From: Longimicrobiales bacterium
GTDB lineage: Bacteria > Gemmatimonadota > Gemmatimonadetes > Longimicrobiales > Gaopeijiaceae
Direction of reading: 5' to 3'
NCBI GenBank assembly: GCA_965249725.1
Contig: CBDFMQ010000002.1
Coordinates: 480,001 to 544,000 of the forward strand
Length of the DNA: 64,000 nt
Of the stretch, positions 1 through 64,000 are shown piece after piece. How positions within the stretch are numbered: the first letter of the stretch is position 1; every line of letters starts with the position of its first letter. The notes beneath the pieces were generated by a model that saw only the letters and a program-made list of their open reading frames with translations, did not search any database and was not told the DNA's origin. The translations under genes and the position numbers were made by a program.

Positions 1-5
1 AGCTT

Positions 6-962
6 TTGAGCGAGTCCTACCAGCTGTTCGGTATGGTGCCCCGAGGCATGGATCTGCGGGCCGTCCTGAAGGACCTCTATCTGGAGCAGGTGGCGGGCTT
101 CTACGATCCGGATTCCACCACGCTGTTCGTCCTGGACGATCAGCCCGAGGACGCCCTGGAGTCGCTTCTCGTGCACGAGCTGGTACACGCCATCCAGGAT
201 CAGAGCACGGACTTGGACGCAATTACCGATCCCGAGTTGGGGAACGACCGACAGGTAGCGGCTCAGGCGGCGATCGAGGGTCACGCCACGCTCGTCATGT
301 TCGAGTTCCTCATGGAACTCCAAGGAGGCTCGGTAGACCTGACCGAGATGAGCAACTTCACCGATCTGCTGCGTCCCGCCCTCGAGGCCGCGCGGACCCA
401 ATCGCCGGCGCTGGCCGGGGCCCCTCTGGTCCTGCAGGAGTCGCTTCTGTTCCCATATCTGGGGGGAGCAGCGTTCGTCGAGGCTCTTTGGAAGGCGGAG
501 CCGGGGCGTCCCCCGCCTTTTGGTCCGCGACTGCCCGCATCCACTGAACAGATCCTCCACCCCGAGAGGTTCCTCGGCGCCGAGCGGGACCTGCCCGAGA
601 CCGTCGAGCTGGAGGCCCCTGCCGGGTGGCATCAGGTCTACGAAGGCGGCTTGGGTGAACTGGAGACGGCGATTCTGCTCGAAACGCACACGGGCTCTCG
701 CGAACTGTCGGGGGGTTGGGACGGCGACCGGTATCTCCTGCTCGAGAGCGAAGCGGGGACGCGCGTGCTGGTGTGGGTGAGCGTGTGGGACGAGGAGAGC
801 CAGCGCGATCGCTTCCTCGGAGCGCTGAGGCAGCATGCCAATGGGTTCCCCGTCCAAGCCTCCGCGGACGCAGTGGACGTCAGCGGCCGACCCGGCGTTC
901 GCCTCGAGATCGGAGACGCGCCCGACGTGGAAGCGTCCCTCACGGGACCTGCGGGGGGCTGA
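6..962 (+). CDS. Putative zinc metallopeptidase-like protein, probably 5'-truncated by the window edge
   Basis: HELVHAIQDQ (HExxH) motif with a downstream EGHAT glutamate; the ORF starts at the window edge. Confidence 0.6.
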   Translation: MSESYQLFGMVPRGMDLRAVLKDLYLEQVAGFYDPDSTTLFVLDDQPEDALESLLVHELVHAIQDQSTDLDAITDPELGNDRQVAAQAAIEGHATLVMFEFLMELQGGSVDLTEMSNFTDLLRPALEAARTQSPALAGAPLVLQESLLFPYLGGAAFVEALWKAEPGRPPPFGPRLPASTEQILHPERFLGAERDLPETVELEAPAGWHQVYEGGLGELETAILLETHTGSRELSGGWDGDRYLLLESEAGTRVLVWVSVWDEESQRDRFLGALRQHANGFPVQASADAVDVSGRPGVRLEIGDAPDVEASLTGPAGG

Positions 963-967
963 GCCAT

Positions 968-2095
968 ATGACCTCTCCGAACGCGACGTCTACTTCGGTC
1001 CAAAGCGGCGGCCAGACCTCGGACTACCGGGTGCTCGTTGGCCGTGGTTTGCTGGCCGCGCTTCCGGACCTGCTCCGGGAACACGCGCCGGCCCACCGCT
1101 ACGCCGTCATTACGGATTCGACCGTTGCCGATCTCTACGGCACCCCAGTGCTGGAGGCTCTCCGTGAGTCCGGCCTGGCGGCGGATCTGTTGTCCTTCCC
1201 CGCCGGGGAGCGGCACAAGACCCGAGCCCACTGGATGGACCTCACCGACGGCCTGCTCGAACGAGGCTTTGGACGGGATTCCTGTGTGGTGGCGCTTGGC
1301 GGTGGAGTCGTGGGGGATCTGGGCGGCTTCGTAGCAGCGACGTACATGCGGGGGGTGCCGGTCGTTCAGGTACCGACGAGCCTGGTAGCCATGGTCGATG
1401 CCTCGATCGGAGGAAAGACCGGGGTGGACGTCGAGTGGGGCAAGAACCTGGTCGGGGCCTTCCATGCACCGAACCTGGTGGTGGCCGATCCGGAGGTGAT
1501 CCGGACCTTGCCGCGCGAGGAGCGCGCTCAGGGTCTGGTGGAGGCGGTGAAGCACGGCGCCATCATGGACGGTCCCTACCTCGAGATGCTGGAGCAGAAC
1601 ATGGCCGCGTTGCTGGACGGCGAGGTCGACGCGGTCGAGCGAGCCGTCGCACGGTCCGTGGAGCTCAAGGCCGAGGTGGTTTCCGCAGACGAGCGGGAGG
1701 CGGGACGGCGCGAGATCCTCAACTTCGGGCATACTCTGGGACATGCGCTCGAGGGCGCTTCGGCATATGGCCTACCCCATGGAACGGCGGTCGCAGTGGG
1801 CATGTTCCTCGAGGCCCGTCTCGGAGAAGAATGCGGGGTGACCGAGGGCGGAGTCGCGGACCATCTCGCTCGCGTCGCCGAAACGCTCGAGCTGGATCTG
1901 GCGTTACCCGAAGGGGCCGCGCCGAACGAGATCGTGTCGTATCTTGGGCTCGACAAGAAAGCACGGCAGGGCCGACCGAAGTTTGTGCTTCTCTCGCGAA
2001 TCGGTATGGTGCACCGCACCGACGATTCATGGAGTCGGGCGGTAGACGACGACCTGGTGCGGGATTTGTTGAATTCGATGACCACGAAGGGGTGA
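968..2095 (+). CDS. aroB: 3-dehydroquinate synthase
   Basis: Motifs GGGVVGDLGGFVAATYMRG, PTSLVAMVDASIGGKTG and LNFGHTLGHALE. Start placed at ATG 968, just after the upstream stop. Confidence 0.95.
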   Translation: MTSPNATSTSVQSGGQTSDYRVLVGRGLLAALPDLLREHAPAHRYAVITDSTVADLYGTPVLEALRESGLAADLLSFPAGERHKTRAHWMDLTDGLLERGFGRDSCVVALGGGVVGDLGGFVAATYMRGVPVVQVPTSLVAMVDASIGGKTGVDVEWGKNLVGAFHAPNLVVADPEVIRTLPREERAQGLVEAVKHGAIMDGPYLEMLEQNMAALLDGEVDAVERAVARSVELKAEVVSADEREAGRREILNFGHTLGHALEGASAYGLPHGTAVAVGMFLEARLGEECGVTEGGVADHLARVAETLELDLALPEGAAPNEIVSYLGLDKKARQGRPKFVLLSRIGMVHRTDDSWSRAVDDDLVRDLLNSMTTKG

Positions 2096-2127
2096 TTCGG
2101 AGGATTGAGGCCTGTTGAAGGAGTACA

Positions 2128-3753
2128 GTGGTAGAACTCTCTAGCGGTGTAGCGGAGTTGGGCCGCGTGCCGAACCAGAGCGTGGCGAGCGTTCTTGCTG
2201 CGAGGGCGACGACAGATCCCGAAGGGGTGTTCCTGGTCCTGAACGACGAGCAGGTAACGTTCGGACAGTTGGAAAGCCGGGCAGAGGCTCTCACGGCCTC
2301 TCTCGCCGGACTCGGCATCGAGGCGGGTGACCGCGTCGCCGTCGTCATGCCCTCCTGGCCCGAGTTCGTCATCTCGATGTTCGCCGTGGCCAAGCTCGGC
2401 GCGGTTCTCGTGCCGCTGAACCCGCGAATCACCGCCACGGATCTCCAATACACTCTCCGGCACTCCGAGGCCGTGGCAGCCATCACGGCCGAGTCGCTCG
2501 GGGACCTCGACTTCCTGCAGCTCTTCGAAGACCTCCTGATTCAGCTCCCTGATCTTCAGTACCTGATTACCGTAGGTGATGAGGACCTCTGGTACGACGA
2601 TCGAATCTTCCAGTTCGAAGATCTGTTGTCTGCCGGTGGAGGTCGGGACTACGCGGCTCAGGCCGTCGAGCCGAGCGAAGACCTGTTCGCGGTTGTCTAC
2701 ACGTCGGGGACCACGGGAAAGCCGAAGGGCGTCGAGTTGACGCACAGCAACATCTTGGGGGTGGCAGCGAGTACCGCGGAGGCCCTCCGTTTGACTTCGG
2801 ACGATCGGGTAGTGGGAGTGACGGCCCTCTTCCACGTGTTCGGCCTGGGCCCGGGTGTGCTCGGGAGCCTGGTCTCGGGGTCGGCCTTGGTTCTCCAGGA
2901 CCAGTTCGGGGGCGCCGGTTCACTCGATCTGATCGAGCGCCACGGTGCGACCGTGCACCACGGCGTCCCGACGCTCTTCGCGACCGAGCTTCACGAGCAG
3001 AAGTCGCAGCCCCGTGATCTCTCTTCTCTCAGGGTGGGATTGGTAGCCGGAGCACCCGTGTCCGACGAATTCGTTTCGGCCGTCACCGAGTCCCTGTGCC
3101 CGGAACTGCTCGTGGCGTATTCCCTCACCGAGGCCTCGTCGACCGTCTGCATCACACGGTCGGACGACCCGGAGACCAAGCGTCTCTTCACGGTTGGCCG
3201 GCCCATCGAGGGCACCGAGGTGAAGATCCTCGATCCGGAGGGGGGAGAGGAGCTTCCGGTAGAGAGCGTAGGCGAGATCGGGGTGCGCGGACCGGGCGTA
3301 ATGAACGGTTACTACAGGCAGCCCAAGGAGACCGCGAACTCGTTCGACTCGGATGGGTTCTTCCTGACCGGCGACCTGGGGATGATAGACGAAGAGGGCT
3401 ACGTCCATTTGGTCGGTCGTCAGAAAGAGGTTATCATCCGCGGTGGCTACAACGTTTACCCCCGGGAAGTTGAGGATAGACTTCACTCTCACCCGGCGGT
3501 GCGGGAGGCCGTGGTGGCCGGAGTCCCAGATGATATTCTGGGAGAAGCCATCTGCGCGTGCGTCGTTCCCGACGAGGGCGCCATCGTTACCGGTCAGGAA
3601 GTCTTAGACTGGTGCGCGGCAACGCTCGCGGACTACAAGGTTCCCGATCTGGTCCACTTTGTGGACGATTTTCCAATGACGGGCACCGGCAAGGTCCGAC
3701 GAGTAGAGCTCTCACGCAGAGTTCGGGCGGAGCACGAGCGCTACAAGACATGA
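2128..3753 (+). CDS. Long-chain acyl-CoA synthetase / AMP-binding (class I adenylate-forming) enzyme
   Basis: [14 protein letters not shown]-binding loop, YSLTE, TGDLG, and C-terminal TGKV lysine. Confidence 0.9.
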   Translation: MVELSSGVAELGRVPNQSVASVLAARATTDPEGVFLVLNDEQVTFGQLESRAEALTASLAGLGIEAGDRVAVVMPSWPEFVISMFAVAKLGAVLVPLNPRITATDLQYTLRHSEAVAAITAESLGDLDFLQLFEDLLIQLPDLQYLITVGDEDLWYDDRIFQFEDLLSAGGGRDYAAQAVEPSEDLFAVVYTSGTTGKPKGVELTHSNILGVAASTAEALRLTSDDRVVGVTALFHVFGLGPGVLGSLVSGSALVLQDQFGGAGSLDLIERHGATVHHGVPTLFATELHEQKSQPRDLSSLRVGLVAGAPVSDEFVSAVTESLCPELLVAYSLTEASSTVCITRSDDPETKRLFTVGRPIEGTEVKILDPEGGEELPVESVGEIGVRGPGVMNGYYRQPKETANSFDSDGFFLTGDLGMIDEEGYVHLVGRQKEVIIRGGYNVYPREVEDRLHSHPAVREAVVAGVPDDILGEAICACVVPDEGAIVTGQEVLDWCAATLADYKVPDLVHFVDDFPMTGTGKVRRVELSRRVRAEHERYKT

Positions 3754-3888
3754 AGTACAGCCGGGCACTCTGATACCGGCCCCCCTTACCCCTACCAGAT
3801 TCGACTGTCGAAACGGACACGATGACCTGGTGTGGGTGGGGAGGTCTTGCGAGTGCAGCCGGCACACACGCATCGCAAGAAGGAACCA

Positions 3889-6105
3889 ATGAATCAGTAC
3901 AGTCAGGCCCCCCATGTAGAGGGGCCCAGCAAGGCCATGGCCGACGCCCCCAATGCGGCCCTCCTCATCGACTTCGACAACGTCACGATGGGGATGCGGA
4001 GTGACCTCTCCAAGGAACTGAAGAGCCTCCTCCAGTCCGACGTCATTCGCGGCAAGGTCACCGTGCAGCGGGCCTACGCCGATTGGCGTCGCTACCCGCA
4101 GTACATCGTCCCGCTTTCCGAAGCCTCCGTCGACCTGATCTTCGCTCCCGCGTATGGGAGCTCGAAGAAGAACGCCACCGATATTCGGATGGCCATCGAC
4201 GGTGTCGAGCTCGTCTTCATCCGTCCCGAGATCGGGACCTACATTCTCCTGACGGGTGATTCCGACTTCTCGAGCCTCGTCTTGAAGCTCAAGGAGTACG
4301 GTAAGTACGTCATCGGCGTGGGAATCCAGGAGTCCAGCTCCGACATTCTCGTGCAGAACTGCGACGAGTACTACTCGTACACGAGCCTGACCGGTCTGCG
4401 GAAGACCACCGACAGTGTCGGCAAGCCCGCGGATCCCTGGGAGTTGGTGGGCGAGGCCCTTTCCCGGATGACCAAACGGAACGACGTCATGCGGTCGGAC
4501 CGCCTCAAGCAGGTGATGATCGAGCTCGACCCGACCTTCGACGAGGGGGGCTTCGGATTCAGCAAATTCTCCAAGTTCCTGGCGGAGGCCGCATCGCGCG
4601 GGATCGCCCAGCTCCACAAGCTCGAAAACGGGCAGTACGAGGTGAAGCCGGCTCGCAAGGGCGCGAGCACGTCGTCGTCGGACAGCGGCACCCGCGAGCG
4701 TAAGGGCCGGGGCCCCGCCGCCCGTAGAACGAGATCGGGGAGGCCGGAGCGGTCCGGGAGGCCGGAACGATCCGAGAGGGAGGAACGGTCCGAAACGTCT
4801 GATGCGTCCGCGGGGGCATCGGAGTCCGCCTCATCGAGCGAGACCGGCGGGGATCCGCTCCGTGACGCCTATGACCTGATGCTGGCCTGCCTGCGCACGC
4901 TCAAAGAGAAGGGCCGGGATTCGGTCCGTGATTCCGACGTCAAGCGGAAGATGCTCGAGCGTGCATCCGGGTTCGATGAGGCCGAACTGGGGTTCGCCAA
5001 GTTCAGCAAGTTCCTGCTGCAGGCCGAGGAGCACGGCGTGGTCCGCCTGGAGAAGACCGAGACGGGCAACTATCGGGTCTCCCTCAATGAGGGCGACGTG
5101 GGCGACGTGGACGGCGAGCCGCGGCAGGCTGATGAGCCGTCTCGTGAGCCGGTAGCATCGACGGCGGAGACGACGGTGGAGACGACGGCGGAGTCGCCGG
5201 TGGAGTCTCGAGGCGCAGAGGAGGGTCGCGCGCCGGCGGGTGATCCGGCGAGGGACCCAGCGGGTGGTAGGGGACGGACCAGTCAGACGAGCCAGGCGGC
5301 CGCGGGTCGTCTAGGCCCCCGCGGCGGATCGGGACGGCGCCGCGACGCGGACGGCCCCGTGCTCTTCGAGGGCCAGGCAGTCGGCAAGAGCACGGGTGCG
5401 AGCGGCTCGTCTCAGAGTTCTGGAGCAGGGCAGGTGCCGGTGAGCGCCTTGGACCTGCCTACCGGCAGCGACGCGATGATCGGTTATCTGACCAACTCCT
5501 ATAAGGGAGTCGGCAAGAAGACGGCTGAAGCCCTGGTCGGGGCATTCGGGGACTCGCTCTTCGAGGTCTTTCAGAACTCGCCCAAGCGGGTGAACGAGGT
5601 CGTGCCCCGACGGGCCGAGCAGGTCCTGGCGGAATGGCGTACGGACTACGCGAGGCGCACAGAAAGCGCCGGCGGTGCCGCTGCGTCGGCCCCGTCACCT
5701 GGCGTTGGCCGCGAAAAGGCCGAGCAGCGTGGTCCCCAGAGAGACCGTCAGCCTCGCGGAGGAAGGTCCTCCGGGGGACAGCGCCAGTCGCAGGGGAGGG
5801 GCGCGGCTAGGGTGCAGAGCCAGCCTCAGGGAGGAAGCTCGTCCAGGGAGCAGAGCCCGCCGCAGGGAGGTCGCTCGTCCGGGGAGCAGCGCCCGCCGCA
5901 GGGAGGTCGTCCACCCAGAGAGGAACGTCAGCCCTTGGCCGAGCAGCCGCCCACTGAGAGACAGCAGGACGTCTCTGTGAGCACCGAGCCGGACCGTGAG
6001 GGGCAGTCCTCCTCCAGAGCGGTGCCGCGAGGTCGTGGTGGGGCGCGGAGAACACGTCGCGGATCGAGGCGAGATTCGCCCGGTTCCGACAACGAAGCGA
6101 GCTGA
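3889..6105 (+). CDS. NYN (LabA/DUF88) ribonuclease domain protein with two LOTUS/OST-HTH domains, an HhH module and long disordered regions
   Basis: IDFDN, KNATDIRMAID and LTGDSDF NYN motifs; two FDExxxGFxKFSKFL LOTUS motifs; KGVGKKTAE HhH; AAGGA RBS before ATG 3889. Confidence 0.88.
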   Translation: MNQYSQAPHVEGPSKAMADAPNAALLIDFDNVTMGMRSDLSKELKSLLQSDVIRGKVTVQRAYADWRRYPQYIVPLSEASVDLIFAPAYGSSKKNATDIRMAIDGVELVFIRPEIGTYILLTGDSDFSSLVLKLKEYGKYVIGVGIQESSSDILVQNCDEYYSYTSLTGLRKTTDSVGKPADPWELVGEALSRMTKRNDVMRSDRLKQVMIELDPTFDEGGFGFSKFSKFLAEAASRGIAQLHKLENGQYEVKPARKGASTSSSDSGTRERKGRGPAARRTRSGRPERSGRPERSEREERSETSDASAGASESASSSETGGDPLRDAYDLMLACLRTLKEKGRDSVRDSDVKRKMLERASGFDEAELGFAKFSKFLLQAEEHGVVRLEKTETGNYRVSLNEGDVGDVDGEPRQADEPSREPVASTAETTVETTAESPVESRGAEEGRAPAGDPARDPAGGRGRTSQTSQAAAGRLGPRGGSGRRRDADGPVLFEGQAVGKSTGASGSSQSSGAGQVPVSALDLPTGSDAMIGYLTNSYKGVGKKTAEALVGAFGDSLFEVFQNSPKRVNEVVPRRAEQVLAEWRTDYARRTESAGGAAASAPSPGVGREKAEQRGPQRDRQPRGGRSSGGQRQSQGRGAARVQSQPQGGSSSREQSPPQGGRSSGEQRPPQGGRPPREERQPLAEQPPTERQQDVSVSTEPDREGQSSSRAVPRGRGGARRTRRGSRRDSPGSDNEAS

Positions 6106-6117
6106 CCGGAAGACCTC

Positions 6118-6777
6118 ATGACCCCGGGGTCGGCGAGCCTAACGCTGGGCGAACCGTCCCTCGAAGTGCTCGACCGTGACTTCTTCGCCCGGTCGGCTGA
6201 GGACGTGGCTCCGGACCTGCTCGGTACTCGGTTGGTCTCCACCGTGGATGGGCGGCGCACCGAAAGCGTGATCGTCGAGGTCGAGGCCTATCTCGGCCCG
6301 TCCGACCCGGCTTCACACGCATCGACCAGGAACGGCCGGACGCGACGCAACGCCACCATGTTCGGTCCGCCCGGACTCGCCTACGTGTATCTCAGCTATG
6401 GGATCCATTGGTGCCTCAACGTGGTGACCGGTGTGGACGGCGTGGCCGGTGCCGTGCTCATTCGGGCGGTGGACCCGGTGGACGGGTTGGATGTCATGTC
6501 CGACCGCCGCGGCCGATCGCAGGATCTCGGCTCGGGTCCGGGTCGCGTGGGTCAGGCGCTGGGTGTCACGAAGGCGCTGGATGGACACGACCTCTCGGCC
6601 CCTCCGCTCAGGCTCCTGGCGGGCTGGCCTGTGGAGCCTTCCACCGTCGCAGTATCCCCCCGGATCGGGATATCCCGGGCAAAACAACGGCCGCTTCGCT
6701 TCTATGTATCGGGCAATCCATGTGTGTCCCGAAGTCGAGGCGGTCAATCGCTTGAACGGCCTTTTGCGGGACGGTAA
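6118..6777 (+). CDS. mpg: DNA-3-methyladenine glycosylase (MPG/AAG family)
   Basis: IVEVEAY, YVYLSYGIHWCLNVV, AVLIRA and SPRIGI motifs. Confidence 0.92.
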   Translation: MTPGSASLTLGEPSLEVLDRDFFARSAEDVAPDLLGTRLVSTVDGRRTESVIVEVEAYLGPSDPASHASTRNGRTRRNATMFGPPGLAYVYLSYGIHWCLNVVTGVDGVAGAVLIRAVDPVDGLDVMSDRRGRSQDLGSGPGRVGQALGVTKALDGHDLSAPPLRLLAGWPVEPSTVAVSPRIGISRAKQRPLRFYVSGNPCVSRSRGGQSLERPFAGR

Positions 6778-6780
6778 CTT
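6752..6780 (+). promoter_or_regulatory. Candidate sigma70-type promoter for etfBA
   Basis: TTGAAC (6752-6757), 17-nt spacer, TAACTT (6775-6780), about 45 nt before etfB. Confidence 0.45.
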
Positions 6781-6825
6781 TAGCGTGCCAAATCGTTGAA
6801 CGGCAATGAATTGGAGTAGAGGACC

Positions 6826-7575
6826 TTGAATATCATCGTATGCATAAAGCGGGTGCCGGACACGGAGACACGCATCCGCCTGGCGGATGGCGAAAAGGAC
6901 ATCGATTCGGGCGGGGTGAAGTACGTCATGAGCCCCTATGACGAGTTCGCTCTCGAGGCCGCTCTCCGCATGAGGGACGAGCGGGGTGAGAGCGAAGTAA
7001 CCGTGTTGACTCTCGGTGAAGACAGTGCCCAGGAGACGCTGCGCGCGGGTCTGGCCGTGGGTGCGGATGCCGCCGTCCTTCTCAAGGGAACCGTCACCAT
7101 GGACGGCCTCGCCACTGCGAAGGTCCTGGCTGCGGAACTCGAGGACCGGGATGCCCCGCTCGTGCTCTTCGGGGTCAAGGCGGCCGACGACGACCAACAG
7201 CAGGTTGGCCCCATGGTCGCGACGCTCCTTGATCGTGCGTGTACGTCGAACGTGACGAGCTTCGAGCTCGGTGACGGAGTGGTGACGTGCCGTCGGGAGG
7301 TCGAGGGAGGTACCGAGGTGGTCGAGCTGCAGCTGCCGGCTGTGGTGTCCATAACGAAGGGGGCATTCGAGCCTCGCTATGCCTCGTTGAAGGGGATCAT
7401 GGCGGCGAAGAAGAAGCCCCTCGAGCAGAAGGATGTCGAGGTGCCCGAGAGCCGCCTCACGGTTGAACGACTGGAGTATCCCGCCGCTCGGGCCGAGGGC
7501 CGCATTGTCGGCGAAGGTGCCGAAGCCGTGCCCGAATTGGTGCGCCTCCTTCGCGAGGAGGCCAACGCTCTCTAG
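6826..7575 (+). CDS. etfB: Electron transfer flavoprotein beta subunit
   Basis: IIVCIKRVPD, PYDEFALEAAL and PRYASLKGIMAAKKKP; TTG start with an upstream GAGGA. Confidence 0.95.
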   Translation: MNIIVCIKRVPDTETRIRLADGEKDIDSGGVKYVMSPYDEFALEAALRMRDERGESEVTVLTLGEDSAQETLRAGLAVGADAAVLLKGTVTMDGLATAKVLAAELEDRDAPLVLFGVKAADDDQQQVGPMVATLLDRACTSNVTSFELGDGVVTCRREVEGGTEVVELQLPAVVSITKGAFEPRYASLKGIMAAKKKPLEQKDVEVPESRLTVERLEYPAARAEGRIVGEGAEAVPELVRLLREEANAL

Positions 7576-7616
7576 CTGATCCTGTACTTCAGACTGAATA
7601 GCATCGGAGACTAGCA

Positions 7617-8603
7617 ATGGGCGACATTCTCGCCTTCGCGGAACAGAAGGCCGGCCAGATCAGAGCAGCGGCGCACAAAGTGGTATCAACGGCCGCAACC
7701 ACGTCGGCGGAGTTGGGTGGTTCGGCGCACGCATTGGTACTGGGCGGACCCGGGGTCGCAGATGCGGCGGCTGGGCTGGGAGCCTTCGGAGCCGCGAGCG
7801 TCCGGGTAGCCCAAGACGAGGCGCTATCCGAGTATTCGCCGGATGTCTATGCCTCTGTCGTGGCTGAGGCTGCTCGGGCGGGCGGCTACGACGCGGTGCT
7901 CTTTCCGGCCACGGCCCAGGGGAAGGATCTTGCGCCCCGGGTGGCCGCCCTTCTCGACGCACCCATGGCGTCGGACATCACTCGTCTGGAGGCGGACGGT
8001 GGAGAGCTCGTAGCCGTGCGACCGATCTATGCGGGCAAGGCGCTTGCCCGGATCAGGTTCCAGTCCTCCCCCTGTGTCATGTCTCTGCGCCCGAATTCGT
8101 TCGGAGCTCAGGAGGTCGACGGCGCGGGTGCGGTCGAAGTTCTCAGTCCGACGATTCCGACGAGCAATGGGACGCGCACGGTGGAGTTCCAGGGTGCCGA
8201 GGGGGGATGGGTAGACGTGTCCGAGGCGAGCGTGGTCGTTGCTGGCGGGAGGGGCATGAGGGAGGCCGAGCAGTGGAAGCTCCTGGAAAACCTCCGAGAC
8301 GCCCTCGGTCCAGGAACGGCTCTCGGCGCATCTCGCGCCGTGGTAGACGCGGGCTGGCGGCCCCACTCGGAGCAGGTTGGTCAGACGGGTAAGACGGTCG
8401 CTCCGGCACTGTACTTCGCGATCGGCATTTCAGGGGCCATTCAGCACCTGGCCGGGATGAGGACGTCTCAGACCATCGTAGCCGTGAACAAGGATGCGGA
8501 TGCACCGATCTTCGGTGTGGCCGACTACGGGATCGTGGGGGATGCCTTCGAGGTGCTGCCGCGCCTGACCCAGGAGATCGCGGCTCTGCGGGCCGAGGGG
8601 TAG
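7617..8603 (+). CDS. etfA: Electron transfer flavoprotein alpha subunit
   Basis: GASRAVVDAGW, QVGQTGK and GISGAIQHLAGM FAD-binding motifs. Confidence 0.95.
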   Translation: MGDILAFAEQKAGQIRAAAHKVVSTAATTSAELGGSAHALVLGGPGVADAAAGLGAFGAASVRVAQDEALSEYSPDVYASVVAEAARAGGYDAVLFPATAQGKDLAPRVAALLDAPMASDITRLEADGGELVAVRPIYAGKALARIRFQSSPCVMSLRPNSFGAQEVDGAGAVEVLSPTIPTSNGTRTVEFQGAEGGWVDVSEASVVVAGGRGMREAEQWKLLENLRDALGPGTALGASRAVVDAGWRPHSEQVGQTGKTVAPALYFAIGISGAIQHLAGMRTSQTIVAVNKDADAPIFGVADYGIVGDAFEVLPRLTQEIAALRAEG

Positions 8604-8632
8604 GGCGGGTCAGGGGGAAGCCCCTCAGAAGA

Positions 8633-8668
8633 ACGTCAGAGGGGGACGTCAGAGGGGCGACGTCAGGG
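8633..8668. repeat. Short imperfect tandem repeat ACGTCAGAGGGG x~3 between convergent genes
   Basis: Copies start at 8633, 8646 and 8660; the last contains the stop codon of the M23 gene. Confidence 0.6.
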
Positions 8669-9118
8669 CCCGGGAGGGCCTCCGAGCATCGCTACGGGGT
8701 CGAGTTGGACCCCTCGCCGCCAGATCTCGAAGTGGAGATGCGGCCCGGTGGCGTTCCCCGTGCTTCCGCTGAGGCCAACGATGTCGCCCTTGGCGAGTTG
8801 ATCACCCGCCTCGACCGAGAGTTCGGAGAGGTGCGCGTAGACCGTCACCACCTCGTCGTCATGGTCCAGCCAGACCACTAGACCAAAGTCTTCCATGGTG
8901 CCGGAGAAACGCACCCGTCCGTCGTTCATGGCGGCAACCGGAGTCCCGACCGGCACCAGGATGTCCACTCCTCGATGCATGTCGGGGAGGGCACCGTCCC
9001 ACCGTACTCCGAAGGGGGCTCCGAGAGGGCCCTCTACGGGCCATCGGGAGATGCTGCAGCCCGCCACCAGGGCCACGCAGAGCAGTGCGAGTGCCGGGGT
9101 GGCGTGCCGAGGCCTCAC
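8663..9118 (-). CDS. M23 family metallopeptidase lipoprotein
   Basis: Lipobox VAGC; HRGVD (HxxxD) and HLH (HxH) zinc ligands intact. Confidence 0.9.
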   Translation of the reverse strand: MRPRHATPALALLCVALVAGCSISRWPVEGPLGAPFGVRWDGALPDMHRGVDILVPVGTPVAAMNDGRVRFSGTMEDFGLVVWLDHDDEVVTVYAHLSELSVEAGDQLAKGDIVGLSGSTGNATGPHLHFEIWRRGVQLDPVAMLGGPPGP

Positions 9119-10443
9119 GCCTCGGCTGACCCGAGCGGTGGTGACCCGAACAACGGTGACCCGTCTGACAGTCCGGGTGTGTAGTCCAGGAGGATGACAT
9201 CCACGGGCGAACCCTGGCTGATGACCTCGACCCCTTCGGGTATGACGGCCAGACCGTCCGCCGAACCCAGGCTGTTGACCAACCCGGAGCCCTGAGGACC
9301 CGTCAGGGAGGCCAGGGTAGCTTCCCCGCGCCGGCTCAGTTCCACCCGCAAGAAGCCGGTGATCCCGGCGGAGGCACGGAGGTCCTCGGCTGCGCGCGCC
9401 GAGACCACGGTCCGGTGAACTCTGGTGTGCCCTGCCAGTGCCATGAGAAACGGACGCACCAGGATCTCGAAGGTCACGAATGTGGATGCCGGGTTGCCGG
9501 GGAGGCCGAACACAGCCTGGTCCATGCGTCCCTCTCGGGGCAGATGTCCAAAGCTCGTCGGCGTACCCGGACGCAGCTTCACGCGCCAGAAGTCCAATCG
9601 AAAGCCGGTGTCATCGAGCACCCTCTTGAAGAGATCTCCTTCTCCCATCGAGGCCCCGCCGAGGGTCACCAGAACATCTGCGTCTCGGGCCTTCTTGATG
9701 TGGGCCCGGATGTCCTCGGGATTGTCTTTGGCGATTCCCACCCGTAGCGGCGTACAACCCGCCCGTTGGACCGCGGCGGCAACGACCCGGCTGTTGCTCT
9801 CGGGAATCCGGTGGGGGCCGGGGGGACCGAGCTCGATATCGTGGAGCTCGTCACCGCTCGCGAGAATCGCCACTAGCGGCTTCCTCCGCACCGTCACCTT
9901 GGCGGCGTGTCCGCTGGCCAGCACGCCGATCTGACCCGGGCCGATGGCGGTACCGGCCTCCAGAATGATGTCACCTTCGCTCCAATCCTCCGAGGCCGGC
10001 CTTATGTGTCTCCCCTCGTCACGGTCTGCTTGGATGAGGACGCGCCCCGGGGTCCCGTGCTCGCGATCGGTGTCTTCGACTCGAACGATCGTATCTGCCC
10101 CCTCGGGCACGGGCCCGCCGGTCATGATCCGTACGGCCTGTCCCTCGCCTACCACTTCCTCGAAGCGCGTGGCCGCGAGCACAGCCCCTACGACGGCGAG
10201 CGCGACGGGTTCGTCAAGACTCGCGCCGGTGATGTCGGCACCGCGAACGGCGTACCCGTCCATGGCGCTGTTCTTCCAGGGCGGAAGGCCTGTCGGGGCG
10301 ATGAGGTCAGCTGCGAGAACTCTTCCGAGGGAGTCCGGCAGGAGAACTTCTTCGAGGTCGAGCGGTGAGGCGGCAGCGAGGATGCGCCTCATCGCGTCAG
10401 AGACAGAGAGCCAATCGGCAGGTCTGGACTCGAAGTCCGTCAT
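9115..10443 (-). CDS. moeA: Molybdopterin molybdotransferase MoeA
   Basis: SAMDGYAV, RIMTGGPVP, SGDEL, GGASMG and GLPGNP. Start trimmed to MTDFESR (10443), next to the upstream stop. Confidence 0.93.
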   Translation of the reverse strand: MTDFESRPADWLSVSDAMRRILAAASPLDLEEVLLPDSLGRVLAADLIAPTGLPPWKNSAMDGYAVRGADITGASLDEPVALAVVGAVLAATRFEEVVGEGQAVRIMTGGPVPEGADTIVRVEDTDREHGTPGRVLIQADRDEGRHIRPASEDWSEGDIILEAGTAIGPGQIGVLASGHAAKVTVRRKPLVAILASGDELHDIELGPPGPHRIPESNSRVVAAAVQRAGCTPLRVGIAKDNPEDIRAHIKKARDADVLVTLGGASMGEGDLFKRVLDDTGFRLDFWRVKLRPGTPTSFGHLPREGRMDQAVFGLPGNPASTFVTFEILVRPFLMALAGHTRVHRTVVSARAAEDLRASAGITGFLRVELSRRGEATLASLTGPQGSGLVNSLGSADGLAVIPEGVEVISQGSPVDVILLDYTPGLSDGSPLFGSPPLGSAEA

Positions 10444-10445
10444 CC

Positions 10446-11144
10446 TCAGAGACGCCAACTGGCTCCGAGGGAGAGGCTCTTGGCCGACACCCACTCGTCC
10501 TCCGGGAACACTCCGAGGTCGGTGTCGTCGGTGATCCACCCCGCCGGCGTGCTGATCTTCCATAGGTTCATCACGCCGTCGACCCGTAGCATGAGCTTCG
10601 ACGAGAGATGGAGGTTGATACCGCTCCCCAGGGCGGCGATGAACTTGCTCCCGAAGTCGTACCGGTCCACCAACAGCATGTTGGCTTCGTCCTCCAAGGT
10701 GCGGTCCAGATTGCTGCTCAATGCCATGCCCCCCCCGAACGAGACGAAGGGTTGGAGGCCTCTCCAACTTCTCTGGCCCGTCAGGTTGATCCTGAGACGG
10801 ACCTGGAAGGCCAACAGGTCGATCGAGGACTCCCCGAGAAGCTGATTCTCCTCGCTCTCGCGAATGTCGATCACGTCTCGTAGGCCCTTGAAGAAGGTGG
10901 CATCGCCTTCGAACGCCAAGGCGCTCCCGAAGCTGACCGAGTAGCGACCGCCGAGTGCGTCCGCCGATTTTGGCCCCACTCCGAGTTGCCCTGGATTGAG
11001 ACTGGTGACGCCCGCGAACAAGCCGCCCTCCTGAGAGTGCTCGATGAACCGGTAGGCCGAGGGAATACTCTGGGCGGTCACCTGGCGGGACTGGAGCAGG
11101 ATCGCGCAGGACAGCAGCGCGAAAATCGTTCTTGGGAGTGGCAT
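10446..11144 (-). CDS. Exported outer-membrane beta-barrel-like protein
   Basis: N-terminal signal peptide, amphipathic strands (QPFVSFGGG, LRVDG) and C-terminal LGASWRL. Confidence 0.6.
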   Translation of the reverse strand: MPLPRTIFALLSCAILLQSRQVTAQSIPSAYRFIEHSQEGGLFAGVTSLNPGQLGVGPKSADALGGRYSVSFGSALAFEGDATFFKGLRDVIDIRESEENQLLGESSIDLLAFQVRLRINLTGQRSWRGLQPFVSFGGGMALSSNLDRTLEDEANMLLVDRYDFGSKFIAALGSGINLHLSSKLMLRVDGVMNLWKISTPAGWITDDTDLGVFPEDEWVSAKSLSLGASWRL

Positions 11145-11286
11145 AAAAGCTGGTTCGACGTTTCGTTTAGTGATATTTGACGACTGCCACCGGCCGAAAC
11201 AGATTCGTCCAAGTGACGTCGGCCCTCGTCCAGAGGGCCGGAAGATCACCCTTTCAACACCGTCTGTCGAGGATCGTTTCAGGAAG

Positions 11287-12285
11287 ATGAGCGCGAGTTT
11301 TCAGCGATCACGGGCCGTCACGGTCTTCCTTGGGGTCTGCCTGCTCGTTTTCGTCCGAGGCCTCTGCGCCCAGGCCGGAACCGTGACGGACGAAGAGAAT
11401 TTTCGCGCTCTGCCGAACGGGACCTTGCTGGGCCAACTCTACCCGGGCGCGGACCTGGCCGTGCTGGATACCTCTGGGGATTGGCTGCAGTTCGAGCTGG
11501 GGGGTTGGGTCTGGACCCCGTCGCTTCAGGTGGTGGGTCGGGGCGACTTCGATCTGGTCGTATCGGCCGTGGAGGGTGAGAACGTTCGTACCATTCCGTC
11601 CGGCGACATCATCGGCCATTTGGAGGAGGGGACTCTGCTCCAGGAGGTCGAACGCGTGCCCGGTTGGGTGAGGGTGCGCCGCACTGCCTGGATCTGGAGT
11701 CCGTCCGTGGCGCTGGAGGAGCCGAGTTCCGGAGAGTCGGCCGGGGCCGTCGACGTCGCCCTCGCCGAAGAGTGGACCATCAGGGGGGAGACCGATGCGG
11801 CGATCCTCAGCACGCCGGATGGAGATACCCTGGCCGCCGCGGCACCCGGGGCGAACCTGAGGATCCTCGCGAGAGAGGGGAACTGGGCCAGGGTCCGGAT
11901 GGACGGTTGGCTGTGGCTTCCCGAGGGAACGGCAGTAGAGGGCGAGACCACGATCCTCACGGACGTGAGCATTCAGGACGTCTCGGCGTCACCACTCGAG
12001 TATCGAGGCCGCGTTCTGCAGTGGGACGTGCAGTTCATCTCGCTGGAGCGCGCTGAGAAGATCCGCACCGACTTTTATGAGGGAGAGCCCTTCCTGCTCA
12101 CCAAGACGGGCCGCGGGGAAGGTGTCTTCGTCTATGTGGCCATTCCGCCGGAGCGGATTCAGGAGGCGGAGGGTCTGAGTCCCCTGGAGCGAATCAGGGT
12201 CGTCGGGCGTGTCAGAACCGGGGCCGCGACCCTCACGGGCAGTCCCATCCTCGAGCTGCTGGCTTTGTCGACCATTCCTCGGTGA
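11287..12285 (+). CDS. Exported protein with three bacterial SH3-like repeats and a C-terminal OB-fold-like region
   Basis: Signal peptide; repeated ENxR..P.G..LG.L..G...W..V...GW.W pattern. Confidence 0.65.
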   Translation: MSASFQRSRAVTVFLGVCLLVFVRGLCAQAGTVTDEENFRALPNGTLLGQLYPGADLAVLDTSGDWLQFELGGWVWTPSLQVVGRGDFDLVVSAVEGENVRTIPSGDIIGHLEEGTLLQEVERVPGWVRVRRTAWIWSPSVALEEPSSGESAGAVDVALAEEWTIRGETDAAILSTPDGDTLAAAAPGANLRILAREGNWARVRMDGWLWLPEGTAVEGETTILTDVSIQDVSASPLEYRGRVLQWDVQFISLERAEKIRTDFYEGEPFLLTKTGRGEGVFVYVAIPPERIQEAEGLSPLERIRVVGRVRTGAATLTGSPILELLALSTIPR

Positions 12286-14474
12286 TGGACATGCGAATGC
12301 ATCGGCTCCGAGCTGGAGTCGCATTGCTGGCATCGTTGAGCGTCGCCACCTGCTCGAAGGACGGGACCACCCAACCGCCCACGACCGACCTCGAGTTGGT
12401 GGCCGTGTCGGGAGGGGGTCAGTTCGGCCCCGCGGGTCAGTTGCTCATCGATCCCCTGATGGTGGCCGTCCAGGGAAGCGGCGATGGGCGACCCGCCGCG
12501 GATGTGACGGTGGATTGGACGGTCACCGAGGGTTCTGGGGCCGTGTTGGGACCGGCAACCAGCTCCAGCGACTCCACCGGGCTCACCACGACGGTGTTTC
12601 GGCTGGGGGCGGCGTTGGGTCGGTACCGAGTACAAGCCCGACTGCGAGATCAGCCGGAGCGATTCGTCGAATTCGAGGCCTGGGCCGTGCTGCCTCCGGC
12701 CCTCACCTCTTTGTCCTCGGCGGAAGCCGAGGCGGGGCAAGTGATCACGCTCGAAGGGGACAACTTCAGCTCGATCGCCCCTCACAACATCGTCCTGTTC
12801 TCGGGGATTCGCGGCTCCGTCGTGGCTGCGCAGCCGACACAACTCTCCGTGGAGGTGCCCCCCTGTCTCCCGAGCAGGTCGGTGGAGGTCTCGGTCCGAC
12901 TGGGAGGCGAGGCGAGCGGAGAGCTACCCCTGGCCGTCGAAGCTGCCGGGGACGGTCTGGACTTCGACGTCGGCGCGGACACTACCGTGGTGATTGGAGA
13001 GGCCCCTTCGTGTGTGCGTCTTGCCGCGGGGAATTGGCTTGCGGTGCCGCAGTCGGTGAGCTCGATCGGAGCGGCACGGTTCGACTATCGACTGACCGGC
13101 TTGCGAAAGCCGGTCGTGATCGCGTCTGGCCAGGCCCAACCGCCGGCTCGGTTGGTCGAGGCGCCGTTGCCAGGAAAGACCGCTTCCGCGGCGGGGTCTG
13201 TCCGGGAGGAGTGGAAGCTGTTCCTCAGATCCGTCGAGAAGCGGCTCTTGGGGCGAGGGCGTCGGGCCTTGGAGGGGCCGGCTCTGTCGCCTTCGGCTCT
13301 GTTGCCTCCGGCCCCCGATGTGGGCGATCGAAGGGACTTTGAGGTGGTACGCAGCGACGGAGACTTCGACCAGATCACTGCAGAGGTACGGGTGATCTCG
13401 GAGCGAGCGATTCTATACGTCGATGTCGAAGCGCTGGCCGATTTTCCACAGCAGGATGTCGAGCGTTTCGGCACCATCTTCGATGATCCGATCTACACGG
13501 TCGACGCCGCCGCCTTCGGCAATCCGTCCGACGTGGACCAAAACGGCAAGGTGCTCATTCTCTTCACCCCCGGCGTCAACCGGCTCACCAGCCCGGGGTC
13601 CAGCGATTTCGTGGGGGGGTTCTTCTTCGGTCTCGATCTGTTCACCGAGGCCGAGCACAGCAACGCGGCTGAGGTCTTCTACGTGATGGTGCCCGATCCG
13701 ACGGGCAAGTACGGGAACGTGCAGAACCTCGACGTCATTCGGACGACCGTGCCGGCCATTCTCGCCCACGAGCTGCAGCACATGATCAGCCACAATGAGA
13801 GGATCATCGAGCGCGACGGCGAGCGTGCCGACGCACTCTGGCTCTCCGAGGCTCTAGCCCAGATGGGCGAGGACCTGGTCGGAGAAGAGTTGCGGAGGAG
13901 GGGGAGCTCCGAGGCTGCGGACTATCAGAAGGGCAATTGGCGACGCGCGAATCGCTTCCTCGAGGACCCGGCGGACGTGAGCCTGATCGTCGCCACCGGC
14001 CAGGGAACGCTCGCCGAGCGCGGTGCGGGATGGATGTTCGTTCGCTATCTGAGGGATCAGGCCGGGAGCAACGCCGTGCTGGTGCGGTTAACGCAGACCA
14101 CGCTTACCGGTATCGACAACGTCGAGGAGGTGACGGGTGAGTCTTGGGAAGACCTGTTCTCGGACTGGAGTGCGGCTATTGCGGTTGAGGGCCAACTCGC
14201 AGAGGGCGGCCCGCTGTCTGTCCGTTCTGGTCTGGAGTTTCCCGGTGTGGACCTCGTGGAGACCTTTACCGAAGGGGTTGGAGACTATTCGTTGATCCCC
14301 ACTCTGCTCACCGTTGGTGACTTCAATGCCAACGGGCGACTTTGGTCGTCGGCGGGTGCACACTTCTTGCTGGGAAGTGGGGAGGGCGGATTGGCCCTGA
14401 GTCTGGCCGGAGCGGAGGGGGGAGTGGCTCCTCCTCAGGCCGGTCTCCGGCTCAAGCTCGTGAGGTTGTTCTAG
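12282..14474 (+). CDS. Lipoprotein with Ig-like/IPT-TIG domains and a zinc metallopeptidase domain (M30/hyicolysin-like)
   Basis: Lipobox-like VATC, GQVITLEGDNF IPT motif, and AHELQHMI followed by WLSEALA. Confidence 0.75.
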   Translation: MMDMRMHRLRAGVALLASLSVATCSKDGTTQPPTTDLELVAVSGGGQFGPAGQLLIDPLMVAVQGSGDGRPAADVTVDWTVTEGSGAVLGPATSSSDSTGLTTTVFRLGAALGRYRVQARLRDQPERFVEFEAWAVLPPALTSLSSAEAEAGQVITLEGDNFSSIAPHNIVLFSGIRGSVVAAQPTQLSVEVPPCLPSRSVEVSVRLGGEASGELPLAVEAAGDGLDFDVGADTTVVIGEAPSCVRLAAGNWLAVPQSVSSIGAARFDYRLTGLRKPVVIASGQAQPPARLVEAPLPGKTASAAGSVREEWKLFLRSVEKRLLGRGRRALEGPALSPSALLPPAPDVGDRRDFEVVRSDGDFDQITAEVRVISERAILYVDVEALADFPQQDVERFGTIFDDPIYTVDAAAFGNPSDVDQNGKVLILFTPGVNRLTSPGSSDFVGGFFFGLDLFTEAEHSNAAEVFYVMVPDPTGKYGNVQNLDVIRTTVPAILAHELQHMISHNERIIERDGERADALWLSEALAQMGEDLVGEELRRRGSSEAADYQKGNWRRANRFLEDPADVSLIVATGQGTLAERGAGWMFVRYLRDQAGSNAVLVRLTQTTLTGIDNVEEVTGESWEDLFSDWSAAIAVEGQLAEGGPLSVRSGLEFPGVDLVETFTEGVGDYSLIPTLLTVGDFNANGRLWSSAGAHFLLGSGEGGLALSLAGAEGGVAPPQAGLRLKLVRLF

Positions 14475-14569
14475 CGGCTGCCATGGCCGATGAGAGGCTG
14501 AATCTTCTCCGGAACGAACACGTAGTGTCGAGTGTCTACCTTGAAGGAAGACTCCTGCGTCGAGGCTGA

Positions 14570-15367
14570 ATGCGCTGTTCTACCTGTGGTGAGCATCTAA
14601 GAGAGCACGAAACCGCTTGTCCCACGTGTGGGGTGGCGGTTTCGTCTCGCTCTATCGTGCGTCCGGTGGGGGTGGGCGTTCGGAATTGTCCTCGGTGCGC
14701 CTACGTCGGGAACGGAATCGAGTACTTCAAGCGGCCCGGACACATGGGTCTCCTCATCGGCGTTTCGCTCTTCACGTATGGACTGGGGGGACTGGCGTAC
14801 TGGCTGGCCCGCCGGAAACACCGCATCTGCCCGCAGTGTGGGCTCGGCTGGGAGAACGCGGCGGTGCTCGGACCCGGCCAGGGGCGTGCGCCTGCGTTGG
14901 CCGGGGTCACCGGTGCCGGTCCTCAATTCGGGGCGGATGAAGAGCTTCCCAGACGCGGACTCGCACGGAGAGTGATCGGTGTGGGCATGGTGCTCGCGGC
15001 GGCGCTGATGATTTCGGTCGGCTTCGTCAATTTCGAGTTGGCCGCCGTGGCCGTCGGGAGCGTGCTGGGTGCGGGCGGCACCGGCACCATTTGGTGGGGT
15101 CTCAAGGCCCGCCAGGATCGCCGGAATGCGCTCATGACGCGATTGCAGGGAAGCGTCCTACTCCTGGCCACCGAAAAGGGTGGAACGCTCACCGTGACCG
15201 AGGTAGCCGCCTCACTGAACCTGTCCTTGTCAGCTGCGGAGGGTGTGCTGGAAGGCATGGACGACGGGCTCAGGGTCCGGTCCGACGTGACCAACCAGGG
15301 CATCATCGTGTACGAGTTTCCCGAGGTCAGGCATCACCCCAGGCTCGAGTCGGGCTCGAAGAGCTAG
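14570..15367 (+). CDS. Membrane protein with zinc ribbons and a C-terminal winged-helix-like region
   Basis: Four CxxC motifs (CSTC, CPTC, CPRC, CPQC), hydrophobic segments and GGTLTVTEVAASLNLS. Confidence 0.65.
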   Translation: MRCSTCGEHLREHETACPTCGVAVSSRSIVRPVGVGVRNCPRCAYVGNGIEYFKRPGHMGLLIGVSLFTYGLGGLAYWLARRKHRICPQCGLGWENAAVLGPGQGRAPALAGVTGAGPQFGADEELPRRGLARRVIGVGMVLAAALMISVGFVNFELAAVAVGSVLGAGGTGTIWWGLKARQDRRNALMTRLQGSVLLLATEKGGTLTVTEVAASLNLSLSAAEGVLEGMDDGLRVRSDVTNQGIIVYEFPEVRHHPRLESGSKS

Positions 15368-16356
15368 ACCGGACCGTCCCCGGCCGCCGTGTATCCGGCG
15401 GACACCTCTTCCCTGGCTGTCGCCGCCCGGGCCAACCAAACGCCTCCGATGATGATCGCTGCGCCCGTCATCTGAAGAGCGGACGGTTCCTCACCAAGCC
15501 ACAACGCTGCGGTAATGAGCGCGACCACCGGGACCAGATTCGAGAATACCGACGTGCGTGCGCTGCCGATGTGCTCCAAACCGACGTTCCACAGCAAGTA
15601 GGCCACGGCAATGGCCAACACGCCCGCGTATGCGACCCCTGCCCAGGCCAGGGGCGAGACCGCGCGGAAGTCCATGCGCACGACCGCAGGGGCGCCGGCC
15701 ACGACGAGACCGAGGGTTCCGATCCACAGCGTCCAAGACGTCACAGCGAGGGCTCCGTAGCGACGCGTGAGATCCTGAGCTCCGACAGTGTAGACCGACC
15801 ACGTAACAGCGGCCGCCACCAGCAGTAGATCGCCTCGCGGCAGACCGTCGGAGTATCCCAAGGTACTGGCACCTCCCACGACCACGAATACCATGCCAGC
15901 CAGAGTCGCCAACACACCGATCCAGACGGCCACCGTATGCTGTTCCTGGCCCAACACGGTCGCGAGGACCAAGGTCCACACAGGCGTCGTTGCCAGAACG
16001 AGGCTGGCGTTGCCGGCAAGCGTGCCGTCGATGCCGAAGATGAACAGGAACTGATAGACCAGGTTGCCCAACAGGCCCAAGAGGACGATTCGGGCCCAAT
16101 GGGTCTTGTCCGGTATGGGGATGGGCCCGCGCCACCTCAACAGGGCGAACAACGTCGCGGCGGCGAGGGGAAATCGGAGGGCGTTGAACGCGAGGGGCTC
16201 GATTTCGAGCAGAGCCACCTTGATGACGGAGAAGTTCACTCCCCAGATGACACAAAGTGTTACGAGTCCGATGTCGATCCAGATTTCGGATCCGGTGACC
16301 GCGGAAGCAGGGGTTTGCGGCCCTCCGGGCCCATCACCTGCGGAATTGGGGGCCAT
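15364..16356 (-). CDS. DMT/EamA family transporter
   Basis: IWGVNFSVIK, about 10 TM segments, and NLVPVVA...LGE in the second EamA repeat. Confidence 0.92.
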   Translation of the reverse strand: MAPNSAGDGPGGPQTPASAVTGSEIWIDIGLVTLCVIWGVNFSVIKVALLEIEPLAFNALRFPLAAATLFALLRWRGPIPIPDKTHWARIVLLGLLGNLVYQFLFIFGIDGTLAGNASLVLATTPVWTLVLATVLGQEQHTVAVWIGVLATLAGMVFVVVGGASTLGYSDGLPRGDLLLVAAAVTWSVYTVGAQDLTRRYGALAVTSWTLWIGTLGLVVAGAPAVVRMDFRAVSPLAWAGVAYAGVLAIAVAYLLWNVGLEHIGSARTSVFSNLVPVVALITAALWLGEEPSALQMTGAAIIIGGVWLARAATAREEVSAGYTAAGDGPV

Positions 16357-16376
16357 TCGAGGAGGCCTGGACGGGG

Positions 16377-16409
16377 GAGAACGTCACGCGAGAGTCACGA
16401 GAACGTCAC
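16377..16409. promoter_or_regulatory. Three 11-bp-period direct repeats (core GTCAC), candidate regulator binding site
   Basis: GAGAACGTCAC / GCGAGAGTCAC / GAGAACGTCAC in the divergent EamA-TPR intergenic region. Confidence 0.45.
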
Positions 16410-16476
16410 CGTTGTTTTTCCAACTGGCGGTGCCTAGCTTGAAGCATCCCCCCACAAGCTAAATATTCCGGTGTAG

Positions 16477-18300
16477 ATGCCCACTTCGAACGTCCCACGC
16501 CTTGAAGACTACCGCAGCGGGCGGGCAAAACGGTCTGAGCAGACCGCGGCGCTTTACCGAGGAGATCCCGCACGGTCTTGCCTTTTGGGGCATCTTGCCT
16601 CGGCGCAAGAGTTGGTGGGGGCCGATCGGGCCGCTGTGGTATGGGTCGACGAGTATGGCCCAGGCTTGGTTCACGTCCATTGCCTACTCGATCTCGTAGG
16701 GAACCCTCCGCGACGCGATTCTGTAGCCCAGGCGTGCAGGGTAGCCTGGGGCAAGGGTGTGCCCGGTCTCCTCGATGTGCCGGACGTAGAGCGCGGCGGT
16801 GGAATCCCCATATCCGGGGTCCGCAGCTCTTGCTGCGTTGCGATGGGAAGCGATGGGACCCGCGCGTGGTTCCTGGTGGTCGACTCCCTGACACCTCGAT
16901 CGTGCTTGGCGGTCGAGGTCACCGACGAATTGATGTTCGTTGCGGGTGAAGCCGCTGCGGTGGTTCTCCATCAGGATCTGGACCGCAAGGCCACTGGCCC
17001 GAGGCGATTCGGAAAGAGTGCCAGTCCGGAGGCCGGTGAGACCTTCTCGGGATGGGCGATCCTCAAGGACCTCGACGGTCGTGAGGCGGACGCCGAAACG
17101 AATCGCCGCATCGCTACGCGCTTCCTCGTCGCACGTGCGGTGCGCTCCGCTCTGGACGAGGAGCTCACCATGGATCCCGAGGCTCTTCGGCAGCAGGTCG
17201 AAGGAGTGGGGCGTGAGCTCGACGCGGTAGAGCGGGGCGATCCCGAACGCACGGCCTGGGGAGAGGTCCTAGAGGCTCTCGGCTCCGGGGACGGGGTCGA
17301 GCTTGGACGTTCTCTCCTCGAGTTGGCGGATCGCGTGGACATGCTCGGGCACCTGCATGGGTCCCGCGAGCTGTGCAGTCTCGCCTACCAGGTAGCCGTG
17401 ACCTGTGGGTCTGGTGCGATCGCCGGTACCGCGGCCCGCTTCCTGGGTAGAACGCATCGGCGGCTCGGGGCGTGGGAGGACAGCGAAACTTGGTACGGCG
17501 TAGCCCAAAACCTGGGCGAGGCGCTCGGCGACGGGAGGCTCTCGGCTCTGGCCACGAACGGTCTTGGGAGCACCAGCCGCGAGAAGGGCAACCTGCCGCG
17601 GGCTCTCGAGCTGCACACCGAGACTCTGCAATGGGGCGTCGAGGACGGGGACCGCTACATCCAGGGGCTCAGTCATCACGATCTGATGACGGACCAGAAG
17701 CTGTCAGGGCGTTTCGGAGACGCGATTCGGCATGGCTGGGAGGCGGTTCGCCTCTATCCATCCGAGCGAGACCAGCTGCAGGCCCTCACCGACCTGGCAT
17801 GGGCGTTCGTCGAGGTGGGCGAGTACGGAGCTGCCGAGGATGCCTACACCGTGGTGGCGCATCGCACGCAGGACTTCAGATATCGGGTGTATGCGCTCGA
17901 CGCCCTGGCGTATATCGAGGCTCTCCTCGGGAGACGCGAACAGTTCGAGGATCGTATCCAGGCGGTTGACGAAACCCCCTGGAGGACCGGACAGCCCTTC
18001 ATGGTCTCGGAGCTACTCTACTACCGAGGCAAGGCGTACGGCCTTTTGGGCGACGTCGAACTGGCACAGCGTTGGCTTGCGGAGGCGAAAGCCTACTCCG
18101 AAGAACACGGCAACAACCAGATTTCATTCCAGGCGGAGACGGCCCTCGAAGCCCTCGAGTCTGGAGAACTCACGGATGAGGACGCGAGCGGCCGCGCCGA
18201 GCCCGTATCGCTCGACGATATCGATGGCGTCCGCACCGAGCTGAGCTCGATGCGGGGCCAGTTGGTTACAGCAGGTGGAGCGGAGGTACCGGCTACTTAG
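16477..18300 (+). CDS. Cytoplasmic protein with an N-terminal GAF-like region and C-terminal tetratricopeptide repeats
   Basis: LVGADRAAVVW...GVRSSCCVAM GAF-like pattern; TPR-like units (LGRTHRRLGAWEDSETWY, LGSTSREKGNLPRALELH, LAWAFVEVGEYGAAEDAY, GKAYGLLGDVELAQRWL); no signal peptide. Confidence 0.75.
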   Translation: MPTSNVPRLEDYRSGRAKRSEQTAALYRGDPARSCLLGHLASAQELVGADRAAVVWVDEYGPGLVHVHCLLDLVGNPPRRDSVAQACRVAWGKGVPGLLDVPDVERGGGIPISGVRSSCCVAMGSDGTRAWFLVVDSLTPRSCLAVEVTDELMFVAGEAAAVVLHQDLDRKATGPRRFGKSASPEAGETFSGWAILKDLDGREADAETNRRIATRFLVARAVRSALDEELTMDPEALRQQVEGVGRELDAVERGDPERTAWGEVLEALGSGDGVELGRSLLELADRVDMLGHLHGSRELCSLAYQVAVTCGSGAIAGTAARFLGRTHRRLGAWEDSETWYGVAQNLGEALGDGRLSALATNGLGSTSREKGNLPRALELHTETLQWGVEDGDRYIQGLSHHDLMTDQKLSGRFGDAIRHGWEAVRLYPSERDQLQALTDLAWAFVEVGEYGAAEDAYTVVAHRTQDFRYRVYALDALAYIEALLGRREQFEDRIQAVDETPWRTGQPFMVSELLYYRGKAYGLLGDVELAQRWLAEAKAYSEEHGNNQISFQAETALEALESGELTDEDASGRAEPVSLDDIDGVRTELSSMRGQLVTAGGAEVPAT

Positions 18301-18536
18301 CCGTTGCCGCCCGGATTGTGCCCGTTACCACCGGGGTTATGTCCGTTGCCACCAGGATTATGCCCGTTGCCACCAGGATTATGCCCGTTGCCGCCGGGGT
18401 TATGGCCGTTGCCGCCAGGATTGTGAGTCTGGCAGAGGCTGTCACCGGCTGCGCAGTCCAGGCCTGCGGGCGATGAGCAGGCGCTCAGGGCGAACGAAAG
18501 GGCGGCGACGGCGAAACAGAGGCGAAGCTTGGTCAT
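18297..18536 (-). CDS. 79-aa lipoprotein / candidate peptide precursor with six C-terminal HNPGGNG repeats
   Basis: AAGGAA RBS upstream of ATG 18536; signal peptide with lipobox LSAC (Cys20); repeat copies differ only at synonymous positions. Confidence 0.85.
   Translation of the reverse strand: MTKLRLCFAVAALSFALSACSSPAGLDCAAGDSLCQTHNPGGNGHNPGGNGHNPGGNGHNPGGNGHNPGGNGHNPGGNG
18300..18425 (-). repeat. 6 x 21-bp coding tandem repeat (HNPGGNG)
   Basis: Units at 18300, 18321, 18342, 18363, 18384 and 18405; minus-strand consensus CAY AAY CCN GGY GGY AAC GGN. Confidence 0.97.
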
Positions 18537-18668
18537 CAAACCAGTTTCCTTCCAGAAGAGAGACTCTGGCTGGGGAGTACGGTACGTCATAGCTTGGTTG
18601 TAAGGTGGATGCGGCATCTTTGGGTGCCGCAATCCTTTCCGACTAGGGGTATACCTTTTCCGAAGGTC

Positions 18669-19472
18669 ATGGCACTAGTAAGCACGTTTACACGGGATCC
18701 GGAGGTTCAGGCGGGCCTCCGAGAGGCGCTCTCGACCGTGCACGACGTCGCCGAGTCCAGGACGCTCGGATGGCTCGCGCTGTCGCTGCGAGAGCGTCCT
18801 GTGAGCGTGTGTATGATCGATTTGGCGTCGATGGGATGGGGTCCGGGCGGACTCGAGCGACTGTTGAGGGTGCGACGCCAGTTTCCGAGCGTCGGGTTCG
18901 TGCTTCTGGCGGGAGCCAAAGAGGATCCCCGGACGCTTTTCGAGGTGGGTCGCCTCGGTTTTCGGAGTCTGGTGGTGCTGAACACCGAGAATCAGGCGTG
19001 GCGGCTGCGCCGAAGCGTGGACAAGGCCCAGGAGAGGGGCGTGACGTCGCGTGTACTCCGCGAGGTGAGCCCCGAGATTGCGCCGCGCGAAACCAAGGCG
19101 CTCCGGCTGGTACTGGACGAGGTCCACAAGTGCTGGTCCGCCGAGGCCTTTTCCGACCTCATGGGCTTGTCCCGTCCCTTCCTGAGCGTCTGTCTGAAGA
19201 GGTCGGGCCTGCCGGCCATCGGACGTCTCCTCGTGTGGTCGAGACTCCTCCATGCCGGCAACTGGCTGGGAGATCCCGGACGGACGGGACAGAGTGTCAG
19301 CCGGCAGCTGGAGTACTCGTCCGGCGCGGCCTTCCGAAGGGCGCTGAAGAGCTACACCGGCGCCACGCCCACCACGGTGGCTTCGCATGGAGGTCTGACC
19401 TTCGTGCTCAGGCACTTTCTGCACGATTGCGGGTTTGAGACTCCGGCCACACCACGCATCTCCGTGGCTTGA
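18669..19472 (+). CDS. AraC-family transcriptional regulator with a degenerate receiver-like N-terminal domain
   Basis: C-terminal double HTH (SAEAFSDLMGLS...VSRQLEYSSGAAFRRALKSYTGATP); N-terminal PVSVCMIDL and FPSVGFVLLA resemble receiver strands beta3 and beta4. Confidence 0.85.
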   Translation: MALVSTFTRDPEVQAGLREALSTVHDVAESRTLGWLALSLRERPVSVCMIDLASMGWGPGGLERLLRVRRQFPSVGFVLLAGAKEDPRTLFEVGRLGFRSLVVLNTENQAWRLRRSVDKAQERGVTSRVLREVSPEIAPRETKALRLVLDEVHKCWSAEAFSDLMGLSRPFLSVCLKRSGLPAIGRLLVWSRLLHAGNWLGDPGRTGQSVSRQLEYSSGAAFRRALKSYTGATPTTVASHGGLTFVLRHFLHDCGFETPATPRISVA

Positions 19473-19519
19473 TTTCGGCCTAAGCCGTTGGCCGCAACGC
19501 TCATCTCCAATCCAAGCTC

Positions 19520-19756
19520 ATGACTGAATTCCTGGACGAATCAGGACGCGCCTGGGTGGCGACCGTACGATCGGAGTCGGGTACGGACTACAAGGGCCGC
19601 TACTACCTGTACCTCGCGGAAGAAGGTGCGACCGACGCCGGAGTCAGCCTTCTGGACGTGCGGTGGAACAGCCCGGGCACGGCGGAACGAGCGCTCTCCA
19701 CGATGTCCGACGTCGAGTTGCGCAGGCGACTACGGTCAGCCCTGGGACGGGCCTAA
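19520..19756 (+). CDS. Small hypothetical protein (78 aa)
   Basis: Clean ORF filling the gap between AraC and dacB; protein-like composition. Confidence 0.65.
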   Translation: MTEFLDESGRAWVATVRSESGTDYKGRYYLYLAEEGATDAGVSLLDVRWNSPGTAERALSTMSDVELRRRLRSALGRA

Positions 19757-19769
19757 GCTCCGACCGGGC

Positions 19770-21362
19770 CTATGGCTCGGGTGTATCCGGCTGGGCCCGT
19801 CGGAAATCCGCCAGCCTCGATCCGATTCGATCTTCGATCCGCTTGGCGGCACTGGTGGACGGGACCTCGTTGGAGAGAATACTGAACAGAAGCCTCTCGC
19901 CGTCCCGCGCTTTCACCATTCCGGTGAGGGCCGACACTCCGTCAATGGTGCCCGTCTTCGCCCTGAGGTTCCTCGCCGCTCGCGTACGGTACATCCGCCG
20001 CAGTTTCCCCCCGGCCTCGGGCAGGGTGGAGAGGTATGCGTCCCATTCGGGAGACTCGGCGACGTGAAGTAGGATCCCGACCAGGCCTCCGGCCGTTACC
20101 CGGTTGTTTTCCGAGAGCCCGGAGCCGTCCACCGCGATGATATCGCCGTCGTCCAGCCCGACCTCACCTGCCGTATAGCTGCGCACGGCCCTCGCTCCCC
20201 CAGCGAACGATCCTTGGCCCATAACGACTTTGCCCATCGTCTTGTAGATGGTCTCTGCGAATAGATTGTGACTCTCGTGGTTGACCACGTTCAGATACTC
20301 GATCATCTCCGGTGACGTGTGGCTGGCCAGAATGCGGGGCTCCTCGTCTTCCAGAAGGCCCGGGACCCAAGCCTCCCGCCCGGTGATGCGTGAGCTCGCG
20401 GCTCGGTGTACGGCCTCTGCGTCGTCCCTCACAGTCAGACCCTCCGACTCCAACACCTCGCTCAGGGTCCGAGCCGAGTAGAGGGCGGGATCGGAGACCG
20501 TCAGGCGTCGCCAGATGGCGGGACCGCCCCGCGTCATCTCGCCGGCGATGCGAATGAGCGACGTCGGTGTCGGCCGATCGAGCCACAACCTCGGCCGTGG
20601 TCGCCCGGCCACGGTCTGGGCGGTGTTGTGAAAGCCGGCCGGTATGGTCTCCACTGTGGGCACGCCGCCTAGTCGTGCCGAGGGGAGAATCTGCAGCGTC
20701 ACGATGTTCTCGTTGAACGAGAGGGCGGTGGCCGGGGCTGCGAATCGCTCGTTCAGGTCTCTTGGATTCCACCCGGGTCCGAGATCCGGCCCGGAGAAGT
20801 AGGTCGCGTCCCCGACCACCGAGCCGTCGATATGCGTGATGCCCGCCGTCCTCAGTTGCTCCGCCAGGTTCTCGAACACTCTGTTGCGGGTGGGAAAGAA
20901 CCGATCGGAGATACCGGGGTCACCCGTGCCGTACAGGATCAGATCGCCCCGCAGATGGCCGTCCTCCACAGGCCCGTCGCCGAGTAAGAAGGTCTGATAC
21001 GTGAAGGAGGGGCCGAGAAAGTGGAGCGCCGCCGCCGTCGTCACGACCTTCATGTTCGAAGCCGGAATGACCAGGACGTCTTCGTTCCGCGCGAAGAGCG
21101 TGTCTCCGTGATCGAGCGACACGACGAGAACGCTCCAGTCCGCCGCGCGCAGCCGGGTCCCGTCGAGAAAACGGGCTAGGTCACGGCGCAACGCCTCGAC
21201 TTCGGGCCCCGGGGGGGGCGAGGGTGGACTGACGACTACCGTGACGCGCTCCTCGGGAGGCGGCGCTGCCGGAACCGAGTCGCCGGACCCGCCCGGTCGC
21301 CAGGCGATCGACGTGGCCGCAAGGGCGCCTACGCCCAGCGACAGAAGCCGAGTACCCTTCAC
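19770..21362 (-). CDS. dacB: D-alanyl-D-alanine carboxypeptidase/endopeptidase (PBP4, S13 family)
   Basis: PASNMK (SxxK), SHN (SxN), AKTGT (KTG), GTGDP and DGSGLS. Confidence 0.93.
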   Translation of the reverse strand: MKGTRLLSLGVGALAATSIAWRPGGSGDSVPAAPPPEERVTVVVSPPSPPPGPEVEALRRDLARFLDGTRLRAADWSVLVVSLDHGDTLFARNEDVLVIPASNMKVVTTAAALHFLGPSFTYQTFLLGDGPVEDGHLRGDLILYGTGDPGISDRFFPTRNRVFENLAEQLRTAGITHIDGSVVGDATYFSGPDLGPGWNPRDLNERFAAPATALSFNENIVTLQILPSARLGGVPTVETIPAGFHNTAQTVAGRPRPRLWLDRPTPTSLIRIAGEMTRGGPAIWRRLTVSDPALYSARTLSEVLESEGLTVRDDAEAVHRAASSRITGREAWVPGLLEDEEPRILASHTSPEMIEYLNVVNHESHNLFAETIYKTMGKVVMGQGSFAGGARAVRSYTAGEVGLDDGDIIAVDGSGLSENNRVTAGGLVGILLHVAESPEWDAYLSTLPEAGGKLRRMYRTRAARNLRAKTGTIDGVSALTGMVKARDGERLLFSILSNEVPSTSAAKRIEDRIGSRLADFRRAQPDTPEP

Positions 21363-22930
21363 GACATCCCGCCGTGCTGCGGCAACAATCCGTCCAGTGG
21401 ATCCTGGCCGGGAAGGGGGAGGATGACACCGGGGTTGAGGACGGCCGTCGGGTCGAGGTGGCGCTTGACGTCTCCAAACGCGCGGGTGAGCGGTTCACCC
21501 CAGATTCGCTCGAGAAGCGGTGCCCTGATGCGTCCGTCTCCGTGCTCGCCTGAGAGCGTCCCGCCGAGGCCGGCCACGAGGTCGGTTGTCTCCTCGAGAA
21601 TTGCCCGAGCGCTCTCACGCCATCCGGCGCGGCGGACATCCAGAAGCGGATTCACGTGGACGTTCGCGTCACCGGCATGACCGAAGATCACGGCGTCGGT
21701 CTCCCACTTGGCGAGAATCTCATCGAGCTCCGTGAGGTAGCGGCCCAGGCTTTCAGGCGGTACGACCGAATCCTCGATGATCTGCGTCGAAACGAGGCCG
21801 CGATCGGCGCACGCTGCGATCAGAGGACTGGCGGCGTGTCGGATCTCCCACAGGGCCTCCCGGTCGGCGTCTTCCATGGCGGTGATGGCGGGTGAACCTA
21901 GCTCCTGTCCCAGCCGCTGCAACGCCTCGGCACCGCCGGACACCTCGTCGTGCCCGCCGTCGATCTCGATGAGGAACACGGCCGCCGCACCTTCTACCGC
22001 GCGTCCGACGATCGGGTGTGACGACATCGACGTAATCTCCAGGAACCGACGCCCGAAGAACTCGCACGCCGCGGCACCTACCTGAGCGGCTGCGCCGAGC
22101 ACCGATGGAACCTCGTCGAGGCTCGGGACCGCGAGGAGGACCAGCGCGGCGGCTTCCGGCACGGGGGCCAAATCCAGCACAGCCCCGGTCACGACGGCCA
22201 GCGTCCCTTCGCTGCCTACGATCAGCTCGACGGGATCCCCAGCGGGCATGAACCGATCCAGAGCGTATCCGCTGGAGTTCTTGCGGACGGATGGCCAAGA
22301 ACCGGGAGTAGTGCCGATCTCTTCACAAAGCGACCGGTGCAGGTCCTCGAACACCAGAGGCCCCCGTGCTCCGCGCACCAGACGGTGCTGCGATCCATCG
22401 CCAAGGACGATCTCCAACTCGCGCACCCAGTCGCGGATCGCTCCGTACTTGTAGGTCCGAGCCCCCGCCGCGTTGTTCGCCACCATACCACCGATGGTGC
22501 ATCTCTCGGCGCTCGACGGGAGCGGGGCCAAGAAGAGCCCTGCGGTCCTGGCGGCTCGTTCGACGTCGGCGGCGATGGCTCCTGCTCCGACATGAATGGT
22601 ACGGCTGTTCGGTTGAGGCGGAGCGATGTATGTGAACGAGGCGCTGAGATCCACTGCGATGCCCGGTCCCACGTTGCCGCCGGGCATTCCCGTGCCCGCT
22701 CCCCGTGGGACGACCGACGCGCCTTCGGCGAATACCCAGGAAAGGAGCACCGAGAGGTCGTCCTGATCACGGGGACGCACGCAAGCGATCGGCGGTATGC
22801 TTACCGGCCCGGACGCACCGCCGTAAGGAGCGAGGGCGACGTCGTCCACGAGCGTCTCACCCCTGAGTGCGGGGAGCCGGGAGAGACAGCCCAGCGTGGT
22901 GTCAGCCGACGGTGACGACCGCCTCGCCAT
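21359..22930 (-). CDS. FAD-binding oxidoreductase (GlcD/D-lactate dehydrogenase-like)
   Basis: PRGAGTG, TIGGMVANNAAG, GSEGTL, GHAGDANVH and GEHGDG; start uncertain. Confidence 0.88.
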   Translation of the reverse strand: MARRSSPSADTTLGCLSRLPALRGETLVDDVALAPYGGASGPVSIPPIACVRPRDQDDLSVLLSWVFAEGASVVPRGAGTGMPGGNVGPGIAVDLSASFTYIAPPQPNSRTIHVGAGAIAADVERAARTAGLFLAPLPSSAERCTIGGMVANNAAGARTYKYGAIRDWVRELEIVLGDGSQHRLVRGARGPLVFEDLHRSLCEEIGTTPGSWPSVRKNSSGYALDRFMPAGDPVELIVGSEGTLAVVTGAVLDLAPVPEAAALVLLAVPSLDEVPSVLGAAAQVGAAACEFFGRRFLEITSMSSHPIVGRAVEGAAAVFLIEIDGGHDEVSGGAEALQRLGQELGSPAITAMEDADREALWEIRHAASPLIAACADRGLVSTQIIEDSVVPPESLGRYLTELDEILAKWETDAVIFGHAGDANVHVNPLLDVRRAGWRESARAILEETTDLVAGLGGTLSGEHGDGRIRAPLLERIWGEPLTRAFGDVKRHLDPTAVLNPGVILPLPGQDPLDGLLPQHGGMS

Positions 22931-23372
22931 CCGACTCGCGCGCGCAGTCAGGGCAATACCCCGTGAGCTCGAGCTGATAACCGGTAACCTGGAAGCCACT
23001 GGCGCTCGACCCTACGTAGGAAAGATCGGAATCACGGAGTTCGCCGGGGATGTCGGACACGGACCCACACTCTACGCACCTGGCGTGGTGATGGGGATCG
23101 GTCCGGCCATCGTACCGGGCAGACCCGTCGGCGTGACTCAGCTTGTTGGCCAAGCCACACGAGACGATGGCTTCGAGGCTCTTGTAGACCGTGGCCAGCG
23201 AGATTCCCGGGACTTCATCGCGGACGCCGAGAAACACTTCATCCGCCGTGGGGTGGACCGTGGTGTGCGCGAGAAGCCGATAGACGGCCGCGCGCTGCTC
23301 GGTGAACCGATGCCCTCGCGCCTCGAGTGCGCTCCGGAGGACGTGGTCGCTCGAAGAAGAAGATGTGGACAT
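22902..23372 (-). CDS. Fur-family regulator, PerR-like
   Basis: TEQRAAV, HPTADEV, ISLATVY, HHHARCVECG and C-terminal CPDC. Confidence 0.9.
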   Translation of the reverse strand: MSTSSSSSDHVLRSALEARGHRFTEQRAAVYRLLAHTTVHPTADEVFLGVRDEVPGISLATVYKSLEAIVSCGLANKLSHADGSARYDGRTDPHHHARCVECGSVSDIPGELRDSDLSYVGSSASGFQVTGYQLELTGYCPDCARESDGEAVVTVG

Positions 23373-23407
23373 GTTGCGGCCATACCCGACAACGGCGGTG
23401 TTGATCC

Positions 23408-23980
23408 ATGACGAAGACCAGTGAGCCACTTCTCACCCTTGAACCGCTGATCGAGGCCGTGCGAGATGGGGTGGCGGGAGCCGGCTGGGATCTGTCCGGA
23501 CTGCAGAAAACGACCAGCCATCAGTTCGAGGGACGCTGGGATGGGGAGAGCTCCAGAAGCGCCTACCTCTTCTTCCACAACGAGGCCTTCCCGGACTTCG
23601 TGAGCGTCGACGTGTTCCTGGATGAGACCACCAAGGGGCTCCGTGGCAATCTGGCTTTGGTCGTTGAGGGTCCGGAGCTGGCCGAGCTCGGGCCCATGAA
23701 GGAGCTCCTCTCCTCCCTCGCCAAGGTGAGCGATGCGTCCATGCCCGAGGGTTACCGGACGCCACTGACGGTCCGCTTGCGGCTGGCCACACCGGATGAG
23801 GATCCGGCGGACGCCGAGAGCGAGGTGCGCCTGAAGCTCAGGATTCCGGTCAAGGCGATGAAGGCGGGTGCCGACGCGGTCTCGGCCCTGGCGTCCGCCG
23901 CCGTCGCCGCCTTCGAGCGGGCGCTGGCACACGAGGACTTCACAGTCCTTCGTGTGGGTGGCGACACGGAGATTGCTTAG
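23408..23980 (+). CDS. Hypothetical protein
   Basis: 190-aa ORF with typical codon usage, divergent from the Fur gene. Confidence 0.7.
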   Translation: MTKTSEPLLTLEPLIEAVRDGVAGAGWDLSGLQKTTSHQFEGRWDGESSRSAYLFFHNEAFPDFVSVDVFLDETTKGLRGNLALVVEGPELAELGPMKELLSSLAKVSDASMPEGYRTPLTVRLRLATPDEDPADAESEVRLKLRIPVKAMKAGADAVSALASAAVAAFERALAHEDFTVLRVGGDTEIA

Positions 23981-24119
23981 TCGACGACGCTTGCCTCGGT
24001 GCGCGCCGCCCCCCTAGTCTGACGTGCCGACACCAGGTCGGACCTTCCCGCCGGACCTGCTCGCCGGACCTGCCACACGACACGCGTACCCAGTCATCCA
24101 GACGCTTGGAGGTAGTGGA

Positions 24120-26078
24120 ATGAGTACCGAAGGCGGAGCCCTCGACGTACTCCTGACCGAAGACCGCAGTTTTCCCCCACCCGAGCACTTCAAGGACGGG
24201 GCCGTGGTGGCGGATCGCCGACCCTACGATGAGGCCTCCGAGGACTATCTGGCTTTCTGGGAGTCCTGGGCGGAGGAGCTCGACTGGTTCGAGAAGTGGC
24301 ACACGGTGCTCGAGTGGGAACCGCCTCACGCCAAGTGGTTTCTGGGCGGCAAGCTCAACGTGTCCCAGAACTGCCTGGACCGTCATCTGGCCGGTCCCCG
24401 TCGGGACAAACCGGCGCTGATCTGGGAGGGGGAGCCGGGCGACACGCGCTCCTACACGTACTCCGAGCTACACGCCGAGGTGTGCCGCTTCGCCAACGCG
24501 CTGAAGGGCTTGGGCGTGGGGAAGGGGGATCGTGTCGCCATCTACCTGCCGATGATCCCGGAAGCAGCGATCGCCATGTTGGCCTGCGCCCGCATCGGTG
24601 CGCCGCATTCGGTGGTGTTCGGCGGGTTCAGCCCGGAGTCGCTCGCGGATCGCATCAACGACGCCGAAGCGAAGGCGCTGATCACCGCCGACGGTGGGTA
24701 TCGTCGAGGGGGAATCGTGCCGCTCAAGGTCAACGCCGATGAGGCGGTGGCGTCGTGCCCCAGCATCGAGAGCGTGGTGGTCGTGGCTCGTGGTGGCCCA
24801 CTCACCGAAGAGGTGAACGCTCAGATGGAGCAGGGCCGCGACCACTGGTATCACGACCTGGTCGCCGCTGCCAGCGTCGACTGCCCGCCCGAGGTGATGG
24901 ACGCGGAGGACCTGCTCTACATCCTCTATACGTCAGGAACGACCGGTAAGCCGAAGGGCGTGGTCCACACGACCGGGGGATATCTCACGCAGGTGCACGC
25001 CACCACCAAGTGTGTCTTCGATCTTCGAGAGGACGACGTCTACTGGTGCACGGCCGACGTCGGTTGGGTTACCGGGCACAGCTACATCGTCTACGGGCCG
25101 CTGTCGAACGGGACCACCCAGCTCATGTATGAGGGTGCGCCCAACTGGCCCGAGAGCGACCGATTCTGGGAGTTGTGCGACAAGTACGGCGTCACGGTCT
25201 TCTACACCGCTCCGACGGCGATCCGGACCTTCATGAAGTGGGGTGACGAGTGGCCCGCGAAGCACGACCTGTCCAAACTGAGGCTCCTCGGAACCGTGGG
25301 GGAACCCATCAATCCGGAAGCCTGGATGTGGTATCGCGAAGTGATCGGCGGCGAGCGTTGCCCCATCGTCGATACGTGGTGGCAGACCGAGACCGGGGCG
25401 ATCATGATCACTCCGCTCCCGGCGGTGACCACGACCCGCCCGGGGAGCGCCACCGAGCCCTTCCCCGGGATCTCGACAGCATTGTTGGACGATGCCGGCA
25501 ATGAGGTGACCGCAGGCTTCCTCGCCATCACCAAGCCCTGGCCCTCGATGTTGCGCGGGATCTACGGAGACGAGCAGCGGTTCCGTGAAACCTACTGGTC
25601 CAAGTGGGACGGCATCTACTTTCCAGGCGACGGCGCCAAGTTCGACGAGGACGGATACCTGTGGATTCTGGGTCGCGTGGACGACGTGCTGAACGTCGCT
25701 GGCCACCGGGTCGGGACCATGGAGGTGGAGAGCGCCCTGGTCGATCATGAGGCCGTGGTCGAGGCGGCGGTCGTCGGTAAGGCACACGAGGTGAAGGGTC
25801 AATCGATCGCTGCGTTCGTGTCGTTGGGGCAGGGCTACGAGGGTAGCGACGAGCTCGAGGCAGAGCTGAAGGGGCACGTCGCCGACAAGATCGGCGCCAT
25901 CGTTCGTCCCGAGATCGTGGTCTTCACGGCCGACCTACCGAAGACGAGGTCCGGCAAGATCATGAGACGACTGCTGAAGGACATCGCCGAAGGCCATGCG
26001 CTGGGTGACACGACGACCTTGGCCGATCCGGCCGTCGTGGCGGGGCTTCAGGAGCAGTACGAGGCCGAGGAGGGGTAG
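24120..26078 (+). CDS. acs: Acetyl-CoA synthetase
   Basis: [26 protein letters not shown] and [20 protein letters not shown] before ATG 24120. Confidence 0.96.
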
Positions 26079-26903
26079 CTAGCCCTCGGAGTCTTCGGCC
26101 AGCGGATCGGGCGTCGGTGGCGGGCGCTCTCGCGACGGCTTGTCCTTGATCTTCTTGGCCGGAATGCCTGCGTAGATGCTCTGGGGGTCGGTGTCTCGCG
26201 TCGCCATGCCGAAGGACCCGAGCATGGTCCCGTCGCCGAGATGGACCCCTGACATCACGGTGGCGTGGTACGTGATCCGGACTCCAGCCCCGATAACGGT
26301 CACGGGTGTGGTGATGTCGCGCCCCTCGACCAGATCGTGTGCGTGACTGTAGATGTTGGCGAAGTCCGACACGGAGGCCCCGTCTCCGAGCTGGATGCCG
26401 CCCCGGTCGTCGAGGAGCACATGCCGGTGGATCACCACGTCGTCACCGACCTCCATGTTGTACCCGAACGACAGCTTCACGTGGTGGAACGCCTTGAAGT
26501 TTTTTCCACAGCGCCGAAAGATGCGCTCCGCCAGCATCCGGCGGAACTGGACTCCCAGGTGGACGTTTTCTCCCAGCGCGCTTCTGTCGAAGCCCTCCCA
26601 CATCCAGATCAGGGGTTTCACCCGGTCGTAACGCTCCAGGTCCGTGTCGGCGTAGTACTCGGGCTCCAGCGTGACGCTGCGGGCGTCCATCTGAGCCAGA
26701 AGAACACGGGTCGCCATGGGGAGGGTCGCCTGATCCACCCCGACAAGGTCCGGAAAGTGGATCTCGGTCAGCACCGATCGGCAGAGCTCGTAGCGATCGC
26801 ACGAGGGATCATCGAGACGGGCTTCGATGGACCCGAGCCAATCGTCGTACAGACGCTCGGCCTCGGCGTCGATGTATACTTTTCGATTGGGGAGAAAAAC
26901 CAT
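26079..26903 (-). CDS. Hexapeptide-repeat (left-handed beta-helix) acyltransferase
   Basis: VGDDVVIHRHVLL, LGDGASVS, IGAGVRITYHATV and AGIPAK; start could be 26945. Confidence 0.85.
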   Translation of the reverse strand: MVFLPNRKVYIDAEAERLYDDWLGSIEARLDDPSCDRYELCRSVLTEIHFPDLVGVDQATLPMATRVLLAQMDARSVTLEPEYYADTDLERYDRVKPLIWMWEGFDRSALGENVHLGVQFRRMLAERIFRRCGKNFKAFHHVKLSFGYNMEVGDDVVIHRHVLLDDRGGIQLGDGASVSDFANIYSHAHDLVEGRDITTPVTVIGAGVRITYHATVMSGVHLGDGTMLGSFGMATRDTDPQSIYAGIPAKKIKDKPSRERPPPTPDPLAEDSEG

Positions 26904-27011
26904 TGGCGGTATAGCCCCGTAGGGGTTGATGGGTTCAGCAGGCACGATAGGGGCTCGGGTCCGGCCTGCAAAGCCGTCGCCTCCTCCGGGGGGCCCGTGT
27001 TAACTTGCTCG

Positions 27012-27071
27012 AAGCCCACCTGGGCCGCGCCAAGCCCACCTGGGCCGCGCCAAGCCCATCTGGACCGGGCG
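27012..27071. repeat. 20-bp tandem repeat AAGCCCACCTGGGCCGCGCC (two perfect copies plus one degenerate)
   Basis: Copies at 27012, 27032 and 27052 in a divergent intergenic region. Confidence 0.85.
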
Positions 27072-27117
27072 GCGCCCGCCCTAAGCGGGTACTGCAACCA
27101 ATTCGGGAATATCGGCC

Positions 27118-27507
27118 ATGCACGACGTACTGCGGCAGCGCCTCATGCGGAAGATCGAGAGCCTGCCCGAAGAGCAGGTCTATCAGATCCTCGACTACAT
27201 CGAGTTTCTGGAGGGTAAGTACGCCACCGATATCGCTCAGGAGGCGTCGGGGCTCCAGAAATTCGCCGAGTCCATGGAAGACAAGCTCCGGAAGAAAGCG
27301 ATGAGTCCGGCCACAATACGCGAGGCGTTCCAGCTCATATCGGCGGCCGATCGGGTTCTCTCGAACGTATCATCGGCCGGCAAGCAGCTTCTCGATGAAC
27401 TCACACCGTCCCTCGGAGAGCCGTCGGAGTCTGAGGTCCCGAGCTTGGATGAAGGGCAAAACGATGAAGGCCCAGACGGTGAAGACACTGTGAACGAGGA
27501 GGGTTGA
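27118..27507 (+). CDS. Hypothetical protein with a DUF2281-like N-terminus and acidic tail
   Basis: KIESLPEEQVYQILDYIEFL pattern. Confidence 0.65.
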   Translation: MHDVLRQRLMRKIESLPEEQVYQILDYIEFLEGKYATDIAQEASGLQKFAESMEDKLRKKAMSPATIREAFQLISAADRVLSNVSSAGKQLLDELTPSLGEPSESEVPSLDEGQNDEGPDGEDTVNEEG

Positions 27508-27533
27508 CACCCCGAGACGCCTTCGGGTAAGAT
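27504..27533 (+). promoter_or_regulatory. Candidate sigma70 promoter for guaB
   Basis: TTGACA (27504-27509), 18-nt spacer, TAAGAT (27528-27533). Confidence 0.6.
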
Positions 27534-27630
27534 CTTCCATGGTAGCCAATAATGCGCCTGTTCGCCGGGGGTCTCGACAGGAGACTTCGGGTGGGCGGGC
27601 GTCTCGTTTATGGGTGATCGGAATGACGTC

Positions 27631-29088
27631 ATGGCGATGATAATCAAGGAATCTCTCACCTTTGACGACGTGCTTCTCGTGCCGGGTCATTCGACAGTGC
27701 ACCCGAAAGACACGTCAGTCGCCACCCCCCTCACCAACAAGATCCAGCTCCAGATCCCTCTCCTCACGGCGGCAATGGATACCGTGACCGAGTCGAGGAT
27801 GGCCATCGCCATCGCTCGGCAGGGGGGAATGGGCGTCATTCACAAGAACCTGTCGATCGACCGGCAAGCCGAGGAGGTCGATCGGGTCAAGCGGTCTGAG
27901 AGCGGGATGATCCGGGATCCCATCACACTTCCTCCGGACAAAACGCTACGCGACGCCCACGGGCTCATGGCGCGCTTTTCGATATCGGGCGTACCGATCG
28001 TCGAGGAGGGCGGCCGTCTGATCGGGATCGTCACCAATCGCGACCTGCAGTTCGAGACCGATCTGGATCTCACGATTCGTGATGTGATGACCTCCGAGAG
28101 TCTGATCACCGCACCGGTGGGCACCACCCTGGAAGACGCGGAGAAGATCCTCCACCAACACCGGATCGAGAAGCTCCCCGTGGTCGATGATGAAGGCATT
28201 CTCCAGGGGCTGATCACGGTGAAGGACATCTTCAAACGCCGCCTCTTTCCGAACTCCTGCAAGGACGAACACGGGCGACTACGTGTGGGGGCTGCGATCG
28301 GCGCATCGAATGTCGATCTGGACCGTGCCGAAGCGCTGTTGGCAGCCGGCGTCGACGTACTCGTGCTCGACACCGCTCACGGCCATTCGGAGGGCGTGCT
28401 CCAAGCCGTTGCGCGCACCCGCGAGAAGTTCCCGGATGCACAGATCGTAGCTGGGAACATTGGAACGACCGAAGGCGCCGCTGCTCTGTTGGAGCGGGGC
28501 GCGGACGCCATCAAGGTCGGAGTCGGACCGGGTTCGATCTGCACGACGCGGATCGTGACCGGCGTGGGTCTACCACAGCTGACCGCCATCATGGACGCGG
28601 TCGAGGGAGTGCAGGGGAAGGTCCCGGTCATCGCCGACGGCGGCATCCGCTACTCCGGTGACATGGTCAAGGCGCTGGCCGCAGGAGCCCAGTCGGTGAT
28701 GATGGGGTCCATGTTCGCCGGCACGGAGGAGTCCCCAGGCGAGAGCTTCCTCATGGAGGGCCGTCGCTTCAAGACGGTGCGAGGCATGGGTTCGCTCTCC
28801 GCGATGCAGGAGGGCTCGGCCGACCGATACTTCCAGGATCCCGGGACCGAGAAGCGTAAGCTGGTGCCGGAGGGCATCGAGGCCCGGGTGCCCTACAAGG
28901 GTCCCATGGCCGACTCGGTATTCCAGTTGGTGGGAGGACTCCAAAGCGGCATGGGCTATTGCGGCGCGGCCGACCTGACAGAGCTCTGGGACAAGGCCAC
29001 CTTCGTGCGCGTGACCCCCGGCGGCCTACGAGAGTCGCATCCCCACGACGTTACCATCACTCGGGAAGCGCCGAACTATCACATGTAG
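27631..29088 (+). CDS. guaB: IMP dehydrogenase (with CBS domains)
   Basis: [34 protein letters not shown] and RGMGS; start could be 27610 or 27637. Confidence 0.97.
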
Positions 29089-29163
29089 CGTCGGCCGACC
29101 TGCCCCAATGCGAGTTCACGACATACCGGCCAGGCTCCTGAGTGCGGTGGACGGCGTGCTTGC

Positions 29164-30354
29164 ATGATGAGTGGCCGGCCGGCGTTCCGGACCGCACTGG
29201 CGGTGGTCCTCCCGGCGATCTCGGGGGCCTGTAGGGCTAGTGTGCCCGATCCTCCACCGTCGTTCGCGGGGCCTGCGCTGCAGACTCACGGCCCCGCCTT
29301 CGTCGATGTGGGTAGCGGTCCGATTCTCACAGAGCCACCCGAGGTGGTACGAGATGCCATCCTCGGCTCCCCTTGGGCACGCCATCCGACCGTGGCCCAA
29401 CGCATCGCGCGGTGGCTCGAGTACTGGAGGGGGCCTGGAGCGGCCGAGTTTCAGATCTACCTGGCTCGGATGGAGCAGTACCGGGAGGTCGTGGATCGGG
29501 AGATCGAGGCACGGGGGCTCCCGGGTTCACTTCGGTACCTGCCCATCATCGAGAGCGGGTATGCTCCCTCGGCTCGGAGTCCGGCAGCTGCTGTGGGTCT
29601 TTGGCAGTTCATGAGCGGGACGGCCCGAGATGTCGGGCTGACGGTGACCCCGCTACTCGACGAGCGCAGGGATCCGGTGCGATCTACCCCGAAGGCGTTG
29701 GACGTTCTGGCCGAGCACCACGAGCGATTCGGCTCTTGGTTTCTGGCCCTGGCCGCTTACAACGCTGGGCCCAACCGCGTTGCACGCATTCTCAGGCAGC
29801 GCGCGCCTCTCGCGCCTCAGAGCGACAGTCTCTTTCTAGTGCTATACGAGTCACTTCCCGTTGAGACGCGGGACTTCATTCCGAAGCTGCTCGCGGCCTC
29901 GACGCTCGGAGAGTCGCCGGATCGGTATGGTTTCGAGCCCCCGTCCACCGCGCCCCTTCGATTCGAGGAGGTGACGGTGCCTGATGCGACCTCCGTCGAC
30001 GTGATCGCTGACGCGGCCGAGAGCCGCCAAGAGTCCATCGAGACGCTGAACCCCCAGCTCGTACGAGGGTTCACGCCGCCCAATCGGGAGACGATCGTTC
30101 GGGTGCCTGAAGGCCGCGGTGCCGTGTTCGAGAGGAACTACGCGCTGATTCCGGCCGAACAACGGGTCAGTTTCCTGGAGCACCGGGTCCGGAGCGGGGA
30201 AACGTTCAGCCACATCGCCGTAGCCTATGAGGTGAGCCTCAGCCTGTTGCAGGCCGCCAACCCCGGTATCGAGCCACGACGGCTTCAGATAGGGCAATGG
30301 GTGGTGGTTCCGCGAGCCCCCCGGTCGGGAGAACGTGGCCGCAGCGGGTCCTAG
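29164..30354 (+). CDS. Lytic transglycosylase (SLT) with LysM domains, MltD-like lipoprotein
   Basis: IIESG, GLWQFM, LAAYNAG, C-terminal LysM (HRVRSGETFSHIA) and lipobox-like SGAC. Confidence 0.9.
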   Translation: MMSGRPAFRTALAVVLPAISGACRASVPDPPPSFAGPALQTHGPAFVDVGSGPILTEPPEVVRDAILGSPWARHPTVAQRIARWLEYWRGPGAAEFQIYLARMEQYREVVDREIEARGLPGSLRYLPIIESGYAPSARSPAAAVGLWQFMSGTARDVGLTVTPLLDERRDPVRSTPKALDVLAEHHERFGSWFLALAAYNAGPNRVARILRQRAPLAPQSDSLFLVLYESLPVETRDFIPKLLAASTLGESPDRYGFEPPSTAPLRFEEVTVPDATSVDVIADAAESRQESIETLNPQLVRGFTPPNRETIVRVPEGRGAVFERNYALIPAEQRVSFLEHRVRSGETFSHIAVAYEVSLSLLQAANPGIEPRRLQIGQWVVVPRAPRSGERGRSGS

Positions 30355-30375
30355 CTAGGCCTGCGGCCCCCCCGG

Positions 30376-31959
30376 TCAGTTCCCGTTGTCCGCGATGATC
30401 TGCTGGACTTCGGCCAGCCCGCTCTCCGTCCACTGTGGGTCCTCGTCCCCACCGGCAATGCGCGCCCCGAGATAGAACACCATTCGCGCGATGCGAGCGG
30501 CCTTCTCAGAGTCGATGAGGTGGGATTCGTCGGAGGGCTTGTGGTAGTCCTCGTGGTCCCAAGTGGTGAAGAAGATCGCCGGAATATCCTTGTTCACGAA
30601 GTGGAGGTGATCGCTGCGGAAGAAGGCCTGCTCCTCGGGTTTCGGATCTTCGATGACCGTGAAGCCGAGGTCCGGATGCTCTTCCAGAATGCGGTCCGTG
30701 AGAGGGCCGAGATTGGTGTACTGCCGACCGACACCGATCACCGTGTCGGGGTGGTTCCGGCCCACCATGTCGAGGTTGATGTTCATGATGATCCCCTCGA
30801 GGGGCACGGTGGGGTTCTCCGAGAAGTACTTCGACCCCAGGAGTCCCTTCTCCTCACCGCTCACGGCGAGGAAGATCACCGAGCGTGCCGTCGATACGTC
30901 CATGGCCGCAAAGGCCTCGGCCGTCTCCAACAACACGGATGTACCGGACGCGTCGTCGTCGGCGCCGTTGTAGATGGAATCACCTGATTCGTCGGGCAAC
31001 CCGACGCCGACATGGTCGAAATGGGCGCTGTAGACGATGTACTCGTCGCGAAGGACCGGGTCGGTTCCTCGGGACATCGCCACGATGTTGGGGGGGGTGT
31101 GCTCAGAGACCTCGAACGGGGCGGCCACCGTCATGGTGATGCCGTCCAGGGTGATCGCACTTTCAGGTGGGGACTCGCGCAGCGCGGGTAGGTCGAGCCC
31201 GGCAGCAGCGAGGAGTTCGCGCGACCGGTCGGCGGACAGCCCCACGATCGGGAGCGGCGTGGCCAACCCGGCGCCTTGAATGCCGCTCGCGAGATCGAGA
31301 ATGCTGTCCGGAGCGTTGGTGTCGTCGAGGAGCAGCACCAGGGCGGAGGCACCACCCTGTGCGGCCGCCTGGAACGCCCCGAGGAGCGCCTCGCCCGTGC
31401 CCACGACCGGATTCCCGTCGGTCGTAAAGAGCAGCACGTTTCCGCGAGCTACCTGTACGAGCCCTGCCGCTGGCTGTCCGGCCGACCCACCGAAGACCAC
31501 CTGGACTCCCTCGGCCACTTGTTGTCCCGGGATCACGTAGTAGTCCCGTCCGAAACCGAGGTCCTGGGGTCCGGAGGGTCCCTCGTACGCCACTTGCCGG
31601 CGGTCGACGACCATGGCGGTACGCGTGTAGGGGAAGCGCTGGAAGTAGGTGCCGTCGTCCCCGGCCGGCTCCAGGCCCGCGGCCTGCAGCTCGGCTGCCA
31701 GATACTCGGCGGCCACCTCGAGACCAGGGCTCGGCGTGTCGCGCCCGCCCAGCTCGTCGCTGGCCAGGAAGGTGATGTGCTCCTGGATCTGGTCCGGCCT
31801 GATGGTGGCTGCTGCTCGGGTCGTCGCTTGCGAGTAGCTGGCTCCGGATGACACCTCCGGCTGGGCCGGGGGCGCGGCAGGAGCGGCGGGAGCGGCCCCG
31901 CCTCCGGTGCAAGCGCCGGCACCGACGATAACGAGAGGGATCAGGAGTGAGTTTCTCAC
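30376..31959 (-). CDS. M28 family peptidase lipoprotein with PA insert
   Basis: SAHFDHVG, NGADDDASG, GEEKGLLGS, NLDMVG, RSDH and YHKPSD; GTG start and lipobox AGAC. Confidence 0.9.
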   Translation of the reverse strand: MRNSLLIPLVIVGAGACTGGGAAPAAPAAPPAQPEVSSGASYSQATTRAAATIRPDQIQEHITFLASDELGGRDTPSPGLEVAAEYLAAELQAAGLEPAGDDGTYFQRFPYTRTAMVVDRRQVAYEGPSGPQDLGFGRDYYVIPGQQVAEGVQVVFGGSAGQPAAGLVQVARGNVLLFTTDGNPVVGTGEALLGAFQAAAQGGASALVLLLDDTNAPDSILDLASGIQGAGLATPLPIVGLSADRSRELLAAAGLDLPALRESPPESAITLDGITMTVAAPFEVSEHTPPNIVAMSRGTDPVLRDEYIVYSAHFDHVGVGLPDESGDSIYNGADDDASGTSVLLETAEAFAAMDVSTARSVIFLAVSGEEKGLLGSKYFSENPTVPLEGIIMNINLDMVGRNHPDTVIGVGRQYTNLGPLTDRILEEHPDLGFTVIEDPKPEEQAFFRSDHLHFVNKDIPAIFFTTWDHEDYHKPSDESHLIDSEKAARIARMVFYLGARIAGGDEDPQWTESGLAEVQQIIADNGN

Positions 31960-31999
31960 TTGAGCGTCTCCAATGGGTGAATCGAGTTGAGAGAGTTGC

Positions 32000-32512
32000 C
32001 TAGTCGTCGGCGGACCAGCGGCCGGACTTTCCACCATCCTTCAGGAGGAGCCGGATTCCTTCGATTTGCATGCCACGATCAAGGGACTTGGCCATGTCGT
32101 AGACCGTAAGCAGACCGACGCTTACGGCGGTGAGGGCCTCCATTTCCACGCCCGTCTGGCCCGCCACCTTCACTTCGGCCCGCAGGACCACTCCCGGCAG
32201 GTCCCGGTCCATCACCACATCCAAAGTGAAGGAGGCTCCGGGGAGCATGTGGCAGAGCGGAATCAGATCGCCCGTCCGCTTCCCGGCCGATATGGCCGCC
32301 AGTCGAGCGACCTGGACGACATCCCCCTTCTTCAGATTCCCAGCCTCGATAGCCGCAAGCGTCTCGGGCGCCATGCGAATGCGCCCCTCCGCCACCGCCG
32401 TACGGTTGGTGACGCTCTTCTCCGTAACGTCGACCATGTGCGCGCGACCTGCCGCGTCCAGGTGGGTCAAGCCCCCACCACCTGCTGTGTCGTCTCGATC
32501 AGACGCTGCCAT
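32000..32512 (-). CDS. moaC: Cyclic pyranopterin monophosphate synthase MoaC
   Basis: LTHLD...[20 protein letters not shown] and YDMAKS. Confidence 0.96.
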
Positions 32513-33647
32513 TCAATGCCTCACGAATCCCGGTCAGGAGTCCCGCCACGACCAGTTGGGGGTTCACGTTCCCCGCCGCCAACTCCTTGGCCTCCTCCAG
32601 CCTCAGGAAGGCGTCGGCGATCGCGACAGGGTGGATATCCCGTTCGGTCCTGATCCGTTCCAGAAAGTCTGCCGTGTCGCGACTGATAACGCGGTCCGGA
32701 GCTCCCGCGGCCGTGGCGGACAAGTCCCTCAACGCGTCCTCCAACAGATCCAGGAGCGCGATCAGGCCGCGGCCACGCACCGACTGGAATTCGAGGGACT
32801 GGCGGTAGATCGAACCGGCGTCAGCGGCGGATGCCACCTTCAGAAGACGGAAGGCCTGCTGCCGCAGGTCCTCCAAGGGTCCGGCTTCGTCGCCGTCGGG
32901 CAGGAAACCCAGGGCGCGGCCGATGGAACCCCGGCCCAGATGGGCAGCCCTCTCCGCGCTCTTGCGGTCGGCTCCGGCCGTCTCGACGAGGAACTCTGCC
33001 ACGGATTCGTCCGGGAGCCCCGGCAGATGCAGCGGCATGGTCCGGGAGCGGATGGTGGCCAGAAGCCGCCCGGGCTCGCTGGAGGTGAGGATCAGTGATG
33101 TGTCCGGTGGGGGCTCCTCGAGCAACTTCAGTAAAGCGTTGGCCGCCGCCTGGCTGGACTCCTGCGGCACCAGGGTCTCCGCGTCACCGATAACGAAGAC
33201 CTGCCGATCGCCCATCGCCGGTCGCTTGCGCGCCTGTGAGCGAAGGTGCTGTGCCACCGCCAGATACAGTCCCGTGGGCTCAGCAGAGCGTAGGGCCGGT
33301 CTCAGCGTGTGCTCCCGGCGATCTGCCAGGGCTTCGTGCCTCGCCTCCTCTAAGGCCTCGGCGAGCTTGTCGGGACGCACACGGGGCGGCTTCGGGAGAG
33401 GGAAGTACCAGTGCAGGTCGGGATGCTCCAGAGACAACGACATGCGACAGGCTTTGCATTCGGAGCAGGGTCCGTCCCGGGTCTGTACCTCACACAGGAG
33501 GAGTTGGCCCAACCACAATGCGAGTCGTTGCTTCCCGACCCCCCGAGGTCCATGGATCAACATGCTGACGGGAAGAGAACCGCGTTCCCACGCCAGGGAG
33601 AGCGAGGAACGGACTGCGTCGTGCCCTACGAATGGGTGAAGGCTCAC
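32499..33647 (-). CDS. holB: DNA polymerase III subunit delta'
   Basis: GPRGVGK, zinc module [24 protein letters not shown] and TIRSR; GTG start overlaps the envC stop. Confidence 0.9.
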
Positions 33648-34846
33648 CTGCCCTGGGGTCGGAGCCACTGGAGCGGATCGCGGGCTTGTGGGGACCCTCC
33701 GTCTACGGGTGCTCTGACCTGGAACTCGATGTGTGGACCTTCTGGCGTGTCGGAACCACCCACCGTCCCGACGACCTGTCCTGCCTGCACCTGTCGTCCC
33801 TGGATGACTCCGACTTCCTCGAGGTAGAGATAGAGCGTGTAGAACCCCTCCCCGTGACTGAGTACCACGGTGGGCCCGTAACCCTCGAAGGGGCCCGCCA
33901 GGACTACGGTGCCGGGCGAACCGGTGGAGGCCCGGATACCGATGCCGTTCCATCGGAGGACGATCCCGTCGGGCCTCTGTTCCCGACCGAAGCGGTAGAT
34001 CAGATCGCCGTTCACCGGCCAATCGAGCGAGCCCACGTCCTCGGAAGACATGGTCCCAAGATCGCCGCTGGCCAGTCGGCGTTCCGCTTCGAGCCGTCGC
34101 CCTTCCAGGTCGGTGACCAGCCGTGTCAGGCGGGTCTCGTCACTCCCGAGTTCTTGAAGGCGGCTGTCGGCTCGCCGCTCCTCGGCCCTGTAGTTCTCCA
34201 ACGCTCGCCTGCGCTGTTCCTCGACCGATCGGAGTGAGGCCACCTCGCCCTGCTTGGCCTGCCGAAGGCGACCGAGGTCGGACATGTGGTTCTCCAGATC
34301 GACGTTCTGGACCACCAGGTCGGCCTCGAGGTCGCCGACCCTCTCCAACAACGTCCGATCGTAGGACGCGATGAGCCGCAGATAGCGATAGCGCGTGAGC
34401 AGGTCCGGGAACGATGCGGCCCCGAGCATGACCTTGACGGCATGAAGCGGGCCCCGCTTGTAGATGTCGCGGAGGCGGCGGTTGAGCACGGCGGCTCCGT
34501 TCCGCAGCCGTTCGCGGGTGACCACCAGATTGCGCGACGACCCCTCGATCTCACCTGCTACCGCGTCCACCTGAAAATCGACTTCGCCCAGCGCCGACCG
34601 GGAAGCGCTGATCTGGCGCTCGATGTTGGCGAGTTCACCCGACACGTCGCGGACGCGACCCTCAAGGTTGCTCATCTCTCTCCGGAGCTGTTCCCGTTCC
34701 GCGCGCACCTCTTCAAGGCGGCGTTGACTCTCGAGAATCTCCCTACGGATGTCGTCGGCCTGACCGGTGAGACACGACGGTCCGATAAGAGCAGCTCCAA
34801 GAACGAACGCGGAGATTCTCAGGGTCCGATGCCCGCACACGATCAC
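33644..34846 (-). CDS. envC: Murein hydrolase activator EnvC (coiled coil plus degenerate M23 domain)
   Basis: Directly downstream of ftsEX; long coiled coil; LytM domain lacks zinc ligands (WNGIG, HIE). Confidence 0.85.
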   Translation of the reverse strand: MIVCGHRTLRISAFVLGAALIGPSCLTGQADDIRREILESQRRLEEVRAEREQLRREMSNLEGRVRDVSGELANIERQISASRSALGEVDFQVDAVAGEIEGSSRNLVVTRERLRNGAAVLNRRLRDIYKRGPLHAVKVMLGAASFPDLLTRYRYLRLIASYDRTLLERVGDLEADLVVQNVDLENHMSDLGRLRQAKQGEVASLRSVEEQRRRALENYRAEERRADSRLQELGSDETRLTRLVTDLEGRRLEAERRLASGDLGTMSSEDVGSLDWPVNGDLIYRFGREQRPDGIVLRWNGIGIRASTGSPGTVVLAGPFEGYGPTVVLSHGEGFYTLYLYLEEVGVIQGRQVQAGQVVGTVGGSDTPEGPHIEFQVRAPVDGGSPQARDPLQWLRPQGR

Positions 34847-35700
34847 ACCTCCCTGAGGTGCGTTCGCACGGCGAAGCCACTGGAGATGACCCCGAACACG
34901 ATTCCGGCCAAGATGCCGGCGCCGGTCCACTCCAAGGGGATCCACTCGATCGAGAAGAGATAGTGGAAGATCGCCCTGAAGGTCGCATACGTGAGTCCGA
35001 CCGCCAGCACTCCGCCCAAGGCGCCGGTGATCCCGCCCTCGACCAGGAAGGGGCGTCGAATGAACCCGTTCCGCGCGCCGACGAGCTGCATCACCTGGAT
35101 CTCTTCACGCCTGGCGAAGATCGCAATCCGGACGGCCGTCCCGATGATGAGGGCGGCGACAACGGCGAACGCTATGCCCAGCACCGTGGCGGTGACCCCT
35201 CCCATTCGTCGGAGCGTGAACAGCTTGTCCACCCACTCCTGTCCGTACTGTACCTCCTCTACGAACGGATAAAGCCGGGCCTGTTGAGCCAGCCGGTCTA
35301 CGGTGGCCGGAGTACGGCTGCCGGGCTGCAATTCGATCTCGAGCGAAGCGGGGAGGGGGTTCACCTCGAGGTCGGTCATCACTTCCCGGAACTCGGGAAG
35401 CTCACGGCGCGCCTTCGCAAGCGCCTCGTCCTTGGTGACGAACTCCACCGCCAGGACCTCGGGCAGGGCCGAGATGGCGCTCTCCATGTTGGCGATCTCG
35501 TCCGTGCTCGCGTCGTCTCGGAGATACGCCACGATCTCAACCCGCTCCTCGAGCGTGTCGAGGGCGAGCTTCAGATTGTGGGCCGCTAGTGCGAACAGCC
35601 CCACTACGAAGAGTGCCAGACCCACCATCGCGGCCGATAGACCGGTCAGTAGGGGGGCCCTGCGAAAGGCGGAGATCGTCTCGCGTACGGTATAGAACAC
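34843..35700 (-). CDS. ftsX: Cell division permease FtsX
   Basis: NPLPASLEI, RREEIQVMQLVGA and FIRRPFLVEG. Confidence 0.94.
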   Translation of the reverse strand: MFYTVRETISAFRRAPLLTGLSAAMVGLALFVVGLFALAAHNLKLALDTLEERVEIVAYLRDDASTDEIANMESAISALPEVLAVEFVTKDEALAKARRELPEFREVMTDLEVNPLPASLEIELQPGSRTPATVDRLAQQARLYPFVEEVQYGQEWVDKLFTLRRMGGVTATVLGIAFAVVAALIIGTAVRIAIFARREEIQVMQLVGARNGFIRRPFLVEGGITGALGGVLAVGLTYATFRAIFHYLFSIEWIPLEWTGAGILAGIVFGVISSGFAVRTHLREV

Positions 35701-35701
35701 G

Positions 35702-36397
35702 TCAGTCCGCGCTCACTTCCGCCATCTGCTGATCGTGCGAGTCGTAGACCAGCCGTCCTTGGTCCAGTTCGAACACGCGCGCCGACCCATACCGGCGGAC
35801 CAGGTCCAGGTCGTGTGTGGCCATGAGGACGGCCATTCCCATGGCATTGATCTCCCAGAACAATTCCATGATCCCGCGCGTGGCGCGATCGTCGAGGTTG
35901 CCTGTAGGCTCGTCCGCCAGCAGGAGGAGCGGCTCACTCGCAAGCGCCCGGGCGATCGCCACCCTCTGCTGCTCTCCGCCGGAGAGTTCATGGACGGCCG
36001 CCCCGGCCTTCGGGGCCAACCCGACCTGAGAGAGCAGGCGCTGGGCCCGAGGGCGGACCTGCTTGGCGGCGCTACCGGTGACCTCGAGCGCGAAAGCGAC
36101 GTTCTCGAACGCCGTACGGCCGGGCAGGAGTCGAAACTCCTGGAAGACGTACCCAACCCGTCGCCGGAGCTTCCAAAGGTCCCGCTGGGACGTGCGCTCC
36201 GACGAGAAGCCGCTTACTCGGACCTCACCGTGGCTAGGCTTCTCGGCCATATGGACGAGCCGCATCGTGGTGGATTTTCCCGAGCCGGAATGGCCGGTAA
36301 GGAAAGCGAACTGAGCCTTGGGCAGATGGAAGGAAACATCCTTGAGGGCCGGCTCAGCCCGAGCATACTCTTTCGTGACGTGAATGAACTTGATCAC
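35702..36397 (-). CDS. ftsE: Cell division ATP-binding protein FtsE
   Basis: GHSGSGKST, LSGGEQQRVAIARA and ADEPTGNLD; adjacent to ftsX; start could be 36433. Confidence 0.93.
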   Translation of the reverse strand: MIKFIHVTKEYARAEPALKDVSFHLPKAQFAFLTGHSGSGKSTTMRLVHMAEKPSHGEVRVSGFSSERTSQRDLWKLRRRVGYVFQEFRLLPGRTAFENVAFALEVTGSAAKQVRPRAQRLLSQVGLAPKAGAAVHELSGGEQQRVAIARALASEPLLLLADEPTGNLDDRATRGIMELFWEINAMGMAVLMATHDLDLVRRYGSARVFELDQGRLVYDSHDQQMAEVSAD

Positions 36398-36469
36398 GCG
36401 GTTGTCGCGACCCCGTAAGTTGGTATTGCCCATGCACTTCCGGGAGCAACGAGTGCCCGGAAAGAAAAG

Positions 36470-37411
36470 CTAAGCTTGGGTGGCCAGCGTGTCAAAACGG
36501 TTCTGTGCGATCAGCGAGGCCAGGCCGATCGCCTCTTCCATTGAAGTTGCGTCCGCAATGCCGGTTCCCACCAGGTCAAAAGCCGTACCGTGGTCCGGGG
36601 AGGTGCGGACGAACGGGAGTCCCAGAGTGACATTGACACCCCGGCCGAAGGTGGCGGTCTTGAACGCGGCCATCCCGACGTCGTGATACGGCGCCACGAC
36701 GGCGTCGAACTCTCCCCGACGCGCGCGGCCGAAGATCGTGTCTGCAGGAAACGGGCCCTGCGCGTCTATCCCGGCTTGCCTGAGTTCCTCGACGGCGGGG
36801 GCGAAGACCTTGGCCTCCTCGTTTCCGAAGAGCCCCTTGTCCGAGGCATGTGGGTTGAGGGCACACAGCCCGATTCGAGGCGTGGGAATGCCCCAGTCGT
36901 CCTCGAGTGCGCGGCCGAGCAGAGCGGTCTGGCTCACGAGGAGCTGCTGGCTCACGAGATCGGGCACGCTTCTCAGCGCCACATGGGTGGTGGCCAGGAG
37001 CACACGCAGCGGGCCCGCATCCTCGGTCTCCTCCGCGGCCATGAGCATCCCGACCTCGGGAGCACCGGTGAGCCGCTGCAGCATCTCGGTGTGTCCGGGA
37101 TCGGAATAGCCGGCCGCACGGAAAGCCGGCTTGTGAATGGGACCGGTCACAATGCCCGACACGGAGCCCTCCTGGGCGAACGTGACCGCCCGTGCGATAG
37201 CGAGCGCGGATACATGGCCGGCCGAGGCCTCGGAGCCGTCGAAGGGACCCACGGACTCGTACGGGGCGCCTCCGGGATCGTATCCGTCAGGGCCGACCAG
37301 GACGACGGACAGGGAAGTCCGGGCCTGGAGACCGAGGATAGCCTTCCCGACGATCTCGGGGCCTATGCCCCGGGGGTCACCGAGCGTGACTGCAAGACGG
37401 TTCGGAGACAT
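36470..37411 (-). CDS. pdxA: 4-hydroxythreonine-4-phosphate dehydrogenase
   Basis: GDPRGIGPE, PGHTE, LNPHA, YHD and RTSPDHGTAFD. Confidence 0.94.
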   Translation of the reverse strand: MSPNRLAVTLGDPRGIGPEIVGKAILGLQARTSLSVVLVGPDGYDPGGAPYESVGPFDGSEASAGHVSALAIARAVTFAQEGSVSGIVTGPIHKPAFRAAGYSDPGHTEMLQRLTGAPEVGMLMAAEETEDAGPLRVLLATTHVALRSVPDLVSQQLLVSQTALLGRALEDDWGIPTPRIGLCALNPHASDKGLFGNEEAKVFAPAVEELRQAGIDAQGPFPADTIFGRARRGEFDAVVAPYHDVGMAAFKTATFGRGVNVTLGLPFVRTSPDHGTAFDLVGTGIADATSMEEAIGLASLIAQNRFDTLATQA

Positions 37412-37426
37412 GGCTCCTACGGCGCG

Positions 37427-38800
37427 TCAGCGCGCTCCGGCCAGTCGAATATCGACGTATACCCGTTCCCTGAGGCCTTCGACCACGCTCTGAGTGAGAC
37501 GCGTCGACTTCAAGCGCGTTTCGATCTGTTCCCGAACGTCCTCGAACTCGATGTCGCCTCCGCCCTTGACGTTCGTCACCTCGACGATCCCAAGCGTATT
37601 CTCCCCCCCAGAGTCGAAGCGCAGGGGCCCCAAGACATCCCCCACTTCGGCGTTTTGAAGGGCGCTGGCGTAGGCGGTCGAGATCTGATTGATCTCAGCG
37701 ACGGTCAGATCGAGGGTATCGACAGACTCCTCCAACTGTGACGCCAACTCGCCCAGATCCTCACCGTCGCGTATCCGATTCCTGATGTCGACGGCTCGTT
37801 CCAGATTGACATCGATATCCGCTTCGGTGATCTCGGGCTGGAAGAGAATATGCCGAACCCGCCGCTCTCCACCTCGCACCCGTTCGACCAGAATCAGGTG
37901 GTACCCGAAGTCAGTCTCGGTCGGCACGCTCACCATTCCGGGTGCCAGCATGAACGCGACCTCCTCGAACTCCTCTACGAAGGTCCCGTCCCGTCGAACC
38001 CAGCCGAGTTCGCCTCCGTCATCGGCCGAGGGACCGTCCGAGAACTGTCTAGCCAATTCGGTGAAATCGTCCTGCTCGCCGTCGCGTAGGAGCTGAAGAA
38101 CGCTATCGGCCTCAGCGAGCGCTGCGGCCTTTGCGGCCTCGGTCGGTGTGGGAGCCAACTGCAGGTTAATGAAACTGATCGTAGGCGGAAGCTGGGGCAG
38201 CTGCTCCGCGTTCTCTTCGAAGAAGGTCCGGAGCTCCTCTTCGGGAATGAAGATGTCTCGCACGTCGCGACCCTTCTTCGCCATGTACCGCTCCTGGAGG
38301 AGCTGGCGTTTGATGGCGCTTCTACGCTGGTCGCGAAAGACCGACATCGTCATGCTCTGCTTGGCCAGGGCCTCCTGCAGCCGCGAGAGCGTGCCGAATT
38401 GACGAATCTGGCCATCGATCTCCAGCTGGAGTCGCTCCTCCAGCTCCTCCTCACCGACCGCGAGGGTGCTGTCCCTCCCGGCATCCTGGATCACGAGTTG
38501 TTCATTGACCAGGAGGTCGAGGACGTCGGCCTTGAAGGACATCAACTCGGCCGTGGTCTCGGGGCGGGTCCAGCCCTGCGCCTCCATCCGCAGCAGGTAG
38601 GTGTCGATCTCCGTCATCAGGATCACGGAGTCACCGACCACTGCGGCGACCTGCTCGACCACATCAGTGAGACCCGGGGGATTCTGAGCAGAGGCCGGCT
38701 CAGCGCCGCCCACTAGGACCACTACCGTCAGCGCCGAGACCGTGAGGCCCCGACCCCTGATTCGGGTCGCGAATGCTGGTTTCTCTGAACGGTTTCTCAT
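37427..38800 (-). CDS. surA: SurA-like periplasmic chaperone / parvulin PPIase
   Basis: VAAVVGDSVI SurA N-terminus; FTELARQFS..SADDGGELG and FGYHLI; upstream of pdxA. Confidence 0.8.
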   Translation of the reverse strand: MRNRSEKPAFATRIRGRGLTVSALTVVVLVGGAEPASAQNPPGLTDVVEQVAAVVGDSVILMTEIDTYLLRMEAQGWTRPETTAELMSFKADVLDLLVNEQLVIQDAGRDSTLAVGEEELEERLQLEIDGQIRQFGTLSRLQEALAKQSMTMSVFRDQRRSAIKRQLLQERYMAKKGRDVRDIFIPEEELRTFFEENAEQLPQLPPTISFINLQLAPTPTEAAKAAALAEADSVLQLLRDGEQDDFTELARQFSDGPSADDGGELGWVRRDGTFVEEFEEVAFMLAPGMVSVPTETDFGYHLILVERVRGGERRVRHILFQPEITEADIDVNLERAVDIRNRIRDGEDLGELASQLEESVDTLDLTVAEINQISTAYASALQNAEVGDVLGPLRFDSGGENTLGIVEVTNVKGGGDIEFEDVREQIETRLKSTRLTQSVVEGLRERVYVDIRLAGAR

Positions 38801-38892
38801 CCGTTCTCTAAACTCCCGGAAAAGTCAGGTTCCGAAGGCGCCGGTTCAGGCTCTCGGCAAGTCACGCTCTGAACATGCCAATTGAGTGTCCG

Positions 38893-40371
38893 TCAATTGG
38901 ATGTCGTATCCTGGGTGGCTCCGTCCGTCGCAGGCGTTGGCGCAGGCACAGGCGTCGTTACCGCCGGCGGCTGCGTGGCGTCGGTCGAACCGACAACCTC
39001 ATCGATGCGCGTGACCGTGGCCGCGATGGATCGATCGGAGATGGACCAATCCTGGTCTCGTCGAAGGGTCACGGTCACTGTGCTGAGTGGTATTGCACTC
39101 CGAGTACCGGCCACGAGTTCCCGCAGGATCTGCAGGAGCGTCCGATCGAGCGCGTCGTCCGGCGTTTCGTTCTCCATTGGTCTGATCTGTCGTATGCCCA
39201 GCGCATCCGTCGCCTGCGTCACCTGGGCCAACGTCATCTGGTGTAGCGTGTCCTGGCGCTCCTGGGACAGCGTGACCCCGGCCTCGGCGGCCCGTGCGAC
39301 CAGTACCCTAGACTGGCCGAGCCGCTGCAGCAGCAAACTCACGTCATCGTCCGAGGCACCCTCGACCTGGCCGGCGAACTCTACGGGTCTGGACTGTAAG
39401 AACTCGCGGAGCTCCGCTGCCGTATAGGCTCCGCCCTGGTAGTCGACCAAGGTTCGGGCGCCGGCGCGTCCGCTAAGGGACTCTCGTGGTCTTGCGGCGA
39501 GTTCTCGCAGTACGGTCGCAGCACCGGGCACGACCGTGATCTCGGCCTCCTGGTCCAGATCGGCGAGGAAGGTCGAATCTGCCTGTCGAACCCGATGCGT
39601 GACCACGAAGCTCCTGAAGGAGGCCGCGCCGTTCTCGAACGTCGTCGGCTTCCGGTCTACCAGCTGGATGACGTGTACGCCGAACTGGCTTCCGACGGGA
39701 TCACTCACGCCTCCCACCTCGAGAGCGTATGCGGCCTCTTCGAAAGCCGGCACCATGGCACCGGGCCCGAAGTAGCCGAGGTCGCCACCCAAGGATCCGC
39801 TCCCGGTGTCTTCGGAATATCGCCGGGCCAGCGCCTCGAAGGACTCTCCCGTCGAGGCCCGGTTCTTCAGCTGGATCGCCAGCGTGATCACGCTGTCGAC
39901 CTGAGTCTCGGTCGCCTGGTCGGGGAAGGTGAGCAGGATATGACGAGCCCGGACCGAGTCCGCCGGCGGGTCCGCATCCCACAGGGCTCTGAGCGCCTCG
40001 TCGGTGAGGGCCGTGTCCGGCGTGACGGTCGAGCTGAGGTAGAGGTCGATGATCTCCTGCTGGAATTGAGGTTCCAGCAGCGGGCTCAGGTCCAAGTTCG
40101 TGTAGAGGGAGTCCTCTAGTGCGGACCGCGCCAGCAGGGTGTAATCCACCCAGAAGTTGGCCAGAGCCTCCACGACTTCGGGCTGATTGGGGACGGCGTT
40201 CTGGCGGGCCAAGAGCTCGACCAGGTGGTCGACCAGAAGCTCGTGGTCGCCGACGGACGCGACGACCCGATCGGATCCCGCGTCGCAAGCCATGAGCATC
40301 ATCACCAGTCCCACGGCGGTGGCGCGGACCCCGCGTCGCATCCGGCGAAGAGGTTCAGCTGAGCACATCAT
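38893..40371 (-). CDS. Parvulin-type peptidyl-prolyl isomerase lipoprotein
   Basis: VRARHILL, FEALARRYSED, GGDLG, MVPAFEEAA, FGVHVI and lipobox-like LMAC; start uncertain (40341-40416). Confidence 0.88.
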   Translation of the reverse strand: MMCSAEPLRRMRRGVRATAVGLVMMLMACDAGSDRVVASVGDHELLVDHLVELLARQNAVPNQPEVVEALANFWVDYTLLARSALEDSLYTNLDLSPLLEPQFQQEIIDLYLSSTVTPDTALTDEALRALWDADPPADSVRARHILLTFPDQATETQVDSVITLAIQLKNRASTGESFEALARRYSEDTGSGSLGGDLGYFGPGAMVPAFEEAAYALEVGGVSDPVGSQFGVHVIQLVDRKPTTFENGAASFRSFVVTHRVRQADSTFLADLDQEAEITVVPGAATVLRELAARPRESLSGRAGARTLVDYQGGAYTAAELREFLQSRPVEFAGQVEGASDDDVSLLLQRLGQSRVLVARAAEAGVTLSQERQDTLHQMTLAQVTQATDALGIRQIRPMENETPDDALDRTLLQILRELVAGTRSAIPLSTVTVTLRRDQDWSISDRSIAATVTRIDEVVGSTDATQPPAVTTPVPAPTPATDGATQDTTSN

Positions 40372-40402
40372 AAATATCCTTAACACGCTATGGTATATAC
40401 TG

Positions 40403-43400
40403 TTAAGCGGCTTCACTTCGGGTATTCAATAAAGTCGATAGAGCGAGGATCAACGTCGAAACTAGCGTATCGGGCCCGGCCTGTTGAAGGGCCAAGGAGA
40501 GGGGTGCCATTCTCCGCACCTCGACCTCGACGTGATGGTCTCGAAGCGGGCCCTCCAAAACGGCGAGGCGGGGCATGGCGCTGGACCGGAAATTCACCCT
40601 CGCTTCTCCCTTGCGCAGAAGAATACGCTCGACGCCGAGCTTGCGCCCCAGAATCCGCAGTCCGGCTGCGTCGAGAAGGCGCTCCACCTCCTTGGGAGGT
40701 GCCCCGAACCGGTCCTCGAGCTCCTCACGGAGGGCGTCTACTTCCGCGATGCGAGTGAGTTTGGAGAGGCGTCGGTACAGGTGCAGCTTCTGCCCCGAAT
40801 CCGCGATGTAGTCCTCGGGTAGATACGCCGAGCCGGCCATCGTGATTTCCGGATGCGGATGCTCATGTTCGACCTCGCCCTCCTTGAGCCGTTTCACGGT
40901 CTGTTCGAGGAGGCGCATGTACGCGTCGATGCCGATGGCGTGTGTGAAGCCGGACTGATCCCCGCCCAAGAGGTTGCCCGCGCCCCTCAACTCCATGTCC
41001 CGCAGCGCCACCGAGTAGCCACTCCCGAGCTCGGTGTAATGCTCCAGCACTCTGAGGCGCCGTTCGGCCTCGTCGTTCAGATCGTTCGGCACGATGAGAT
41101 AGCAGTACGCCCGCCGGTCGGAACGTCCCACCCGTCCTCGGATTTGGTAGAGCTGGGACAATCCGAAGTGATCGGCCCGATTGACGACGAGCGTGTTGGC
41201 ATTGGGCACGTCGAGGCCGTTCTCGATGATCGACGAGCACACCAGCACATCGATCTCGCCGTCCACGAAGTCCCGCATGACCCGATCCAACTCACGAGGA
41301 GTCATCTGGCCATGAGCTACGTAGACCCTCGCCTCCGGTGCCAGCGCGCGTACGCGCTCGGCGGCGCCGTGGATGGTCGACACGAGATTGTGCAGAAAGA
41401 ACGCCTGTCCACCACGATCCAGCTCTCGCTGAAGAGCTTCGGCGATGATCTGATCGGACCAAGGCACCAGGGTTGTGATGATCGGCATGCGGTCCCTGGG
41501 CGGGGTCCGGATGAGCGACAGATCTCGGATACCGGTCAGAGACAGGTAGAGCGTACGCGGGATGGGCGTGGCCGTAAGGGTCAACACGTCCACGGAGGAG
41601 CGGAGTTGCTTGAGGCGCTCCTTGTGCCGGACTCCGAACCTCTGCTCCTCGTCCACGATGAGGAGCCCGAGCCGCGACAGTTCCACGTCCTTGGACAACA
41701 GCCGGTGAGTCCCGAGAACGATGTCGATCTCGCCGGTCTTCAACCCTTCGAGGATCGCCTTTTGCTCCTTCGGGGTCCGGAAGCGGCTCAAAGCACCGAT
41801 CTTCACAGGGTAGTCGGCGAGCCGTTCCTCGAAGGTATGGCGGTGCTGCTCCACAAGGATCGTCGTGGGGGCCAGGAGTGCCACCTGCTTGCCGTCCTGG
41901 ATGGCCTTGAAAGCCGCGCGGATGGCAATCTCGGTCTTGCCGTAGCCCACATCGCCGCAGATCAACCGGTCCATCGGTCCCGAAGACTCCATGTCGCGCT
42001 TCACGTCTTCCGTGGCCAGACGCTGGTCCGGGGTGTCCTCATAGAGGAACGAGGACTCCATCTCCTTCTGCCACAGCGTGTCGGGCGAGAACGCGAACCC
42101 GGAAACGGTAGAACGGGTAGCGTAGAGTTGCAGCAGCTCCACCGTCATCTTCTCGATGGCTTCGGTGGTCTTACGCTTCAGCGTCTTCCAGCGCTTGCCT
42201 CCGATTCGGTGCACGGCGGGTGCTTTGGCCGTCTCCGACTCACCCACCCAACGCTCGACCTGATCCAGGCGGTACACAGGCACCCGGAGGATTTCCCCGC
42301 CCGCGTACTCGATTGCCATCGACTCGAGCTCCTTGCCCGCAACGGCGATGCGCTCGAGGCCCCTGAAGACACCCACGCCGTGGTCCATGTGCACGACATG
42401 GTCCCCCGGAGACAGTTGTGAGAGACTCTCGAGCGCCACCGCGCCTCGGAAGCGACGGCTTCTACGCACCCTCCTGGAGCGTCGGAAGATCTCGTGATCC
42501 GTGAGCACCTGAAGCGGAGGATCGGCGCACTCGAGCACGAAGCCCGCGGCGAGCGACCCGACCACGACGTTCGCACCTGGTGGGATCTTCCGAGGACCCC
42601 CGAGAATCTCCTCGAGCCGATCGCATTGCCCGCGGTTGTCACAGAGGACGAGGGTCTTCTGCCCCATCCCGGAGGCCGCACGGAGGGCGGATCCCAAGCG
42701 GGACATGTCACGATCGATGGTCGGTGGCGGGACACAAGCCAACTCGAGTGTGTCGCTGGACTCGGGCGAGACCTCAACCCGGGCAAGGCCCGACAGCCGC
42801 TCTTCGGCCTCTCGGGGCTCAACGAAGAGGGTCTCGGGTCCGTCCGGAGCATTTCCCTCGGCCTCGAGTTCGTCATGGAGACGACAAACGTGGTTCCACG
42901 TACGGGTGAGCTCGGCCGACCAGTCCGCGGCGCCGAAGCGGAGGAGGAGCGAGTCCGCGGGCAGTAGCTCCAGGAGGGACCGCGATACCACGTCGTCGTC
43001 GTCTCGCTCCCTATGGAAGTCGACCGGGAGAATGTGGACCTCTTCGATCGACTCCTTCGAGCGCTGATCCAGAATGTCGAAGAAACGCAGGGACACGATT
43101 TCGTCTCCCCAGAACTCGACCCGGAAGGGCTCGGCCGTCCCGAAGGAGAAGATGTCGAGGAGGCCACCACGCACGGCATACTGCCCGACTTCCTCGACCA
43201 GTGACACCCGTTCGAACCCTCTCTCGTCCAGGTCTTGCACCACCTGCTGGAATCCGGGCTCCTGTCCGGTCCTCAGCGTGACCCGGAGTTCAGCGAGACC
43301 GGCCGGGATCGGGGCGCGTTCCTGCAAGGCACGGAGCGTCGTGACCATGAGCCGGGCCCGGCCGCCCAAGAGCGCCTCCACCGCCTCCACACGCAGCCCT

Positions 43401-43714
43401 CCAATTTCCAGGTGCGGTTCACTCGACTCGTAGGGGAGCGCTTCCCGCTGAGGGAACAGGAACGACTCCTCTCTGCCGAGCAGGACCTCGAGGTCCGCCT
43501 CCGCATCGGTGGCCGCCTGCGGTGAGGGAGCGACGACCACGAGCACCCTGGACGTGAAGCGCTCGTGAAGTGCGGCCACGACGGCCGTGGAGGCGGAGCC
43601 GATGGCGCCGCCGAGTCGGCGACTCTGCCCGCGGCTGGGGAGTTGATCACACAGCTGCTCGAAGCCGGGGCACGTGCTGATCGCCCGAACGATGGGGTGG
43701 GGACTGCCGGACAC
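40403..43714 (-). CDS. mfd: Transcription-repair coupling factor
   Basis: CarD-like VVHMDHGVG, GDVGYGKTE, DEEQRFG, TATPIPRT, QIRGRVGR and TRCF C-terminus; GTG start next to the upstream stop. Confidence 0.96.
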   Translation of the reverse strand: MSGSPHPIVRAISTCPGFEQLCDQLPSRGQSRRLGGAIGSASTAVVAALHERFTSRVLVVVAPSPQAATDAEADLEVLLGREESFLFPQREALPYESSEPHLEIGGLRVEAVEALLGGRARLMVTTLRALQERAPIPAGLAELRVTLRTGQEPGFQQVVQDLDERGFERVSLVEEVGQYAVRGGLLDIFSFGTAEPFRVEFWGDEIVSLRFFDILDQRSKESIEEVHILPVDFHRERDDDDVVSRSLLELLPADSLLLRFGAADWSAELTRTWNHVCRLHDELEAEGNAPDGPETLFVEPREAEERLSGLARVEVSPESSDTLELACVPPPTIDRDMSRLGSALRAASGMGQKTLVLCDNRGQCDRLEEILGGPRKIPPGANVVVGSLAAGFVLECADPPLQVLTDHEIFRRSRRVRRSRRFRGAVALESLSQLSPGDHVVHMDHGVGVFRGLERIAVAGKELESMAIEYAGGEILRVPVYRLDQVERWVGESETAKAPAVHRIGGKRWKTLKRKTTEAIEKMTVELLQLYATRSTVSGFAFSPDTLWQKEMESSFLYEDTPDQRLATEDVKRDMESSGPMDRLICGDVGYGKTEIAIRAAFKAIQDGKQVALLAPTTILVEQHRHTFEERLADYPVKIGALSRFRTPKEQKAILEGLKTGEIDIVLGTHRLLSKDVELSRLGLLIVDEEQRFGVRHKERLKQLRSSVDVLTLTATPIPRTLYLSLTGIRDLSLIRTPPRDRMPIITTLVPWSDQIIAEALQRELDRGGQAFFLHNLVSTIHGAAERVRALAPEARVYVAHGQMTPRELDRVMRDFVDGEIDVLVCSSIIENGLDVPNANTLVVNRADHFGLSQLYQIRGRVGRSDRRAYCYLIVPNDLNDEAERRLRVLEHYTELGSGYSVALRDMELRGAGNLLGGDQSGFTHAIGIDAYMRLLEQTVKRLKEGEVEHEHPHPEITMAGSAYLPEDYIADSGQKLHLYRRLSKLTRIAEVDALREELEDRFGAPPKEVERLLDAAGLRILGRKLGVERILLRKGEARVNFRSSAMPRLAVLEGPLRDHHVEVEVRRMAPLSLALQQAGPDTLVSTLILALSTLLNTRSEAA

Positions 43715-43716
43715 GG

Positions 43717-45666
43717 TCAGGCCGGTGTCGGATCCTGGGACGTGTGGGTGGCGTGGGCGGGGGCAGAGCCTACGGCACCGGGTCCGGAGGCCGCCACAAG
43801 GCTCTCGGACAGGAGTACGAGCACCAGGGCGGCCAGCAGCCATCGCCAGATCTCGGGTCCCTGACCGGTCGAGAACAGCGATCGGCTCCATCTCGCGCTG
43901 TCGGACACCACGGTCAGCGGTCCGGGTACGAGGGCCTCCAGATCGTCTGCCTCGATGGGTGCCAGCACCGATTCGGACGGGGGTGCGTTGACCGCCACGA
44001 GGCTCACGACGGAGTCGCTCTGGAGGATCTCGTACAGGCCGGTCCACTGGGTAGCACGGAACGGCTGTGCTGCGTCGACGGGGTGGAGGCCTCCCAGGGG
44101 ATCTCTGATCGCGGTGGCCTCGGCCGGGGTAGCGATGGCACTCCCCGCGACCAATGCCTCCGATCCGGAGTCCGGGCTCCCCCAACGGGCCACGATCCAC
44201 TCCAAGAGGGGGACCATGGCCGCCGTCACTGCCAGGTTGGTCGATTCCGGCTCCAGATCCGAGGCCAACAAGAGGTATGGGCCCCTCGCCGTCGCGCCTT
44301 CGACCAACCAGGGCTCTCCCGAGGAAAGGTGAGCCAGCACACCCGTCTGGAGTCCGGCATCGCTCGGAGTGAGCAAGAAATGCGACCGGATGCGGACCTC
44401 GCTCAGGTCCACCGGACCGGTCCACTCGGTCACGCTCGCTTCGCCTCGCCCGTCGGTAAGGTCGTATCGCCATGGAATGCCGGCCGCGGCGAGGGTGCGG
44501 TTGAGGCCGGGAAGGAGCGTCACGTCAGCCGGCGGCAGGATCACGGTCGCGCGCCTCACTCCCGTGGCCTCCGTGACCGCGGCGCCGGCCACACTGACCA
44601 GTACTTCCGCGTCTCGCGTCGGGGTCACGCGAATCCGACCGGCGTCGGTCAGGACGGGGAATGCTTCGTCGAGAAAGAACGAAGAGGCCCCGGTGGTGGC
44701 CACGGTGGGAGGTGTCCTCACCTCGAACGTGAAGTAGCGGCGGTCGTCTCCACGCAGGTCGTCCGGATCACTCTCCACATATCCGTTGACGCGACCGATG
44801 GAGAAGGGCCCGAGGGGCAGTATCGTCGATCCGCCCGACCGGGCTGTCGTCGCCCCGCGAATACGGTTCCCGACCACGAGCCGGAGGGGTACGCCCTCGG
44901 CATCGTCCGCACCCGACACTCGCACCGAAAGACGAGTGCGCTGATTCGCCAGAGGCGGGAGTCCGCCTCCGATCATCAAGCTGTCTAGATGTGCGTTCGG
45001 GGGGGTCGGCGCACCCTCGTCGAAAGCGACCACAGGGATGCCCCCGGCCACCGACGTCGGAGGTGTACCCGTAAAGGCCGACGCCTGCATGTCGGAGACC
45101 AGGTGGATCTCGCTCGCGGGCAGGTCCGTGCCGGACACCAGCCCGCCGGCCCTCTCGAGAGCCGCGAGGAGATCACCGCTGGCGTCGGTGACCTCGGTGG
45201 CCCCTATGGCGTCCCGCAGTTCCGCTCGGGAACCCGTGACGGCCACGTCCCAAGGCTGACCGGCGCGAATGAGCCATACCTGGTCCTCATCGCTCGCACC
45301 GTCGACGCTCTTCAATGCCACCGCCTTGAGCAGATCGAGGACGCGATCGCCCCCTCGAATGAGCCCGGAGCTCATGGAGTTGTCGAGCACGATGACCGCG
45401 GCCGTGGGATCGTGAACGCCGCCTCCGCCTCTCAGGAAGGGTCGGGCACCGGCCAGCACAAGCAGCAGGATGGCGGCCGTGCGGAGGATAAGGAGCAGCA
45501 GCTGGCGAAGCCGGATCGTTCGCGCGTGCTCCTTCTCGGTCCGCAGGAGGTAGCGGAGAGCCGGAAAGGCCATACGGCGTGCGTCGTGTCGGTGGAAGAG
45601 GTGCAGAATCAACGGCACCGCGACAGCCAACCCGGCCAAGAGGAAGACCGGTGAAAGGAAGCCCAT
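43717..45666 (-). CDS. BatA-domain / vWA membrane protein
   Basis: MGFLSP..L...AVPLILHL BatA motif, DNSMSS MIDAS-like motif, SDMQ and a C-terminal TM segment (EIWRWLL). Confidence 0.85.
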   Translation of the reverse strand: MGFLSPVFLLAGLAVAVPLILHLFHRHDARRMAFPALRYLLRTEKEHARTIRLRQLLLLILRTAAILLLVLAGARPFLRGGGGVHDPTAAVIVLDNSMSSGLIRGGDRVLDLLKAVALKSVDGASDEDQVWLIRAGQPWDVAVTGSRAELRDAIGATEVTDASGDLLAALERAGGLVSGTDLPASEIHLVSDMQASAFTGTPPTSVAGGIPVVAFDEGAPTPPNAHLDSLMIGGGLPPLANQRTRLSVRVSGADDAEGVPLRLVVGNRIRGATTARSGGSTILPLGPFSIGRVNGYVESDPDDLRGDDRRYFTFEVRTPPTVATTGASSFFLDEAFPVLTDAGRIRVTPTRDAEVLVSVAGAAVTEATGVRRATVILPPADVTLLPGLNRTLAAAGIPWRYDLTDGRGEASVTEWTGPVDLSEVRIRSHFLLTPSDAGLQTGVLAHLSSGEPWLVEGATARGPYLLLASDLEPESTNLAVTAAMVPLLEWIVARWGSPDSGSEALVAGSAIATPAEATAIRDPLGGLHPVDAAQPFRATQWTGLYEILQSDSVVSLVAVNAPPSESVLAPIEADDLEALVPGPLTVVSDSARWSRSLFSTGQGPEIWRWLLAALVLVLLSESLVAASGPGAVGSAPAHATHTSQDPTPA

Positions 45667-46601
45667 CAGCCCAGATGCTCCCGCTTCCGGAGATAGAACC
45701 GCAGGGCCCTGGACAGGGGAGTCTCGGTCCCGACCACGACGTAGTCGATGCCGTGCGGCCGGAGTCCACGATCCCACTCCGCGAGGGCGTCCTTCACGGC
45801 ATCCCTGTAGGCAGAACGCACGTCGGCCACATTGACGTTCAGTTCTTCCGCGGTCTCGGGATCGTAGAAGCGGGCATCACCCGCGGCGGGGAGCTCTCGC
45901 TCGCCGGGATCGATGAGATGGAAGACGAGCACTTCGTGTCCCTGGTGGCGGAGGAAGCGAAGGGCCGTACGTGTCGTCTCGGGGTCGACCAGGAGGTCCG
46001 AGAGGAGCACCACGAGTCCGGCTCGCCGCAGACGGACGGCGATGTCTCGCAGCGCCGAATGTGCCGAAGTGAGACCCTCTGCTTCGAGGGGCGCCAGACG
46101 TCTGAGGATCTCATGCCAATAGCGCTGGCCTCCGCGAGGCACGACGCGGGCCACGATCTCGTCGTGGAAGGCAGCCAGGCCGACCGAATCTCCCTGACGC
46201 AGGAGGATCAGCGCGAGCGAGGCGGCAAGGTGTTTGGCGTACCACAGCTTGGTGGGGAGTGTGTCCGGGTTCGAACTCCAACCCATGGACGTGCTCACGT
46301 CCACGAGAATATACGCCCGAAGATTGGTCTCCTCCTGGAACTGCTTCACGTAGTAGCGATCGGACCGGCCGAACATACGCCAGTCGATGTGGCGAAGGTC
46401 GTCGCCGGGCTGGTAGGCCCTCAACTCCGCGAACTCCGCCGAGAATCCACGGTGAGGCGAGCGATGGAGCCCCATGATGAACCCCTCGACCACCTGACGG
46501 GCGATGAGTTCCACGCCCCCGAGCTGGGAGAGAGTCTGGGGATCCATCAGGTCGGGCCGAGAGCGGAGCCGGCTCGCCGCCTTCGAGGTGAAGTCAGTCA
46601 T
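45666..46601 (-). CDS. DUF58 family (vWA-associated) protein
   Basis: GLHRSPHRGFSAEFAELRAYQPGDDLRHIDW and DVSTSM. Confidence 0.92.
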   Translation of the reverse strand: MTDFTSKAASRLRSRPDLMDPQTLSQLGGVELIARQVVEGFIMGLHRSPHRGFSAEFAELRAYQPGDDLRHIDWRMFGRSDRYYVKQFQEETNLRAYILVDVSTSMGWSSNPDTLPTKLWYAKHLAASLALILLRQGDSVGLAAFHDEIVARVVPRGGQRYWHEILRRLAPLEAEGLTSAHSALRDIAVRLRRAGLVVLLSDLLVDPETTRTALRFLRHQGHEVLVFHLIDPGERELPAAGDARFYDPETAEELNVNVADVRSAYRDAVKDALAEWDRGLRPHGIDYVVVGTETPLSRALRFYLRKREHLG

Positions 46602-46808
46602 GGCGCCACACTAGCGGGTCGCCGGAGAAAGGCAATGGGTAGTGGCGACGACGGGGAGGGGTGTCTCCGCTCTCTCCCGGGGGCCGTCCACTTTTTCGGA
46701 CGAATCGGGGCTCCCGGCGGGTCGTTTACCGCTTAGATAAAGGGATTCTGCGCTGGCACGAGTCCTGCCAACTCCACGGATGGGGGATGGGTGTTCTAGG
46801 AGGAGCAT

Positions 46809-48026
46809 ATGTGGATCACAGGAGTTGTCATTGCACTGGCGGCCCTCAGCGGCGGCCCGGAGCCCTGGGACCTGGCCCGGCTCGCGAGCTATCGGCATCA
46901 GGAGCCGGTGCCCGAGGCGAGAATCTGGTTCAACAGGGGTGTTGATCCGGTGCTGCGCAGGGGCGAACGCGTGCGTGTCTACTACCGATCCACCGTGAAC
47001 GCGTACGTGGCGATTCTGCAAGTCGATACGGATGGCACGGTGCGGCTGATGTATCCGCGGTCTCCCAGTGAGAACCACTACGCTCGCGCGCACCGAGACT
47101 ACCGACTGCTCTTCCCCCGGTCCTCCTACTGGAACGTGGGCGATCGCCCGGGCATGGGGTACTTCTTCATCGTCCCGTCTCCCAGGCCATTCGATTTCTC
47201 GGATTTCCGATACTCCTACTACGGCGGTGGATGGGATCTGTCGGTCGTCGGCAACCGGGTCTATAAGGACCCCTATGTGGCCATGGACGACTATGTCGCG
47301 CGGCTCATCCCGGACTGGGAGTATGCGGTGTACGGACTCGACTTCGTCTCCTACAGCGTCGGAGCGCCACACCAATACCCGCGCTTCCTCTGCTACGACT
47401 GCCACGGGTTCAAGCCGTTCAACATTTGGGACCCGTATCGCTACACCTGCACGAACTTCAGGGTCGTGGTCTACGACGATCCCTACTTCTATCCCTCGCG
47501 ACGTTACCGGGGTGATAGGGTGGTCTTCGTGGGCGGGAGTGTGCCGAGCGGTCCGCGCTTCGGATTCAAGGAGCGGGCGCGTGGCGAACCGGGCACGCCT
47601 GTGGTCCGGCGGGTTCCGCCCCGAGGATCTGACGACCATTCGGGAATCGCCGACGGGACGCGCGGTCGGGCGGTCCCGCGCGGCGGGGCGGGGGCCCCCG
47701 AGGCCCGACGCCCGAGTGGTGTGCGGGACGCCTCACCCGGTGACCCGGGAGCGCGAGTGCGGCCCCCGGCGAGGCGGCCGGTACTGGAGAGGCGTCCGCC
47801 AGCCGGGGCCCGTCCATCGGATGGGGCGAGGGCGACGCCCGGACGCCGGGTAGAGCCCACTCGCCCAGGGTCCGGGCGGGTGACACCCCCGCCGGCGGTG
47901 CGTAAACCCCCGACGAGGTCGTCACCGCCGGCGGTGCGGAGAGCGCCGTCCAGGTCATCGCCTCCTTCCGTGCGGAAAGCCCCGGCCAGGGCCAAACCGG
48001 CACGACCACGTCGACCCGGCGGCTGA
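46809..48026 (+). CDS. Exported DUF4384-like protein with an aromatic-rich region, a CxxCH motif and a Pro/Arg-rich tail
   Basis: [18 protein letters not shown]...[23 protein letters not shown]. Confidence 0.75.
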
Positions 48027-48042
48027 ATCGGGAGGACGCATC

Positions 48043-48096
48043 GAGGAGCTTCACGGGAGGAGCTTCACGGGAGGGGCTTCAGGGAGGGGCTTCAGG
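48043..48096. repeat. 13-14-bp tandem repeat GAGG(A/G)GCTTCA(C)GG x4
   Basis: Copies at 48043, 48057, 48071 and 48084. Confidence 0.85.
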
Positions 48097-48131
48097 GGGC
48101 GGACGGCGCGAGCCTCCGCCCCGTCTTCTTT
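48096..48131 (+). terminator. Probable intrinsic terminator
   Basis: GGGGCGGA-C-GGC-GCGA-GCC-TCCGCCCC stem with a GNRA loop, followed by GTCTTCTTT. Confidence 0.65.
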
Positions 48132-48201
48132 GGTCCATTCGCCCCGATTATCTTCATGCGTTCAGCTACAGCCCGACCCTCTAGGTGGAATCGCCGCACC
48201 G

Positions 48202-50004
48202 GTGGACCTCGACCACATCCGCAACTTCTGCATCATCGCGCACATCGATCATGGCAAGTCGACCTTGGCCGATCGCTTGCTCGAGGAGACGAGCACCCTC
48301 AGCGCGCGTGATATGCGGGACCAGGTGCTGGACTCCAACGAGTTGGAGCGGGAGCGGGGCATCACCATCAAGCTCCATGCGGTGCGTATGGACTACACCG
48401 CCGAGGACGGCGACGCGTATGTGCTGAACCTCATCGATACGCCCGGGCACGTAGACTTTTCGTACGAGGTCTCGCGGTCGCTCGCGGCCTGCGAAGGCGC
48501 GATCCTGGTGGTCGACGCGACCCAAGGGATCCAGGCGCAGACGCTGTCGAACCTCTTCCTCGCCATGGAGGCCGACCTCGAGGTCATCCCGGTCATCAAC
48601 AAGATCGACCTCCTGGGGGCCGAGCCGGAGCGAAGGCAGGAAGAGGTCGCAGACCTGCTCGGTATCGAGCCCTCGCGGATACTCATGGCCAGTGCCAAGG
48701 AGGGGCTCGGAATCAAGCCCATTCTGGAGGAGGTGGTTCATCAGGTGCCGCCACCCGTAGGAGATGCCGCAGCGCCTCTTCGGGCGTTGATCTTCGACTC
48801 CTCGTATGACCAGTACCAGGGTGCCGTCCCCAACGTGAGGATCGTAGACGGAGTGCTGAAGGCCGGGATGTCCATCACCTTCGGCGCGGTCGACCAGAGC
48901 TACGAGGTCACAGAGGTGGGCTTCATGCGCCTCGGGCGGGTGCCACGGCTCGACCTGACGCCGGGCGAGGTCGGTTACGTCATCGCGACCATCAAGGACG
49001 TGGGCCACACGCGTGTCGGCGACACGGTCCTGGACGCGGACAACGAGGCTGCGCAGCTCCTGGAGGGGTACAAAGACGTCCACTCCATGGTCTTCGCGGG
49101 GCTTTACCCCACGGATGCGGACGACTACGAGAGCCTCCGGGACGCTCTGGATCGCCTCAAGCTCAACGACGCGAGCCTGCACTACGTCGCCGAGACGTCC
49201 GTTGCGCTGGGCTTCGGCTTCCGCTGCGGATTCCTTGGACTTCTCCATATGGAGATCATCCAGGAGCGGCTCGATCGAGAGTTCGGCGTGGATCTCATCA
49301 CCACCGTGCCCAACGTGGAGTACCGCGTGAGCATGACCGACGGTAGCGAGATGACCATCGAGAACCCCACCGCGCTTCCGGAACGGGGTCGCATCTCCTC
49401 CGTCTCGGAGCCGATCGTGCTGGCTCGCATCGTGTGTCCCTCCGAGTACATCGGGAACGTGCAGAAGCTCTGCCACGACCGACGCGGGATCTTCAGAGGG
49501 ATGCAGTACCTGGACACGGAGAGGGTGGAGATCGAGTTCGAGCTGCCCTTGGCCGAGATCGTCCTGGACTTCTACGACAAGCTCAAGGGTGGGACCCGCG
49601 GGTATGCGGCGCTGGACTACGAGTTCCTCGAGTTCCGACCGCACGACCTGGTCAAGCTCGACATTCTGGTCAACAGCGACCCCGTGGATGCGTTCTCCGT
49701 GATCATCCATGAGGAGAAGGCCGCCGAGTATGGTCGCGACCTGGTGCGCCGCCTCAAGAAGCTGATCCCGCGCCAGCAGTTCGAGGTGGCCCTACAGGCC
49801 GCCATCGGTACCCAGATCGTGGCCCGCTCGAACGTGAAGGCCCTCCGCAAGAACGTGACCGCGAAGTGCTACGGCGGTGACATCACGAGGAAACGGAAGC
49901 TCCTTGAGAAGCAGAAGGCCGGAAAGAAGCGGATGAAGCAGGTCGGGGCGGTCGAGATCCCTCAGGAAGCCTTCTTGGCGGTGCTGCAGCTCGGCGACTC
50001 ATGA
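48202..50004 (+). CDS. lepA: Translation elongation factor 4
   Basis: [41 protein letters not shown] and [18 protein letters not shown]. Confidence 0.98.
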
Positions 50005-50888
50005 GCGGCGACGGAGAGGCTTCCACGCCCGAGCCCTTGCCCCAAACATCCTTAGGTGGCCTGTCGGTCATCCTCACCACGTATGAACAGCCCCGGGCGC
50101 TCGAACTCGTGCTCTGGGGGTACGCCCGCCAGACCTTCACCGACTTCGAGGTTGTGGTGGCGGATGATGGTTCCGGGCCGGAGACGGGCCGCGTCATCGA
50201 GAGAATCGGCGAGGAGACCCCCCTCACCATCCAACGGGTGTGGCACGAGGACCGCGGGTTTCGAAAGACCGAGATCCTGAATCGGGCCGTCGTGGCCGCG
50301 TCGGGAGACTATCTCGTCTTCTCGGACGGGGACTGCATTCCACGGGAGGACTTCTTGGAAGTGCACATGAGGGAGGCTCGCCCATCCACGTTTCTCTCGG
50401 GCGGATACCTCAAGCTCCCGCGAGAACTCTCCGAGGCCATGACCCCCGAAGACGTACGCTCGGGGCACGTCTTCAAACGCTCGTGGTTGCGGGCGAAGGG
50501 CTGGAGGGGAGGACGCCGTCAGCTGCGACTGTCCCGGTCCGCGAGGCTCGGATCGTTCCTGGACCGGGTCACCACCACGCGCCCTACCTGGAACGGGCAC
50601 AACGCCTCGACCTGGAAGAGCTCCGTGGTGGCCGTGAACGGCTACGACATGGATATGGGGTACGGAGGACTGGATCGGGCCTTGGGCGAGCGCCTCGTCA
50701 ACCTCGGGGTCTCGGGTCGGCAGATCCGTCATCGGGCTCCTTGCCTCCACCTGTGGCATCCCAGGCCGTATCGCACTCCGGACGTGGTGGCAGCGAACCT
50801 CGCGATCCGAGATCGAATTCGAGCGGACCGGCAGGTGCGTGCTAGAGTCGGGATCGCCGAACTCGAAGACGTGGCATCCGATGTCTGA
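50001..50888 (+). CDS. Glycosyltransferase family 2
   Basis: SVILTTY, VADDGS, FSDGDC (DxD) and HLWH. Confidence 0.9.
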
Positions 50889-51882
50889 GGTGGCCCCCAA
50901 ACGCCTCGGCGTGCTCGGTACGCTCGTGTGGGACACCATCCGGCACAGGGACAGCCGCAGCGAGCCCGTCGAGGAGTGGGGAGGGATCGCCTACGCGCTG
51001 GCCGCCCTGGAAGCTGCGCTGACGCCCGAGTGGGAGGTCGTACCGATCATCAAGATCGGATCAGACCTCTCCGAGGCGGCGTGGCGTTTCCTTCGGGAAT
51101 TCCCGCGCATGGACGTGGAGACAGCCGTTCGCGTCGTGCCGGATCCGAGCAACCGGGTCGAGCTCGTCTACTCCGGGAACGAGCGTCGCAGCGAACGGTT
51201 GACCGGTGGAGTACCCCCGTGGCTGTGGGCGGAGTTGGGCCCGCTGGTGGGCACCTGCGACGCCCTCTACGTCAACTTCATCTCCGGGTTCGAAATGGAG
51301 CTGGATACGGCGCGGGCGTTACGGAGTGCCTTTCGAGGTCCGACCTACGCAGACCTTCACTCCCTGTTCCTGGGCGTCGGGCGGAGCGGCATGCGTATTC
51401 CCCAGGAGCTCCCGTCCTGGGGGGCATGGCTGCGCTGCTTCGATGCCGTCCAGATGAACGAAGAGGAGTTCGATCTGTTGGGTCGGGCGATGGGTGACCC
51501 GTGGAACCTCGCGGCTCAAGTGGTGGGTCCTGAGCTGAAGCTCATCGCCGTGACTTTGGGTCCGAAGGGAGCGGGCTACGTGGCTGGAGCCGGGTTCGAC
51601 AGTGATCCGACCAGTTGGCCCGAGACACGGCATCGGGTCGCGGCACCCGGGCCGGCACGCAGCGGTCGCACGCTCTCCGAGACGGGGGAATTGCAGGGTG
51701 ACCCCACTGGCTGTGGTGACGTCTGGGGAGCTACTTTCTTTGCCCGCCTTCTGGGAGGAAACGAGCTTCAAGGCGCGATGACGCAGGCGAACCGGATGGC
51801 ATCCAGGAACGTGGAACACAGAGGTGCCGGCGGCTTGGACAACCACCTGAGAGGCCGGCTCTCCGCCCAGAGGAACACATGA
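50881..51882 (+). CDS. PfkB/ribokinase-family carbohydrate kinase
   Basis: WGGIAY, QMNEEE, VTLGPKGA and DPTGCGDVW (variant anion-hole motif). Confidence 0.8.
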   Translation: MSEVAPKRLGVLGTLVWDTIRHRDSRSEPVEEWGGIAYALAALEAALTPEWEVVPIIKIGSDLSEAAWRFLREFPRMDVETAVRVVPDPSNRVELVYSGNERRSERLTGGVPPWLWAELGPLVGTCDALYVNFISGFEMELDTARALRSAFRGPTYADLHSLFLGVGRSGMRIPQELPSWGAWLRCFDAVQMNEEEFDLLGRAMGDPWNLAAQVVGPELKLIAVTLGPKGAGYVAGAGFDSDPTSWPETRHRVAAPGPARSGRTLSETGELQGDPTGCGDVWGATFFARLLGGNELQGAMTQANRMASRNVEHRGAGGLDNHLRGRLSAQRNT

Positions 51883-52772
51883 GGGTCATCGATCTTCCGG
51901 GCTCCCTCGACTTCCAGACCTACGATGCGCTACTCGCGGAGGTCGTGGAGGCGGGCGGGACGAAGATCCTGTTCGACGGACGGCACCTCCGCTGGATTGG
52001 ACCCAACGGCATGGTGAACCTTCTGGCCGCCGGTTCCGTCGCTCGGGATCGGGCCGGAGAGGAACCCCATCTGGAACTGGCCGACGTCGGTGACGTGAAG
52101 AGCTACCTGGAGCGGATGGGTTTCTTCCAGGCGGCGGAGGGCGTGTTCGATCTCGGCAAGGCCCCCCACAAACGTGCGGCCGGAGAGTCCGACGTTCTGC
52201 TCGAGATCACGCCGATCACGACGAACAGCGACGTCCACGAAGTCGTGGATCGCGTGCAGAAACGGGCCGGTGCCATCCTCTCAAAGACCCTGGGATATCC
52301 ACTGACCAGCGTCGTGCAGTTCAGCGTGATCCTCAGCGAAGTGTGTCAGAACATCATCGAGCACGCCGAGGCCTCGGGGTGGGTCGCGGCGCAGTCGTAC
52401 AATTGGTCCCAGCGGCTCGGTCGCCAGGTCGTCATCATCTCCGTGTCGGACCTGGGCCGTGGCTTCCGAGGCTCGCTGGCCGACGAACATTCAGCCCGCT
52501 TCGCCGATCGCTGGGGTGATGCCACCGCACTCAAGGCTGCGTTTATCCATGGGCTAACACGCTTTCCTGATTCGGGCCGGGGGCAGGGGATCCAACAGAT
52601 CCGAAAACAGGTTCGACGTTGGGACGGCATGATCTCCATTCGCAGTGGCACGGCTCGCATCGCCGATGTACCCGAGTGGTTCGATTCGCCCCCGCTGGAG
52701 GAGGGCCTACCCGACTTCCCCGGGACCCAGATCAACATCATTCTCCCGGAGCGTATCGCCGATGAGGCATGA
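51879..52772 (+). CDS. STAS-like plus GHKL ATPase (anti-sigma kinase-like) protein
   Basis: EVCQNIIEHA N-box, SDLGRGF G1, GRGQGI G2 and PGT; no HisKA domain seen. Confidence 0.75.
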   Translation: MRVIDLPGSLDFQTYDALLAEVVEAGGTKILFDGRHLRWIGPNGMVNLLAAGSVARDRAGEEPHLELADVGDVKSYLERMGFFQAAEGVFDLGKAPHKRAAGESDVLLEITPITTNSDVHEVVDRVQKRAGAILSKTLGYPLTSVVQFSVILSEVCQNIIEHAEASGWVAAQSYNWSQRLGRQVVIISVSDLGRGFRGSLADEHSARFADRWGDATALKAAFIHGLTRFPDSGRGQGIQQIRKQVRRWDGMISIRSGTARIADVPEWFDSPPLEEGLPDFPGTQINIILPERIADEA

Positions 52773-53349
52773 GCTCCGGATCGATCCGATCGCGATCGAC
52801 GTGGGATCGCTGCTACAGCGCACGATCGCGTCTCTGTATTCCCACCTGGTTACAAGACAAACAGGAAGAGCGGTCCGGATGGCTATCGAGGCCCAGTTGG
52901 CCGAGAGCAGCCGGACCTCCCTGTCCTTGATCGACCTGTCCGAGGTCACGGTGATCGACTTCTCGTGCGCGGACGAAGTGGTCGCCAAGCTCATCCTCCG
53001 GTTTCTCGAGGATGACCGGCCGGGCGATGCCCTTTTCGTGTTCAGGGGTGTCGGCCAGGTCCACCGGGAGCCGATCGAGACCGTGCTCCGGCGACAGTCG
53101 CTGGCCGCCGTCTCGGAGGAGGGTGGCCGCTACGAGCTGCTGGGGACCCGGACCCAGGACGAGGAACACGCGTGGTCGGTCCTGGAGGACCGCGGCCGCA
53201 TCGAGCCCTCAGAAGTGGAAGATGTGTTCCCCGGCGCCAACCACCGCGAAGCTCTTGGCGAACTGGTCCTCAGGCGGGTCGCCTTCGCGGCTCCGGGCGA
53301 CGGCGGGTTTCACGCTCTAAGCACGCTGCTGGGTGGCCTGAGCGGCTGA
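52762..53349 (+). CDS. STAS-like (DUF4325-like) protein with a possible C-terminal winged helix
   Basis: TRQTGRAVR...LIDLSEVTVIDFSCADEVV pattern; overlaps the upstream stop. Confidence 0.65.
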   Translation: MRHELRIDPIAIDVGSLLQRTIASLYSHLVTRQTGRAVRMAIEAQLAESSRTSLSLIDLSEVTVIDFSCADEVVAKLILRFLEDDRPGDALFVFRGVGQVHREPIETVLRRQSLAAVSEEGGRYELLGTRTQDEEHAWSVLEDRGRIEPSEVEDVFPGANHREALGELVLRRVAFAAPGDGGFHALSTLLGGLSG

Positions 53350-53389
53350 ATCGAGAGAATCGCCGAAGCCGGACCCGGTTTCGTTCTCC

Positions 53390-55018
53390 CTACTCGGCAT
53401 CCATGAACGGATAGCGGTAGTCGGTATCCGCCACGAACGTCTCCTTGATGCTCTGCGCCGAGGTCCAGCGCAGGAGGTTCAGGACCGAGCCGGCCTTGTC
53501 GTTCGTCCCGCTGGCCCGGGCTCCACCGAACGGCTGCTGGCCCACGACAGCACCGGTCGGCTTGTCGTTCAAGTAGAAGTTGCCCGCCGTGAACTTGAGC
53601 GTGTCACAGGCCTGCCGAAGCGCCGCGCGATCCTGGCTGAAGACGGCCCCCGTGAGGGCATAAGGCGATGTGGATTCCACGAGTGAGAGCATCTCGGTCC
53701 ACTCGGCGTCCGGATAGACATAGATGGTCATCACCGGCCCGAAGATCTCGTCACACATCGACTCGTAGTCCGGCTTGTGCGACAAGATGATGGTCGGCCG
53801 GATGAAGTAGCCCTCCGAACCATCGTAGTCCCCACCGGCGATGATGTCCGCGTCGGCACTGGCCGCCGCCCGATCGATGTAACCGGTAATGTCGTCGAAG
53901 GCCTGCTTGTGGATCACCGCGCACATGAAGTTCCGGAAGTCCGTGGGTTCACCCAAGGTGAGGGAGTTGGTCTCCTCGATGAGCGGGTCCTTGAGATGCT
54001 TCCAGATGCTCTCCGGAATGTATGCGCGCGACGCGGCGCTGCACTTCTGACCTTGATATTCGAACGAGCCGCGAACGATGGCTGTCTTCAGCGCGGCGAC
54101 ATTCGCGCTGGGATGGGCCACGATGTAGTCCTTGCCGCCAGTCTCCCCGACGAGCCGGGGGTAGGATCGGTAGTTCGCAATACGCTCGCCCACCGTCTTC
54201 CACAGGCCCTGGAACACTCCGGTAGAACCCGTGAAGTGAGCTCCGGCGAAGTCCGGGCTGCTCAGGACGAGCTCCGTCATCTCGGACGGGGGACCCGGGA
54301 CGAAGTTGATGACTCCCGGGGGAAGTCCCGCTTCTTCGAACAGCCGCATCACATAGTAGCTGCTGACCAGCGCAGTACTCGACGGCTTCCACAGGACGGT
54401 GTTGCCCATCATGGCCGGGGTGGACGACAGGTTGCCGCCGATAGCCGTGAAGTTGAACGGTGAGATGGCGTAGATGAACCCTTCCAGCGGGCGGTAGTCC
54501 GTGCGGTTCCACATGCCCTCACTGGAGATGGGCTGTCGGTCGTAGATGCTCTCAGCGAAGTGGACGTTGAACCGAAGGAAGTCGACGAGCTCACAGGCGG
54601 CGTCCACCTCGGCCTGATGGACCGTCTTGCTCTGGTCGAGCATGGTGGCCGCGTTCAGTGTGTCCCGCCACGTGGTGGCGAGCAGCTCGGCCGCCGTCAG
54701 GAAAATGGATGCGCGGTCCTCCCATCTGGTGGCCGCCCACTCGTGTTGAGCATCCGTACACGACTTGATCGCCTGCTTGATTTCATCCGTGCCGGCCCGA
54801 TGGCAGGTCCCCAGCACATGCGAATGCCGGTGTGGCATGACGGCGTCCGTCGTGGTCCCGGTTCGGATCTCCTGTCCGCCGATGATCAGGGGAATCTCGA
54901 CCTGTTCGGCCGCCATGGTGGCGAGCCTGGCCTTGATGGAATCGCGCTCCGGCGTGCCGGGCGCATAGCTACGGACGGGATCGTTCGTGGGGTGGGGTAC
55001 GCGGTATCTGCCGTTCAT
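53390..55018 (-). CDS. pruA: L-glutamate gamma-semialdehyde (P5C) dehydrogenase
   Basis: SPFNF, FTGST, GETGGK, EYQGQKCSAASR, EIFGP and PFGGARASGTNDKAG. Confidence 0.95.
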   Translation of the reverse strand: MNGRYRVPHPTNDPVRSYAPGTPERDSIKARLATMAAEQVEIPLIIGGQEIRTGTTTDAVMPHRHSHVLGTCHRAGTDEIKQAIKSCTDAQHEWAATRWEDRASIFLTAAELLATTWRDTLNAATMLDQSKTVHQAEVDAACELVDFLRFNVHFAESIYDRQPISSEGMWNRTDYRPLEGFIYAISPFNFTAIGGNLSSTPAMMGNTVLWKPSSTALVSSYYVMRLFEEAGLPPGVINFVPGPPSEMTELVLSSPDFAGAHFTGSTGVFQGLWKTVGERIANYRSYPRLVGETGGKDYIVAHPSANVAALKTAIVRGSFEYQGQKCSAASRAYIPESIWKHLKDPLIEETNSLTLGEPTDFRNFMCAVIHKQAFDDITGYIDRAAASADADIIAGGDYDGSEGYFIRPTIILSHKPDYESMCDEIFGPVMTIYVYPDAEWTEMLSLVESTSPYALTGAVFSQDRAALRQACDTLKFTAGNFYLNDKPTGAVVGQQPFGGARASGTNDKAGSVLNLLRWTSAQSIKETFVADTDYRYPFMDAE

Positions 55019-55304
55019 AGATCTAGGCTCTCTGGGGCGGGTCGTTGTTCTTCGGAATCAGCTTGGGTTACTGCGCGGGCCGGCTCGGCGACCCAAAAAA
55101 AACGGGGACCGCTCGCTGTTCACCGTTTTGCGGCTGGGCGAGCCAGCCCGAGCTCCCCCTGGAAACTCTAGCGGAATGTCGGGTGTGGGAGCGCCCTTCG
55201 CAAGCGCCTGAGAGCGAGGTTGCCAGCAGGATGAAAGAAGGGACCTGATGAGCCCGGAAGTCGCGGCTCGGAAGAGGGGAGGCGGTGGTAAAAGCGGGGA
55301 GCTT

Positions 55305-57695
55305 CTACCAGATCTTCGCCTTCTGGAGTCCCTTCGCCAGCTTCTTCAGACCGCCTTGTTCGCGCGGGTGATAGCTGTAGTAGTACTGCATGTAGTAGCT
55401 CTCCTCCACGGTGGTGGAGGCCACTTCGTTGAGTACCGCTCCGAAGACCCGCACTCCCACGCGTCGCAGCTGATCCACGGCACGCTCGGCAGCTCGCTGC
55501 TCCGTCTCTCCAGAGCGCATCACGAGGACGACACCGTCGGTGTGGGCACCCAGGATCGCCGAGTCGGTGACAGCCAGAATGGGCGGCGTATCCAGGATGA
55601 GGTGGCTGTACTTGCCCTCGCACTCCTCCAGGAGACGCTGCATGGTCTTGGAGTTGAGGAGTTCGGAAGGGTTGGGCGGGAAGGGTCCGCTGGGGAGCAG
55701 GTCGAGGTTCGGAAGCACGTTGGGGCGAATGGCCTCACGAATCTCCGCGTCCCCGATCAACAGGTTGGTCAGCCCTGGCTCGCGGAGCACGTCCATGGCC
55801 CGGTGAAGAGCGGGGCGCCGGAGATCGGCGTCGATGAGCAGTACCCGCTGGCCCTGCTGCGCCAGCATGACCGCGAAGTTGATCGAGGTGGTCGACTTGC
55901 CCTCGTTGGGACCCGGGCTCGAGAAGAGCAGGGTCCGAATCGGTTCCTCGTCCGTGCTCATGAACATCAAGTTCATGCGCAGGTTTCGGTACGCTTCGGC
56001 AGCCGGATCGAGAGGATCCAACGCCACCATCAGGGGCAGGGCCCCACGGCCGTCGTCCTCTTCCGAGTCGGGCATCAGCTTGCGGAGCCGCGGGATGATA
56101 CCGAGGACCGGTATGCTGAGCAGCGTCTCGACGTCGGCGCTCGTGCGTACTGTACGGTCCAGGTACTCGAGGAAGAACGCGGCTCCGACGCCGAGGATCA
56201 GCCCGAGCAGCGCGCCGAGAAACAGATTGGTCCGTCCACCGGTCGTGACCGGCATCACGCTGTCGGCGGAATCGACTACAGCGACGTAGGCCGAGGCTCC
56301 GGCGGCGGTGATTTCACCCTGGTACTGTTGAGACTTCAAGAAGCGTACGGTTTCCTGGTCGAGTCCCAACTGGATGTTCAGCTCGCCGAGCTGATTCTCG
56401 AGCTCGGGGAAGTTCGCCTGATCGGCCTGGATCTCGTCGAGTTCGACCTGTTGGTCGGCGATCTGGGCTGCGAGGACGCCGAGGTTCTCCTGTACGGCGG
56501 TGCGCAGTTCCGCTTCCTTCGCCTGAAGCTGCGATCGCACGGCTCTCACCTGCGGGTGGTCCTCGGTCTTCCTCTCCTCGGTCAGGAGCGTTTGGACTTG
56601 GTCCTTGCGGTCCTGTACCTCATCGGCGAGCCCGCGAATCTGTGGGTTCACACCTGCGGGCAGGACCGCCATGAAGGCCACCAGGTCCACACCCTCGATG
56701 CCCGTTCTCTCCAAGCCCACCGTGATCCCATGCAGCGCGTCCTCTTGGTCCAACAGTGCCTGCATGCGGTCCTCGGTGCTCTCGTAACGGTTGAGGAGCT
56801 GCTGCTCCTGAATCGTCAGGCTCGTGAACTGAGCACTCTCCTTGAAGCTCCGAATCGCCCGAGACGAACCCTGGAGCTGTGAAAGGGCGCTGTCGAGGCG
56901 CTGCTCGATGAACTGTAGGTCGCGCTCGGCCTGCACACGAACGCGGTCCTCACCGAATCCCTGCAGAGCCAAGGTGGCACTGTTCAGGATCTGAGGGGCC
57001 AGGATCGGGTCCGGACTGCGATAGCTCACCTGAATGATGTTGGTCGACTCGAGGGCTGCCGCCGCCAGTCGCCCCTGGACTTCGCCCTGGACCTCGGGCA
57101 CGGGATGAATCACGAGCCTGTATTGACGTGACTCTTCAGGGGGCAGCTGCAGTCTGAGCCGCAGCCAGCCGGCGTCGAGAAGCATACCCACCGGCCCTTC
57201 CAGGACCAGGTTGCCCGTGCCGTCGAAGATCTGCGCCGCCGTACCGGCCTCGTCGTAGACCAGGTCCAGTACGCCGTCGCGAGCAGCCGGGTCGATCCAG
57301 GCCTCCACGAAGAGGTCGGAGCGAACCAGGTCCGGATTCTCGGGGCGCAGCCGCATCCCCAGTCTGGTCACGACGTTCCGCGCCACCTGGACGGAGGCCA
57401 AGACCTGAATCTCGGACTCGATGGGGTCTACGAAAATGTTCATCCCCGACACTCGGGTCGGGACCGTGAGCTGCCGGGTTACCTCGAGCGGGTCATTGAT
57501 CTGGAGGGATACACCCGTCTCGTAAATCGTCCGCTGCTTCGAGACCGCCCAAATAGCCGAGGCGGTCGTGACACCGAAGATGAGGAGCACGAGCCATAAG
57601 CGACGGGTGATGACGTGCCAGTAGTCCGAGATGTGGGGTGAAGCACCCGACAGTTCAGACTCGAGGGGGCCTAGTGACGTCGTCTCTTCTTGCAT
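55305..57695 (-). CDS. Polysaccharide co-polymerase / BY tyrosine autokinase (Wzc-like)
   Basis: Wzz-type N-terminus, two TM segments, AEAYRNLR, EGKSTT, LIDADLRRP, ILDTPP and Tyr cluster SYYMQYYYSY. Confidence 0.93.
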   Translation of the reverse strand: MQEETTSLGPLESELSGASPHISDYWHVITRRLWLVLLIFGVTTASAIWAVSKQRTIYETGVSLQINDPLEVTRQLTVPTRVSGMNIFVDPIESEIQVLASVQVARNVVTRLGMRLRPENPDLVRSDLFVEAWIDPAARDGVLDLVYDEAGTAAQIFDGTGNLVLEGPVGMLLDAGWLRLRLQLPPEESRQYRLVIHPVPEVQGEVQGRLAAAALESTNIIQVSYRSPDPILAPQILNSATLALQGFGEDRVRVQAERDLQFIEQRLDSALSQLQGSSRAIRSFKESAQFTSLTIQEQQLLNRYESTEDRMQALLDQEDALHGITVGLERTGIEGVDLVAFMAVLPAGVNPQIRGLADEVQDRKDQVQTLLTEERKTEDHPQVRAVRSQLQAKEAELRTAVQENLGVLAAQIADQQVELDEIQADQANFPELENQLGELNIQLGLDQETVRFLKSQQYQGEITAAGASAYVAVVDSADSVMPVTTGGRTNLFLGALLGLILGVGAAFFLEYLDRTVRTSADVETLLSIPVLGIIPRLRKLMPDSEEDDGRGALPLMVALDPLDPAAEAYRNLRMNLMFMSTDEEPIRTLLFSSPGPNEGKSTTSINFAVMLAQQGQRVLLIDADLRRPALHRAMDVLREPGLTNLLIGDAEIREAIRPNVLPNLDLLPSGPFPPNPSELLNSKTMQRLLEECEGKYSHLILDTPPILAVTDSAILGAHTDGVVLVMRSGETEQRAAERAVDQLRRVGVRVFGAVLNEVASTTVEESYYMQYYYSYHPREQGGLKKLAKGLQKAKIW

Positions 57696-57820
57696 GGAGC
57701 CTCGTTGCTCTTATTCCAACAGTTCTACCTGGGGACTCGCCCGGTTGGAAACATATGTTTTCGAAATGTTCGTTCCCAGCCCGATTCACGCAAGCTTGTT
57801 GCAATATAACAACCGTCATG

Positions 57821-57850
57821 TTGACTGATGCAATGAAATATTCGTAGCTT
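57821..57850 (+). promoter_or_regulatory. Candidate sigma70 promoter facing mrp
   Basis: TTGACT (57821-57826), 18-nt spacer, TAGCTT (57845-57850) in an AT-rich patch. Confidence 0.45.
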
Positions 57851-57929
57851 TTCTCGGTTCCGGCAGGAGTGGAGCGGGCGCGGCCTGGTCGAACACAGGC
57901 TGAGCCTGCCACGGCCCAGGATCCGTGCA

Positions 57930-57965
57930 GGCGTCTCGGAGATTCCGGAGACGCCACTTTTTTTT
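57930..57965 (+). terminator. Intrinsic terminator upstream of mrp
   Basis: GGCGTCTC-GGA-GAT-TCC-G-GAGACGCC stem followed by AC and T8. Confidence 0.75.
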
Positions 57966-58025
57966 GTTCATAGCGCCACCGAAGCCAATGGCGGGCGGCG
58001 TATGGCGTAGGCTTTGGGAGCGGAA

Positions 58026-59132
58026 ATGAGCGAAGACAGCGTGCGGAAAGCCGTACTGAAGGCTCTGGCCGCGATACGGCATCCCGTAACCGGCCGGGAC
58101 ATCATCGAGAGTGGCCACGTGCAGTCGGTGGAGGTCGGAGACGATGGCGACGTGCGCTTCTCGTTCGCCCTTCACGGAGACGATCCGGGAGATCTCGTCA
58201 AAGAGGCGAGAGGGGCCGTCGAGGGCTTGGCGGACGTGACCAGCGTCAAGATCAACGTGCAGCTGCCGCAATCGGGCGGGGCGGCCCCTGGGGCCGGACC
58301 TCAGGGCGGGGGTCTTCAACCGGGGTCCGTGCCTGCGCCGACGCCGCAGTCGGGACTTCTCACAGAGGTCTCTCACGTTGTAGCTGTGAGTTCTGGTAAG
58401 GGTGGAGTGGGCAAGTCGATGGTAGCCAGCAACTTGGCCGCAGCCCTCGCTGTCGCCGGAAAGACCGTCGGACTCCTCGACGCGGACATCTACGGACCCA
58501 ACATCCCGCTCATGTTCGGTGAGGACCGTCGTCCGCCCGTAACAGGTGACAAGGGCCGTGAGATGATCGAGCCGCTCGAGGCGCATGGCGTGAAGCTCAT
58601 GAGCCTCGGCTTCCTGTTGGAGAAGGAGCAGCCCGCCATCATGCGGGGTCCGCTCATCGCGGGGATTCTGAAGCAGTTTCTGGAGCAGGTGAGCTGGGGT
58701 CCGCTGGACGTGATGGTTGTGGACATGCCGCCCGGGACCGGCGACGCACAGCTCTCGTTGGTGCAGACCATCGACTTGGACGGTGTGGTGATGGTGACCA
58801 CGCCTCAGGACGTCGCCACCGGTGATGTACGACGGGGCATCAAGATGTTCGAGCGTGTGAACACGCGAATCTTGGGCATCGTCGAGAACATGGTCGGACT
58901 CTCCTGCCCGCACTGCGGCGAGGAGATCGACGTTTTCGGCAGCGGTGGCGGCGAGCGGCTCGCGGCGGACATGAATTTGCCGGTCCTGGGCAGTGTGCCA
59001 CTGGATCCGGCGGTGCGGGAGGCCGGGGATGCGGGTGCGCCGACGGTGGTGTCCGCCCCAGACTCGGCGGCTGGGCAGGCGCTCAAGGCGATCTCGGAGG
59101 TCGTCCTGGAGGCGCTGGGGGCCGCTGGGTAG
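58026..59132 (+). CDS. mrp: Mrp/ApbC/NBP35 Fe-S cluster carrier ATPase
   Basis: N-terminal DUF59-like domain, SGKGGVGKS, DADIYGP, DMPPGTGD and ENM..CPHC. Confidence 0.95.
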   Translation: MSEDSVRKAVLKALAAIRHPVTGRDIIESGHVQSVEVGDDGDVRFSFALHGDDPGDLVKEARGAVEGLADVTSVKINVQLPQSGGAAPGAGPQGGGLQPGSVPAPTPQSGLLTEVSHVVAVSSGKGGVGKSMVASNLAAALAVAGKTVGLLDADIYGPNIPLMFGEDRRPPVTGDKGREMIEPLEAHGVKLMSLGFLLEKEQPAIMRGPLIAGILKQFLEQVSWGPLDVMVVDMPPGTGDAQLSLVQTIDLDGVVMVTTPQDVATGDVRRGIKMFERVNTRILGIVENMVGLSCPHCGEEIDVFGSGGGERLAADMNLPVLGSVPLDPAVREAGDAGAPTVVSAPDSAAGQALKAISEVVLEALGAAG

Positions 59133-59224
59133 AGCCCGAGCGAGGTCGGGGACGGGCAAATCGATATTGCCTCTGCGCGTAGTCTGCTTGTGGCCCCGCC
59201 CGCATTGAGCGCATCTTGTGCGCC

Positions 59225-61918
59225 ATGACAGACCCCGCCTCCCCGAATCCTGCTGTCCCGCGTCTGAACGCCGCCCTCGAAGGCCGTTACTCGATCACGA
59301 GTGAGCTCGGCGAGGGTGGCATGGCCACCGTCTATCTGGCCGAGGATCACAAGCACAACCGCAAGGTCGCCCTCAAGGTGTTGAAGCCCGAACTGGCGGC
59401 CGTGGTGGGGGCCGAGCGTTTCCTGACCGAGATTCAGGTCACGGCGAACCTGCAGCACCCCCACATCCTTCCGCTGCATGATTCCGGCGAGGCGGATTCG
59501 TTCCTCTTCTATGTGATGCCCTATGTGGAGGGCGAGTCGCTCCGGGATCGCCTGAACCGCGAGCAGCAGTTGCATGTGGATGAGGCGGTCAAGATCGCTA
59601 CAGATCTGGCCGAGGCCCTGGACTACGCACACCGCGCCGGCGTGGTCCACAGAGACATCAAGCCGGCCAACATCCTAATGCACGAGGGCCGCCCGCTCAT
59701 CGCGGACTTCGGCATCGCGCTGGCGGTTGGGGCGGCGGGGGGCACCCGGCTGACCGAGACCGGTCTGAGCGTCGGCACTCCGTACTACATGAGCCCGGAG
59801 CAGGCCACCGGAGACCAGGTGGTGGGGCCGGCCACGGACATCTACGCGCTTGGCTGCGTGCTCTACGAGATGCTGGTCGGTGAGCCGCCCTTCCCGGGGG
59901 CGACGGCCCAGGCGGTGCTGGGCAAGATCATCTCGGGCAAGGCCGTTGCTGCCGCCGAGCAGCGCCCGTCGATTCCGGCCAATGTGGATGCAGCGATCCG
60001 GTGTGCATTGGAGAAGCTGCCGGCGGATCGCTTCACGACGGCGCAGGAGTTCGCTGCGGCGCTCAAGGACGACCACTTCCGTCACGGAGAGCCCAAGGCC
60101 TCTGAGGCCGCGGCCCATCCAGGTCCGTGGAGGCGTGTCGCCGCTGGGCTAGGGACACTCGCGGTGTTCTCATCCGCTGTAGCTGCCTGGGCCGTGTTCA
60201 GCCCGGAGCCCCCGGGTGGCGTGTTGCGCTACTCGATGACCCTCCCGCTCGAGCGGGGGTCACAAAATGCCTTTGGATCGAACCTGGCGGTGTCGCCCGA
60301 CGGCGCGATGCTGGCGTATGTCGGGGCACCGGAGGGACCGGCGCAGCTCTGGATTCGTGATCGACATGATCTGGTACCGCGGATGCTGAGCGGCGGAGAG
60401 GGCGCGCACCAGCCGTTCTTTTCTCCGGACGGGGACCGGATCGCGTTCATTACGATCGGGCGGGCGTTGAGGATCGTGTCTCTTACGGGTGAGCCGCCGG
60501 TCACCTTGGCGGACAGCGGGATTGTCCGTGGAGGTGGCGCTTGGGGGAGCGACGGCAACATCTACTTAGTGTCCGGTGCCGTCGAGGGCGGTCGGGCCAC
60601 CCTCGACGGCCTCGCGCGTATGCCTGCGACCGGTGGTCCCATCACTGTGGTCAGCACTCTCGACACCGTAAGGGCAGAGCTCGGCCACTTCTTTCCCGAT
60701 GTACTGCCGGGTGCGCGTGGCGTGATCTTCACGGTGGGGCGAGAACAATCGTACGACACTGATTTTATGGACATCGCGGTGCTCGATCTGTCCACGGGTA
60801 CGCACCGAGTGCTTCTCGAAGGCATCTACGCGCGATGGGCGGCGAGCGGACACATCATCGTGGTCCGGGCCGATGGATCGGTGGTTGCGGCGCCCTTCGA
60901 CGAAAAGACGCTCGAGCTTACTGGACCGGCGACACCGCTCTTCGAAGGCGTTGGGGTAGAGGGACAGGGCTCGGTGGATCTGGACGTCTCGAAGACCGGG
61001 ACGATCATCTACGAGCCGGGTGAGGCCTTGGCCGAGTCGGGGTCCGATCGGATGGTCTGGGTGACACGAAGCGGTGGCATCGAGGATGTAGACCCGAGCT
61101 GGACAGGTGATTTTTCGTCACCAACACTCTCTCCGGACGGGACGCGCCTGGCACTGAACATCACTGTGGGCGCCGAGTCACAGGTCTGGGTCAAGCAGCT
61201 CGATCAGGGACCGCTCTCTAAGCTCACCTTCGAGGAGAGGCACCGTCGTCCCTCTTGGACTCCGGATGGCCAGACCGTGATCTTCTTGTCGAAGGAGAAC
61301 CGCGACAACGACGAGCTCTTTCAGAGGCGCGCGGATGGAAGCGTTCCGAGCGAGCTGGTGTTGTCACCGGAAGGACAAGTGAACTGGGCGGTCGTCTCGT
61401 CCGACGGACAGTGGTTGGTCTATCAGGAAGATGCGAATCTGTACGCCCGCATGCGGGGAGAAGACGACCAGCCCGTACCGCTCGTCGTGTCCGAGTTTAT
61501 CGACGCAGTGCCCGCACTCTCACCGAACGGACGCTGGATCGCTTATGTGTCGAACGAGTCGGGGCGATTCGAAGTCTATGTGCGCCCTTTCCCGAACACC
61601 GATCAAGGTAAGTGGTTGATATCCCCGAATGGTGGCGGCGAGCCGAGGTGGGCAAAGGACGGCAGCGAGCTCTTCTACCGGGACGCCGAACGCCAGCTGG
61701 TCGCGGTTGAGATTCTGACGGGCCCGACGTTCACCGCCGGAGAGCAGCGAACATTGTTCCCGACCGACCAGTTCCGCGGAGGAGTTACTCAGTATGACGT
61801 CAGCCCGGACGGTGATCGATTCTTGTTTGTTGCGCGGGGCGATACGGAGGCGATCCCAGGCCAGGTGATCGTCGTGGAGAACTTCTTCGAGGAGTTGCAG
61901 GAGCGGGTGAGTCGGTAG
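59225..61918 (+). CDS. Hanks-type Ser/Thr protein kinase with a TM segment and TolB/PD40-like beta-propeller
   Basis: GEGGMATVY, VALK, HRDIKPAN, DFG and GTPYYMSPEQ; multiple SPDG repeats. Confidence 0.94.
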   Translation: MTDPASPNPAVPRLNAALEGRYSITSELGEGGMATVYLAEDHKHNRKVALKVLKPELAAVVGAERFLTEIQVTANLQHPHILPLHDSGEADSFLFYVMPYVEGESLRDRLNREQQLHVDEAVKIATDLAEALDYAHRAGVVHRDIKPANILMHEGRPLIADFGIALAVGAAGGTRLTETGLSVGTPYYMSPEQATGDQVVGPATDIYALGCVLYEMLVGEPPFPGATAQAVLGKIISGKAVAAAEQRPSIPANVDAAIRCALEKLPADRFTTAQEFAAALKDDHFRHGEPKASEAAAHPGPWRRVAAGLGTLAVFSSAVAAWAVFSPEPPGGVLRYSMTLPLERGSQNAFGSNLAVSPDGAMLAYVGAPEGPAQLWIRDRHDLVPRMLSGGEGAHQPFFSPDGDRIAFITIGRALRIVSLTGEPPVTLADSGIVRGGGAWGSDGNIYLVSGAVEGGRATLDGLARMPATGGPITVVSTLDTVRAELGHFFPDVLPGARGVIFTVGREQSYDTDFMDIAVLDLSTGTHRVLLEGIYARWAASGHIIVVRADGSVVAAPFDEKTLELTGPATPLFEGVGVEGQGSVDLDVSKTGTIIYEPGEALAESGSDRMVWVTRSGGIEDVDPSWTGDFSSPTLSPDGTRLALNITVGAESQVWVKQLDQGPLSKLTFEERHRRPSWTPDGQTVIFLSKENRDNDELFQRRADGSVPSELVLSPEGQVNWAVVSSDGQWLVYQEDANLYARMRGEDDQPVPLVVSEFIDAVPALSPNGRWIAYVSNESGRFEVYVRPFPNTDQGKWLISPNGGGEPRWAKDGSELFYRDAERQLVAVEILTGPTFTAGEQRTLFPTDQFRGGVTQYDVSPDGDRFLFVARGDTEAIPGQVIVVENFFEELQERVSR

Positions 61919-61967
61919 AAGAGGTTCGCTCGGCTCGCAGGGTGCAGAATGGAGTTGCCGTGGACGA

Positions 61968-62012
61968 GAGAAGGGGCCGGCCTCCCACGGAGGCCGGCCC
62001 CTTCTCGTCTTT
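61968..62012. terminator. 18-bp perfect inverted repeat, probable terminator between convergent genes
   Basis: GAGAAGGGGCCGGCCTCC-CAC-GGAGGCCGGCCCCTTCTC followed by GTCTTT. Confidence 0.75.
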
Positions 62013-62051
62013 GTAGTGCTAGCGCGTGCGAAGCGCGCCGAGCAGAGCTGT

Positions 62052-62285
62052 CTACTCGCCCTCCAACCAGCGTCGGTCCGCCGCCGACAGACTGCCGCCG
62101 CGGCGCTTGTCGATGACCTTCAGCACCACCCAACCCACCAACAGGATCGGGGCCACCTTGAACAGCAGGAAGGCGGCCAGGCCGAATCCCAGGGACAATA
62201 CGGTGCCCAAGATCGACAGCGCGATGCCGGCCACGACCAGCGTTACGAGGCCGACGGCGAAGAAGGTCAGCAGTGTACCGATCAT
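62052..62285 (-). CDS. Small membrane protein (77 aa)
   Basis: AGGAG upstream; two hydrophobic segments and a charged tail. Confidence 0.7.
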   Translation of the reverse strand: MIGTLLTFFAVGLVTLVVAGIALSILGTVLSLGFGLAAFLLFKVAPILLVGWVVLKVIDKRRGGSLSAADRRWLEGE

Positions 62286-62319
62286 CTCTCTATCTCCTGA
62301 TCAACGCGCGGGGGCGCGG

Positions 62320-63162
62320 TCAGCGCGCCCAGACGACACGGATGCTTCCGAATGCGGCGTCCACGTCCACGGTGACCTGGTACTCCGCCTCGTCATAGTC
62401 CAAGGAGTAATACGCATCTCCGCGCTTGACGAGCCCTTCGGAGTCCAAAGAGGTCAGGAACGTGTCCTTGACCAGCTTGACGCCCAGCCCCTTCGGGAAA
62501 CGCAGTGTGAGGGCACCTAGCCCCATGTCCACCGAGATTCTCGCGTCTCTCCGCCACTCCCCGGTGAAGTCGAGATCGATGTCGCCGACGCCCGCGTCCA
62601 CCTCGATGCGGGCGGCGTTCAGGTTGCCCAACTGACGAGCCGTGAACTCCGCTGCGCCCACCTCGAGGCTCGCTTCGTCCATGGTCTCGACGTTGGGCTC
62701 GGAGACGACCAGTCGCGTTTGCGAAGCACCGGTTTCGATGTCCAGCGCAGTGAGACGCAAGCCGCCGAGATCGATCTCGGCCTTCACGGCACCAAACTCC
62801 ATGGTCAGGTCCATCGCGACGTCCTGGGCGAGCGCCAACTCCATCGAACCAGCGGAATGGTCTCGGCCCATCCACCGGCGCCCGATGGTCTCGGTGCCGA
62901 TCCGTAGAGTGGATCCGCGGTGCTCGGCCACGGGCTCGAACACCTCTTCGTCGTACTTGAGCTGCATGCGGTACAGCGTTCCCGACTCGGCAGCGCCGAC
63001 CGTGAACTCACCCGCTCCGTAGCGCACCAACACGTCGACACTCTCCTCGTCCTCGACTTGCCGGGACATCGTCACGGTCCGCCAGTCCTGGCCGTCCGCG
63101 CGCGCCACCCCGGCTCCGATCAACAGAAGGGCCAACGCCAGTCTCGTCATACCTCTATGCAT
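62320..63162 (-). CDS. Exported beta-solenoid-like protein (LiaF/LiaG/DUF2807-like)
   Basis: Signal peptide; repeated V.xGAG.x.L motifs (YGAGE, FGAVK, TGASQ, VGAAE, AGVGD, MGLGA, AAFGS). Confidence 0.6.
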   Translation of the reverse strand: MHRGMTRLALALLLIGAGVARADGQDWRTVTMSRQVEDEESVDVLVRYGAGEFTVGAAESGTLYRMQLKYDEEVFEPVAEHRGSTLRIGTETIGRRWMGRDHSAGSMELALAQDVAMDLTMEFGAVKAEIDLGGLRLTALDIETGASQTRLVVSEPNVETMDEASLEVGAAEFTARQLGNLNAARIEVDAGVGDIDLDFTGEWRRDARISVDMGLGALTLRFPKGLGVKLVKDTFLTSLDSEGLVKRGDAYYSLDYDEAEYQVTVDVDAAFGSIRVVWAR

Positions 63163-64000
63163 CGTCCACATCCCCAGTATCCCCCGCCTCGTTGGTAGTC
63201 TCATCGGTTACATCGGCTGTAGCCTCGGCCATGTCCTCATCGTCCACCTTGGCCTTGGGCTCTTCCGCGTCGATCACTTCGTCGCTAAACCCGTTGTCCT
63301 GCCAGACCGGCTCCTCGCCGAACGGATCACCGCCGCCGTAGAACTCGGCCTCGCGACCTCCTCGTGTGAGCAGCACAGCGCCGAACCCGACCAGCAGCGC
63401 CGCGAATGCGATCATGGATCCCAACGTCGCAATCAAGCCGCTGAAGAAGCCGAAGAACGGCACGATGTCGAGCACGTTCGCGGCCACGGAGAAGGCGAGT
63501 ACCGTGCCCACGCCAGTGACCACCGCGTAGAAGGTGTTGGTGGGCTGAATCCACTCCAGTCCACTGATCTCCCGGGCGGCGACCCACTCACCGATGTTCT
63601 TGGCTGCCGCGAGGAAGCCGAGTCCGGCTCCCAGGGCTACCGCGATCGGGAACAGGAGCAGCCAGAAGGGCAGGGCAATGATGCCGACGACCGAGACCAC
63701 GAGGGCCACGGCTCCCAACAACCAGGTCGGAAGGACCAGGAACGCGCCGGCCATACCCACCATGCCTGCCCTCATCGGGCTCCGCTGTGCGGTATCTGCG
63801 ACCACATCGAGGTTGTCCTTCGCGAAGTAGACAACGCTGAGCGCGAGGAGCGAGAGGATCAAGAAGGAAAGTAGATCCCCCAGGACCTCCGCGACCCCGT
63901 GTCCGACGGCCCGGAAGGGGGAAAAGCCTCTTCCGGTGTCTCGGTACTCGTGTCGCAGTTCGCTACGGATCTCATCGCGGATGCGATCCTCGAGATTCTC
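63155..64000 (-). CDS. Multi-pass membrane protein, 5'-truncated by the window end
   Basis: The frame stays open from 63155 to the window edge; several TM segments and an acidic tail. Confidence 0.75.
   Translation of the reverse strand, partial: ENLEDRIRDEIRSELRHEYRDTGRGFSPFRAVGHGVAEVLGDLLSFLILSLLALSVVYFAKDNLDVVADTAQRSPMRAGMVGMAGAFLVLPTWLLGAVALVVSVVGIIALPFWLLLFPIAVALGAGLGFLAAAKNIGEWVAAREISGLEWIQPTNTFYAVVTGVGTVLAFSVAANVLDIVPFFGFFSGLIATLGSMIAFAALLVGFGAVLLTRGGREAEFYGGGDPFGEEPVWQDNGFSDEVIDAEEPKAKVDDEDMAEATADVTDETTNEAGDTGDVDDA

Follow-up and report, generated by a model that had tools for sequence, protein, structure and literature searches.

Organisation of the locus

The window (the whole 64,000-nucleotide stretch that was analysed) contains a TPR gene and a peptide gene that converge, their stop codons sharing 4 nt, and an AraC-type gene that diverges from the peptide gene. 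The following features were assigned:

16477..18300, + strand: TPR gene, 607 aa; cytoplasmic GAF-like, helical and TPR protein, putative peptide receptor
16501..16983, + strand: GAF-like domain (aa 9-169), from AlphaFold secondary structure and an Atlas match of 0.90 to a GAF cluster; this subfamily only
17293..18162, + strand: TPR superhelix (aa 273-562), seven repeats closed by a capping helix; its groove positions and the peptide change together
17458..17460, + strand: Arg328 (TPR2 position 12), invariant; candidate anchor residue
17899..17901, + strand: Asp475, position 5 of TPR6; predicted to read residue 1 of the peptide
18297..18536, - strand: peptide gene, 79-aa pre-lipoprotein with signal peptide, lipobox Cys20, linker with a Cys-Cys loop and six HNPGGNG units
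18300..18425, - strand: the six heptapeptide copies, differing at synonymous sites only
18537..18668: intergenic gap of 132 bp between peptide gene and AraC-type gene
18602..18607, - strand: xAxxTT element, constant in its spacing from the boxes; candidate -10 for the peptide gene
18628..18638, - strand: box 2 (AAATGATnCnA), which repeats part of box 1 with a period of 21 bp; candidate weak half-site, placed at the -35 of the peptide promoter
18647..18668, - strand: box 1, conserved, with consensus GATCTTCGRAAAAGRYATACC, directly next to the start codon of AraC; candidate strong half-site for AraC
18669..19472, + strand: AraC-type gene, 267 aa; AraC-family regulator with a degenerate receiver-like N-terminal domain

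The first-pass annotation had described three linked genes, and its coordinates, lengths, convergent and divergent layout and 132-bp gap were all borne out. The same holds for its 79-aa exported-type peptide gene ending in (HNPGGNG)x6, since the repeats are flush with the stop codon and a lipobox (LSAC) is present. Lipobox and signal peptide, both recognised by pattern, suggest a precursor of Sec/SPII type. In a genome scan for 5-12-aa tandem arrays that end directly at the stop codon of an ORF with a signal peptide, the HNPGGNG array was the only one found. The cassette is covered by contigs from 4 runs of 3 studies with no indels listed, although one of these runs may be the source; no RNA data set is listed as containing it. 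Signal peptidase II is encoded in the genome, as are two peptide-type ABC clusters with permeases (Opp/Dpp-type); Opp systems are widespread, hence their presence proves nothing specific. No protease gene was found linked to the cassette.

The TPR protein matched Pfam TPR_12 above the cut-off (E 6e-9) and has no hydrophobic segment (19-residue hydropathy maximum 1.34). The GAF-like label proposed for its N-terminus was upheld in part. The AlphaFold order of aa 9-169 (helix-helix-strand-strand-helix-three strands-helix) and the Atlas feature match to a GAF cluster agree with it, but Pfam gave no match to such a domain in the 607-aa protein. The domain is missing from subfamilies B and C. A structure search with the TPR model returned LGN (Z 24.9), MalT domain III (21.5), Rap pLS20 (21.4), RapH (21.4), RapI (20.8), Rap105 (20.7), NprR (18.4) and PlcR (17.0). 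In profile comparisons the matches to RRNPP sequences were weak, with NprR at E 1e-4 to 3e-4, Rap pLS20 at E 1e-3 and, for a subfamily-B protein, AimR at E 0.05; all ranked below generic TPR proteins.

Conserved linkage and covariation of peptide and TPR groove

A convergent small lipoprotein gene follows 77/78 distinct complete TPR relatives when recognised by pattern (the 78th was found on inspection) and 42/43 relatives of a second batch, against a genome background of 21/1401. An AraC gene lies downstream in 67/68 loci. The proposed test, whether TPR, repeat-propeptide and AraC genes recur as neighbours, was thereby positive. In subfamily B the AraC gene precedes the TPR gene with a spacing of 0-7 nt (18/18 loci), and TPR-AraC adjacency is thus kept in two differing gene orders. 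The adjacent peptide gene is absent in 16/18 of these subfamily-B operons and at 12/35 subfamily-C loci. The A1 profile matched 105/301 family genomes, and two genomes of a related genus carry 15 strong paralogues each, 9 and 10 of them, respectively, with their own peptide gene. The Atlas cluster of the TPR protein belongs to Gemmatimonadota, and no phage match was found for a subfamily-C TPR protein. G371-N372-P374 is lost in 16/16 peptide-less subfamily-B proteins. Pocket decay was rejected as the explanation, because N372 is TPR position 16 and probably a helix cap, and because the loci may represent few events; the loss is treated as relaxed selection only.

Lipoproteins of the family end in 1-10 copies of a heptamer that varies by species. 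Differences between the copies amount to 426 synonymous and 13 non-synonymous changes, which argues for selection on the units. The ends of the units are variable, and certain precursors have C-terminal tails, internal motifs or a motif within a Cys-Cys loop. A free linear 7-mer would therefore not be universal.

The family offers natural TPR-peptide pairs (>120 from subfamily A and ~35 from subfamily C, partly redundant) for comparing peptide and receptor. Groove columns were defined as TPR positions 2, 5, 6, 9, 12 and 13 (PMC1261162). Raw mutual information without the tree was set aside. Changes in the peptide were accompanied by changes in groove columns more than in the remaining TPR columns (summed z 3.29 versus 0.73, tree-aware p 5e-5). 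As controls, column sets shifted by 1-2 residues gave z 0.6-1.3 and the GAF domain gave z -1.4. The clearest rule concerned residue 475: Asp accompanies His or Tyr at peptide position 1 in 82/82 pairs, a residue other than Asp is found in the other 11/11, and the rule was kept in 25/25 pairs added later. Changes at the two sites co-occur in 6/7 cases (p 0.003 family-wise at this position of the peptide), and 5/5 independent pairs agree (sign-test p 0.0625). With 93 pairs, only two combinations passed the per-position correction, D475 with peptide position 1 (p 0.003) and L398 with position 7 (p 0.034); N361 with position 5 weakened from p 0.016 to 0.34 after pairs were added. In a congener with an 80% identical TPR, the unit LAPGGNG is accompanied by D475Q and Y516N. 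Arg328 is unchanged in 93/93 TPR proteins. Asp475 is predicted to read peptide residue 1, and coevolution supports a peptide bound in the TPR groove, where groove residues would set specificity. Covariation of peptide and groove residues was the other computational test proposed, and together with the conserved linkage it supports the earlier reading of an RRNPP-analogous cassette in a diderm.

The AraC-type regulator and the intergenic boxes

The regulator matched Pfam HTH_18 under the cut-off (E 2e-6), profile matches included AdpA (E 3e-4), VirS (5e-4), SoxS (6e-3) and GadX, and the C-terminal double HTH domain typical of AraC/XylS proteins is present. The label of a receiver-like N-terminus held only weakly. 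Asp51 is at least 90% conserved and the Atlas match is CheY-like (0.83), but the profile reached HupR1 with just E 0.2. A canonical response regulator has a phospho-acceptor Asp, an acidic pocket, Thr/Ser behind strand 4 and Lys behind strand 5. Among 43 aligned proteins, with strands assigned by sequence pattern, Lys and Thr/Ser conserved at the expected places were not found, and the protein is not a canonical response regulator despite its conserved Asp51. A receiver-like domain without the conserved Lys after strand 5 would suit control through a protein partner.

Box 1 is present in 62/62 aligned loci and is single copy in the genome (score 38 versus 15 for the next). A search of 121 family genomes gave matches in 49, nearly all of them once, and matches with 0-1 mismatch that could be placed on TPR loci were located at the cassette. 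The box is absent from 35 other loci, mostly those of subfamilies B and C and of family f8. As no second copy of the complete box exists, no regulon was identified. In the xAxxTT element, A and T are each conserved in 58/62 loci; the element is nearly symmetric and could lie on either strand. A scan for a consensus sigma-70 promoter found none. We presume that the geometry of AraC half-sites applies to boxes 1 and 2. A coding N-terminal extension of AraC was rejected, because the frame of the box relative to the ATG varies, and a hairpin was rejected because pairs are broken in several loci (by eye). The earlier idea that AraC may drive the peptide gene is fitted by the conserved box in the 132-bp gap.

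A putative peptide circuit and its relation to known systems

We interpret the cassette as a Rap/Phr-like peptide signalling circuit in a diderm with a lipid-anchored multi-copy precursor, a reading to which we assign a probability of about 0.6. The small gene would give a Sec-exported lipoprotein, as signal peptide and lipobox suggest. Extracytoplasmic proteolysis may then free units of ~7 residues; without a protease, the lipid anchor would speak against free diffusion. With up to 10 units per precursor the signal could be amplified. The peptide would re-enter the same or a neighbouring cell, probably by an Opp/Dpp transporter. Coevolution points to an extended peptide in the TPR groove, its N-terminus at TPR6/7 and its C-terminus at TPR3/4. 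The TPR protein, which lacks a DNA-binding domain, may control AraC by contacting the degenerate receiver domain, as the linkage suggests; an anti-activator relieved by peptide is slightly favoured over a peptide-dependent co-activator. To judge from the boxes, AraC on two half-sites would activate the peptide gene, giving autoinduction, and would probably repress itself. The GAF domain of this subfamily may add a second input, a small molecule.

A wider version, which we put at just under an even chance, is that Gemmatimonadota independently evolved a large peptide language. Lipid-anchored multi-copy precursors, possibly surface- or vesicle-borne, would release short kin-specific peptides, some of them disulfide loops. 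After passage across two membranes these would be recognised by cytoplasmic TPR receptors of >1000 sequence clusters (1078), up to 15 per genome, which would gate a dedicated pseudo-receiver AraC family. The receptor-peptide code would be partly readable from sequence.

Alternatively, although we consider this unlikely, the TPR protein would sense its own cell. It would bind the repeats on its own stalled precursor, or fragments from its own periplasm, and would feed AraC as an envelope or secretion-stress sensor. The outer membrane need not be crossed then, the lipid anchor, the internal and tailed motifs and the avidity of tandem copies all fit, and the coevolution results fit equally well. 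Subfamily A, moreover, has a single copy whose place in the chromosome is fixed, with dacB (21/27) and an EamA gene (29/43) nearby. However, a housekeeping sensor would need neither 53 distinct units in 74 precursors nor, per genome, 15 paralogues whose peptides differ, and the Cys-Cys loops in 28/93 precursors suggest a role after export.

Less probable still is a TPR-peptide pair that signals with an output other than the adjacent AraC, which would lie upstream and drive the peptide gene only, while the TPR protein acts elsewhere. In subfamily C, AraC follows the TPR gene in just 11/35 loci and is missing in 24/35; a fourth subfamily lacks it next to the TPR gene at each of its 11 loci; the majority of the AraC homologues inspected in family f8 have no TPR gene beside them, and the best 150 representatives include no TPR-AraC fusion. 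Against this stand the adjacency in two gene orders, translational coupling at 18/18 subfamily-B loci even without a peptide gene, directly adjoining AraC and TPR genes at the peptide-less locus L019, and the receiver-like domain suited to a protein partner. Finally, it is very improbable that the small protein serves structurally as a surface lipoprotein, is the precursor of a multi-core RiPP, or acts as a peptide toxin with the TPR protein as its chaperone or immunity protein. Lipobox, Gly/Pro/Asn-rich repeats and a weak NCBIfam match of the TPR protein to the RiPP-cluster TPR HaaT (E 1e-6, 27 bits versus a cut-off of 1125) speak for it. Against it, the 74 neighbours of 44 paralogous loci and the window show no recurrent modifying enzyme (which a RiPP cluster would have linked), peptidase or exporter, a single copy suffices in 9/93 precursors, and the cytoplasmic partner appears to read each residue of the unit and is linked to a transcription factor.

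Gemmatimonadota are common in soils and sediments, and their signalling has been little studied. If the Rap/Phr-like reading is true, the cassette family extends TPR-read peptide signalling, or something convergent with it, into a diderm phylum. It raises the question how a peptide travels from a lipid-anchored precursor across two membranes. The natural pairs yield exact predictions, such as residue 475 versus peptide residue 1, testable with recombinant protein, and could furnish orthogonal peptide switches for Gram-negative hosts. According to PMC10075063, TPR-read intracellular peptide signals are a trait of Bacillota, while Proteobacteria and Actinobacteria use small molecules. In line with the first-pass statement that no characterised system of this layout was known, though one could exist, a literature search, with most subscription papers and the supplements of PMC10075063 outside its coverage, gave no published description of the cassette.

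MalT domain III and LGN-type TPRs are the best generic fold matches; they have no propeptide and share the superhelix only. NprR/NprX, PlcR/PapR and AimR/AimP use peptides of 6-8 residues in a TPR groove, and these receptors bind DNA themselves, whereas the DNA-binding protein of the cassette is a separate gene. The Enterococcus sex pheromones cCF10 and cAD1 are lipoprotein-derived signals with an intracellular receptor. They are cut from the signal peptide, whereas the repeated unit of the cassette lies in the mature C-terminal part. By the criteria of PMC10075063, RRNPP pairs have a Sec-exported propeptide of 10-100 aa (Sec/SPI when strict, also Sec/SPII when relaxed) and an adjacently encoded receptor of 250-500 aa with TPRs. 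The 79-aa propeptide lies in this range and, with its lipobox by pattern, would reach the relaxed level only; receptor and propeptide genes are adjacent and TPRs are present. The receptor is longer (607 aa) because of its GAF-like domain, the homologous subfamily B and C proteins (~430 aa) fall within the range, and the host belongs to Gemmatimonadota rather than to Bacillota or mobile elements.

The cassette shares with Rap/Phr a TPR receptor that is cytoplasmic, lacks a DNA-binding domain and has a short helical region ahead of the TPRs, a small propeptide of exported type encoded next to it with a short C-terminal or internal unit, many paralogues per genome, and tandem duplications of the unit, of which Phr has 1-4 copies (PMC11343458). 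RapF reads peptide position 1 by the late-TPR residue Glu303 (PMC3601957), and Asp475, likewise in a late TPR, is predicted to face the same position. The cassette differs in its diderm phylum, predicted Sec/SPII lipoprotein precursor with up to 10 copies, convergent gene, extra GAF-like domain, 607-aa length and AraC partner with a degenerate receiver domain. Common ancestry with Raps is not claimed, as identity is 10-13% and eukaryotic LGN scores higher. The three-gene unit is widespread in a Gram-negative phylum and looks like the peptide cell-to-cell signalling known chiefly from Gram-positive species.

The three genes and their conservation

The first-pass annotation had described three linked genes, namely a TPR gene, a convergent peptide precursor gene ending in (HNPGGNG)x6 and an AraC gene across 132 bp, and this layout was borne out.

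Cassette genes and recurrent neighbours (window coordinates, strand)
14570-15367, +: zinc-ribbon membrane protein gene (17/17 loci)
15364-16356, -: EamA transporter gene, divergent from the TPR gene (29/43 loci)
16477-18300, +: TPR protein gene, 607 aa (window ORF)
18297-18536, -: small lipoprotein (peptide) gene, 79 aa (window ORF)
18669-19472, +: AraC-type regulator gene, 267 aa (window ORF)
19520-19756, +: 78-aa ORF of no family, downstream of AraC (36/44 loci)

The stop of the peptide gene overlaps the TPR gene by 4 nt, and the 132 bp separate its start from the AraC gene. In its product, a signal peptide of basic and hydrophobic character is followed by a lipobox (Cys20), a linker with two cysteines and six HNPGGNG units, the last one at the stop. 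The matching Atlas cluster belongs to Gemmatimonadota, a diderm phylum. Pfam and NCBIfam searches with the cassette proteins returned generic or sub-threshold names only. Of the earlier GAF-TPR label, the TPRs were confirmed by domain search; the GAF-like fold comes from a predicted structure (pLDDT 81) with a GAF-like domain (9-169), a disordered linker, three helices (193-270), a TPR superhelix (273-562) and a tail helix. A hydrophobic segment is absent from the protein.

The cassette is real and widespread. Subfamily A, the GAF-TPR type of the window, was matched by profile in 105/301 family genomes. A convergent small lipobox ORF was detected by pattern behind 77/78 TPR genes (distinct and complete, each followed by 450 bp or more of sequence, one being a paralogue from the window's own genome), and the 78th was found on inspection. 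The background of the same detector was 21/1401 long ORFs of the window's genome. The AraC gene was present in 67/68 loci with at least 900 bp downstream, the sole miss being the paralogue. A second batch (45 genome loci, 2 too short, a few duplicate metagenome loci among them) had the peptide gene in 42/43 and the AraC start in 43/43. Thus the expected recurrent linkage of the three genes was found.

The units follow the pattern [HYIG]-x-[PLI]-[GD]-[SPGAT]-[GN]-[NGSA], with 53 different units across 74 precursors and 1-10 copies each. Variant codons between copies were synonymous in 426 and non-synonymous in 13 cases (84 loci, with a unit filter biased towards similar copies). A motif directly after the lipidated Cys, whose pattern was written after the data had been seen, occurred in 88/93 precursors versus 6/86 ordinary lipoproteins of the window's genome. 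The subfamily A cassette occupies a fixed chromosomal site, and dacB (21/27) is a further recurrent neighbour. The EamA and zinc-ribbon genes may be plain synteny; the 78-aa ORF may belong to the cassette as its fourth gene or be a target of AraC.

In the closest congener (L031:3891-5005) a 1.1-kb insertion sequence, presumably IS630-like, breaks the AraC gene just behind its start. It has 30-nt inverted ends and a 355-aa transposase-like ORF, and the TPR and peptide genes are undamaged. Other broken copies (L186, L184, G375) comprise one TPR gene with an internal stop, a split AraC gene and another TPR gene that is divided into three; they may reflect either errors of assembly or variants blind to the signal.

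Co-variation of putative receptor and peptide

Receptor-peptide pairs were compared in a first set (82 pairs minus 8 with a peptide off the unit pattern, thinned to 85% identity, leaving 68) and an added set (42 further pairs minus 7 without unit and 10 redundant, leaving 25), 93 in total. Residue 475 was Asp in 82/82 pairs whose peptide has His or Tyr in position 1, and non-Asp in all 11 pairs with other residues there. This rule, first seen in the 68 pairs, was kept in 25/25 added pairs. Six of seven residue 475 changes shared branches with position 1 changes (1.0 expected), with a family-wise p of 0.003 over columns, or about 0.02 once the seven positions are allowed for; among independent pairs the count was 5/5 (p 0.0625). 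One congener with an 80% identical TPR protein has a single LAPGGNG unit, Q475 and N516. L398 co-varied with position 7 (p 0.034). For N361 and position 5, p rose from 0.016 with the first 68 pairs to 0.34 with all 93.

In PMC1261162, the ligand-contacting TPR positions in HOP structures are given as 2, 5, 6, 9, 12 and 13. The 32 variable groove columns exceeded the 185 other TPR columns in co-change with the peptide (summed z 3.29 versus 0.73 at p 5e-5; p 4e-4 for max z) in a test that was chosen after hits had been noticed, on a tree including the tested columns, which are themselves non-independent. As controls, sets shifted by 1-2 residues gave 0.6-1.3 and GAF columns -1.4. Groove columns made up 10/21 of the top corrected-MI columns, though only 33/556 of all columns. 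The co-variation of repeat and TPR pocket anticipated by the first-pass annotation was therefore observed, and the pairing has good sequence evidence. The TPR protein very probably binds the peptide. Peptide positions map to the repeats in the order 1 at TPR6/7, 3 at TPR6, 4 at TPR5, 5 at TPR3 and 7 at TPR4, which suggests an extended peptide running antiparallel to the repeats.

The AraC arm and the proposed circuit

Of the receiver-AraC label, the AraC-type HTH was confirmed. The N-terminal 125 residues show a receiver-like pattern in which Asp51 is conserved and a Lys after strand 5 is not, and give a weak hint of a receiver fold. All 62 aligned gaps contain a 21-nt box against the AraC ATG, a partial repeat of it at 21 bp from there and, with fixed spacing, an xAxxTT element; the box is single-copy. 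In AraC activation, tandem half-sites recur every 21 bp and the second of them covers the -35 region. This match suggests that AraC activates the peptide gene and limits its own expression, and we infer AraC to be the binder of the putative box.

In the proposed circuit the small protein would be exported as a lipoprotein, from which proteolysis would free the units. These would be re-imported and dock in the TPR groove, the TPR protein would control AraC through contact, and feedback onto the peptide gene would close the circuit. The window's genome encodes signal peptidase II and has peptide-binding-protein genes at three loci, of which two also include permease genes. We give this whole reading a probability of roughly 0.6; its weak links are the freeing of the units, their passage from cell to cell and the contact of the TPR protein with AraC. 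Self-sensing of export or envelope stress by the same genes is unlikely, and signalling to targets other than AraC somewhat more so. A structural, RiPP or toxin role of the small protein is improbable.

Related putative receptors and known systems

In subfamily B (about 430 aa, without GAF; HHalign probability 100) the AraC gene preceded the TPR gene by 0-7 nt at 18/18 loci, and a peptide gene was adjacent at only 2/18. Subfamily C (probability 99.7) has the gene layout of the window, with the peptide gene in 23/35 and AraC in 11/35 loci. Its units are mostly Gly-first, and Asp is absent from the site aligned with residue 475. Two genomes of a related genus each contain 15 strong paralogues, of which 9 and 10 have a peptide gene; these peptides mostly end in G-x-hydrophobic-G-S-G-x, several with 2-4 spaced copies. 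The subfamily C profile matched 1078 clusters at 50% identity (E up to 1e-30, counted without taxonomic assignment). A fourth group, including the window genome's paralogue, had a convergent lipobox ORF in 8/11 further loci and AraC beside none of these 11. In another family, of another order, the complete set of three genes is present at two loci, and the unit is duplicated at one of these. At phylum level only 10/301 genomes matched the subfamily C profile; the family is therefore patchy and centred on the window's order.

Several individual loci were also recorded. A second TPR gene of the window's genome (L032:5125-6922; G000 C3, about 2921100-2922900) includes a GAF-like part that is degenerate. 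It is accompanied by a convergent small lipoprotein gene whose product ends in a Cys-flanked loop; AraC is absent, and a receiver-domain gene lies nearby. A second receiver-like AraC family member (G000 C1:88841-89584, L034) has no adjoining TPR or peptide gene. Motifs between two cysteines in the precursors of L088, L222, L237, L246, L262-L264, L266 and L313 suggest cyclic disulfide signals. L222 and L260 each have two tandem precursor genes, and P0127, P0128, P0151, P0187, P0197 and P0218 are two fused receptor units. Peptide-less subfamily C receptors that retain groove residues (L153, L154, L158, L170, L316) may respond to peptides encoded elsewhere.

No description of the cassette was found, and it is undescribed in the literature searched; 'gemmatimonad' occurs 0 times in the main text of the RRNPP_detector paper (PMC10075063). 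Of the five criteria in that paper, three hold outright, the receptor lies outside the length criterion and precursor export fits the relaxed level only. In fold searches with the TPR protein, LGN (Z 24.9) outranked both MalT and the Raps, whose Z scores were 20.7-21.5; on this ranking the cassette is not classed as RRNPP by descent. Identity to the Raps is 10-13%. The earlier analogy to RRNPP-type Rap/Phr signalling is supported by linkage and groove co-change. PMC3601957 describes RapF as reading peptide position 1 with Glu303, and residue 475 is likewise tied to position 1. Rap/Phr pheromones include repeated ones, as PMC11343458 states, and the cassette would work alike in this respect too.

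Follow-up and report, generated by a model that had tools for sequence, protein, structure and literature searches.

Gene organization of the locus

The window analyzed in this work, that is, the whole 64,000-nucleotide stretch of Longimicrobiales DNA, contains three adjoining genes: one for a protein with GAF and TPR domains, a second, convergent with it, for a lipoprotein precursor, and a divergent third for an AraC-type regulator. The features of the region are the following.

16477..18300 (+): gene for a 607-amino acid receptor candidate that lacks a signal peptide and any enzymatic domain (TPR_12 match, fold model)
17437..17463 (+): conserved arginine cluster R321/R325/R328/R329 in helix A of TPR2
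17899..17901 (+): Asp475, position 5 of TPR6, co-varying with position 1 of the peptide
18297..18536 (-): gene for a 79-amino acid lipoprotein-type propeptide (translation; precursor or remnant at related loci)
18300..18425 (-): array of six HNPGGNG cores placed head-to-tail and ending at the stop codon; HNPGGNG is the predicted mature heptapeptide
18426..18476 (-): 17-amino acid linker with two optional cysteines, Cys28 and Cys35 (translation)
18477..18536 (-): predicted signal peptide with lipobox LSA-C, Cys20 (sequence pattern; lipobox-like Cys in relatives)
18632..18668 (+): conserved non-coding sequence between the divergent genes, in their promoter region, just 5' of the regulator's ATG
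18669..19472 (+): gene for a 267-amino acid AraC-type regulator whose N-terminal domain is receiver-like (HTH_18)

The propeptide gene starts with the ATG at 18536, preceded by a Shine-Dalgarno-like GGAAGGA found by direct reading. By pattern, the N-terminus has a basic N-region, a hydrophobic core and a lipobox, and is of the SPII rather than the SPI type; a member of the LspA family is encoded in the genome, and a lipobox-like Cys is also found in the precursors of relatives. The first unit of the array occupies positions 18405-18425 and the last 18300-18320, with a TAA stop directly after it. All six 21-nt units are distinct. They differ in six columns, every one a third codon position, and can be related by a minimum of eight changes, all eight synonymous (neutral P between 1e-5 and 4e-5). 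The preliminary description of this DNA had reported six HNPGGNG peptides encoded by six different sequences, with differences solely at third positions and the last unit at the stop, behind an LSAC lipoprotein signal and a 17-residue linker with two cysteines; the translation, the units and their coordinates bear this out in full. The sequence HNPGG occurs seven times in the six frames of the genome, six of them within the array. The array is no assembly artefact, because contigs from 4/4 public runs, one of them possibly the source sample, cover it without differing letters or gaps.

Variation and selection of the peptide among relatives

Precursors at related loci, 35-98 amino acids long where intact, carry locus-specific cores of 6 or 7 residues in 1-10 copies. 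The 84 loci compared hold 64 different cores, a typical 7-mer being [HY]-x-[PLI]-[GD]-x-[GN]-[NSG]. The register of the cores was fixed from single-copy relatives (19 of the 85 precursors score as single-copy) and from the position of the last core, which abuts the stop codon in 64 of the 84 loci; 59 of the 66 arrays have a period of 7. Neither a spacer nor a common cleavage motif was found between cores. Two extra linker cysteines are present in 32/84 precursors and none in 51/84: the two cysteines are dispensable.

In the 66 arrays, 339 synonymous changes were counted against 47 non-synonymous ones, a rate ratio per site of about 0.04, the figure of 47 being inflated by the inclusion of short tails read in register. 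Copy numbers of 5 and 2 are found beside nearly identical receptors (L015 and L108), and two species of one genus share an identical last unit while their internal units have turned over. Slippage acts alongside purifying selection. The earlier proposal of purifying selection rather than slippage is upheld in its first half, by the excess of synonymous changes, and fails in its second, copy number and unit turnover showing that slippage is active. Copy-number and sequence variation, which the same description had suggested seeking in relatives, is abundant, and it does away with the idea of selection for the exact peptide HNPGGNG: cores differ among lineages, and the target of selection is the peptide within a lineage, not HNPGGNG as such.

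Some individual loci deserve mention. In a same-genus species (L003/L027; G001:C10), one of the six cores reads HNPGGKG. At L011 (G026:C36, about 3260-3450) a premature TAA lies ahead of mixed cores (TPDSGN, HNPDGGS twice and a degenerate fourth) while receptor and regulator are intact, possibly a non-signalling "listener" or else an assembly error. Four loci (L049, L056, L081 and L246) have a single core of the GPNT/GSNT type between two cysteines, which suggests disulfide-closed forms. Two precursor genes lie in tandem at L049 and at L024.

Linkage and distribution of the three genes

The long form of the TPR protein is present in 96/313 genomes of this Longimicrobiales family. Of 99 distinct long-form loci, 82 have room for a precursor, meaning 350 nt or more beyond the stop codon of the TPR gene. 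A precursor or its remnant was found at 82/82 of these: one finder recovered 77 and another four, the last being a frameshifted remnant at L029, where the receptor gene also has an internal stop. Fifty further regions were added; the TPR end lies within 49 and room for the precursor within 47, and all 47 have one (44 by the finder, 3 by reading). The regulator was present at 75/75 loci with room for it. Conversely, at 10/10 empty sites, in genomes lacking the long TPR protein, the TPR gene, precursor, regulator and intergenic motif are jointly absent and the flanking genes are kept. Among 36 genomes of the same family, the 16 with a long TPR protein have an orthologue of the regulator (15 whole, one a fragment at a contig edge), and the remaining 20 gave no regulator match better than E 4e-20. 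From this pattern the three genes are gained and lost as one unit, which consists of these genes and contains no enzyme, protease or transporter. The cassette is usually single-copy, at a fixed chromosomal site, and no relatives were detected in IMG/VR or in the plasmid and phage collections at the sensitivities used.

Several neighboring genes were considered as parts of the cassette and rejected. The 78-amino acid ORF at 19520-19756 is kept at 9/10 empty sites, DacB at 10/10 and EamA, found near 62/99 loci, at 7/10; the ORF at 14570-15367 occurs in 35/36 family genomes. A 730-amino acid lipoprotein-like protein with Ig/TIG domains and a zinc-peptidase-like HELQH motif, encoded at 12282-14474 (+) in the window, lies two genes upstream in 40/99 loci and is a candidate processing enzyme by proximity only.

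A shorter TPR form without the GAF domain (about 421-433 amino acids) is found in 31/73 genomes of a sister family; no convergent precursor was seen at three of the five short-form receptors inspected there (L021-L023), and at the other two, L019 and L020, regulator and GAF-less TPR gene stand in tandem with a convergent precursor that has an acidic linker and ends in NNN. No match of the TPR form was obtained in 71 genomes of a third family. None of 19 regulator loci examined in a more distant family, four of them with a detectable TPR gene, showed a convergent precursor. Elsewhere in the genome under study (G000:C3:2921139-2923632, outside the window), the gene of a TPR protein partially similar to GAF faces a convergent 45-amino acid ORF of the lipoprotein type, in which two cysteines bracket the tail; a 208-amino acid gene (-) lies beyond, with no adjoining AraC orthologue.

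The receptor candidate and the regulator

The 607-amino acid protein, whose stop codon overlaps that of the precursor gene tail-to-tail, comprises a GAF-like domain (residues ~9-172), a helical linker (206-270) and seven TPRs (273-561). Its match to Pfam TPR_12 is above the cut-off. An AF2 model (pLDDT 90.9) shows an alpha/beta domain, the helical linker and seven helix pairs; the first domain is assigned as GAF-like from an Atlas cluster (0.90), with no Pfam match. There is no DNA-binding domain. Comparison of the TPR part with RapH gave Z 17.0 and an rmsd of 4.6 over 287 residues. Identity is 10-14%, with Rap and NprR ranking among or below unrelated TPR proteins such as LGN and OGT; an NprR profile matches at E 3e-4. 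The arginines at 321, 325, 328 and 329 occur in 75, 71, 79 and 65 of 79 receptors, respectively, and are a candidate clamp for the C-terminus of the peptide.

The regulator gene lies head-to-head with the precursor gene. A start at TTG 18594 was rejected in favor of ATG 18669, as Met1 is invariant in 60 orthologues. Its HTH_18 match falls below the curated cut-off and its N-terminal domain weakly resembles the HupR1 receiver (E 0.036); this domain may be read as a pseudo-receiver, because no Lys is conserved while Asp51 is 95% conserved. The intergenic element follows the pattern ATC-N-TTT ... GGTAT[AG][TC]CTTTT[CT]CGAAG and was found at 73/84 loci (six were too short and five had no match). 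Its position makes it a candidate operator or pair of overlapping promoters. A motif matrix finds one site only in the whole genome, pointing to no wider regulon. About 1 kb of extra sequence breaks the upstream reading frame of the regulator near its start in L003/L027, and a stand-alone receiver-like/AraC paralogue is encoded at G000:C1:88832-89632, with no TPR or precursor gene detected within about 2.5 kb.

Correlated changes in peptide and receptor

Co-variation was scored by counting, on a tree of the 79 receptor rows, the branches along which a position of the peptide and a column of the receptor both change. This first set left out L010 (ambiguous register), L031, L065 and L066 (receptor frameshift or stop), L112 (a duplicate of L043) and any locus lacking a 7-mer core. 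Ligand contacts in TPR proteins fall at helix-A positions 2, 5, 6, 9, 12 and 13, according to passages of PMC1261162. These groove positions make up 10 of the top 25 among 539 receptor columns, and their excess score of 1.05 compares with 0.21 (maximum 0.48) for control traits taken from the signal peptide. Restricting the analysis to residues 250 onward left an excess of 1.01, a value reached by 0/1000 matched pseudo-trait sets. Copy number, used as a trait, gave no co-variation signal with the receptor columns. Because the groove set had been named after the first ranking was seen, a held-out test was carried out with fixed positions. It yielded an excess of 0.51 against 0.01 +/- 0.14 for the control (0/1000) in 33 held-out loci that overlap the first set in genera and include some near-duplicates of it, and is the only clean test of the series. 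Excluded from it were nine exact duplicates, loci where the finder called no precursor, those with short receptors, two with 6-mer cores and L247 (wrong ORF); L231, which is mis-cored, was kept.

Receptor columns paired with peptide position 1 lie in TPR6-7, and those paired with positions 5 and 7 in TPR3-4 (Spearman -0.54, p 0.02, over 18 selected columns), the latter columns adjoining the almost invariant arginine cluster of TPR2. Asp475 is present in 68/68 loci of the first set and 27/27 of the held-out set with His or Tyr at position 1. It is missing in 8 of the 11 other first-set loci, among them a species of the same genus that combines LAPGGNG with Gln475. The held-out set has Glu475 at four loci with Ile or Val at position 1 and at one with Gly. 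As exceptions, four Gly-1 loci of one genus (GHPTTGS/GFPTTGN) keep Asp475, and L231 (YESGPNN/YEAGPNT, Tyr-1) has Gly475. Of 6 independent pairs, 5.8 agree with the position 1/Asp475 association (p 0.03, uncorrected), the sole one of six residue-pair tests to fall below 0.05; the other five are not significant. When background identity is matched, identity in the groove generally decreases with increasing divergence of the cores (4/4 bins), not strictly so at the largest distances. Taken over these comparisons, the residues of the receptor groove change when the peptide changes.

A probable peptide signalling cassette and its alternatives

We favor, with a probability of about 65%, the reading that the ORF at 18297..18536 encodes the propeptide of a peptide/TPR-receptor signalling cassette that would work like Bacillus Rap-Phr. 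The multi-copy pheromone precursor envisaged in the preliminary description is thereby supported; that description had missed the neighboring TPR receptor candidate and regulator. The precursor would be exported and lipidated at Cys20, and a general envelope protease might free up to six HNPGGNG heptamers from each molecule. An oligopeptide importer could then carry the peptide back into the cytoplasm (the genome encodes binding proteins of the Opp type and PTR2 transporters), where it would lie antiparallel in the TPR groove, with His1 near Asp475 and Tyr516 (TPR6-7) and its C-terminus near the arginine cluster of TPR2. The TPR protein might conceivably bind the neighboring AraC regulator at its receiver-like domain and act on it much as Rap does on response regulators. 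That regulator would read the intergenic element and may in this way exert feedback on the expression of the precursor. A second input would enter through the GAF domain, and the diverse cores would represent lineage-specific signal types. A fuller version of this scheme is put forward tentatively, at somewhat less than even odds: an independently evolved, lipoprotein-based peptide quorum sensing of a diderm phylum, in which there would be dozens of lineage-specific heptapeptides, each precursor could amplify its signal as much as tenfold, and a TPR receptor gated by GAF would control a dedicated receiver-like/AraC regulator, the code between peptide and receptor being partly readable from sequence.

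The chief rival retains the same ligand-receptor pair and makes it cell-autonomous, the peptide being cleaved in the periplasm of the producing cell and taken up again as a timer or as a gauge of secretion, of an envelope protease or of outer-membrane leakiness. Co-evolution fits signalling between cells and such self-sensing equally well. A lipid anchor and an outer membrane, as is established for diderm lipoproteins, would favor retention; a single-copy cassette at a fixed chromosomal site also suits a private circuit. Such a circuit, however, hardly accounts for the 64 cores among 84 loci and the receptor changes that match them, and it poorly explains the amplification of copy number, the repeated loss, or the broken precursors found next to receptor genes that are kept (L011, L029). 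We consider it unlikely, though a serious contender.

It is improbable that the lipoprotein tail stays uncleaved as a surface or contact tag, or that the peptide restrains a toxic or abortive TPR effector in an addiction or defense system. Cores with no cleavage motif between them, the patchy presence of the cassette and a weak, generic PADLOC match to a TPR protein (E 6e-4) would fit. Against this, the TPR protein has neither an enzymatic domain nor a signal peptide and is therefore out of reach of an anchored tail; the precursor of L011 has its premature stop beside an intact receptor; and the phage, plasmid and viral collections searched contain no relatives.

The multi-core RiPP precursor suggested earlier, with cores modified by enzymes encoded elsewhere, is very improbable: a leader followed by repeated cores and a weak match to the RiPP-associated TPR protein HaaT speak for it, but that match scores 27 bits against a cut-off of 1125, the gained and lost unit brings no modifying enzyme, the signal is of the exported lipoprotein type and not a RiPP leader, and the cores co-vary with a TPR groove. 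Slighter still are the chances of a surface metal-binding repeat, with His every seven residues and, after cleavage, an ATCUN site (a conserved free N-terminal Xaa-Xaa-His): His, where present, is mostly at position 1 of the stop-anchored register (49/84 cores), yet the idea is weakened because 32/84 cores have none (Tyr, Ile, Gly, Leu or Val replacing it at position 1), 19/85 precursors score as single-copy, NGH forms solely across unit junctions, and position 1 co-varies with a cytoplasmic protein.

Comparison with known peptide/TPR systems

The cassette resembles Rap-Phr in having a small propeptide, predicted to be exported and with a C-terminal core, adjoining a seven-TPR protein that lacks a DNA-binding domain. 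Intragenic repeats and whole-gene duplications are a further likeness: passages of PMC5199041 document identical and diverged intragenic repeats in Phr and NprX as well as duplications, and duplications occur here at L024 and L049. Groove polarity is similar too, D338 and Q182 of Rap contacting the N- and C-terminal ends of the peptide, respectively, in the account of PMC11343458. The Rap subfamily, on the other hand, anchors the peptide main chain with a conserved Asn (N226/N220), as described in sections of the same article. The cassette receptor has no such residue: Asn is conserved at none of 36 groove positions, the commonest being position 365 (27/79), the equivalent of the Rap residue being mapped inexactly. 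It also differs from Rap-Phr in its diderm host, convergent genes and chromosomal location, in the lipoprotein signal found throughout, in the receptor of 607 residues with its N-terminal GAF domain, in the up to 10 abutting cores and in the dedicated AraC partner.

NprR and PlcR bind DNA themselves through an HTH, and the mature NprX and PapR peptides have 7-8 residues; in the cassette, by contrast, the HTH sits on the separate AraC protein. The pairing of a TPR receptor with a short peptide is common to NprR-NprX, PlcR-PapR and the present system, and duplications of nprX are recorded in passages of PMC5199041.

Criteria for RRNPP systems, in a section of PMC10075063, are a propeptide of 10-100 amino acids, its secretion by Sec, a receptor of 250-500 amino acids, TPRs in that receptor and direct neighborhood of the two genes. 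Three of these five are seen in the cassette (propeptide length, receptor TPRs and direct neighborhood, in convergent orientation); the receptor, at 607 amino acids, exceeds the length range because of its GAF domain. Of the RRNPPA propeptides counted in one part of PMC9765709, just 211/2734 are predicted SPII. We do not file the cassette as an RRNPP member because it lacks the conserved groove Asn and may or may not share descent with Rap, NprR, PlcR and AimR.

Among the titles and abstract openings from a search of openly accessible literature, none describes the cassette, although supplementary lists of RRNPP surveys could bear on novelty, and PMC12700828 mentions neither "Gemmatimonad" nor "diderm". 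The cassette is a real and conserved, and probably undescribed, peptide/TPR-receptor system of a diderm phylum. Its more than 110 natural receptor/peptide pairs provide cognate and non-cognate controls, so that the proposal is testable without culturing, and Asp475 offers a sharp prediction of specificity from one residue. Cytoplasmic signalling by peptides and TPR receptors is described in PMC10075063 and PMC9765709 as a feature of Firmicutes. If the proposal is true, a candidate communication channel would be at hand for the poorly cultured phylum Gemmatimonadota, and double-membrane bacteria would also signal with exported, re-imported linear peptides.
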